A stretch of 54,638 bases of DNA, counting the filler, from Bipalium vagum (taxonomy: Eukaryota): NCBI GenBank assembly GCA_037834085.1. It is 3 parts of 3 records of this genome, joined end to end, with 100 filler letters (N's around TTAATTAATTAA, not from the genome) between each part and the next. Parts side by side here need not be neighbours in the genome. Positions count along the whole stretch, not along the records: positions 35,822 to 54,638 come from JBBMKC010018301.1; 2 more parts are not named here. The stretch is one strand, 5' to 3'. Positions 1-54,638 of this stretch are shown in pieces (the first letter of the stretch is position 1; every line of letters starts with the position of its first letter). A program made the position numbers and the translations under genes. The notes beneath the pieces are model-generated. The model did no database searches. It was not told the origin of the DNA and saw nothing but the letters and a program-made list of their open reading frames with translations.

Positions 1-66
1 GTTATACTTTTAAATATATTAAGTTATACTTTTAAATATATTAAGTTATACTTTTAAATATATTAA
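1..66. repeat. 22-bp tandem repeat (GTTATACTTTTAAATATATTAA) x3, possibly cut by window start
   Basis: Three perfect consecutive copies at 1-22, 23-44 and 45-66. Confidence 0.95.
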
Positions 67-2068
67 GGAATAACCCTTAGATTTACTGGCCCTGTCATTT
101 ATGTTTCTAGCATATTCCTAATAATTAATCAAAATAATCACAAAAAAATTAATGTTACGTTTTTTTATATGTAACTTTAAGCTCAAAAATTTTTCTGATT
201 CTCCAGTTAGTTACTAACGTGTTCTTACACTTCTAAATCAAAATACAAATGCATTGTAACTGCAATGATCCTTAAATACACGAATGAATCAAAATAGTCA
301 CAATAAACATTTATTTTTCAACAATTACAATCACTCTTAATTACGAAATAATCGAATTGAATACAGAAAAGGAACAATATCTTCAAGTTAATCACTGTAA
401 CACACTGATTATAATATTAACAACAAATAAACTTTTAAATCGTTGAAAATATTGATTAATAACATTAAAACAAAATTTAAATGATTGTAAAGTCACAATA
501 TGATTTTAATGTTAACAACCAGTTAACTTTTAAATCATTTAAACAAATAATACTAATGTAGGAAAATAATATTCAACAAAAAAGATGACACTTATATTTG
601 GAGAGCAATGAATCCCATGTATTCAAGATTCGCTTAGAGTCCATAGCTCAATAGTATAATCTTGTACAATCTTTTCTCGTATTGGAAATAAGCATTTGAT
701 AAAACCTGGAAATTCTTCACAAAATATTTTTTCGTAAATAATTCTCCTTTTCTTCTACCTCAGATCGTTGAGGACTTCGTCTTATACATATTAACCAACG
801 ATCCCCAATGTCTAAAACATAAAAAAACACTCTTTGCGGCATGGTACCATTAAACTTTGAGATTTGCTTATTTTTACTATTCCTATTAAAAATTGAATCA
901 GGTACGCACCTTTGTCCAACTTTCGTTTATTTATTAATTTTAACAAAATTAAATTAATGATCAATATTTTGATGAACCGAGACTATTTCTTACAAGAATG
1001 TTATAAAGTTTTCATCCGAAGCACATGGTTGTCTTTAATCAACCAAAAATAATTTTTTTAACTCATCAATATAAACACAAATATTATTAATTTTTTTAGT
1101 AACGCTAATTTGAAAGTTATCAATTTCTTGCATCAATTGGTTGCGGTTTACCAGAAAAGTACAAAAAAATAAAAATTGACAAAAAACAAAAGTATTGTCT
1201 TAAATATATTTATTCAGATCCTCATAGACCTATAGTGATTATACAAAAGAGATATTCAATAATCAAATACAGTCTTAGGCAAAGGTGGTTGGCCTTTGAC
1301 TATTCGTATTATTAATGACAAAGACTAAGTAACTGTCGTTTTATTAACACGAAAACACAAAAAATCTTTAAATTAATAAATAAATTTTTGACTCAAGAAT
1401 GGAATAAAATAGAAATCAAAAAGAGAGCCCAGAGTTGGGATCTTGTCTGTCAAAACGATTGGTTTTATTATTGTTCGTGAACTTTGGCTCGTAAAATAAA
1501 TACCATCTGTTGAATCTTTGGAACATTAACCGCCATTTTTATGGGACCACATAATACTTTTTAATTTTAAACAAATTCTGAATGGTTTATATAATACTTA
1601 AACTTGTCAACAATTAGGGAAAAGTAATTCGGGGGACATAAATAAATCGTTAATGTTATGGTTTGTGAGTTCTAATTAAAAAAATTGCAGTAGGACAAAC
1701 CACGACTCATTTGTGACAAAAAATAATTTGACATTTTGATTGTCAAGTCTTTATAGGTATCGTTTGTTGATAATTAAAGATCAAATGGTCTCATTGTAAA
1801 AGAAAACGCGAGCCTGTATTGAGTTTCTGTTAAAGTCACTTTGGTCATCATATTAAATTAATAAAGTTGTCTGCAGGGCTTTGTTTTTAGAGTCACTTGT
1901 GGTGCTCTGATGAGAAATTTGCGTAAATTATCATTATTCGCTTGAATAATTTCTTTAGAAGTAAATTAATGGTATAAAGTATAAAGCAGCAACTTTTATT
2001 GATTTGGAATGTTTATTTAATAAAATATTTTTCTCTAAATTGGATTTATCACTCCTTTATCACAACAG

Positions 2069-2201
2069 ATTGCAGTCATGTTTCAACGGCTTTACCGACT
2101 AAGAGAATCTCAGAAGGTCAATGATAAATTGATCCATTCGCAGAGTTCCGATCATATTACTCAAGATTTATGCAACGATTCTACTATTCTCTCATTGTGT
2201 G
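2069..2201 (+). CDS. PDE2A: PDE2A-like phosphodiesterase, internal exon (pre-GAF-A helix)
   Basis: caacag|ATT...TGT G|gtaaga; IAVMFQRLYRLRE...NDSTILSLC resembles PDE2A TLVALRRVQVLQ...DRKILQLC. The phase-1 end joins 6418 (G+CT=Ala). Confidence 0.8.
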
Positions 2202-2405
2202 GTAAGAATTTTGTCGTTTTGTTTTCTTTGACAAGGTTTCACTTTTGTCTTTGGAGATCGATGGGTTTTTTCTATTCCATATTATTCGATATGATCTGTC
2301 CCTCATGTAATGTAAGTTTAAATTGGGAATTGTAGTATTTTTCCTCTGAAAAAACATTTTTCAAAAAATGACGAAATCTCCTAAAATAAAGAGGGTGTAG
2401 AAATA

Positions 2406-2568
2406 CGCGATGCGCCCAATAAATCCGTGCAATAAATAGGAAAACAATTTAATGGAAGCACTCAACTTTTAAACCTATTTAAAGAATATAGTTACAATAT
2501 AAATTTCATTGCATGACAAAATTATATTTCCTTCCCACATATTGCAGGGACTTATTGGGCGCATCAAG
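2406..2568. mobile_element. 163-bp mariner-type MITE
   Basis: TIRs cgcgatgcgcccaataaatccgtgcaata / tattgcagggacttattgggcgcatcaag (4 mismatches in 29 nt), TA on both sides, no coding capacity. Confidence 0.85.
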
Positions 2569-2769
2569 TACATAACGACATAGCGAAAAAATGTTGTCAA
2601 TGAACAAAAATATTGTTATTATCATAATTTGTTTTTATTATATGCGAGGCTTTTATAAATTAAAAAGGTTTAAGGGAATAACAATTTCTTTTGTGCAGGA
2701 CCTTAAAGGAAACCTCTGTAAGTATTTTAGTGTCTTTACAAGGTTCCGTGAAGATTAAAAAGTTGTGTC

Positions 2770-2960
2770 ATCACATATTGAAATTTGAAAACGATTTAGA
2801 TTGGACGGAAAAGATCGAAAAACTGACTTGAATATATAACTGAGAAGTATAACGGAGAAGAGGAGATTTAAGAATATTTAAAAGGTAAAGTTTAAGTTCA
2901 AGACGACATTTGAGAAAAGAATTAATGTCTGCCGAGAAATTTAAAAAATATAATATAAAG
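2770..2960 (+). mobile_element. possible CR1-type LINE 3' remnant
   Basis: Reads ...RRRGDLRIFK, like the CR1 ORF2 C-terminal RRxRGDLIxxFK motif; frameshifted. Confidence 0.3.
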
Positions 2961-3690
2961 GGTTTCGTCAAAAAATATAAGTTTTCGTCATGTCATATCA
3001 AAATTTGATACCTGAACTTTCGCTATTTTTGGATATATTTTTACTGACATTGATTTTTCACTATTCATATGAAAAAGAATGAGAATAATGTGATTGATTG
3101 AATCGTTCTTAATGTATTGTTTTTCTTTTCGATGTCCAGATTTTAAATCTGATTTTTTGATAGATGTGGTGTACTGATGACGTCATGTTCAGATCAGTCT
3201 TGTTTTTATTTCTCAATTTATAAAATTGTATTTCCTTCCGAAAAATTCACATTTATTTATTTTTATATAACTGATTTTATACAGCACTTTGTTTGACAAA
3301 TCTTGACAAGGTTTTTTCATTAATATAACAGCATCAGTTATAAATTTAATAATTTAACATATTAAGTCTACAAATTGAAAAGGTGCCTATTTTTAATAAT
3401 ATTACATATCACAAGATCGATATTTCAACATATAACTACAAATCATTCTGTGAAGTAATCTCAATTATTGTCGATGCATTTTAACCATTTTTCAGATAGC
3501 TGGAGAATACCTGTTCTGAAAAATGATGGCAATTTGAGATCGATTTCTTAAACTGAGAATCAGCTAGAAGATGTTGAAGGAGCCCGTATAAATAATAATC
3601 TGAATAAATAATAATAGAAAAAATAAAAGGGTTTTTAGAAACATTGAATTATTTATTCTTGTTTATTTTGTTGTATAACTTTTATTAGTA

Positions 3691-3759
<69 letters not shown>
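3691..3759. repeat. (TAT)n microsatellite
   Basis: About 23 perfect trinucleotide units. Confidence 0.95.
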
Positions 3760-3762
<3 letters not shown>

Positions 3763-5195
3763 GTAGTAATAATAATAATAATTCCCACAATATCCGTATA
3801 TTTTGAATTCATGCTCTCAAAATTTAAAATAAGATTTATGTATGAAAATAACTGCACAGTTGAGAAATGCTTAACTTTTATCTATTATTTATTCATATTT
3901 ATTATTTATTTTAATTATGAGATTAATTAATTAATTATTTTAAAAATCTTTATTAAATTACCTTAATATTTATTTTATTATTTTAAAAAGTTATTTAATT
4001 AAATTTATTTATTTTTTAATTTACGATTACTTTAAAATGTATAAATTTTTGTTTTAAATATCAATTTAAATTTAATCTTTACAATTATTATTAATAAAAT
4101 TATAATGAGGATGGAAAGGGGAAGATAAAATATAAGTTAATGATAAAAGTTGAACAATATTTCATGATTTATTTATTTAAGATTTTATTGATTTATCAAA
4201 AAAATTAATTAAATGGAGTTTTTTATAATTATTTGTTTAATTCGCAAATTAAAACAATTTTTGATATATGAATTAGGAACTTAAATTACTCTTAATTTTT
4301 TTGAAAAATTATATAAATAATTTCTTTTTTTAGATTGTATTTGTTTGTCTTTCTTTTTATAATAAAAAAATTAAAATCTGATCTTCAATCATGTTAAAAT
4401 TTTTGTTTAGTTTTAATTTCATAATGACATTGTTTTTATCTGAATAAGAATAGATTGTCTAAATATTTTCCCAAACCCACTCATTATTACTATTTTTACT
4501 TTCAGACTGTTGCCTAAACTCATTTCCGACGGCCATAATCAGATTCACTTCTCCCAACTTGTTTTTTTTATTGACTAATTGATTCCCTGCGTCTATGCTT
4601 CTTTAATCTCGAAATTATCGCCTCTGGCTTACTCCAAGGAAATATCATGAACTATTTAACTTTTGTAAGATTTTTTCAGGTTTTTCTATAGCTTTCTATT
4701 GTAAAACTTAAGTGTTAAAATCAACACGTGTTGCACTCATACTCAGTGCTTCATTGAAAAGAAGACTATTGTCAACCAATATCTATTCCCTTGTTGTACG
4801 TCAACACTACCATTATTTCTGTAAAGGTTTGCCATTCTCGATACTGAAAAAATCAAGGATACATCATATATCTAATTTTTCGCTTATGAAAATCTGTGAA
4901 AATTCCATAAAAAACTTTAAAAAATTATTATTTTTGTATGATCAGTTTCTTTAATTTAATTCTATGATAAATATATTTTCCCATACCAACATAGATAAAG
5001 GGCGTGTACGTTTTTTTTCATCAAGTTCAACCATAATTATGATAATAGAGAAAAATGAACGTGAATTATTATATTTCGAAAAATAATTTGGAGAGAAATT
5101 TCATGACTTCATGGCCAAACAACATTTTCAGTTGCCAACTGAAGCGCAATTAATGTTTTCAGTGTCACAGATTAAGTTACATCAATTTATTTATT

Positions 5196-5227
<32 letters not shown>

Positions 5228-5444
5228 AGGAAAATATTTTATGTACGATACATTGTCTTATATATTTCGCGTAAGTGTTTGACTTCCTCCACTGACAAAT
5301 TAATCAAAAATAAAAAGAAATTTTGAGGATTATTTGTAATGCACGAAAATATAAAATTTCTTTTTGACAGTATAAGTCGTTTGTCGTCTTATGTATGTTA
5401 AGGGTATTTGTAATCAAAGAGTAATTTTCAAAAATATATAATAT

Positions 5445-6130
5445 ATTGGGTTGTTCGGAAAGTCACTTCGCGTTTTTATACATATCTTTAAATCTGGGTA
5501 TAATTTATATATCGAGGTTTTCAAACTTGGTAAAACAATAATTTCAGATGTCTATTACATTGAACTAGGAATACTAAAAATGATAAAGATATGAGCAATT
5601 TCGGTAAAGAGATATAAAATTATTTTTCATTATAAATTTTCGGGAAATTTCAGCAGTTGTTTCAAGTTTGTTCTTCTATGTCATTTTCGACCAATCTCAT
5701 ATCATATGAAGTTGGTAATCATCTTTCGATATCAGTTATCGTTTATGATAAAATGGTTTTCACATTCATTTTGGAAAACTAAGGAGCTATCAATTCCTGT
5801 ATAGTATTGATCCAATCAGGAAACATTGAAATTCATTCACCAACTTAGGGTTTTCGGATCCAAAACTCTAGAATTTTCTCTATTGACATAGTCGTAAAAA
5901 ACGGAAATGTTTCCCATTCCAGAAATGTTCTTATTTACGAAAATGAACCATCAAATTATTTTAATCAAATGGATCTTAAATTTTGTGATTCCAATGCTCG
6001 GTTTAATTTCATTTTGTATGATCATAAAAAAGCAATTTTTGTTGAAATTCGTTAGAGAAAGCTTTAAAGAAGTCTTAATTGAGTTAAAGAATTGATGTGG
6101 AAAGAATATATCTTACACTTGCGCAGGCTT
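5445..6130 (-). mobile_element. highly decayed mariner remnant
   Basis: TA + attgggttgttcggaaagtcacttcg mariner-type TIR at 5445; faint PFxHRITxxExW-like trace on the minus strand. Confidence 0.45.
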
Positions 6131-6417
6131 TGATATTTGACACATTTCTGTTTTTAAATTTTCTTTAATAAGGCTATATTAAAATCAATAATAGACATTT
6201 TTCGGGTAGTTTTTGAAGCTAATTAAACTGATTCTATCATCAATATTTTATTAAAAATAGAAAAAATATCTTTAGAAAAAAAGTAGATTAAATTTATTAA
6301 TAATAATAATAATAAATTATTTTTGATTAATAATTTATTAATAAATCAATAATTTTCAAAATTTTCTTTTTAATAAAAAATATATTTTTCAAAATTGAAA
6401 AAATCTTTTAATTTCAG

Positions 6418-6470
6418 CTGACTTACATGATCGTGATCCTGGAATTTTACAAACGAAAATAATAAAATTT
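6418..6470 (+). CDS. PDE2A: PDE2A-like exon (GAF-A start)
   Basis: tttcag|CT GAC TTA CAT...AAA TTT|gtatgt; DLHDRDPGILQTKIIKF vs PDE2A ELYDLDASSLQLKVLQY. Confidence 0.85.
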
Positions 6471-7749
6471 GTATGTTTTACTCATTGGTATAATCAATTT
6501 AATTATTTTTATATAAAAAATATGTGAAAAAAAAATTATTTATTTCAAAAAATTATAATTTTTAAAATAATAAAATCGGTAAATTTATCCAATGGAAAAT
6601 AATTATTATTTTAAAAACGTACAAGATGAAATAATGAAATTCTACGAAAATTATTTTCTCTGAGCTGTTAATTAAATAAATCCACAATTCTGAGAAATAG
6701 TTGGGAGAGAATTTTCCCATTCCAAAATCTTTAATTTTCAAAAATGAGACTGTAATTAAATATGATGGGCTAATTATTATCATTGGAATCAAAGAAATTA
6801 TTGGACTAGATAATATATCACAATCTCAACCAAAATCAATGGAATTCTGTCAACAACAATTCCGTTTTTTTTTTGTTTACTGAAATCTTAGAGCAAATAC
6901 CCGTTCAAAAAATATTTCCTTTTAATTGATGTGTGAAGAAAGGAAAAATATTTTTCGAGTTTTGATAAGTGAAATTCTTTTCCCCAAATTTTTAAGATGG
7001 ACTCATTTATTTCTCTCCTAACAGCAGATGTTGCAGAAAAAGATGGTAATTAATTTCTATAAAATCATTAGAATTTGATCGATTTCATTTCAACGAATCT
7101 CTTTTCTTATCTTCAAACGATGTCATTATAAAAATCAATGTCCGCTTTTCTCTTGGCCACTTGTTTTTTCCGTTGGAATTAACAAACTTCTTTTCTCATC
7201 ATTTAATTCACTTTTGGAGATTTCGATCAATTCTTTTTCAAAAGCGGTTTCAGACCAGCAATTCTCCTTTAACGTTTGTTCTTTTGTTTTTCTTTGCTGT
7301 TGATAAATGTGGTCTTAAGCTTGTCTTTTTCTTGAGATGAACAGGTTAAGACATTCAATTAAATAAGAATTAAAATAATAATTCAATAATATCAATTTAT
7401 TAATCCTTAATCAGATTTCTTGTTTCAATGTTTTTGTTCTTGAACAAATATTGATATAATATTCAAGGACTTCTAAGATCACTCAGATTTCTATCTTATT
7501 TTTCATTTTTCTCTACTTCAATAGTTCTTTTTCTTGTTTTAAAGTGAAAATATTTCGATATGCAAATTGTCATTAGACAGGCGCGATGTAAATAAATAGA
7601 GCTCATTATAAAATTACAGAAACCTTCATTTTCTTGTGTAGTTGATATTGACATTAGAGTTTTGGGTGATAAATTGATTTATTTTTCTTAAATATTTGTT
7701 TAAAATATTTGCATTGATATTTAATATTAAAAAGATACATCTTTAAAGT

Positions 7750-8010
7750 TGTGTCATTCTCAATCGAATTCTATTTGTAGAATTCATCAAATTTCAAGAA
7801 TATGTTGACAAAGCAGTATCTGTGAAATCTGCAAAATGTGTAAATTTCAAATTCCATTGCACACCATTACCCCCCTTCATCATCATACCCTTGCATATGA
7901 TATCTTCATTCACAGCACTCTACGAACTTCATCGTTGAGCAATTTAGCAAAATAACTCTAAAAACGAATATAAGTAACCATAGGTTCTGCATGGAAAATT
8001 CTATGAAATA
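7750..8010 (-). mobile_element. possible RTE-type LINE RT remnant
   Basis: Minus strand reads GGNGVQWNLKFTHFADFTDTAL, resembling RTE NGIQWTL..LDDLDFADDLAL. Confidence 0.35.
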
Positions 8011-9186
8011 ATATAATACGAAATAGAACGTCAGAGGAAAGAGACTAAGTGTTCAGCATTTTCAATGATAACATTATATTTCAAAGATTTTGTGAATTTA
8101 TTTTTGTCTAACTTTCTTTCTATTATTTTCTATAATTTATTTTAATATTATTTTTTTTGTCAATCGATTAATTGATAATTACAATCATTCAACTGTAAAA
8201 TCTATCTTCTTACATTTTTGGGACCGGAAAATATCAACAATTTTTGGTAATGAAAAAAAAATGATGCTTATAAAAAAAATACATAAAACCAAAATTATAT
8301 AGCACATTTTTAAAGGTTGTTCTTCAAAATTAGATTAACGAACAAATTAATATTATTATATAAGCAATTATTTTTTTAAAATAACGTTTTAATTATTTTT
8401 TTAATTTTTCAAAACATTTTTGAATTAAAAAAAAAACACAGTGAAATGTGACATCTCAAAACCGTTCAAAATCATTGTCAGTATAAATCAATTGGACACA
8501 GATTGGGGCTTGGGAAAATTGTGAAATTAAAATTTGTGCTGACATCGATGGTGATTTTACAGTCCAATGAATTTAATGTGCAAATAATTTTGAAAATAAT
8601 TATTTAAATATAATTTTTCTTTATTCAAATCAATAAATCGAAACGAAAGATTGAAAACCAATAAATCGTTTCTTTCATCGCTTATTTATCGTTAATTCCA
8701 TTAGGTTTGATTATAAATATTTTATATATTCTTTATAAATTAAATTGAGACTTTAATCGAAATTTTAGGACATTTTAGTATGTTTTGAAAAAAAATATAT
8801 AAGATAAAGTTTTATAAAAAAAATCATTGTGTAAAACACTTAAAATTAAATACATTCCATTTTTAAGTTAGATCTTTTATAAAATTAATAAATGTTTATT
8901 ATACTTGGTTAAAATTATAAAATATTTTATTATGTGACAACTTTACCAATGGAAAAAGAAATGTTCGAAAAAAACAGATTTGGCTTAAAAAATAACAATA
9001 TTAACATGTTTTGCTACTTAAATTTTCTGTTTTCGAAAGAACAAGGTTAACACATAATTTTTCTCAAAACACATTTTGTCTGATTTTATAATTTTATAAT
9101 TTCAATAATTGATTCATTTGTTCATTGATTAAAATTACATAATCAATATCATTGAAATATCTGATTATTAATTAAATTTGATTTAG

Positions 9187-9261
9187 TTAAAACAAAAAAT
9201 TCATATGGAATCGGCATTTATCCTCACGATTTCTTATAATAATCTCGAATTAGTTTGTCAA
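9187..9261 (+). CDS. PDE2A: PDE2A-like exon (GAF-A)
   Basis: atttag|TTA AAA...TGT CAA|gtgagt; LKQKIHMESAFILTISYNNLELVCQ vs PDE2A [25 protein letters not shown]; 75 nt, phase 0-0. Confidence 0.85.
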
Positions 9262-9817
9262 GTGAGTGCCATATTTGCATATATTTTTATTTTATTCGTA
9301 TTTTATTTATTTTCTTTATTAAAGGAGTCTTTAATAAAAGTCATAAAAAATTCATATTACCAGAATTGAAGTCTATATAGAAGAATCAAAAGACTTCTAT
9401 GGAGCAATTCATTTAATTTAATAAGTTATTATCTAGCTAAACTTAATAAATTATACTTTTCCGAGCAAATTATTTCTTCCTACTGGAGAAAACGCTACGC
9501 ATTTTCTTAATATTTAGCATAATTAGGTTATAGAGCCAACGTGAGTATGAAGAGCGTTTTCAATAATATTTGAAAGACAAAAAAGAAGAATTGAGAATTT
9601 CTGCTAAGAGATTTTATAATATAATTTGATTTCACTTGGGCATTATTTTTCGTGGTTTTAGGTATGAAAATGAATATTAAAGCAAGAAGTTTCGACATGT
9701 ATGTGATTTACTTTTCCTTTTTCTTTTAAATATATCATGTTTCACAATAAACAGCATTTCTTACATACTATATAATATTCAAAATACCCAATAGAACAAT
9801 AAATAAATAAATAAATA

Positions 9818-10096
9818 CTGTAAAATCCCGAGTATAAGCTGCTGCTAAAACGTACATAAAGGCAACATTTTTGAATTGTAGCTAATATGATGTGCAGCTT
9901 ATACAATTAAAAAACAATTCAAATCGAAGATACGATTATTTATTTCAATTTTTAACATCACACTCCTCAAATCATGTGTTTTCAACGTAAATGGTGCAGC
10001 TAATACGTGCTGCAGTTTATACGACTAAAAAAAACATTTTTATAAAATGTCATCTGCAGCTAATACGCGCTGCAGCTTATACTCGGGATTTTACAC
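9818..10096. mobile_element. 279-bp Tc2/pogo-like MITE
   Basis: TIR (c/g)tgtaaaatcccgagtataagctgc at both ends (1 mismatch in 25), TA on both sides, internal TGCAGCT(T/A)ATAC repeats. Confidence 0.92.
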
Positions 10097-11049
10097 TATA
10101 TATTTACACAAACAGGCAATTAGAGAAAATCTCCATACTTCTTGATTACTTCATGAAGGTGATTTTTCAGGTGTTTGAAATCTCTAGACAACTTTTAACA
10201 GACAACAGTTTTCCAGATAAGATTCGGTATACTGAACCAATGGGGAGATTAGAGAGAGGATAGATTCCTCTAATAGCACATTGGAAGTACCAGTTATTTT
10301 GCTGAATTTGTTCAATTTAAAAAAATTTTCAAAGCAGTTTTTGAAACACTATTAATAAGTCTTTGTACAACTTTTTATTAAAAGACAATATTCAATAATT
10401 ATTGTTATCTAGAACAAATATATTAATAAATAATGTGTTATTCATTGATCATTATATTATTGATATTGTCATTTTATATTTATTTGACAATGCCAAATTA
10501 AATTATCCATTAATTTTTTGTTAGAGGATAGAACTGAAATATGAAGAACACTGAAATAATAATTTTATTATTTGTTGTCATAAATAAATTTATAATAATA
10601 AAATAAAAAATATAAATTATTTAATGAAGAAGTAATAATTTAAGACTCAGGTAGATTTAAATTTGAAATAGGATAAATGTACAATGTATTATCTATTTTC
10701 ACCAAATCATTCTGTTACACGATATCCAAGATCCAGCAGCTTCAGCCGAATTACCAAACTTATATTTATTCTAAGTTACCATGCTGGTAAACTATTCCTT
10801 TTTGATTCACACCTCGTTATTAATGGTTTGGTTCTTTAAAGCAGCTGAAAAAACATTACACCTTATCAGTTTTATCATACAGAAACCTCATGTCTTAATG
10901 TATTCCAAATTTTGGTACCATATTGACATTCACTTATTGAATCTTGTTATCTTACTTTAAAATTAAAAATGTAACCCGTTTTTAATTTGAATCGTATTTG
11001 GTGCTTAGGTCTTAGGTAGAATTACCCATTTATCAATTTAATTTCTTTA

Positions 11050-12110
11050 CAATTTATTTTAACTTCATAAAATTTCGGACTTCTAGAAAACGTAAAGTTT
11101 TGAAGGTGTTTTTTTACATTCTCTTTACTTTTGAACAGTCTTACCAGTTGCTTGAAAAGTGAATATATGTTTGTTGGTGCCAGATCTGATGGGAACCATG
11201 ATCTATTGTTTCAGACCCAAGGTTATATAGTTTGTATATATAGTACTGTGTAGACGAGCTTTGTCATGAATCGTGATAGAACCTTTCCGATTCACTGGCT
11301 TTGGCGGTTGCTTTTGATGTTTTCCGTTCATTACATTTATTTCTTGGAAATAGATCTCTGCACTCATGGTTTTATCAGAATTGAGAATTTTGTAATTGAT
11401 GAGACCCGCGACAGACTACCGAATGATGTCCGTAATCTTTTTCTGATTTTGCATTGGCTTTAAAAATTACTGATGACACTTTACACAATCGAACCATTAA
11501 GCAGATTATCGTTGATTAAATTGAACCATGAAAAGAATTAGGAAGTAAATCAACTGGAGATTTTGTTAGTTAAAATGAATCTTGAATTGACAATGTGAAA
11601 GTCTTTATTGGTTTATAATTAAATAAATTAGTCCATTCAAAAATATTTTGGAAACAAGTTTTTGAAAAGATTATGGAAACGTGATTCTGACACCAAAAAG
11701 GCATAATCCTAATAATTAACAAAGAAAAGTAATGTCACATATTAACGAAATATAAGAGAAATTAAAGATAAAAGAAAACATTTTGTCGGTCACTCAATTA
11801 CCATACATCGTTATAATCACTTTGATTGAGATGAAATTTTACACAATCCCCAGCTGGTGAAGATGAACCTGAATGATTTCATCGCTCACATCGAACTTTT
11901 ATGCAAGTTCTAAAAACGTTGTGCTGGAATTGAGATTGTCGTTATCAATGACCTTTCATCTTCATGACGTATTTCATTGGTTAAGCTGCAATCCCTCGAC
12001 AAAAAATTCTGAAACTTCTGCGATACCCGATCGCTTACAGTATCATCTCTCAGCGCTATATATATATATATCTTTTTGAAGCTTTAGTGTAACGTTTGTG
12101 CACATAGAGT
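11050..12110 (-). mobile_element. decayed cecropia-subfamily (Hsmar1-like) mariner
   Basis: Minus strand KPMQNQKK...AGLINYKILN..KTMSAEIY...VNRKGSITIHDKARLH...PSDLAPT, plus HTH region (FCRGDCSL...LELA.KFDVS..IQVHLHQLG); stops and frameshifts. Confidence 0.8.
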
Positions 12111-13020
12111 AAGAAATCTCGAATTAGCACTTTTTGGAAACAATTTTCCTTTATATAATTGAAAGTTTTAAGCAAGTATTGCTAATTTTTATAAATCAAT
12201 TGAAAGATAAAAAATTATATAACGCAAATAACAGAATATGAGTCCCATCAATAAAAAATCAAAAATATATGGTCATAGGCTGTACCAGAAAAACCGCTCG
12301 AAATTTATTGGTTACCTAATAAAATAAAAATTTTATTTTATTCGTTCTGTTTCTTCTCTTTAATCCAAAATTATTTTATATATTAAATTTTTCGTATAAA
12401 AATGATAGAGATAATTTTTCAGCCAGGTTATGGAAAATTAAAGATACAAATTTTTAAGAGAAAAATGAATGTAATAAATCATCCATTACTTTATACTCTT
12501 GAGTATCGTAAATCAATATTATACGCTGGTTATGGTTATTGCCCATACCATTATTGATATTGAGAAATGATTACATTTATAAAAGAATAATCAGTTTGAT
12601 CTGTAATATTCTTCATATATGTTCTGAATATGTGAAATTTATTAATTTATTATTAAAATGTAATTAATATTTAATTTATTTTAAAAAAATTTTATCTTTT
12701 TATTTTTATTTGAGAGTAAAATAAAAAATCCTACATATTTTTTTATATATTTATAAAATAAATCTAAAAATTCTTATTCCATAAAATAAATTTTCATTTC
12801 AATCAAGAAGAGTTATTTATTATACAGGATTGTAAATAAAAATTTGCATATTTCATTAAATCATTTTTCTTTCTTTTTTATTCTTATTTTCATTAATCAC
12901 ATTATTTATAATAAATAAATTTTTTACAAGCGTTCACAATTCTTTGATATTTAAAAATCGATAACAATAATATAAATTAATGATTTTTTAAAATTTTTCA
13001 TGATAATAATCAATAAAGTA

Positions 13021-13720
13021 TAGGGTGCTTCAAAAAACACAGCGCGTTTGAAATATTTCTGAAAATTTTAAAAATTATAAATAAAGTGAAATTATATATA
13101 AGTTGCTCTGTATATATTTAACATACGACTGTTCATTTTTGAAACAGTAACATTTATATATTAAAATTTAATATTTTTCTATATGATGACCCTTTTCTTT
13201 AAATAATTAGGTAAACGATTATAAAAGTCATTCATAATATTTTGACACATTCCTACCTGCTTCATGTGAATAATATCATTCGGGTCTTAGATATCTTTTG
13301 GTTTTCTTCTACATACCAATGTTGCCAAAACAAGAAATCAAATGGTGTTAGGATCGGGAATATTGCAGGCAATTGCAATTCTTTCAGCTATTCTTCGTCA
13401 TGTAACTTATTGATAAGTTAGACCTTTTCTAGATATAGTTGAAGGTCTTTTCGTTTTACATTGCGTAAAACTTTAAAACCACATCCAACTTCTTTAGCAA
13501 TTCTTAGTGATATCTCAGGCACTTCTTCAGAAACCTGAATTATTTTGCAGATTGATCACAAAGACCTAGTCTCTTTGAATTTGTCAAATATCTTCGTCAT
13601 TATCCTCGCTTTAGATATCTTTCCCATTTTAACTGTTCTAAATGCCGCCTGACTAGTATGACTGATTCTATCTTAGTTATTATTAAAAAAAAATATTATT
13701 TTGATGGTTTTTCATCTGGT
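13021..13720 (-). mobile_element. internally deleted Tc1/mariner (rosa/DD41D-like) remnant
   Basis: TA+tagggtg terminus at 13021; minus strand IFDKFKETRS (HTH), ILTPFDFLFW and CQNIMNDFYNRL..KGHHIE C-terminal motifs. Confidence 0.65.
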
Positions 13721-13834
13721 GAAGTCTTTTAATTTCAAACATTATATTTCTATATTCCTAAAGTCGAATCAAAATTTATTAAACAGACTGTAAGCTATAT
13801 TCTTTTACATAGTATTTTGAATATTTAATATGTA

Positions 13835-14214
13835 TCACACGGTCTTGTAAAACTATTTTGTGGACTTTTTAATGTTTTCTGGATTAGCAACAGATTTTGG
13901 GTAAACAGAGCTTTCAGTATCATCGGTGCTTTTACGGTCGAGTTTAAACTCAACATACCAGTCAACAATAGTTGATTTCCCTGCTGCAGATTCCTCATAA
14001 TGTTTATCAAGCCACTGCTTGACTCCAACGGTATTCATTTTTTAAAATTAACTGATTTAGTCTGACTAAAGCAAATGTAATCAATAAATAAATTAATCAG
14101 ATTACCATAAATTTTTGACACACACTTATTGAATAATAGTACTACCTCAAAATCATGTAGGTTTGAGAAAAATGTCATAAATGTGTCAGACCGGGAACTT
14201 ATTGAGTGACGCGT
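13835..14214 (-). mobile_element. irritans-subfamily (Himar1-like) mariner, 5' fragment
   Basis: Terminus TA-acgcgtcactcaataagttcccggtctgacac resembles the Himar1 ITR (..GATAAGTCCCCGGTCTGACAC). ORF 13853-14038 NTVGVKQWLD...SAAGKSTIVDWYVEFK...ENIKK matches the Himar1 transposase HTH. Confidence 0.88.
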
Positions 14215-14333
14215 TATAATATATAGAATTTATTAGAGATATAAAACATTATTTTCAATTCTTTTATCTTAACGATTTCAAAGAAGTTTATAAATTCTTT
14301 TTTGCCATGTTAAAAACATTATTTAATTTTCAG

Positions 14334-14375
14334 GTTCAAGATGACCAAATTTTTGACCCAGAAAAACGATTTCGC
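14334..14375 (+). CDS. PDE2A: PDE2A-like 42-nt exon (GAF-A)
   Basis: ttttcag|GTT...CGC|gtataa; VQDDQIFDPEKRFR vs PDE2A VIGDKVLGEEVSFP; followed by a 43-nt intron. Confidence 0.8.
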
Positions 14376-14418
14376 GTATAATGTTTCTATAAATATATAA
14401 TTTAAGCAATGATTTTAG

Positions 14419-14487
14419 GTCACAGATTCGATTTTCGAAAATATTATTAAAGAAAAAACATGTCTTCAACTGAAAGACGTTCCAAAA
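14419..14487 (+). CDS. PDE2A: PDE2A-like exon (GAF-A)
   Basis: ttttag|GTC...AAA|gtgagt; VTDSIFENIIKEKTCLQLKDVPK vs [22 protein letters not shown]; followed by a 46-nt intron. Confidence 0.85.
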
Positions 14488-14533
14488 GTGAGTTCTTTAA
14501 GCTTCTGGCTATGATAATATTAAAAGTCTGCAG

Positions 14534-14664
14534 GACAAGCTGAGTGAATTAGAGCTTCTCACCAATATCAGATGGAATTCCTTCCTTTGTGTTCCAATTG
14601 TCAACCAGTCTGATGGCGATGTAAATGCTATTGTCTGCATGATCAATAAAGTTGGGGCGGAAAG
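14534..14664 (+). CDS. PDE2A: PDE2A-like exon (GAF-A core)
   Basis: ctgcag|GAC...GAA AG|gttggt; SFLCVPIVNQSDGDVNAIVCMINK vs PDE2A [24 protein letters not shown] (GAF LCxP..NK motif). Confidence 0.9.
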
Positions 14665-14959
14665 GTTGGTTTGGACTTCAAAAATTATCTTTTTTTATAA
14701 GGTTCCTGTAGAAATATATCATCATCAATAAATAAATATGTAAATGAAGCGTAAGAGAATAAATAAAAATAAAAAAAATTGAATAATACCTAATTTTTGT
14801 TTTCTTTCTCAAATTTTATTTTAATATTTCTATATTGATTTTCAGTTCCTGTTTAGTACATTTGTATTGATCTTTTATTACCGATCAATATTTCAATTAT
14901 GGTTTACGTTCATTGCCAAAATTGTTAATATAACTGATATTTAGTAACACCTTTTTGAA

Positions 14960-15710
14960 ACAAACCTTTAATATCTCATTAATGAGATGGTGAAGATGAC
15001 TTACTGAATGCCTTCTTTTTACACTCATCGCTACAGATACTGAAAGATAAATATTATCTTACATAATATGTCACTTTAATTGTATTTTCAACCACTTCAT
15101 TGAAATCGGTTATTAAAAAATCAGAATTATTATTAGCAATCGACTTGATGGTGGAAAATGTATAGATGAATAGGAACTTGTTGAGAATCAGACTCTTGGT
15201 GGGCCAGTCTCCGGTTGGATAAGAACAGCGAAAGATCACAGAATGTGATAAAACGTTGTCAGTTTGAATCTACATAAATGGTTTGAATGTTGTTCAAATT
15301 ACCAGAGGCAATGATAATAGCAAAACCATATATAATGGATGTTATGCCGATAATTGCCCCAAGTCTTTTGCAATATATGATTCGTTAAGGAAAACGAATA
15401 TGAAAATTCTTCAAGATAATGCTCGGCTCCTTGTTTATTTAAATGTGAGAAAAATAATCTAAATCTCTGAACGAAAAACTTATCGACCTTCAAACTTATG
15501 TGCCAGACTTGGTATCATCCACTTTTTTTATTGTCAACAAATTCAAACGCAATCTTCCGCTTAAAACGGACATTTAAACATATTCTATTCCTAAGCAGTG
15601 TATCTAAAATATTTAAAACGTATTTTCAGAGACTGAAAATGTGCTTGGAAGGCGATTGCTTTGACAATTTAATTGATACTTTTAAAAACAATTAGTATTT
15701 AGACCCTCTA
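14960..15710 (+). mobile_element. decayed mariner remnant
   Basis: KILQDNARL (HDNARPH), TYVPDLVSSTFFIVNKFK (YSPDLAPSDFFLF) and RLKMCLEGDCFD C-terminus. Confidence 0.6.
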
Positions 15711-16043
15711 AATGCACCATAGAAAATCAGAAAGTCAATTTTTGTTATTATAACAATAATTATACATTTTAATTAACTTATTTATTTATTTATTCATTTT
15801 TAAATTAGCGAAGCCTGTGGTGAATTTTATCTAAATTTCTTTATGAGATCTTATATAGTAATTGGATATGGTTTATACTTTCAATGAACGAAATACAAAA
15901 GATTTCACAAAAGTTATTTGATTTTGTTTATTCAGTAAATAACAAAGTTCTCAGGAAATTATGAACATTTCAGTGAAATATTGGAAAATACTTTTACATG
16001 TGAAGGAATAAATTAATAATAATAATACTAATAATAATAATAA

Positions 16044-16143
16044 NNNNNNNNNNNNNNNNNNNNNNNNNNNNNNNNNNNNNNNNNNNNTTAATTAATTAAN
16101 NNNNNNNNNNNNNNNNNNNNNNNNNNNNNNNNNNNNNNNNNNN
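16044..16143. other. assembly spacer: 44 N + TTAATTAATTAA + 44 N
   Basis: Exactly 100 nt; the palindromic 12-mer has stops in all six frames; identical to the second gap. Confidence 0.97.

Positions 16144-16213
<70 letters not shown>
16144..16213. repeat. (TAA)n microsatellite at contig end
   Basis: About 23 perfect units immediately after the gap; a shorter (TAA)n also lies before it. Confidence 0.95.
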
Positions 16214-16214
<1 letters not shown>

Positions 16215-16683
16215 TTAGAAGAAAAAGATTGATACAAAATTATCATTCAAGTTTAAGAAATTGATACATTTGTAAAAAGATATTTTTCATTAATTTATAA
16301 ATAGTTACCATTTATTAACTACGACCCACCAATTATATTTTTCTTCATAATCCTTCATTTGTTGATAATTAATTACTATATATGATAATTTTATGTCCTT
16401 AATGAAAGAGAATTCTTTCATTTCTTTTACCTTTCTTCTCCAAATAATTAATTATTCATTTTCCACTACAAAAATAAAAATAAATGTGGTCTGATTAATG
16501 TGACATAAATAAATAATAACATAAATTCTGTGATAATTTAAAAAAATAATTAATATTTTGTTTATTTGATGAATTAAACAACAGAACAAATAAATCGATA
16601 ATTAAATTAAATAAAACACTTGTAAAAAATTATTTGAAGAACTTAAAAAGCAAAAATATTGTCTTTAATCTATACACCAACCG

Positions 16684-16900
16684 TTAGTGGATCGCATTTT
16701 CTTCATAGGTTATTTGAGTATTATCATCTGTATTCCCGTAAACAGAAAATGAGACACATGCAGGCAGAGGGGCTTCGAGAGAGGAGAAAATTCCTATTAT
16801 TTTATTTCTTTGACATGGCCTAAGAGAGAAACAAGTTAATCAAACTCCAAATAATATACTGAATTGTTAGGTTATGATCTAACCAGTTTTCCTCTTTCCT
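16684..16900 (-). CDS. candidate 17-nt micro-exon (16900-16884) plus terminal exon (16819-16684) of an unidentified gene
   Basis: ttttctcag|AGGAAAGAGGAAAACTG|gttaga, 64-nt intron, ttgtttctctcttag|G CCA...CAC TAA; spliced RKEENWPCQRNKIIGIFSSLEAPLPACVSFSVYGNTDDNTQITYEENAIH*. Locally GC-richer; no homology recognised. Confidence 0.4.
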
Positions 16901-17121
16901 CTGAGAAAAAAACTTCTTGAAAGTTTTTCAATTAATCTCATTAAATAATAATTTTAATTAATTAATTGTTAAAAATATAATTTCACAAGGTAAATTTACA
17001 ATTAAAGGTCCAAATTAAATTAGAAAATCATTTATTTAATATAATTATTGAATTACAGAGATATTGTTATTTTTCAGCACAATTATTTCATTATTATTAT
17101 TTTTATTATTTTTTTTTATTA

Positions 17122-17164
<43 letters not shown>

Positions 17165-17728
17165 TTAAATAAGATGAATCAATATGCCTTATGTTTATAT
17201 TGTAATTTTAAAATATTCTTTGCTCATTATAATTATTGATATTCTCTTTTTATCATACAATCTTTAATATTTTCTAGATCAATGAGAAAGAACTTCAATT
17301 ATGAGATAGACCTCTTTTTGGATAAAAGAAATATTGGAATAATTCATTTCATTCCTTTCAGTTTGTATCTTGAAAAAATTATTTTTCCCATTAATAAGAT
17401 TCTCAAAACTTTGCGTTATGTATCAAATAATAATAATAAGATAATTAAAAATAATATCAGGTTGTGTAGTATGAAATTTGTAGGTAATCATTTTACATAT
17501 TTCATACATACTGATAATAGTAATGATAATAATAATAATGTGCTCTTTTAATAATTGATCCTTTTATGCTTCCAACTGAGCACATTTTTTTAAATTATCA
17601 AATTAAGAATACATTTACTTAGAAAATAGTGTGTACTTTTGTATTATATAATTTTCGAAATTAAATCGTTCTAAACCTTCTGTTGCTATTTTATAAATAA
17701 AAAATGTATTATGAAAAATCATTAAATA

Positions 17729-18631
17729 CAAGGTGTCTCAAAAATGTCACCACTTTTTAAAAGTTATACCTGACATTGTTTCGACAAGGTAATTATTTTT
17801 TTATAATTCTATGTGAAAACCACCATGAAAAGTATGTACCGTTTATGAGATACAGTCTATAACAACAATGTGCAATTATTTGTTAACGAATTTTCCGAAA
17901 ATTGAAACCCTTTTGGCTTGAACATTGTTTGTATCAGGAAGCGATTGAAAGGCAAACTTGTATATTTATCTCTTTTGGAATGTTGATATATTTTTTCTGT
18001 AAGGAATCTTTAGTTTCTCTATAGTCACTAGAGTTGTACTATAAACCCCAGAAGAAAATACCCATTAGCGTTAGATTTGGTGGTTAAGGAGAAAATTACT
18101 TTGAAATTCTTTTTTAATCCTCGTGTTTCGCAGGTTATTGTAAAGGTAAGGAAGATGATGTTCAGCTGCACCAGCTTGCTGGAATTAAAAGCCTTGTCTG
18201 CACACTTTTCTTTAATTCTTGGCATAATAAATTCTTACAAGAGACTTATGTACTTGGAACCTCTTATTGTAGTGTCGAAGAAAAAAAGATCGATTCACTG
18301 GGTAGGTTAATGGGATGCATCACACAATTTCTTCTGGTAAGTGGAAGCTAACTTGTCGAGTAATGCATAGATTTCGAATATTTCTGTAAGAAAAATTATG
18401 GCGATTGAACCATATAATTTAAAACTGGCCTCATCACTCCAAACAATTTGTCTTGGAAAATGTACATCACCTTTCATTTTTCCAAATACCATTTTAAACC
18501 TCTATTCTCTTGTCTGAATCATCTTCTGCTTTCTGATAGAGCATTAATCAATCTGAGAGTATAACTTTTTAAGTGATTTCCCTTCAAATTATTACTTTTA
18601 GAAAGTGGTAACATTTTTTTGAGACACCCTG
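17729..18631 (-). mobile_element. internally deleted Tc1/mariner (rosa/DD41D-like) element with both TIRs
   Basis: TIRs caaggtgtctcaaaaatgtcaccactttttaaaag / cttttagaaagtggtaacattttttt-gagacaccctg; minus strand IVWSDEASFKLYG, FQQAGAAEH, GYFLLG. Confidence 0.88.
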
Positions 18632-18934
18632 TCCAAACATTAATGAACATTTATAGTTTTCAAAACGAAAGAGTAAACTAAAAATTGTTTAATATGATTT
18701 TTTGGAACATTCGGTAGCTTTGAGTTCACAAGGTTTTTCCCAACTATATTAAAAGGGATTTTCAGGGAACTTTAAATTTCTCTTTTCATCCAATTTTTTA
18801 ATGTTTGAAAAAAAAACATTTTATTTCTCAAGTACCGCTTTACAACAAAATCTGTTTAAACATGAGTTACCATGAAAAATTGAATTAAAATATTTTAATA
18901 ATTCTTGATTGATTTAAAAAAATTTTTATCATTT

Positions 18935-19075
18935 TCAATCAAAGAACACACTGAAAACTCGTTGGCTTTTACTTTCACCTGATTGGCAGTTAATCTCCAT
19001 AATGTCGTTTTTTTATTAATAATGATTTGCAAATCTTTCATTTATCAATATTTGATTAATAAAAAATATACAATG
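18935..19075 (-). mobile_element. Penelope-like GIY-YIG C-terminal fragment
   Basis: ICKSLLIKK..EINCQSGESKSQRVFSVFFD*, clearly homologous to 53890-53997. Confidence 0.7.
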
Positions 19076-19879
19076 CTGTATGATTTTGGTCTTGTTCGGT
19101 ATAAATTTAATCGATAATTTTTAAAAATTGAAAATTATTTAAACATAGCACAATTGATAAAACCAATAAAATATTAATTTTTTTCATATTTTAATATTTC
19201 GATTGATATAAAAATCATTATTTTTGAAATGAGGTGGTTTATTATAACACAGTTATCTGCTCACAAATGTCTATTTTATAAAATCTTTAATTTTATTAAT
19301 TTATTTTTTCTCAATTACTGTTTTATTATTATTTATATTGGATAATTATTTTACTGGAACACATAAAAATTAATAAAATTAAGTATACTAAATTAATCTA
19401 TTACATTTTCTTATTTCTAACTCGTTCGGAGAGAGAACTTCAAAATAAAGAAAATATTAACAGGTTTCACTTGTCTTCAAAAGAGTCAACTATTTCTTAA
19501 ATATGATCTAGCTCATGATCTGATATTAGACAGAATATCATGTATCATATCTTATATCAACATTGGAGAAATATTCCTACCGACACGAATTTCACTTGAT
19601 AGATCTTATTTTCAAACTTCGCCAAAATGTCTATTCTTGTTTTAATTCTTTCGAATACTACTGTAAAGCTTTATCCTAAATTTTTTAGTCTCATAATACC
19701 ACCTCGATTATAGTAATAGATCAAGTTTATAAAAAAACTTAAATTAAGGAGTTTAAACTATTAGACGAAAAGTGATCTACCAAGGAAGATCAGATGTTTT
19801 ATAGTTTGTCCTACTTCAAATTCTTCATAATGTTTAATAGATTCATTTAGTATATCCACAATTTAATTTCCATTCGGTT

Positions 19880-20592
19880 GACTAAAAAGCGATAAGTAAT
19901 GCGTCAAATAAGTAATGAGACTCGTATAGAATGAAATAAAATAAGAACCTGTAATTATACAAGATGGTGATAAGTATTGATTTTATCTAAATGAAATGAA
20001 AGGAAAACACTAGGTCTCAGGTTGCAGGTCCGAGATTTAGATGATCAATAATGATATAGGGTGCAATTAACTCCTTATGCAAGTCTATCCTGGTTTTTTT
20101 AAAGGCACAGTAAACAGTCATAAATATCAGGAAATATTGACAAAGAACAAAGATTTTATGTAAATTCTTCGACTGAAATCATTCATTCCATACTTCAAAA
20201 TACACCGCTGATTGGATTCAAAAGAACAGATGAACGGTATCTTCTTTGACCAGCAAATTAACTTGACTTTAATCCTTTTGAAAATCTTTGGGGACTAATA
20301 AAAAAATGAAGTACGAAAAAGAAAACCAAAAAATGTGGATAACTTACAGATAATTATATAAGAAATATGTGATGAATAACTCCATTAAAACAATAAAGTC
20401 TTTAATTCAACGCATGCCAAGAAGGCTTTAAAGGTGTATTGAAAAAAGGGGACTAATTTTTATAATATTAACTGTTATGGTTTCATTGATATGAATATAA
20501 ATGAGAAATATTTTGCAAATTTAATGTTTTTAATTTAATTCTAAATACTTTTATAAAATAGTTAATTAAACCCGCAACTTTTGGTGATAACT
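19880..20592 (+). mobile_element. Tc1 (DD34E) transposase 3' remnant
   Basis: GTVNSHKYQEIL, PAN.LDFNPFENLWGLIK, RKPKNVDNL, SLIQRMPRRL.RCIEKRG; TIR-like gcaacttttggtgataact at the end. Confidence 0.85.
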
Positions 20593-21436
20593 AAATATTG
20601 ATGGATCAATAAAATGATTATTATTTAAAGATTATAATCTTTGTTTTAATAATTTAAGCATTGTTTTATTTTAGTAAGAGAAATTCGAAAATTTCTTTAG
20701 AAAAATTACAATATTGAAGAGTGATTAGGTTCTTATTTATGAATACGATTTAAAAGAAATAATAAAATTGACAAACAAGGAATATTAATGATAAATATTA
20801 ATAAATGCACAACATTTTATTTAGTTTTAAGTAAAATAAAATATAAATTATAATAAATTTTAATTAAGATCAAAGAAAATATTCACACTTTAGTTGTACA
20901 AATGTCAGTACAACAATGACATTGTTAATTTCCGATAACTTTGTCAAATGTATTTATTGAGTTTGATCATTTGACTTTGACATTTCTTTCATCAAAGACT
21001 TTGCCTGAAAGAATTCTGTCTCATAAACTTTGTTTCATAAATAATAAAAAATTAATAATTAACAAACTATTGTTTGATTCTGAGTGAGTTAATTAAAAGT
21101 TTTATGCTTTGGTAAAACAATTTTTAATAATCTTTGGAAATTTATTGTTTAAATCATTGTTTCAAATGGAAAATTAAAACAAAATATATGAATGGATTTT
21201 AAAATTTTTTTGAACAATTAACTTTAATCCAAATTCCAATCCCAACCTTCTAATAAAAAAAGTAAATCAAAAAATGATTTACGCATTTTTATTTTTTTTC
21301 CTGGAAGTCAGTTCTATTTTATCAAGTCTGTTTTCCAATCAAAGCATTATTATTTTAACAATTAATGTCTCTAGTATGATCTAATTAAATACTTGTTTTA
21401 ATAGATCCGATATTACTTTAGCGTACCCTTAAAATA

Positions 21437-21860
21437 TTAGGTTGTAAACTAAATTCGCGACCCTCGAGATTTCTATAAAAAACATTTATTAAAAGATAAC
21501 AAACAACGAATTTTAATCAAAGTAATCACCATTAGAGTGAATTATGTTTTGTCATATGTGTGGAAGTTTTTCAATACCTTGGCGATAGAATTCTGTCGGC
21601 TTGGAATCAAAATATGCGGAAAGGTGCATTTTGATTTCGTTGATATTGACGAAGTGCATTCAGACAAAGAATGTTCTGCGACTGGAACAAGTAATAGTCA
21701 CTTGGAGAAGCAACTGGGCTATATGATGGGTGAATGATACGTTTCCAGCCCCATTTCTTGATTTTTTCAAGCGTTCGAAGTGCTACATGTGGGCGTGCAT
21801 TGTCATGTTGAAAGATTTTGAGCGAAGACAATGACAAGAGGTTCAGGCGGTTCAATAATG
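21437..21860 (-). mobile_element. mariner (DD34D) 3' half with TIR
   Basis: FQHDNARPHVA...HPSYSPVASPSDYYLFQS...EFYRQGIEKLP...NGDYFD; TA+ttaggttg terminus at 21437. Confidence 0.9.
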
Positions 21861-21921
21861 TTCATATTCAGAATGCTTTGTCAATAAAGTATATAATGTA
21901 AATTTCTCTATAAATCAAGTA

Positions 21922-22370
21922 CAAGTGTCCCAGAAGTCACTGTGAAAAGTAAACTTAAATTCAATCGAATGAAATTTCTATTTATATAATATTAAAGTAT
22001 ATAAGTATAAGTTTTTTTTTAATATTTTAAAATTAGATTTAGCAAATGCCGCTTGATTTGAAGTTAAGAATCAAAATTTTACTTTTAATAGCCAAATTCA
22101 ACTCAATGTGTGTTGTTAAGCGGAACTTAAATGTCGAATTTGGGAAAACCTCACCAAATGAAAGTGCTATAAGAGAGACTTTTCATAGTTTTTATGAGAT
22201 TGGCTAGGTGGAAGATCGTGAACGTTCTGGGAAACCAAGGCTGATTACTGAAAATGAAGTTCGGAAAATGTGTGAAGTTATTGAAAGTGATTCATAATGC
22301 AGTGTTCGACCTGTTGCAACCACCTGCTCTATTTTGCGAACAATAACCCATCGAATTATGAGAGAACAGG
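21922..22370 (+). mobile_element. Tc1/mariner 5' fragment (HTH region, rosa/DD41D-like)
   Basis: TA+caagtgtccca terminus; MPLDLKLRIKILLL...PNESAIRETFHSFYEIG*VEDRERSGKPR...SVRPVA with in-frame stops. Confidence 0.8.
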
Positions 22371-22396
22371 GATAAATTTAATAATTACTACTTGAT

Positions 22397-22530
22397 TTTA
22401 GGGTTAGGGATAAATTTAATAATAATTATTTTAATTATTTAATTTGAATTATGGTTAGGGTTAGGGTTAGAGCGAAAAGTCACTTAAATATTATTAGAAT
22501 TATGGTTAGGTTTTGATTTACGGTTTAAAA
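22397..22530 (+). repeat. short degenerate TTAGGG telomere-like repeats
   Basis: tttagggttaggg, ggttagggttagggttag and ggttagg in an AT-rich context. Confidence 0.6.
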
Positions 22531-23149
22531 TCTTAAAATTTCGTTTAAAAAGTATAATTTTTTAAAAATTCTTAGTTTATATATTGTTTAAGTATATTAT
22601 TTTATTAGGTACCTATGGTTATCGTGTCAAATTTGATATATTTTAATTTATTTGAAATATTTAAATTATCGAACGGGGGAGATACTACACCATTACCAAA
22701 TAAATCGTTAAGTTTATTAAGAAAATTTTAATTCATTAGATTTTTCAAATTCTTTCAATGTTTATTTAACCCCGAAGTATTTTTTGCGATTTTTAAAAAT
22801 GATCTCCTTAATTTAATATTTAAACAAATTACTTATTTTAATATTTGTTATGAAATTTTATAAATTTGTTAATAAATTTTATTTAAACGAATTATATACT
22901 TCACCTGAATTGTTAAATATGCTTTTTTGCTAATAAAGTAATTTTTTACTTAAAGACTTAGGTTCTCTAATATCATTAGAATGGTAGAATAATATCATAG
23001 TAGAATGATAATAATTAGAATAATGTGATTTTAAGTTACTGTTACATTTTTTAAATTGTTTAAACTTTTAATTTAAACTTGAAAAAGTAATTACTATCTA
23101 TCTAAAGGTTATATACTATTGAAGATTATAGTACACCTGAGTCTGTATT

Positions 23150-23900
23150 TTTTTAAAAATTTGACAAGTTAAAACAGATCCCAAATGTAACTCGGATTGT
23201 ATTTCACAATATCTAAACTAAGAAATGATTTTTATAATAAAGAGAGATAACAGAGATTTTGAAGAATACTAAGATGATGGTATCCATCCGTTGTGGACAA
23301 AAGCTTTTTGATACCGATTGTTATAAAAGTGAATCCTAAGCAAACCAATTAAAATTTCAGCAACAATCAAATTTGTTGAAGAAAATATTCGAATAATTAC
23401 TCCATTGAAACATACCCGGAAAATTAATAAACCATGACTTGAGTGAGAATAAAACATCTAAACCAGACTTCAAAAGATATCACCAGTGGTACTTTTTGAA
23501 AAAGAAAATCGGTTTTAAACAAGCCTTTTTACAAATATGAAAAATTATTATTTGAACACAAGAATTTGTGCACCACGAGAAGTGATATTCCTTAAAAAGA
23601 AAAGCTTACTTCTGGATGGAGAGAAATTGTTTCTTAAGAAGTCTTACCTTTGGAAACGGGATTTTTCAAAAAAATAATACAACCCCGATATATAAACAAT
23701 GTCTAACAAGTTTTAACTGAATTAAATTTACGTCCTTCACCAAAACAATAACTTTAAAAAGGCATCAAAATTTTGTAATTAGGTATATGGTTGTATCCTT
23801 TCTTTTGCTTGTCATTTGAATATAATTCTTTCCACATCTTTCACATCTGGATAAATAATTAGCAGCAGTCCTCTTTCCGGTGTAAAGAATTTTTTGTGAC
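23150..23900 (-). mobile_element. possible very old Penelope-type RT/thumb remnant
   Basis: Faint MPFLKLL (LPFLD) and NITSRGAQI (RAxxIC) traces; many stops. Confidence 0.25.
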
Positions 23901-26399
23901 TGTTTATCTGTGAAATTTATTTTCATTATCTTTTACTCTCAAAGACTGTCTACATACGACAATATTGACATTAATAAATGAGAGTGCATATTTTATTAAT
24001 AGCATTTTGAGTAGAAAGCTTACTAAAATCTTTAATATCTTTGTATATATATCTTCTTAATAAAATATAAATATAAATAAAATAATTAGCTGATATATTG
24101 GAAATATTATCTTTTCTTTAATTTATTTCCATTTGATTTGTGCATTATGTTTTGCTGAATTAGAAAAAAAACGTTGTCAATTTTATTCTTATTAATTTTT
24201 CAAAAGATTTCGATATTCGAGGAGATATTTTTATTTTTTAATTTATTTAAAAATTGTAATTTTGTTGTGTTAATATCAATCGGTTTGTAATCAGAACTAC
24301 AAGTCATATTTTGAATAGATTTATTAAGTGATAAAACAAATAATATTTAAACAAATTTTCTTACCCCTGGAAATTCTTTTTTTTATTAAATTTTAAAAAT
24401 ATGTTCATTTTTAAAATTTAATTCATACTTTTTAAATATTTTAAAATAATTAAAATAAACAATTAAAAAATTCCCCATGTCTGACGAGCCTCCTCACACG
24501 TTGTGCTCAAAATTAACTAATAAACTCATTAACTCCTTGTTTTAATGAACGCGGTAAAATATTAATTGATATTTTCACAATTTATATTTGCGAATCGCTT
24601 GTGATTTATATTTCATTTGTTCAATTGTTGTGAACTTTATCATAATTATTTTATAGATATGATAAGAATGATTTTTCTTTTTGTAACTGGAATTAAGTTT
24701 AATTAAATTGATTTTTGGAAAATTATTTTTCATTAATTTACTAATTTTTATAGAAAGACTCTGAAAACTTTCGTCAGAGAAAATTTGATTAAAATAAATG
24801 TTATAAAACATTGGTTTACGGAAAATAATTAATTATTTGTTATTTACGAACAAATATTACAGCTCACACCGTTTTTATTAAACAATTTTATTATCACTTT
24901 TGCGATTCTGTTACAATATTCTCGACAGGTTTTTTGATGACTGAAGAATCATTGAATATTTTTATGGGTTTACTTAGCCTAATCAAGTTATATAAAAATA
25001 GGTATAAAATTATACATCTATACATTTACCGAAAAATTCTATTGATGGAGCGTGACACGAAACAAGGAGCGAGGGTTTAGTTCTCAAGGTATAACACGAA
25101 AGGGAAAATTCCTCGTGTTTAAGACAGTCGTGTAGAGAGCTATTGTTAACCTTTGTTTCAATAGTTGATGGCCATAGGACCAAACAAATAATACGGAAGA
25201 GGTAGTTGGTACAGAAATGTCGGTTTTCTTTTTAATGGAAATATAAGATCAATCATATATAATACACACAAAATAGTTTATTTTCCTGTTGACTGGGAAT
25301 GATATGGAAAGCAGCATAATCCTCGTCTTATCAGGATCACAGACAAAATGAAAAGACTCTTGCGGAATGATTAGCGTCGTAACCGACTTGATCAGTTCTC
25401 GTTAAGCCATAACAGTAATGAGATTTCTGTTAAGGAATCAAATGTTAATGATATGATTTTGATAGTGATTGATTTTTAAAAGATAGAGCAAAATAAACTG
25501 ATATTTCCATTTCGTTATTTGTCAAACTTTGCTATTAAAGATAAACCAGAACTTTTCAGTAAGAATTTTCACCTTACTTAACACAACAAATTTCGCTGGT
25601 ATATTAAAATTATCTCTTATCTCTACGTGGATAAAACGGATTAAAGATATTTCAAGATCAGAACTAAGATCCCACTTAGCTTATTTGGAAAATATTTTCT
25701 AATCAAATAAATGAGGAAATTGAAGTGTAAAAACTGTTCTTCTCCGTTGATTCACAGTTCCAAAAGAAATATAAATAACTGACATTCAGGTTTTGTACTT
25801 GTCTTCCAAAGGTGTTGGTTACCGGGAGGAGATGAATGTAGATCTCGGCTTTCTGTTGCTAAAAGGTTGGTCGGACTTTACACTTCTTTTCATCTAGGTC
25901 CATTCAGATCCCGAAATTAGCTAGCTGCTTACAACCCCGATTTCTTTTGTGGTTGGCTTACGGGTTTTACGCTTGAAGTTGTCGCTGTATTTCTAGAGAC
26001 AGTTCAAGATAGAAAAAATGGTGTGTCTTAATAGATGCGCAAAGAGCAACCTTTACGATAATAGAAATTTATATTTAGTATAAACAAATACTTCTGCATG
26101 TAATACAGCAAATCAGAACATTATGTAAAAATTTTAATGTTACAGTCATTCAGTCTCGAGGTGATGACAGTGTAACAAGTCCACGAGTCCAGGTCAACAG
26201 GAAATTTAAAACAATCAATGCAGGATAGGATCGGGACAAATCACACTTTGCACCATCTAGATCAAACTGATCACTATTTTCTTATTGCAGTAGACATCTG
26301 CCAACGATGAATAGGAAAATAGACAAAAAAAGAAAAAATAACCCATACAATCATAAAACAGAAGACTAAATTATATACATTGGTTACCTGTTGAGAATA

Positions 26400-27010
26400 C
26401 GATTAAAGAAGTGGCGACGGTGATAAAAAGAAAATTAACTAACTAACTATATAACGATGATATGTTGGCGTAGATCGTTAAACACAACAAGGGGTATAAA
26501 AATAGCCTTCAAATAAAGGGTATATACAAATTGAAAAACTCGGGGTAAGAAAAAAAAGACAAGGCAATAAACAAATACGGCTGGAACAAATATGCACAAT
26601 TGGCTGCTGGTTGAGGTGGCTGGTAGTCGGGAATCCTCTTCTGGGCTATTGAGAACGCATAATACCGGATTACATTATTTATGTGAACAAGACATAAATA
26701 AGGAATACACACCAGTGGAGATGACTAAATACAGAGCGTACTATATGAGACAGAGATCAGGTAAGTGGACAATAAGATAAAATAATATATTGAGTACAAT
26801 GATAAATAAGGATGGATAATATATAAATAAAAATATATATTATTCCTTAAAATAATAATGAATTTATAAAAGCATTAGCTAGAATGGACAACTATCATAG
26901 CGGGAAAGGTGATATGAGTCAAGTAGTTGTGATATGGCTTTCTAACAGTAGTTTTAAGAAGGTTATGGGCAAGGGGACTTCGTTATGTGATCTTAACAAG
27001 AGGGTGTCTT
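26400..27010 (+). mobile_element. Gypsy LTR-retrotransposon 5' remnant (PBS-like site, gag and RT traces)
   Basis: TGGCGACGG PBS-like motif at ~26411; gag-like YTPVEMTKYRAYYMRQRSG; RT-like EWTTII (EWASPIV). Confidence 0.35.
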
Positions 27011-28034
27011 CATTTTTTTAAATGTTTATGTTCAAATGTAAAACATTTATTTACAGATAATATTAGATTCGTCGGAAAATAATATCAGATTTTAACATTC
27101 AACTTTAAACTTAAATAATTTGAGTCTGAAAACATTTTATTAATATTTAAAACAACGTTTTGAGTCTACAGATGCTTGCCAAGCTTATTTATCCCAAGGT
27201 CACAGAATTCCGATATCTGGATTGGATAAATTAAAGGAAAGCATGTTCGGCAACACCTTGACTTTTATCTGTGATGAAGAGGTCAAATGTCGAAAACAAT
27301 GACAGTCGGTAGGTGACAAATTCGGAGTATATGCTGTATGGATTTTTATTTTGAACACTAATATTATATATATTATAATTAATCAATACACGGCACAAAC
27401 GTTCTCTTATCAATTCCAATATTCTATTAAAAAATATTTCACAAGTAAAAGTGAAAATAAAGAACATGAAATTCTAAAAGTCTCTTCTCAGAACGGAAAT
27501 TCCCGGATTGACTTTTCCAATTCATATAGTAAAGTTTCGTTTTTGGGTGTTTATAATTATTCACCTTAACCGTTTCTCCTCAATACATTTCCATTGAAGC
27601 AGAATGGCAAATTTGGGATAAAATGTCTGTTTTCTGTTAGTAATTTAATGCAAATAAATATTTTAGATTTCTCTTGTAGAAATTGGTATAGATTAGAGCA
27701 GGCAATAAGCAAAAATATTAATAAAGTAAGAGATAATTGCCTCCCTTGTTTTTCTACAGTGCTTTTTTCTGATTGAATTTTCTTATAAAAAACAGAGAAT
27801 TTTGAAAATTTTTATTTTCTCAATACTTTTATTTATCGAAGATTAAATTTTTCATTTCTTTTAAAGAATTAAATAATATTAATTAAAATATTTTAATAAT
27901 TAGAGGCAAATATTTTTATTGATTAACTTAAAAAAAATATTTTATCCATTTTTAACCAATCAAAATAAGTTGTGTAACCATTGAATTCTCAGCAGTTTAT
28001 TTATTTTTTAATTTAATTTAAATTAAAAATTTAA

Positions 28035-28137
28035 TTATTAAGATTATTATTAAGATTATTAAGAAGATTAAGATTATTAAGATTATTATTAAGATTATTA
28101 TTAAGATTATTATTATTAAGATTATTATTATTAAGAT
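28035..28137. repeat. compound AAG(ATT)n minisatellite
   Basis: About 10 units of AAG followed by 0-4 ATT. Confidence 0.9.
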
Positions 28138-28729
28138 TTGATATCATAACAATTAAGTTTTACATTAACTTTAAATATTAAAATTCTTAGTTATAATTTT
28201 GTCTTTGAAAAGTTTTTCAGAAGAACTGTCTTTTAAAGCACAAGCTCAGTTATCCTAAAACTGTGAAAGAGTAATAATTTCAAAAAAAATATTTACGATT
28301 GTTTCTTAATTTTTAATATTTTGATTAACCATTTAAATTATTAAAATTATTTTCTTAAAATCATTAATATTGGTTGATTATTTTAAAAACACTTAAATTA
28401 AAAATATTATTTTTCGAAAAATATATTTTATAATAATATTTTTTTAAAAAAATTAATAAAATGAATAAACTTATTTTTCAAGTTTAATTATAATTAATAT
28501 TAATATTTATTTTAGTTATGATTTTGATCCAATCAGTTCCGTTTTAGTGACGGAATTAGCTTGAGAGTATAGCAACGATTTTTGTTTCGTGATATTTGTA
28601 TGACGTCATTTTAGGACGATTTTCAACAAGACTTCGTTGAAATTTCTCATATATTGACAATAAGCATAAATTATTTTATTACTTTGTTAAATTTCAAAAT
28701 AAACTAATTTTATAATAACACCCTATAGA

Positions 28730-29813
28730 TAGTGTGATCTTTTGACAAGCTGCTGTTTGAGCTAGTTCGTTCACTTAAATCTGGTCCAATAAATAACACA
28801 AAATGCTTCGGAACTTAATATCTTCTTCTGTAAAACTTGTATTAATTCTTGAATGACAGCAGATTTCATTAAAATATTTTTTTTGAAAAACTAATAATCA
28901 TTTGGTTATTGATTAATTGTAAAGGATTGTGTTTGTGACATATGCTAAAACAATGAAGATATATACCATGTGGTTCTCCACATAGCTGATATGGTTAATT
29001 ATGAACCAACAAACATTTTTGCGAAAGGATGCTGTTTTACTTTAACACAAATATAATCTACAGAAGCCCATACAATACTTGTAAGGGGTTGGGTTAACAA
29101 TGGTCCATCAAAAGTAACTTAAGAAAGATGATTTGAAACCTGGTCAAAAGAAACAGAAGTATTAGTGAATGAAGACAGTATGGAGATGATTATGATTTGG
29201 CCAAATAAATACATATTTCTCAATTATCGGCAAATCAAGAGTCATAAGATTACAAGTAAAATTTTTATTGCTTGACAAAAAGAAAATGTAGACAAATAAG
29301 AAAAATCATCTTTCAACAAACCTATATGCATCGTCACCAGTCTTCTATGGCAACATCAAAGTGAACCATGTATGGAATACTCTTTCGTGCATTATTATGC
29401 TGTGGTCCATCATAAGATGTTTATATATGATTAAACAGTTACGGACAAGATAATTGTAAAAATGATCAGAAGACGAAAAAAAACACCTGACCACATAATA
29501 CAAAAGAATTCAAGAAAATGTTAGTAGAACTTCAATTGGGATTGATACCTACGTGAGTTTCTCTCAAAGACTTAGCTCTTTCTGAATACCATCTGTTTCA
29601 GTCAATATTACAATGAAAAATCGAATAGCACTTTTAATTCTTCGACAAAATTACGTTTGTCATAAAACGGGCAGTTACCAGCTTATTTCTTTCGACACTG
29701 ACTTCACCAACTTTTTCAAAGATAGGAAAAGTATCTTTATGTATTTATTATGGTTTCTAATTATCAAAGACAAAAAATTGTAAAAAAAACCTCACTTCAA
29801 AGTACACAGCTAA
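28730..29813 (+). mobile_element. decayed mauritiana-subfamily (Mos1-like) mariner
   Basis: EPTNIF..LFYFN..STEAHTILV (Mos1 N-terminus), DLALSEYHLFQS; 3' TIR ...aagtacacagctaa+TA. Confidence 0.7.
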
Positions 29814-30418
29814 TACAACTAAATTCAAGAACTCAAGTTTCCAACTTATTTTGAGCTACAAGTTATCTCTTTTTTCATATCTCAAAAATATCAATGAACC
29901 AAATATAACAAATTACAAATTATAATTTTCTTAATCGATTTTCTTCATCTTAAAGAAGATTTTCTTTTGCTTATGATAATTTTTGTACTGAACTGTATAA
30001 GAGGAGTATTAGAAAAATTAATTAAAATAACAGCACATAAAATTAGTAAAAAAAGATATTTAATTAATTATGTGGGAAATGATCATAATAATGTATTAAC
30101 CATTTCATTTAGATGGGCTTTTGTTTCGGAAGTAATCAATCTTTAGTAATATTCATTAAAAGAGAAGGAAAATTATTAATGACAGCTGTAATTATTAATT
30201 ATAATTATTAATTATAATTTTGACTAAATAATGAAATTTTCACCTGTTATACATTATTAATCTAATTAATAATCTTATTTGATAATAATGTAATAATATC
30301 TACAAAATAATAATAAATATATTAAATATGAAAAATAAAACAATGAAAAATCTGTAATTTATTAATGTCCCAAAAAACCTTTTCACATTCTCTAAAACCT
30401 AAAATAAATAAATCATGA

Positions 30419-30421
<3 letters not shown>

Positions 30422-30450
<29 letters not shown>
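30422..30450. repeat. (AT)n microsatellite
   Basis: About 14 AT units. Confidence 0.9.
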
Positions 30451-30462
<12 letters not shown>

Positions 30463-32380
30463 AAATAAATATATTTGAACACAATATTTTATTTATAATA
30501 CTCTCCTGATGCATGTTTTGATCTTTCCGTTCAGATCTTCTTCAATCAATTTTAATATTCTTCTCCATCATCTTTAAAGGATATCAATATAATGATTTTT
30601 ATAAAATTATCTTCATTATTATTAGTCAAAAGTAAAAAAAATATTTTTTATTCTATAGGTTTTCAAAACTTTAAAAATTATTTTTAATTTTTTTTAAAAC
30701 TTTATTTCCAAAATATTAATAAAAGAAATCATTAATCATCCATTGATTTCTGCTTTCTCCAGTTTGTGAATTAATTTCTGGTTTCAATTTTTTAATTACT
30801 ACTGATTCTCATATTTTTTGTTTTATATCATTATCATTTCTTTATTACTACACAAAATTCATTTTCATTGTCACGTCTATTTCTTTGTCTTTCTTTGCAG
30901 CCAACGATATGATTCATCACTTTACTTGTTCTATTTTTTTCTAAATTCTTACTAATTCAAGTTTTGAGGCGACATTGTGTCTCTCCTCTATGATCACATC
31001 CATGGTACGTAGAAAAATGAATAATATTTTATGTCTTGTAACTTTTCATGTAATTTTTATACTAATATAATTGTTCCTTCGACTTCATTCTAGATACTTT
31101 TTGACGTCACCACGTATTGGAATTTATACACGATATTAGCTTGCATTAGTTTTGGAGTTATTATTTTGATTTTTAAAAAATTCTTTGTATTTGCACTTAC
31201 AGATATTATCTTTAAGCTCTCTTCATTTATGGATTGTAATATTTTACTTTTAAATTTTTTGAATCCCTCTAAAAAGGGAATTTTAATAATTTTTATATAT
31301 TCACTTTTTTCTTTCTTTCTATATATAATAGCATAAATTATTTACCCTATCATATCTTGATATTTTCAACTAAATATTATATAATGCAATAATATAATAA
31401 ATTAAATTCCTTTACGAGGAAAAGTTGTTACTCTGAAAAAATAACTGAAATTCCAAATATACGATTAAAATTGAATAATAAGGGTATCAGAAAATATTCA
31501 AGAGAAATCTAATAAAGAAATCCTCCACTTAATTTACGGCCCTAACAACGAAATACCGACTTCACAAGAGTATTTTAATCCTCTGAAGAATTTGGAAGAT
31601 GGAAACTTGTTGACATTGTGATACTTATTAATTAGACCACAACACCGGTCCAGAATGTCCAATTATGATCGAATGATGTATTTCTCTGGAGAATATCATT
31701 ACATAATTAAATAAAGACGTGATTTTAATGACGACTAATATCATTAGACCTTCAAATTTCATATTGGATTTATATTGTTCGTTCTATTTTCAGTAGTGTT
31801 AAATAATAAATAATATAATAATATAAACAAATGGGAAAATAATAGCTGATTCAATAAAAAATATAATATTTTACAAATCTCTATCAGAAGTGAACGTGGC
31901 AAAGTTTCAGTAATACTGTGATCCAATTTAATGTTGTAATAAAAGGCTGAAATGATATTTTATTACTATTATTATTTCAAAAGATTAATACTATCATGGA
32001 TCATGTGAAATTATGGTTTTGATAACGAGAATATTTCACATGAAAAAATACATGTCTATTTTTAGACTGCTAATTAAAACAATTAAATATAGATTAAAAA
32101 TGGAATAATTTTCTTCAATCGCAAAAAATGCTCAATTAATATTGAAATTGAAGCTAAAACTAACAAAAAAGCCTATCTCACGGTATCAACTTTGAAACAT
32201 TGTGAGTTTCAGTGAGTGTCCTTTCAGAAAGGCAGACAATGCTCTTTAAAGAAAGCTTTTCTAAAGAGAAAGATGTCTTAAAATAAGTAATTTGAATCAC
32301 AATCGAAGTGTAAAATTCTTTTATGAAATTAAATGTTCAGAGAAGAAACGAAAGTTTTGTATAATACTATATTAATGAAG

Positions 32381-33430
32381 AGGGTGATAAGAAAATAATT
32401 GCGTTTTATATGTTCCAGCTTGACAATAGATTTTTTGAAAATATATTTGTTTGAACGCATTAATTTACATACCACTTATAAGCGTAGAAATTTTTTTCAT
32501 TTTTCATGTTTTACTGTACCATTATTACTAATTTCTAATTTATACAATTTCTAGACGTCAGGTTAGAAAAATGTTGATTAAAAGAAATTTCACTATATGA
32601 GTTAATATTACTGCGTAGATCATTCACAAAAACAATAAAGCGTTCGGTATGTGTTCAGCAAAAGTGAGGACTTTGCAAAACTAGATGAGAGCCATAAAAG
32701 TGATGAAGATCATAGAGGTATTTCAGCGGTTGGCAATGATGAATTACAGATCTTGGTTGAGGTAGATCCACGTATAAAGACCTTGGAGATTAGCAAAGGA
32801 TTAAGAGTCAATTACTCAGCAATTCAGATTTCAGAAAAATGTCACAATTATATATATGTACTCCTCGTTTTTGTTCAGCAACAGCAACAAACCATTTCTC
32901 ATCGCATTTTGACCTCTGATGAAAATAGAATTGCATACAACAGACGATAGCGCTCATTATAGTGGTTGAACTTTAGTTTAACTCCACGTAAGCCGAGATA
33001 GCACCAAAAGAAAACTATAGTATCAGTTTTGTAGTACACGGTTGATCTGATTTAAATTTAAATCAAGGAGAAACTATAACATCAGAAGGATAATATCAAA
33101 AATTTGAAGAAATAAACTGGAAATTGCAATCTATATGTGCTCCGCATTAGTCAATAGAGAACATCCAATAATTCTTCACGACAATTTTCGATCAAAAATT
33201 GCAAAATATTCTTACAGAAACTGAATGAATTAATGTTTTATCCAAAACACTGCTGTTCAGAACGCCTTCTATAAGTTTATCGATTCTTGAAGACCAAACT
33301 TCTACGTCACTTGTCATGAATCAGATTTTGAATGAAACAAGTTCTTATCTTCCGAAATTTTTAGTAATACAATTGTCGATTAAAAAACGTAATCATTTTT
33401 TTGCCAACATGAAATATTATTGAGTTAATA
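32381..33430 (+). mobile_element. decayed cecropia-subfamily (Hsmar1-like) mariner
   Basis: ORF 32651-32950 LDESH..DEDHRG.SAVGNDELQILVEVDPR..TLEIS..LRVNYSAI and HRILTSDENRI; KPR.HQKK; PIILHDN. Confidence 0.82.
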
Positions 33431-33630
33431 ATTTTTTTAAAGTATGTGCAGTCATCATTGATTAAAACAATAAAGTTTTTGTAGGTTATTAAAAAATTAT
33501 GAAACTGAGTTATTTATTTAATTTTAATTTGTTTAATTTTTTTTAAAATTCGATTACGGTGTACAACTAAAACAAAATGATAATACAATATCGGATGTTC
33601 TTTAACTTATTTAACGGTTTGTTTTAATTA

Positions 33631-34713
33631 ATTGATTGGCAACTTACTGCGTATTTTTGACAAAAATAAAAAGATAAATTTTGTAAAGAATATAAAGTTT
33701 TATTCAGTAAAGTATTGAATATTTCTCCCAATGATATTGTTCTAGAATCATCACAATGCTTTTTTCATAATAGTTCTGGTTTTTACCGTTAAAAAACTGT
33801 ACAATTTGATTTCTTCTTCATCTTCAAAACTTCTTTCCCTTCAGAAAATTGTTCAAGAAACATAACAATAATAATTGGATGGTGTGGTTGTGGCAACGAG
33901 TGGCCTTGTATTGTCATGGTGAAAGACGACACATTTTCAATTGGCTAATTAAGGGATTTTTTTGTATTTTCTTTATTCAAATTGAATATTTGATGAGAAT
34001 AAAATTTGAATTATTTTTTTTAAAACCTGGCAATACATCAAAATAAGCAATTCCTTTATAGTCCCATCATAATGACACCATATCCTTCTTTTGATGAATC
34101 CCGACTTTGTCTATCATTTGTGCTGATTCACCTTACTTGCACCACGATTTTTTTCGGTTTACATAATCATAACTAATCCATTTTTCATCTGCAGTTAGTA
34201 TATCGTTTCAGAAGCAAATCGCCATATGCTCTGGTGCTGTGTTAGATTAATTTCCTTAAGATTTTTTTGAATCTTTAAATCAATTTTTCCCATAATTCAG
34301 TTTTATTAATCGATTTTCTATACAAGTATGTGAAACATTAAGATTATATTCGACATGTCATTCCTTTTCTATTGATTTTGCGATTTTTTCTTAAGAAAAG
34401 AATAATGGTCGACCAGGGTATAATTTACCTTTCAAGGAAAAATCCTCAATCACAAAATTTGAAAAGCCTAATTTCGGCAATGCCTAATTTTTATGGCTTT
34501 GTTGACATATCCGTAACATAATTTTTTGTCATTTTCCATTCTTTCCAAGTAATTGTAAATAAAAAATCTAAAACAGATTGATTTAAACAACGATAAATAT
34601 ATCAATAAATCAATACTTAAATAGTTATATAAAAATATCTAAATATTTGTTGTTATGTATGAAAATCGAAATTAAGAAAAGAAAGTACTCAATTACTTAG
34701 TTGCCAACCCAAT
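33631..34713 (-). mobile_element. near full-length decayed mellifera-subfamily mariner with both TIRs
   Basis: TIRs attgattggcaacttactgcg / caattacttagttgccaacccaat; minus strand ILTADEKWISYDYVNRKKSWCK*GESAQ..KVGIHQKKDMVSL*WDYKGIAYFDVLP and FHHDNTRP. Confidence 0.9.
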
Positions 34714-34928
34714 CTAAAATATCAAGAAAATGAATAAAAAGATTTCTTAAAAATTCCAAAATGATTTGATTATCTATTAATATATAATTTATTAATTCAG
34801 TCCCATGATTTAAGTTTAATACATTACAGGAATAATTGATTACTCCAGCACAGTTTTTGTTTTAATTTAAATACAACCAATTTTAAAACTTTTCATTTTC
34901 AATCTTATTTATATTTTTTATTATTCAG

Positions 34929-35647
34929 AATCCCCTCTCAAATTCAAGAACATTTGCTGCATCCCAATCTTTGTACTTGTGATAATATTTTTCATTGCAA
35001 TAATTATTAATGCTACACTATTCACAATATATAACAAAAAACCTATGGATATATTTGTTAACAAAGGTCTACTACCTCTGTTTGTGATCATGACCTGCAT
35101 TGTTTTCCTCTGCATTTTTGGCACTCTGCCGCTTCTTTGTCGAACGACGGCGTTCCTCATTCGATCTCCGTCTCGTCAATTAAAACAAATGTCAGATTCC
35201 GAAAATATTGATTTTCAAGCATCTGACACTCTTGTGAAAAACGAAATTCTGAAACTTTGCCAAATAATCTCCATCTTTGAATCCTATTTAAATTCAGAAA
35301 AAATAAGATTGTTTGTTTTTATTGATGCTGCTGATACTGAAAGCCGAGAAAAGCTAGCCAACTCAATTTATCTGATCAATGGTCTGATTCAAATGAGCTC
35401 AAATGCCCCAATTGCTTTAATTCTTGCTGCTGATTTCCAAACTCTCAATAGTGAATGGACAAATCCTTCAAATAATCCTTTATCTTCTTCTGGTATCAAA
35501 TCGAATATATTTCAGGAAATAAGTGATAATTTTCATCTGATCCACTCTACCATCCATTTACCGATTTATATGGAGGAAGGGGTTGATTTCCACAGAAATG
35601 GTTCTGGCAAAAAGAAATATGCCTCCAACGGAATGTTTTGTATAAGG
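34929..35647 (+). CDS. KIDINS220: Kidins220/ARMS-like exon (TM3-TM4 plus C-terminal half of KAP P-loop NTPase)
   Basis: ttattcag|AA TCC...AGG|gtaaaa; KFKNICCIPIFV (KWKKTCCLPSFV), two hydrophobic helices, IRLFVFIDAAD (TRLVVIIDGLD), IALILAAD (IAIFASD), STIHLPIYM (NIVHLPVFL). Donor position inferred. Confidence 0.82.
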
Positions 35648-35721
35648 GTAAAATTGATTAAAATAATTATTATCTTAATTATTATGTCATTCTTAACTTG
35701 TTATTATATGAAATTAATTAT

Positions 35722-35821
35722 NNNNNNNNNNNNNNNNNNNNNNNNNNNNNNNNNNNNNNNNNNNNTTAATTAATTAANNNNNNNNNNNNNNNNNNNNNNN
35801 NNNNNNNNNNNNNNNNNNNNN
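35722..35821. other. assembly spacer: 44 N + TTAATTAATTAA + 44 N
   Basis: Identical architecture to 16044-16143. Confidence 0.97.
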
Positions 35822-36258
35822 ATTATTATTATTATTATTGTTATTATTGTTATTATTATTATTATTTTTTTTTTATTATCATTTTTTTTTATTATTATTA
35901 TTATTATAAAAATGATATTAATTAGACAAGAGATTAAATTTTAAACGTAACTAAACAATAGAAAAATGTGGAATGTAGTAAAATTTCTGGTTCAATTATG
36001 AAAAATGTAAATATTCCAGGTTGATTTCTAAAAGAAAATGCTTTTTACAAAGAATAATTAATATTGATGGACAAAGTGGTATTTTAAATGGAAATAGTGG
36101 TTAGCATCGACTTATTAATAAAATCAAAATAATAATTGGAACAGTTTAATTTTTAGATACATCTGTGTTATGAAATTAAGATCATTATTTTATTTTCACC
36201 TAATTAAAATTATTTCAATAGCAATAACAGTATGGTCCGGATATTACAAAGTCAGGTA

Positions 36259-36669
36259 CAGTCGAACCTTTTTATAAAGTCACCTCCATATAAAGTCATT
36301 TAATATTACTTTTAAAAAAATATAAATAGATTTTAACATGAATACCTCTTTAGAACGTCACTTCTCTGCAATGCCAAACCTCTCTATAACGTCAATTTTT
36401 TAAGCGCTAAATTTAACATTTGTATCATTTCTTTTAAAACTACCTCCATATGAAAAAATTGTTTAAAAAATAAAATATTAAAATTTACCTCTCAATAACG
36501 TCAAACCTGAATATGACATCATAAAATTACATAAATAAAAATTTTCTTAAAATATTATATATAAATATTAATGTAAACATTATAATATTATTAATATTAT
36601 AACGTCAAACATAATTTTAACGTCATAAAATCCTGGTCTCAACGGTGTCGTTATAAAGAGGTTTGACTG
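36259..36669. mobile_element. 411-bp pogo/Tigger-like MITE
   Basis: TIRs cagtcgaacctttttataaagtcac / gtgtcgttataaagaggtttgactg; TA on the left, CA on the right; about six internal ACCTCTxTATAACGTCA-type repeats. Confidence 0.85.
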
Positions 36670-36967
36670 CATTACGATAAATCGATTATTACGAAAAGTA
36701 TTGCAAATAGTACCTGGACGGAGAATTACATATTATTTAAATCGGTTATTATGAATATTTTGTGGCAAAACAAATATTATATCAGTGATATTTTAAAAGT
36801 TCATAATAATATTTCAACTATTATTTATATTTAAGAAATAGTTTAGTATTTTCAAACCTGGACTTAATATTTGAAGGTCAAGAGTACCTTATAAATACAT
36901 GTTTCAAAAAGAATTATAGGTTGTTTTCAATTTATTATTTATTTAAAATTCATTAAAGATGCATCAC

Positions 36968-37108
36968 CAGTGTTCTATCTAAAAAGCTGTCATCCTCTGA
37001 AGCCCGAACATTTGGCTCTGCACCTGATTCCAATAAGATCTGAGTTATCATTATTCCAATTTTTCCTGGCAAGCATGAAGATATATGAAGAAGAGCTATC
37101 AAGCCACT
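36968..37108 (-). CDS. ANKMY1: ANKMY1-like exon 11 (ankyrin repeat); last exon visible
   Basis: ttttacag|AGT...CTG|gtgatg; SGLIALLHISSCLPGKIGIMITQILLESGAEPNVRASEDDSFLDRTL. Confidence 0.85.
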
Positions 37109-37157
37109 CTGTAAAAAAATCATGTACACATTATCATTTATGAAATCTACCATTTAC

Positions 37158-37329
37158 TTCATGTCTTATACAAGAATTGACATCTGCTCCTTTACTTATC
37201 AGTAACCTAGTCATTTCAACATCTCCTGATTTCACAGCGAAAAATATTGCAGGAAATGGAACTTGACAAATGTTAGGATTTGCTCCTCTTCTCAACAATA
37301 ACTGTATAACGTCCAACATTTGATTAAAT
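37158..37329 (-). CDS. ANKMY1: ANKMY1-like exon 10 (ankyrin repeats)
   Basis: LLLRRGANPNICQVPFPAIFFAVKSGDV vs ANKMY1 [30 protein letters not shown]/GT flanks, 49-nt downstream intron. Confidence 0.92.
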
Positions 37330-38683
37330 CTAGAAATACAAAATAAGAATATGTTATGTATAATTCATTATATTTGTGTTTTTGTGTTATTAGGCTTTAC
37401 ATTAATATCAAGTCATCCCATAAGTAATGCAATTTTAACTTTGTTTTGAGACTAAAAACAATTTTATTATTAGATTGTTCAGAAATTCTTCCGATAATAA
37501 AAGGATATTTGAAATTTTCTATGAATAATGCCAATAATCACTTATTTCTAAGAACTGAGAAATTCCAGGAATATTAATATATTAAAACACAAAAAACACG
37601 TTAAATATTATATCAATACTTATATATGTTCTGTGTAGTTGTAAAAAGAAAAATCGAAGTATTTTGTGAATTATGATGAGAACTGCACATTTATCATAAC
37701 TGATAAATCATACAGTATTCCTCTAATATAAGTTTTATGGAATTTTGTCATTTGTATAAATAACATCAGAATTTCTTTATTTAGATAAAGAGTGCTCTTT
37801 ATCAATGACACGTCACTATTCACATGGATATTGAAAAGTGATGTTCAATTTATGCAGAAGAATTTATAACAAACAGTCATACTTAACTACGGAAAATATT
37901 TTGATTGATTTCAATATACAAATTTTTACTAAAATAGTGAAAATGATTAACAAGTTTTATGTTAATTCAGCACATTTTATTTTATATTATTATTCCGTTA
38001 ACATTTTCATAAATGATAATTTTGAAAATAATAAAATTACAAAATAAATCAATAAACCAATTTCCACAATTTTATTTCATTTTTGAATGATTGTGACTGA
38101 TTAGAAAATATAAATAATTAAATTTGCATCAATAAAGTTGTAGTTTTGGAAACTGTTTCTTTGACTCTTATTTCAAAGTCGAAATTATAAGATAATGGAG
38201 TTTAGGAATGACTGTTATTGATCGGCTGTATAAATATAAATTATTTTTTTTGTTTAATGAAATCATTTTTTTCATAATTTACACGTTAATGGAAAATTTA
38301 TTTTTATTTTCCCCAACGTACCTCATTTAGACCTACGCGTTATAAAGAAAATGTATATTAATAATAAACTCTTCAATTTTTCTCGCACTGAAAGGCTGTG
38401 AATCTTTGATGCTTATTATTCATGTTAGATAATTGAATTAGATTAGAAATTCTATAATATTGAAAAAAGACGCGTAAATGAAAATTAGAAAGATCGTTCA
38501 AAGGAAAAATATCAAAACTGATATTTATAGAAACTTATTCTTTACAATATCGTTTTTAACATCTTAATTGATTAGATTTAGTAGTCTCTAGATATTTTTA
38601 CGAGAAAGGTTAATTTTATTATGAAAAGAAAAAGTTATACAAGTTTCTGACGACGAATTTTAAATGAAAAAATCAAAACTAAC

Positions 38684-38965
38684 CTGGAGATTTTCAATGC
38701 TCGAAACCTAGCAGTACCTTCTGCTTTTGAGACCTCTTGGCTACAACTAGTTGGTCTAGGCTGCCGAGTGACTAGCATATTATTGACGCTTAATATTGAA
38801 GCAGCCTTATCCAAAAGAATTTGATCGACTTTTATTGGGCATTCGATATAATTGCGGTAAGAATCAAATTTGTAAGAATTGTTTTCGCTTAAAATATTTT
38901 CATCTTTTTTGTCAACTGTTTCCATCAAAATGTTCTTATTGTTACTTGGATATTCAAGAGAAATC
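38684..38965 (-). CDS. ANKMY1: ANKMY1-like exon 9
   Basis: ttttag|G ATT...TCC AG|gttagt; phase 2-2, joins exon 10 as ISR-FNQML. Confidence 0.82.
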
Positions 38966-39299
38966 CTAAAATGTAAATTAAAAAAATCAAATGTTCACTA
39001 TGTACTGTTGTAAGTAGTATTTTTAAAAGTTCTTATTTCATATTTATTCTTTATTGTTTAATCTAAATTACTTAAATGGGTTTTAAGAGTAAATAAATTG
39101 GAGTAAATAAATAATTAAAATTATATATATTATGTATGTGAATTAGTTCCCATGGTTTTGTTATAGATTAAATATTATAAATATCGAGTATTGGTCATTG
39201 AAAATAACAACTAAAAAGTAATATTGTAATATTATATATCTATAAGATATCAATAGTTAGTATTAGTTTTAACTAATTATATAGCTTATTTATATGAGC

Positions 39300-39906
39300 G
39301 AAAATGCAAAATCATAGACCAAGAAAATAGCATTTACAGGATTCATTATTATTAGCCAAACTGTTTGCGAAATATTATTTACAAGGAACTCATTTTTGCA
39401 TTGAATAACTGGTGATAAAAAATGGGTTATAAGAATCAGAGGAGAAGAAAACAATGGACAATGCCCCAATAAATTTCAACATCGACAGTACAAAGATGGA
39501 CGAACAGAAGTAAAGTGATGCTATGTATATGGTGGGATCAAACAGGAGTAATATACCATGGGTATATGAAACAATACAAAACTGTAACTGGTGATCGATA
39601 TCAGCAGCAATACCCGATTTACGTCTAGTAATAAGTACCAAGAGACCACAATATGGCCTAAGACATGATCAGATCATTTTGCAACACGATAACGCCAAAC
39701 TACATATTGAAAAGACTTGACTGGGAGGTTTTACCTCGCTCGCCGTACTAACTAACCATAACACCACTTCTCTTGGCCCTTTTTTTTCTCGATCCAAAAG
39801 TTGAAGTTACCAAAGGAAAATATTTTGACTAAAATAAATGTTTTGTTACATTTAAATAAACAACTTTATTTTCACAAAAACAATGGGAAGTAATTTCCAT
39901 ACCTAA
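39300..39906 (+). mobile_element. mauritiana-type mariner 3' remnant in ANKMY1 intron
   Basis: SFLH*ITGDK, SKVMLCIWWDQTGVIY, KRPQY..RHDQIILQHDNAK, DWEVLP; 3' TIR ...ttccatacctaa+TA. Confidence 0.85.
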
Positions 39907-39982
39907 TAATATAATATAAAAAGAAATAATTAATAAAATTACCAATAAAATAAAATAATAAATTTAATTAAAGTCTTCATAC

Positions 39983-40133
39983 TCATTCTTGACCATGTCC
40001 AATTTAATTAATGATTTTTGATAATCATTCCATTCTGCTTCCATAATACTATCTGGTTCCTTTTCGGCAAGAGGTTGTTGACTGTCCAGCTCATTCGAAG
40101 GTTTTTGACATAACCTGTTCAATATTGTTGATT
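39983..40133 (-). CDS. ANKMY1: ANKMY1-like exon 8 (linker)
   Basis: ttccag|AA TCA...AAT GA|gtatga; 151 nt, phases 1 and 2 fit both neighbouring exons; not in the ORF track. Confidence 0.75.
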
Positions 40134-40716
40134 CTGGAAATATGTATAGTTACTTTAAGGAACTTCTATTAATAGTAAACTGAATAAGTTGGTGCATTTA
40201 TAATTTCGTAAATCTATTAAAATATTTATTTTCTATTTAGAATAGTGCAGAGATGCAAGTTTGGGATATTTCAACAAAAACATTTTACGGTGGAAATAAA
40301 ACAAAACAAAACAAAGTAAAGAACCAAGTACCCCATTTAAAGTTGGCAGAACGAAAATTACTAAAATATAAAATATTTAACATTAATAGATCTAAATCAC
40401 AATATTATTAAATATTCAGATGAATGAACACTGTCGGTAGGCCCTGTTGTACAGAGCTATTATACACTCGAGGATAAAATGGTAGTGAGAGGTTGTTTGG
40501 TAAATTGAAAGAAATATAGACTGTACTCAGAACGGTATCAAATTTATTTCTCAAATTCGTCATATTACCACTTGGTTTTGTATCTGGTAGACCTATGGAT
40601 ATATACATATGTGTATTTAGACGTAATGTTCCCATCTTACGGAAATTGATGAAAATAAATTTATCTGTTTAAATCTTATGTATGTTACATTTTTACGAAT
40701 AGTTTAGTTTGAATAA

Positions 40717-41690
40717 ATGGATATTTAAGAAAAACAAAGAAGGATTGTTAGATTATTTTACCAAAGAGATATGTGCACCTATGGATAATTAAAGAGGAAA
40801 TATTTATCAAGATGCAATAATTAATATTAACAATATCAAACAATGAGAAAAGAGCTTTAAAGCTCTAGACCATAGTGTCCATGACAAAGTAATCACCAAC
40901 CGATTTCAGTTACGTACGAGAATCGACCCATGATTAATGTAATGGTTATAAAACAGAAAATCCACTTAATAAATGTTGCAAATTCCATTAACGTTTCCTA
41001 TGGTTTTCCTCATTCAATTACAAAGGCCTAGAAAAATCTTTTTTTAATATACCCTAAATGATTTTAAGTAATTATTCATGGTTTGGGATAGAAAGTCTGT
41101 AAAATAGTTTGTCAATTGCTAACAGAAGGTCTAGAGTATAAGAATTGAAATTTGTTATTAGATTTTCTGCATGCTTGAATCCCTAAATGGCTTATTCTTT
41201 TCAAATATGATTACAGGTTATGAAACTTGGATTTAACTGTACAACCTAGCTATAAAAGGCAATCAATGGAATGGCGACATCTTTCTTTTCTTCTTACAAA
41301 AATTTCAAAACTCAAATATCAAGTTAAAAAATTATAACCACATTTTTTTCCACAAAGATAGTTTAATTCTTTGTGACTCCCTGAAACAAGGTAGCATCAT
41401 AAAAATCACATCTAACATCCATACTTGGCGAAAAATAGGTACAATATCCGTTAGAAGAGAAACAGGAAGATGATAATTCCATCTAAATTCATAGTGACAA
41501 ACGATGTTAATGCAAAATGGAGTGGTCTGTTTGTTATCCCTCATCCACCATACAGCTCTAGTAAAGATCAATGTGACTTTCTTTCTCGGAACTATGAAGA
41601 ACTATTTGCGTTAAAGTCATCATTTTTTTTGTATTTATCATTTCATCATTTTGTTATTTTAAGTCCGTAAATATTTGTCCCCGGTTATGT
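40717..41690 (+). mobile_element. decayed mariner (irritans/Hsmar2-like) in ANKMY1 intron
   Basis: MITGYETWI, KRQSMEWRH, KFKTQISS, VIPHPPYS. Confidence 0.8.
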
Positions 41691-42206
41691 ACATAACCAA
41701 TTTTCAAATGTAAACATAGGAATAAATATTTTGGTACACATTTTATAGACAATTTACTATAAATCATAAATCTATTCAAACGACATCGGGATCTGACAGT
41801 AACGAGAGGAAGACTATGTTTCCCATTTGGTGAAATTGAAAAGATTTGCCCTATTTTCAGATCTTTTCAAGGACAACAGGTATCAATTCGACCCGGAAAT
41901 TTATGTATTATCGGAACCCCGTTGAATATTTTAATGGAAAATTAAAAAATGTGTTACAGGGAAAATTCAAAATTGTAAAAATGTATACCAATTTTTATTG
42001 CAATGAGCCATTAGAACATTATCAGAATTTTATTAAAATTCTTTTTCCATTTTAATAAAATGTTCATTCGGACACGGTTTTTAATTCTTTCAGATATTTG
42101 TGGATATGTTTCCAAATATCAGATGTAAAAACAAAAATTTAATTAAACAAGTTGAAAAGTCAATGGTTAACGAAGTAATTTAAAAGGTTTTCAATAGAAA
42201 AGGTAC

Positions 42207-42438
42207 CTATTTTGTCTTTTTCAAGAAAATTCTTGATGTGTTCTTTTCGGATTCCGTTGAAATTAAACGGAGTTTGATTCAATTTTACAACGGACTCAGC
42301 AATTGTTTCAATAAATCTCTTTTGGGGGTAATAAAATAACATACATGAACCCAAAGCAGATATTCCTTCATCTGTAATATGATTAATATTCGCTCCACAG
42401 TCTAATAAATAATTAATAAGGTCTTTGTTCCACGTGAG
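42207..42438 (-). CDS. ANKMY1: ANKMY1-like exon 7 (ankyrin repeat)
   Basis: tttcag|CTC ACG TGG...ATA G|gtacct; LINYLLDCGANINHITDEGISALGSCMLFYYP. Confidence 0.9.
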
Positions 42439-43949
42439 CTGAAAGTAATAAAAAATCAAAAAAAATTTATCTCAAATCATTATTTTTTATATTTTATTCA
42501 ATATTTATTCAATAAAAGAAGAGTGATTTTAAATTTATTTTAAAATATAATATTTGACATATTATTTATTTATTTTTTTCTACCAATTTTCCTGATCATT
42601 ATTAAATTTTATTATTTATATATTATTATTATATCCGAAACACAAATTAGAGATTACTTTTTTTAAATTGAGAACAAATAAAATTTAAGAAATTATTTGT
42701 TTACTAATGATTATTAGGATAATTAATTTATTAACTTTATTTCATTACAATGTAATCCGTAGGAAAATAAGGTGAAGACAACTGGCCCAAATATGCATAA
42801 CTTTATCTCTTACAAACGTGTCGCAATAACTTTTCCTAATGAGGAAGCACTTGGTCAAAATTCATTAATTATTATCATTAATTATTATTATTATTATTTG
42901 ATCAATGTTACTTATTAAACCGAAGTTCTGCACTATTCGATAGATTATGATAATAATTAATTTTCTTATAAAATAAACCGATTTATGTCTCCTTGTGCCA
43001 ATATTATATACCATGGTAACTTTATAAGTATGACAGAAACACATTTTCAATTTATATTGTCTCAGAAGCAGTACTCAGAAGCATACTATCCATGGTATGG
43101 TCTGTTGGGGACTGCTTGTTAGTGGCCCAAAAGTCGCAAAAAAAGAAACAGAGTAAAATTTAAAATATAATTGAAGTCAGTACCCCTGAGTCAATTCTTC
43201 TCTTTATATGGAAGTATTTGGTTATGTGAGCAAATATTCTCTATTATAACTTAAAAGTTCGCACTGTATAATTGTACCATTATTCAAAATATGAATCAGT
43301 GTTACATCTCACAAATAAGCACTCATTTACAAGTATTTTTATGTGTCATTCATTAATTTTTTGCGAGGTTTTTGACGTAATTCAATTTTGCATGGGTATT
43401 TAATTACTCTAGAAAAAAATTTAAATTTTATTATTCATAGATAAACGACGTATATTTATTCACGAGTGACCAATAGTTGGATGATGAACCAAAAACATAG
43501 GACACCACTGGTCTAGTAGATGTCAAGAAAAATTAACTGAGCTGCAAAACCTAGAAACTTTTCTGAAGTTTTTACTTATTCTTTTATTAGCATTCTTCAA
43601 TAACCTCTTGTTATTCATCGCCCATTATCAAACCAAACTTTGCAATATTTGTATTTATTTTTTAAGGGTCCTTTGACTACTTGAGGTTTGAAGATGTTCA
43701 AAACCCTCTTCTAGCTATTTAGAAAATAAATGAAGTTATCTAAAATATTAGAAGACTCGGGAAATTCATCAATAATAAATTTATGAATAAATGATTTCCA
43801 TTCGGAACCCTTTGACATAGTATAATAGACTTTACACCCATTTGATAAATTTTTAATCATTCGTTAATTTATAGCATTCCAAGTGTTCATTTCATAATTC
43901 ATTACAAGATTTCCAAGAATCATCTAGAGCTGTGAGGTTTGGAACATTT

Positions 43950-44260
43950 TTAATTGAGGTTAACCGTATATAAATAAATATGGACAATGCCAGACTACAT
44001 ACTGCAAGAATACTACGCAGGTAATGAGGACATAAGTAGATTCCACAAAATTTTTATCACCCTAAAGCTACATGTTCAACCATATTGAGAACTCCTTTTC
44101 TCAGGTTAAATCAATTCTCATGCATATTTTAATTATGGAATCGGAATATAGTCTGGACGATTTGATTATACAAGCAATTTTAGAAGTGAATGTAAGTGAT
44201 GCTGCAGGATGGTTTCGATTAATCAGAAGAAAATGCTCGTTGATGAAAAAAAATTTGATG
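43950..44260 (+). mobile_element. IS630-like (DDE_3) Tc1-superfamily transposase remnant
   Basis: MDNARLH...FLSP*SYMFNHIENSFSQVKS...AGWFR (MDNAxxH / LPPYSPxLNPIExxFS). Confidence 0.7.
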
Positions 44261-44370
44261 AAAAAAATTAATAAAATTTCCTTGTGTCTTAAAATATTTG
44301 ATGTTTTGTATTTGGTAATTACTTTTTTGAAAAATTTTGAAGCAAAAATAATTTTATTTTAATTACTTAC

Positions 44371-44845
44371 GGTAGCTTCTATCAAACAGAAAGAACCTCG
44401 GCAATCGGTAACATTGATATTCGGAGCTTTCGGATCCATTAGTAATGTTCTTATTTCTTCCAAATTTCCAAAATGAGATAGAGTAAGTAAAGTATCCGAC
44501 CGCTGTTCATAATCCCCAGAGGATTTGTATTTGGCAATTCTATCAATTCGATTTTCTAATTTTTTGTTGGAAAAAACATTGGACACCACATCTTTCACTA
44601 CATTCATCATATCATTGTCCTCCGAATCCTTAGGAACATTTGATGCAAATCTGGCTACATGAGAAATGATTTTCTCCATAACTGGAACAATATTATCCGA
44701 AATATCCATGTTGAACAAAAACTCAGGAAAACTCGATTCTGTTTCGATCCATTCTTTCCTTGATTCATCAAGATGAGGATCAATATATTCAATTCTTTCC
44801 AACTGTTCTAGTGAAAACAGCTCTTCACTTTCAATTGATATATTT
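44371..44845 (-). CDS. ANKMY1: ANKMY1-like exon 6
   Basis: ttccag|A AAT...GCT ACC|gtaagt; ends GDYEQRS...GNLEEIRTLL..NINVTDCRGSFCLIEAT (first ankyrin). Confidence 0.88.
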
Positions 44846-45421
44846 CTGGAAAAATATAATTATTTTTTCCATAATATATTTATATTAAATTAAAAATATT
44901 CATTTAATGACTAATTATATGTAAAATTTATTAAAAAAAATATCAATTGGTTTGATAAAATTTGTAAAAAAATTTATAATAATATATTTTGTATGAAACC
45001 TAACCTTGATTTAGTCGATTCATTGTTTTTTATTATTATCAAAAATATTCGATTCAATGTTTGAGATTTTTATCGATTTTTTCTGATTTTATGTTTAACG
45101 ATTTTTTGTTAAATTCTTTTTTGCTAAAATAATTAAAAATATTAAATTTAACTATTTTAAAAATTTTCTCCAAAAGGCACACGTAAATAATTCTATCTGA
45201 TAACCTAATGATTTTAGGTTACCTTTTTCTCTAACAATAAATACATTTTTAAAATATCAAATTCTTAAAGTTTTTTTAGGGTTTTTCAGTAATTACTATA
45301 TTGTAATTTAATAATCAATTAATAATTAAAAATTGTCATTGGAAGTGTAAAATGTTAATATGCACAAAATAATTTTTATAAAATTTGACTTAGAAATTTA
45401 CTAAATAATATAAATTTTTAC

Positions 45422-45594
45422 TGTTCTACTTGATCCTCAACATCATATATTTTATTTTCCATTTCAGTACTTTCAGGTTCATCTGAATATATCTCAGAAT
45501 TCTTCTCAGAATTCGTCTCAGATTCTTCTTTGGGACAATTTTCAATTTCCTCATAATTATTGACAAGTTGGAAAAATATTTCTTTATCGATTTT
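45422..45594 (-). CDS. ANKMY1: ANKMY1-like exon 5 (acidic linker)
   Basis: tttcag|AAA ATC GAT...GAA CA|gtaaaa; phase 0-2 fits neighbours; 48-nt upstream intron. Confidence 0.78.
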
Positions 45595-45642
45595 CTGAAA
45601 AATAAATATAGTTTAAACAAATAAATAAATGAAACATAATAC

Positions 45643-45936
45643 ATCTTCCAAGATGGAAATGATTCGTGGTCTTTTCAACTGATATTTCAGTATATAATCT
45701 AAAGGATATTGAGCTTCTGAGTATTGCACTTTACCTGACTCTGTGATCATTGGAGATTCCGATCTTTTATTCGAATATAAAGAGGTTAGATCACGGAAGT
45801 TTTCAATTGTAAATAGATCTGGTTTGTTAACTATCAATTTTAATAAAGAGCTTCGGTGCCAGAGACCAATATCTTGGCGTCCATCGCTATATCGTAAAAT
45901 TCCTGGACCACAGCAATAATTTTCTTTATAAAGTCC
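45643..45936 (-). CDS. ANKMY1: ANKMY1-like exon 4 (last MORN repeat)
   Basis: GLYKENYCCGPGILRYSDGRQDIGLWHRSSLLKL vs ANKMY1 [34 protein letters not shown]. Confidence 0.9.
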
Positions 45937-46111
45937 CTATATTAAAAAAATCAATAATTAACTGAACTAAAATACTCATAATTATTATTTTTAAGTAAAA
46001 TTAGATTTTAAACGACTTTTAATTATAAATTTTTTTATTAATAATTTCTTTTTATATATTATTTTTTTATATTTTATACATATAAGCAAATTATTTTTTT
46101 ACATTAATTTA

Positions 46112-46946
46112 CCAGGGTGAGTCAAAAGTTTTTCATTTTTAGTTATCGTAAGTATTTGTTAAACTACATCATTTAAATTTAGATTTACATAAAAGATTTG
46201 ATATCATTTTAAAATTACTAAAAAGCTGAATCTATGCACGCTTTACAATGCACGCTTTATAAACTCTATTAAATTATTTTATACTTCAGAATGATTGATG
46301 AAAAAAAGTAGGTCGAGTATTATTAACCCATACTGGAAAAAAGTGCTAACAGCAGCAGCTGTGACGTGGAAGGCAAGGGTTTTGATAAGGAAAACATAGC
46401 GCATATTGGGAAACACGAGTCTTGCAGACCAGGAACTTCCAGGCCGTTCATCATGGAAGGAGGGGACAGTTATGGTGAAGAAAGAGATATTTTGTGATCT
46501 GATAGAGCAGCAACTTTGATTGGTTATTCCCAAAGCACCATTGTGCGATATCTGTTCATTATGGGCTTTGTAAATAGAAATCCAATCCGAGTTCCTTACG
46601 AATTAACAAATATCGAATTGATCTTTGTTGCAAATTAATCAATAACCCCTGATGCATTCGGTTTTGGAAGAGAAATATTACGGCAGATGAAAAGGGGTTT
46701 TCTTTCGTAACTCCAGTTGAGGAAAGCAGTGGCTTCAGCCTGGTCAGCCAGCTCAACATGTTGTCTCTGCAAGTCACTTCGAAAGAAAAGTGATCTTGTG
46801 TGTTTGGCGGAATTATGAGGGACATGTATATTGAGAACTTGTTCAAGATGAAAAAAGAAATTTCTAGAAATAACATAATTTGTGTGAAAATGTTTTGTAA
46901 AAAAATTGTCTCATAAAAACATGAAAGATTTTTGACTCATTATATG
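46112..46946 (+). mobile_element. internally deleted Tc1/mariner element with TIRs
   Basis: TA+ccagggtgagtcaaaagtttttcat / atgaaagatttttgactca; SLADQELPGR, ITADEK, KVILCVWRNYEG traces. Confidence 0.75.
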
Positions 46947-47199
46947 TATTAATTTTTATAAACTTTTAGATTACCATTATAATTTTCTAAAGAATATGCA
47001 AAGTACACGTGAATTTTTAATTCTGACTGCCATTTCAAAAAATGTTAATAAATTTACAGATGCTCTTATAAGTTTTTTTACAACACTGTACTTATTTAAC
47101 TATAACTGTTAAACAAAATTATTCAAACTAATAACCACCGTTAGCAATAATTTTTTTCAATCTTAGAATTCATTGAAGGAAAATATTTGAAATACAGCC

Positions 47200-47860
47200 G
47201 GTAACTCATTTTTCAAGCTCTTTGAAAGATTTGAAGTAATGCTTGGTAACTAAGTTGTTGTAACGGGATACCAATGTCTTATCTTTGTGATTCAGGATTG
47301 CGAATAGGTTTTCATGCAGCAAAATCTATTTACCTTATCTTCTATTCTGTAATACGATTAACTGAGGTCTGTATGAATTTATGTAACCGTTTAGCATCTA
47401 ATGCAGAATTTTATAGCAGAGTATTCTTCTGTCAGCTGTAACAATTTGATATGGATATCGTTTTCTTTTTTCCGATCAAGCGACATATTTCGAAGTTTCT
47501 CAGCTTGAGTTTATAAAGTTTTGTATCCTTACTTGTTACTTTTCACACAAGTTCCAAAGGTAGATTTACCAATTATTGACAGACATTTAACATAAATGTG
47601 CATATAGATTTTCTATTAATTTTATCATATAGTGAAAATATAATCTTGATAAATTAATATTTATGACTGTGACTCCTGAAATTCAATAATATGAGAACTT
47701 CTGTTCTAAATTTCAACGAGTACTCCGAAACAATGTTTTTGAAATGAAAAATTTTCTGCTTATAAATTACTCCTCGGTGACCTCTTCAAATAAGTATCAC
47801 AGCTTTGGTGAATTAATCCTGAATAACTGTATCACCAACATTTTTGTAAAGCTTACAACC
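47200..47860 (-). mobile_element. possible non-LTR retrotransposon RT remnant
   Basis: Only faint QGDxLSPL-like trace (QR*DIGIPL); many stops. Confidence 0.25.
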
Positions 47861-48057
47861 CTTGAAACTGATTTTGCATTTTAATTTTTAACATTATTAT
47901 GTAGGATTCAGATTCACATATAATGATACGTGAAATAATATTTAAGCACAAACTTGATTAACTGGAAATATTGAAGAAAAATGATGAAAAAATAATAATT
48001 CATATTCATTATCATTGGTTAAAATTTTATGAAAAAATCAAAAAAAACTGAAATTAC

Positions 48058-48204
48058 TTGAAATATGTCACCATTGGAAAAGAAAACGGTTCCAAACCCT
48101 TCTCTCTTATTTTTATAGAATGTTCCGACATATTTGTTATTATTTTCAGAAACATAAGTTCCAAACCCATGCCTCGCATCTTGGTAAAATGATCCTTCAT
48201 ATCT
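48058..48204 (-). CDS. ANKMY1: ANKMY1-like exon 3 (MORN repeats)
   Basis: RYEGSFYQDARHGFGTYVSENNNKYVGTFYKNKREGFGTVFFSNGDIFQ; AG/GT flanks, phase 0-0. Confidence 0.92.
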
Positions 48205-48249
48205 CTAAAATATGTATTTAAAATTTGTGTTAAGTTGTTTAGTTTTTAC

Positions 48250-48344
48250 ATCGTTATTCGTCCACTTATAAACACCCCAACCATGTCTTTTATCGTTAAA
48301 ATATTCTCCAATATATATATCGCCATCATACCACCTTTGAAACC
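48250..48344 (-). CDS. ANKMY1: ANKMY1-like exon 2 (MORN repeats)
   Basis: FQRWYDGDIYIGEYFNDKRHGWGVYKWTNND; flanked by 44- and 45-nt introns. Confidence 0.9.
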
Positions 48345-48388
48345 CTTGAAGGAAAGACTAAAATAATTTAATTTCATATTATTTATAC

Positions 48389-48590
48389 CGATTTTATTCC
48401 TTATGCCCTTATCATAAAATCCTTCAAAATATTCACCATCAAACCATGTAAACTTTCCAAATCCACATGCTCGATTTTCAGTGAAAGGTCCTTCAAATTT
48501 TGCTCCAGTACCATATAATAGTCTTGAGGTTGTTTTAAGGATTTGAATATTAATAAAGTCTTTAAGATTGTCTGTAAAAATTAAAGTCAT
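48389..48590 (-). CDS. ANKMY1: ANKMY1-like first visible exon (MORN repeats); starts at ATG 48590 or acceptor 48571
   Basis: YGTGAKFEGPFTENRACGFGKFTWFDGEYFEGFYDKGIRNKI G|gtataa; 5' boundary ambiguous. Confidence 0.8.
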
Positions 48591-51431
48591 TGAAATATCA
48601 TTTTTGATAAAATAGTAATTCGAAAATGTATTAAATTGTATTGCTAAGACAATATCAATTTTAAGGTATTTAAACAAATGTTTCTTTTAAATAAGTGGAT
48701 TTTAAGTAAAAATTTAACTGAAACATAACTTTATGCCTGAATTAAATAAATCGCCAATTTTTTAAGATTTTCGTGCAAGAAATCAAGAATAACCATTTTT
48801 TTATCTTTTATTTTATTTAAAGCTTTATCTTTCATGATCTGTTTTATTAAAATGTCGAGTAGTTTCCGCTTCAAATTCTGTAATTATATAAATAAATAAA
48901 TTAAATAATAATTTGATATAAATTATTTTTACAAAATACAGAAATTTTATAATGAACATAAAGTCATAAGAAAATTACACTTAATTGATTATTTGTGTGT
49001 TAACCAATTTTTTCACAATTAATCACATTTTAAAAAGAAATTTAACAATTTAATTTCAATTTTCAATTTCCTTATATAAAGATAATATTAAAATAACTTT
49101 TAAAATTAAAAATGTATTTTTAAGAATTATTTTAATAATTTTTTAAGCTTTTTAAATAAATAATGAAATTAATTTTTATTTAAAATTTATTAATATAATT
49201 AATTTTCTGCTATATATAAAGCAATAGATATTGATCATACAGATACTCAACAATCTTTTGTGAAATAAATATTGATTGTTTGACTTATGAATTCGAATGA
49301 GACCTATTAACTAGCTGCAACCTAAGAGGAAGTGTCACAATTCTGTTAATATAATAACAACTAAAATATATTTATTAACCATTATATAACATTAAAATTA
49401 CTACTCGTTAATGTTATCGAAGTTTCTCATATAAAAGAGAATAATGAACACAAATTCACAATAGACTTTATTCGATATATAACAATTTCTCAATGGCAAA
49501 AAATTTCTTTCAAATCTAATATTCGAGTCTCACAAATAACATCATGATCAGTAGGATCAAAAATCACTCAATAATTGTCAAATCGAATAAATGCATTGAA
49601 TAAAAGTAAAATTCAAAATATGATACCAATAATTACGAAATCAAAACAAGGGAATGAATAAAGGTAGTATTAAAATTATTTAAATACAAATCACGAAAAA
49701 TAAGAAAAAACACTAATTTCACAGAGAAATTTCCGTTATTAAGCATTTTTGGTAGAAATATTAATATGACACATTTAACATCCAATATTAATATGTGATT
49801 CATGTCCTGTTTTATGTGCCGATTCCTATTTGTATATGAATGCCGCTTCAATCGTTTCCCCTCCGGATTAAGTCTCAGATTAAGTCTGAATTGCTTGTAA
49901 TGGCTTGAATTGTGTTGTACCTTTGCCTTTACTTTTTACTGTTACAAAACATATTGTTTCCTGTGATACCAAAATTTCATTAAATGTTATGTCAATTTAT
50001 AACACGCTTTCTCTCTTTGCTTATTTAAGCAGATATTGGAACTAGATCAAAGGAAATTCTTTGCAATATCGATATTATGTAAATTCCAATTAATTTATAG
50101 TGTGAATTATTGGTCATCACTCTTATACAATGTGCTACTTTGTGACTACTGAGTTCTATTATAATACCACTTTACTTTGAAATTCAAAACTCTGCCTTGT
50201 TACAGTTTGAATTCCCTATATAATTTTAATGCTCCTTCTTGTTATCAGTCCGGACTTTATCTCTCAGTATTGATACGGTACCTCAGGAGACCTATTGTGC
50301 TGATAAAATTATTCAGTTAACCTTCAATTTTCATAGGCATTTATCGTCCGTTCTGTATTGATTTTGCTCATTATTATCATGCGAACCCAATGCTGATAAA
50401 CGGGAATCCTCAATATGGCTACTCCCCTTTCATCTATTTCTATATCTCAGAGTTTCTCCTCTGATCTCGTTTTCTCTTTTCATGATATTTCATTGTGAAC
50501 AGACTTGTCTAATTGTGAATATATCAGGAAGAACAATCCCATTTAATAACTTATATCTCAGGTGCATCGTTGAAAAATTCTTAATAATCTTTCGATATTC
50601 TCTGCCGGCTGATGCTGTCGATGCCATTTTTTTACTTTTTGTTTACTAACTTGATTTGAGAAAAATCCGGATTCCGTCTACTACTCCTTATCTTCATCAC
50701 CATCTTTACTTCATCTGGTTAAGCCTTTCTCTTCTCATGAAACACTTTCTTGAGTTTTGCCAATTCTTTGAGGTGGTGATGAATAACAATAAATTGGCTA
50801 TGGATTATAAGCAATTTGTAATTAATCTCTATGTGAATTAAAATTTTCTATATAAGGTATACACCGATATTATCTGTGACTATTCAAATTTAACCAACAT
50901 AAATCTACTGTGTATTCCGATAATACTATCCGTGAAATTACAAAATTCATTGAATCCTTACCATATCCATATCAGGAACCTGTAATGACCCCGGTTCAAT
51001 AATATCACGTAATAATGGGTAAAAATTTTAAGAGTTCCGAAGGTATAAAGAATGAAGTACTTTCTTTCATTCATTCAAAAGATCGAGATTTCTTTAATAC
51101 TAGAATCAAACAACTTCTAAATAGATGAGAGGTAGTAATAGAGAACGATGGAGAATATTTGGATGATTAATTGTTTAATAATGTTTTATGATTAATAAAT
51201 AAAATTTAACTTCAATCTGAGTTTAATTTTTAATTTAAAAACTAAAAAACTTAGTTCGTTACCTGATATTATTTACTAATGTATACCATAACTGAGGATT
51301 TATTTACTTTTTATTAAAAATCAATTAATCATTATTGTTCAACACTATAAATGTGAAAAACAATTAGAATTTAAATTTTGATTGAAAATTTTTTTAATAT
51401 TCAGTAACCGAAATGATGAGACTCGACGATA

Positions 51432-51774
51432 TTATTTATTAAAATAAAAATGATCTAATGCTTGGTTTGCTGAAATTCGTTCCTGATAATTGTAGTCGAA
51501 CATCAAAACCAATAATGATCGTAAATCTTCCAAATGAATTAGTTCATCCAAAGTCGAGGTCGAATCTGGATTATTAACAAGTATGATATTTTCCGAATTT
51601 TCCATAATTGGATCTCCTATTATCTCAAATATGGAGTCCAACTCATTCTCCGATTCACCTTGAAACAAATGTCTTTGGATCACCATAAAAACCATAACAC
51701 AAGCAGCACTCCATATATCTATTGCTGTTCCAAAATTTTCATTTCCACAAATCAATTCAGGAGCTCTGTAGAAT
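51432..51774 (-). CDS. GSK3-like (CMGC) pseudokinase, exon 2
   Basis: acttag|A TTC TAC AGA GCT CCT GAA; FYRAPELICGNENFGTAIDIWSAACV...LFQGESENELDSIFEIIGDP...RISANQALDHFYF*. Confidence 0.92.
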
Positions 51775-51976
51775 CTAAGTAAAAGTCGATCAAATATTTT
51801 TGATTTTACATTAAAGAAGAAGTGAAAAAAGGGTAAATATGATAAATATTTCCCTAATCATAAAATGTAATGATAAAATATGTAACAGTTGTAGTGAGGA
51901 TTTAAATAAATTGAACGAAGTGATATTTCATGGTATTGTAAATAAATCAAATGGTGATAAAATTATTCGAACTTAC

Positions 51977-52641
51977 TGGTTACCAATAGAAGGAGAATTC
52001 TTTATCCCAGGAAGAATCACAGTAGTACTGTCAAAATCTATTAATTTCAGACTATAGTCATTCACATCCACCAATATATGATTTGGCTTAATGTTTCCAT
52101 GAACAATATTGAACTGATGCAGATATCCCAGACCAGACAGAATTTGCTGAGAGAATATTCTGATTATATTTTCATCCAACTGAATTTCCTTTTTGATTAA
52201 TCTGGCCATCATGGTGGACAAATTTTCAGGCATCTGTTCCATGATAAAATATTCCAAATATTGACCACGACGTGGACGAATAAAAAAGTATTTGAGTGAT
52301 ATTATATTAGGATGCATATCTGAAAATCTGAGCAACATTTTCTCTTCCGTTCTGATTCTTTTGTGTCGTAAAATTCTTTCTTTTATAATATACATTTGAT
52401 TTTTTGTAATTGGTATATATCTCTCATCATCTGGTACTACGTTAACAATACCGGAGAAGATTGAACCAAATTTTCCTTTGGACAAAGGGCGGAGTTGCTG
52501 AATTTTTAATTTTACTTTCAGAGTCGTATGGGGCATGCGAGCTTTGAAATAGGATTCCGATTTCTCGGAAATATCTTTATGGGTACTGGATACACTGAAT
52601 GAAGAACTTGCTACAGATATGTTATCAGGAAAATTATTCAT
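51977..52641 (-). CDS. GSK3-like (CMGC) pseudokinase, exon 1
   Basis: ATG at 52641; SKGKFGSIF, YIIKE, HPNIISLKYFF, HGNIKPNHIL, LKLIDFDS; AAC CA|gtaagt joins exon 2 in frame (202-nt intron, 335 aa total). Confidence 0.92.
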
Positions 52642-53739
52642 TTTGTATAATTATATTTTTTGTTTTAAAAATCTTTTTACTTACAATTTTTAAACAATTT
52701 TTTTTGTTTTAAAATTAATATTATGTGAAATTTTATTGATTTTTTAAAATTAAAATTATTTGGAAAAAAGAAGTAATAAAATCTTGATGTTCTTATAAAA
52801 TATTACTTGTTAATATATTTTAATGAAATAATATCTACTTAATTAAAACAAAAAGTATTTGAATGAGCAATTAATTTTTGTAACTTCGAATATCTTGAAT
52901 AGAAGTGCCTGTAACAATGGGTGAGCGATGCTTTTCAATTGGAATCACAATGCTTCTGTTATTGAAAAATGAAAGTTTTTAAAAATTTTAATATCAAAAA
53001 TGAAACTTTAATATCTGATTTGTAAACATTTTAACAGCCTCTTGAGTGAGAGAAAAGTGCAGGGATTTGACAAAAACATTAATACAAATGTGTACATGTA
53101 TTAATCTAGCAATAGAAAGTTTGAGATAATATTCTAATTTGATTCATTGCCAAAAATTTTAATAAAAAATTGATAAAATCCTGCCAGGAAATTGAAATAA
53201 ATTTTTATTTTGTTATGGATTAACATGGATAACACAAATTATAATTAAAAAAAATTGTTAATGGAAATCATAATCGTAAATTTGATTTGAAAAAATTTTT
53301 TAATTTATTTCAATATAAAAAAATATTTTTTTATGATTAAATATACGTCTCAAAATTCTGATTTTGTTTTAATTTTTTTAATAAATCAATGGTACTTTAT
53401 TAAAAGTTAATGGTTAGATATCTGATTCACACATGTTTAAGGATAGTTGTGGATAAACTCACAATAAAATTTTTCCTTTCTTGAAGCTTATTGTTCATAT
53501 TTACTTTCATACTTTCTTTACTTGTGGATTCGTTCATCAAATGAGTGTGTCATCGATTGAAGAATGTAGAAATCTGAATTGCAAACGTCAGATGACTGTA
53601 AATAGACAACAGTTTCTGTCTAAAATATTTTCAGACATCTTAACATCTTTTTAAAGCTCTATTCTTTTAAACATTTTTGCCTTTAATCATCGTAATTAAC
53701 GATTTCTTTTGATTATAAAACATAGTTATAATATAATTT

Positions 53740-53997
53740 AGAGATTCCACTAAACTATATATTTAGCGAACATTCGCATTAAGCAGAACGAGTAAAGTTT
53801 TAGATCACTCTTTGAATTGTGTTGTGCGAAAATGGAAAGTTAATGCTGAAGAATTTCGAATTCTTATGAATAACTTTGATAATAACGATGAACGGAAGAT
53901 ATGTGAATCGTTGTTAATAAAAGAGCGGGAACCGGAGATCAATGTTCAAACTGGAGAAAGTAAAAGCCAATGGGTGGTCAATGTTTTCTCAGATTAA
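53740..53997 (+). mobile_element. Penelope-like retroelement GIY-YIG endonuclease C-terminal remnant
   Basis: ..FSEH..LDHSLNC...FRILMNNFDNNDERKICESLLIKEREPEINVQ, matching the Penelope R..EH / F.IL / R.I.ESLFI..P.LN.Q pattern. Confidence 0.72.
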
Positions 53998-54326
53998 TTA
54001 GTTTTTAATTTTTTAAAAAAAATGAATATTTTTTTAAAAATAGAAAAGAATTTTTAAAGAATTAAAAATAATAATTTCCACCACTCAGAATTTTACAATA
54101 TATATATTGGTGCCTCGTTTCAGTTACTTTGTAATTTATCTTCTTAATTTTTTTATTGACTTGTGATCTGTCTACATATACATTTACGATACGAACTGAA
54201 TTAATTACATAAAATCTTGAATAAAATTATAATACTTTTGGAAATGATATTTGGTAGACTTGAGTCCTAAAGGCTCATATAGAGAAATGAACATGAACTG
54301 AAATTAACAATAAATAAGCAGTAATA

Positions 54327-54520
54327 CAGGGTGGCCACTAAAAGACTTACCAATTTAAAATTGATCTGAAATTGAAAATATAAATGATTTTTTTTAAATT
54401 TTTTTAGATAATATAAAGCATTTCTTGGAATTTAAATGAATGTTTATAATATTCCACACCGAGTAAAACTAATTGAGTTATACTATGCAAATTGTTGGGT
54501 TTACCAAGACACCCTCCGGG
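54327..54520. mobile_element. possible Tc1/mariner-type terminus or MITE
   Basis: TA+cagggtggccac terminus; weak partner gacaccct near 54508-54515. Confidence 0.35.
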
Positions 54521-54638
54521 AAAAAAATAAATAATAAAAACTATAAATAATGTATAAATAATAATAATATTAATAATTAAAAATTAATTAATACTTGAAA
54601 GTCATTGAAAAATTCCCAGGGATTTTATTTTTAAACTA

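Follow-up and report, generated by a model that had tools for sequence, protein, structure and literature searches.

In the 54,638-nucleotide stretch of the Bipalium vagum genome assembly GCA_037834085.1 analysed here (the window), the minus strand carries a GSK3-like gene at 51432–52641, within the third of the three joined parts (35822–54638). Its sequence suggests that this focal gene is an intact divergent GSK3 paralogue that is catalytically dead and kept by selection as a protein-binding module, a reading we consider probable though well short of certain. By the sequence definition of a pseudokinase, given in the available text of PMC13519141 as loss of at least one of the VAIK Lys, HRD Asp and DFG Asp, the predicted protein would count as a pseudokinase through the loss of the HRD Asp alone. 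If the focal gene proves conserved and expressed, it would be a case of a central kinase, normally invariant, taking on a non-enzymatic role, which RNAi could probe directly in a tractable animal group. The gene also draws attention to a divergent GSK3 subfamily that has been overlooked, here called the L004 group after its B. vagum member (L004, P0020, P0077 and P0054).

Gene structure and sequence support

Spliced translation of the focal gene runs from an ATG at 52641 to a stop at 51432 and gives 335 aa with a single terminal stop. The original prediction of an uninterrupted 335-aa frame with a 202-nt GT-AG intron was borne out by this translation and by a test of splice pairs, among which only the one donor/acceptor combination gave GT-AG; the donor is a perfect GTAAGT. 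The GSK3 scaffold motifs on which the prediction had relied, and the HGNIKPNH, DFD and SKGKFG motifs, were all found. The positions of the exons and principal motifs are listed in the table.

Table. Features of the focal gene in window coordinates
Feature	Position	Strand	Remarks
Exon 1, codons 1–222	51977..52641 (665 nt)	-	Ser-rich N-terminal arm, N-lobe, catalytic loop, activation loop
Intron, 202 nt, GT-AG, phase 2, at GSK3 R220 codon	51775..51976	-	GTAAGT...TTAG
Exon 2, P+1 loop to kinase domain end and stop	51432..51774	-	Without GSK3 C-terminal tail, like L004
Glycine loop SKGKFG	52465..52482	-	G65, F67, G68 kept
Beta3 Lys87-Glu88	52378..52383	-	One of the two fills the K85 position; register decides which
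Glu99-Glu100	52342..52347	-	AlphaC Glu kept in both registers; priming Arg96 lost
Catalytic loop HGNIKPNH	52078..52101	-	R180G, D181N, N186H; H179, K183 kept
DFD for DFG	52030..52038	-	D200, F201 kept; G202D
YRAPEL, P+1 loop and APE motif	51753..51770	-	Kept, by alignment
AlphaG, Axin/FRAT groove region	51627..51650	-	V263E, Q265E, V267D, E268S, I270F; 288–296 loop beyond deleted in alignment
Part of intron and exon 2 with a decayed, frameshifted duplicate elsewhere	51621..51928	-	Duplicate at G000:C257294:4467-4754

Pfam Pkinase matched both exon 1 (E 7e-20) and exon 2 (E 4e-14), and the top PDB sequence matches were GSK3 for exon 1 and CDK2 for exon 2 alone. GC content at the first, second and third codon positions was 0.40/0.29/0.31 in the focal gene and 0.40/0.26/0.30 in L004, with 0.21–0.23 in the intron and flanks of the focal gene. 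The predicted structure, made for exon 1 only, had a mean pLDDT of 74, with values below 50 for residues 1–27 and a kinase fold beyond, and a TM of about 0.7 to GSK3-beta, a fold match that is not independent because a GSK3 alignment underlay the model. A 1782-base contig from run X1 was identical to 51244–53025 (0 differences) at a single-copy depth of 21.5, although this agreement is not independent either because X1 may be the assembly's own source data. Hemizygosity of the locus was rejected, given depths of 20–27 in the neighbouring contigs.

A second perfect GTAAGT lies at 52684 (minus strand), 43 bases upstream of the ATG; paired with a TGTAG near 52610, it might mark off an intron in the 5' region, with translation then starting later, at Met36. 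Very high-copy repeats flank the focal gene at 51015–51270 and at approximately 53740–54638 (summed contig depth above 10,000). A short fragment at 53871–53987 is 68% identical to L156:5407-5523; the two lie near the focal gene and near its dead duplicate, respectively, in opposite relative orientation, and are possibly pieces of a mobile element. Elsewhere in the window, the minus strand at 38600–50650 carries a neighbouring gene of several exons whose sequence is in part MORN-like and in part ankyrin-like (weak Pfam MORN match, E 0.035) and which may be ANKMY1. On the plus strand, an ORF at 34871–35719 is cut by the joint of parts and resembles a KAP-family P-loop only weakly (E 0.02, below the cut-off).

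GSK3-family loci and origin of the focal gene

At least six GSK3-family loci were found in the genome, on C96312 (L044), C5469 (L046), C150724 (L047), C12388 (L007), C193885 (L004) and C18301 (the focal gene). Two architectures were observed, one multi-exon with shared junctions and the other two-exon with one shared intron. L044 is the canonical multi-exon GSK3, and L046 and L047 are multi-exon paralogues represented by partial sequence only. Among the two-exon loci, L007 clusters in the trees with proteins of Opisthorchis and Macrostomum (100/98 and 99/96), a placement typical of a flatworm genome, whose low GC would in turn fit a planarian. L004 (1369–2411) is a divergent GSK3 with intact catalytic motifs and three broken recent copies, L005 (C227212), L006 (C241940) and L132 (C174924), the first of which has a deletion that takes out the intron region plus flanking codons. 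The L004 group as a whole, in which P0020, P0077 and P0054 come from ENA assemblies and show approximately 43–46% identity, lacks Y216 and the C-terminal tail and has a 3-residue deletion before alphaC. The available text of PMC12837073 gives three GSK3 genes for Fasciola, so some GSK3 expansion is usual in flatworms.

Three further loci were noted. L026 (G000:C167446:1-231), a 231-base contig with a GSK3 C-lobe fragment in which the L044 intron is missing and a stop is present, is likely a processed pseudogene. An intronless, frame-broken HSP90 fragment (L004:108-1207) lies directly upstream of the L004 kinase. P0145 (Logan, 341 aa) is a degenerate GSK3 with HNDITPSN and DFN that lacks the priming arginines and the loop Lys but keeps the catalytic Asp; it did not group with the focal gene in the tree, and kinship between the two was not rejected (p 0.16).

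Near-identical members of a cluster were omitted from the phylogenetic trees, and the 30-row tree was also built without P0054. The focal gene fell inside GSK3, apart from CDK, MAPK and DYRK/PRP4, with an SH-aLRT of 91 in a quick tree of 65 rows, and inside GSK3 with support of 99/94 and 93/90 in 30 rows and 97/96 in 23 rows. It was sister to L004/P0020/P0077 in the 30-row tree (96/93) and grouped with the L004 group including P0054 in the 65-row quick tree (94 SH-aLRT), with the sister grouping dropping to 70/87 on exon 1 alone. Its branch length was 1.7–2.2, and its exact placement is unsure because the branch is long. Two origins were rejected, namely from canonical GSK3 (L044; p-AU 8e-5) and, weakly, as a recent duplicate of L004 itself (p-AU 0.035). 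Neither P0054 as the sister of the focal gene (p-AU 0.12) nor a joint clade with the L007 clade, which was not recovered (p-AU 0.22), was rejected.

A phase-2 intron at the R220 codon is common to the focal gene, L004 (47 nt), L006 and L007 (216 nt), and the canonical L044 model has no intron at this codon. The GSK3 origin claimed from the start is upheld by the trees and the common intron, with placement alongside a non-GSK3 outgroup still not rejected (p-AU 0.087). Together these sequence data support a GSK3-derived gene that appears to come from the divergent subfamily and not from canonical GSK3. The losses of Y216 and of the C-terminal tail are shared with L004 and are therefore likely older than the catalytic losses.

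Catalytic and substrate-binding residues

Residues were numbered as in human GSK3-beta, using a numbering that agrees with the PDB mapping (query 85–215 to 1i09 83–213), and were compared by alignment with those of 48 further GSK3-type proteins. In this alignment the focal gene has the changes R180G, D181N, N186H, G202D, K205T, Y216S, R220Q and A83I, and keeps G65, F67, G68, the alphaC Glu, H179, K183, D200, F201, YRAPEL, D239, W241 and R328. The changes D181N, N186H, G202D, R180G and K205T fall in columns that are 92–100% invariant among the 48 GSK3-type rows. The HRD Asp is Asn183 in the focal protein and the DFG Asp is kept; the intact HRD, catalytic-loop Asn and DFG of canonical GSK3 are replaced by HGNIKPNH and DFD. 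With D181 and N186 lost and an Asp at the DFG Gly, established kinase chemistry makes phosphotransfer by the predicted protein very unlikely.

The beta3 Lys depends on the alignment register. Ungapped HMMER and MAFFT alignments place Glu88 in the K85 column, and when the protein is matched to P0054 without gaps the alphaC Glu is Glu99, with Lys87 then 12 residues upstream at the canonical spacing. The original prediction that both the beta3 Lys and APE are kept thus stands for APE, with YRAPEL present, and for the lysine holds in the P0054 register (Lys87) and fails in the HMMER/MAFFT register (Glu88 at K85). The structure model does not settle the register because it covers exon 1 only, has the alignment with Glu88 at K85 and comes without coordinates. 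A similar correction applies to the primed-phosphate pocket of GSK3 (R96/R180/K205), which had been read as changed to E/G/T. The pocket is lost, with G and T as read, but R96 corresponds in the second register to Thr98 and not to Glu; under either register (E or T) the arginine is gone.

Activation-loop Y216, from the motif SYICSR, is absent, and Ser218 in SIGNQ is found instead. The loss of Y216 had been predicted correctly, but it is common to intact-looking sisters (Asp in L004, Arg in P0077), and P0126 and P0007 likewise have another residue in place of the first G-loop Gly. As both changes are shared with other kinases, neither is diagnostic of inactivity.

Retention of the reading frame and scaffold

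The distribution of losses was assessed over 51 columns at ≥90% conservation, leaving out P357 (beyond the focal protein's end). The focal gene keeps 27/32 structural, 5/11 catalytic or ATP-binding and 1/8 primed-pocket or activation-loop columns; over the same columns L004 keeps 24/32, 11/11 and 5/8, respectively. Among the columns kept by L004, the focal gene holds 22 of 24 structural sites vs 5 of 16 active-site or substrate sites (Fisher p 1e-4, or 4e-4 with K87 counted as kept, in both cases with site classes assigned post hoc after the alignment had been inspected). A class-free version, using sites where L004 and L007 agree, gave 26/39 vs 25/54 and only p 0.06. The hydrophobic core is kept at 71/81 positions in the focal gene and 70/81 in L004.

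Neutral decay was simulated under an AT-biased model in 1500 runs. At 9% residue change the frame was still open in 180 runs without indels and 38 with indels, falling to 59 and 3 runs, respectively, at 13% residue change. Under neutral decay, the probability that the catalytic hits coincide with an open frame and an intact scaffold was ≤0.021. All three extra copies of L004 have frame-breaking indels or stops, at 90–94% identity or after deletions.

The duplicate of the focal gene on C257294 covers the intron and the start of exon 2, is 76% identical and frameshifted, stands at approximately 0.3 substitutions per site and already has the altered alphaG. As it has drifted so far, the focal frame has stayed open through much drift. 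Identity is 111/147 in the exon and 99/130 in the intron; the exon is no closer than the intron, so the duplicate gives no rate evidence of constraint, and as it lacks exon 1 the catalytic losses are not datable from it. DNA comparison within the genome found no further copies of exon 1, only matches upstream of it in the AT-rich flank. The selective losses, the simulation and the decayed duplicate support the original view of the gene as a retained, probably non-catalytic paralogue.

Alternative explanations

The main competing account is that a formerly active, fast-evolving GSK3 paralogue died recently, the catalytic changes being early neutral decay with no stop yet. Dead GSK3 copies are numerous in this genome (L005, L006, L132, L026 and L002), no orthologue was found in the searches made, and R180G, D181N, N186H and G202D could each be a single-base change, judging from the present codons. 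The intact-looking P0054 scores near-equally to the focal gene and to L004 (64 and 68 bits), and its non-rejected position as sister of the focal gene also fits this account. A recent death would nevertheless have to spare the structural sites and the perfect splice donor, and the neutral bound given above, which takes in three catalytic hits, tightens to ≤0.005 with R180 counted; we therefore regard it as rather unlikely. That an ordinary kinase gene was misassembled or misread is hardly credible. The assembly is fragmented (272,664 contigs) and the locus was found in one run only, but the X1 contig matches without differences at a depth like that of its neighbours, and the changes are several separate in-frame substitutions.

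Two further accounts both seem improbable. The focal protein might be an atypical or low-activity kinase or ATPase that binds ATP in a rearranged active site, like HER3, JAK2 JH2 (HRN) or POMK. It retains H179, K183, D200, the GxFG core and the alphaC Glu, and possibly also the beta3 Lys; DFG has become DFD, and the G-loop has two extra lysines, although these lie elsewhere than at the WNK lysine position. The available text of PMC13519141 reports low activity in HRN pseudokinases and describes in POMK (DLD) an Asp at the DFG Gly that pairs with a migrated Lys, but POMK keeps the catalytic Asp that the focal protein lacks. Residual activity is made still less plausible by the loss of N186 and by an Ile that takes the place of Ala83 in the ATP pocket whichever register is used. 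Marginally less probable again is a role in the Wnt destruction complex as a dominant-negative GSK3 or decoy that binds Axin and shields beta-catenin. Such a decoy has a precedent in principle, as planarian Wnt components are duplicated and include a truncated inhibitory beta-catenin, beta-catenin-4 (PMC5643146, available text), and the focal gene keeps L266 and a GSK3 fold predicted for exon 1. Its Axin surface, by contrast, carries Y216S, V263E, V267D, E268S and I270F and has lost the 288–296 loop (F291, F293) in the alignment, so that V267, E268 and F291 of the canonical Axin/FRAT groove are all absent. All three Axin-binding mutant sets of GSK3 in the available text of PMC9794558 (Y216F, V267G/E268R and F291L) fall on positions changed or deleted in the focal gene. 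This altered surface argues against a Wnt dominant-negative, as do the missing primed pocket and the rejected canonical origin. The Wnt/beta-catenin dominant-negative or Axin scaffold role first suggested is accordingly weakened by the Axin surface and by the origin from a divergent subfamily, and with the groove altered a bearing on Wnt axis patterning is unlikely, which sets the stakes below the first estimate.

Proposed function

Under the favoured reading of a retained, catalytically dead binding module, a duplication would have occurred in a flatworm GSK3 lineage that was poor in introns, evolved fast and already lacked Y216 and the C-terminal tail, and selection would then have been released on the active site and not on the fold. 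The protein would work without phosphotransfer. With its primed-phosphate pocket gone it would not trap primed substrates, and with both pocket and Axin groove altered it would compete neither for classical GSK3 substrates nor for Axin; it probably acts outside the Wnt pathway. The kinase scaffold, stable and with its P+1/APE region intact, would remain and serve as a non-catalytic binding module. Pseudokinases are common, and several regulate active relatives, as in HER3–EGFR, STRAD–LKB1 and JAK JH2–JH1. By analogy, and given the rest of this explanation, the partner might be the active-looking sister kinase of the L004 type or its substrates, in a restricted cell type, which we offer as a tentative suggestion. 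A bolder extension would make the gene a lineage-wide conserved GSK3 pseudokinase of free-living flatworms, the first to be described in the GSK3 family, that allosterically regulates its tail-less, Y216-less sister kinase in a flatworm-specific module apart from Wnt; this is speculative and, at present, rather doubtful.

Database and literature searches

No orthologue was found among 65 candidates in the exon 1 search, and exon 2 gave two weak matches among 144 candidates when compared with longer proteins, both outside GSK3 in the tree. A phmmer search of 1.84 billion representatives gave no orthologue among the 150 matches listed of 9058, the best single-domain scores there being approximately 80 bits at approximately 30% identity. 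A five-sequence profile (88 of 1750 candidates) likewise gave no orthologue, only its own input P0077 being close, and neither did the 79 loci from metagenome contigs (best E 1e-16 at 28%); the ESM Atlas gave generic kinase clusters only. Planarian coverage of the databases searched looks patchy, with relatives of L004 there only as single-exon fragments. The literature search turned up no flatworm pseudokinase derived from GSK3; such genes may be listed, supplements included, in the work of Kwon et al. 2019, said to be a pseudokinase survey, or of Adell et al. 2008, in which Smed-GSK3.2 and Smed-GSK3.3 reportedly appear as divergent planarian GSK3 paralogues.

Comparison with known systems

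Human GSK3-beta and GSK3-alpha (PDB 1i09, 7sxg) came out on top when exon 1 was compared with the PDB, both by sequence and by fold, the fold being that of the model based on a GSK3 alignment. Canonical GSK3, including L044, has in common with the focal gene the kinase scaffold, YRAPEL/APE, D239, W241 and R328, at only 23% identity for L044 (70/298). In contrast to canonical GSK3, the focal gene lacks D181, N186, G202, R96/R180/K205, Y216, the Axin groove and the C-terminal tail, and it has one intron vs six junctions in the L044 model.

The L004 group shares with the focal gene the intron (in L004), the loss of Y216 and of E249, C218G, G244A, F229C, I270F and the truncated C-terminus. Unlike the focal gene, L004, P0020, P0077 and P0054 keep HRD, N186, DFG and K85, and L004 is only 28% identical to it (86/303). 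The second GSK3 clade, which is flatworm-wide (L007, Opisthorchis P0089, Clonorchis P0151 and Macrostomum P0126), has an insertion between alphaC and beta4, as does the focal gene, and L007 has the same phase-2 intron at 30% identity (90/304), but this clade is catalytically intact, with Y216 and the primed pocket.

Outside the GSK3 family, the same replacement of the catalytic Asp by Asn is found, according to the available text of PMC13519141, in HER3/ErbB3 and JAK2 JH2 (HRN), the latter with DFG also altered. Both are domains of tyrosine kinases and have kept ATP and Mg binding. The focal gene differs from them in being CMGC/GSK3-derived, in standing alone and in having lost the catalytic-loop Asn as well. 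Judged from its sequence, the focal protein would work like an HRN-type pseudokinase while descending from GSK3, and it lacks every functional feature of canonical GSK3 that was tested.
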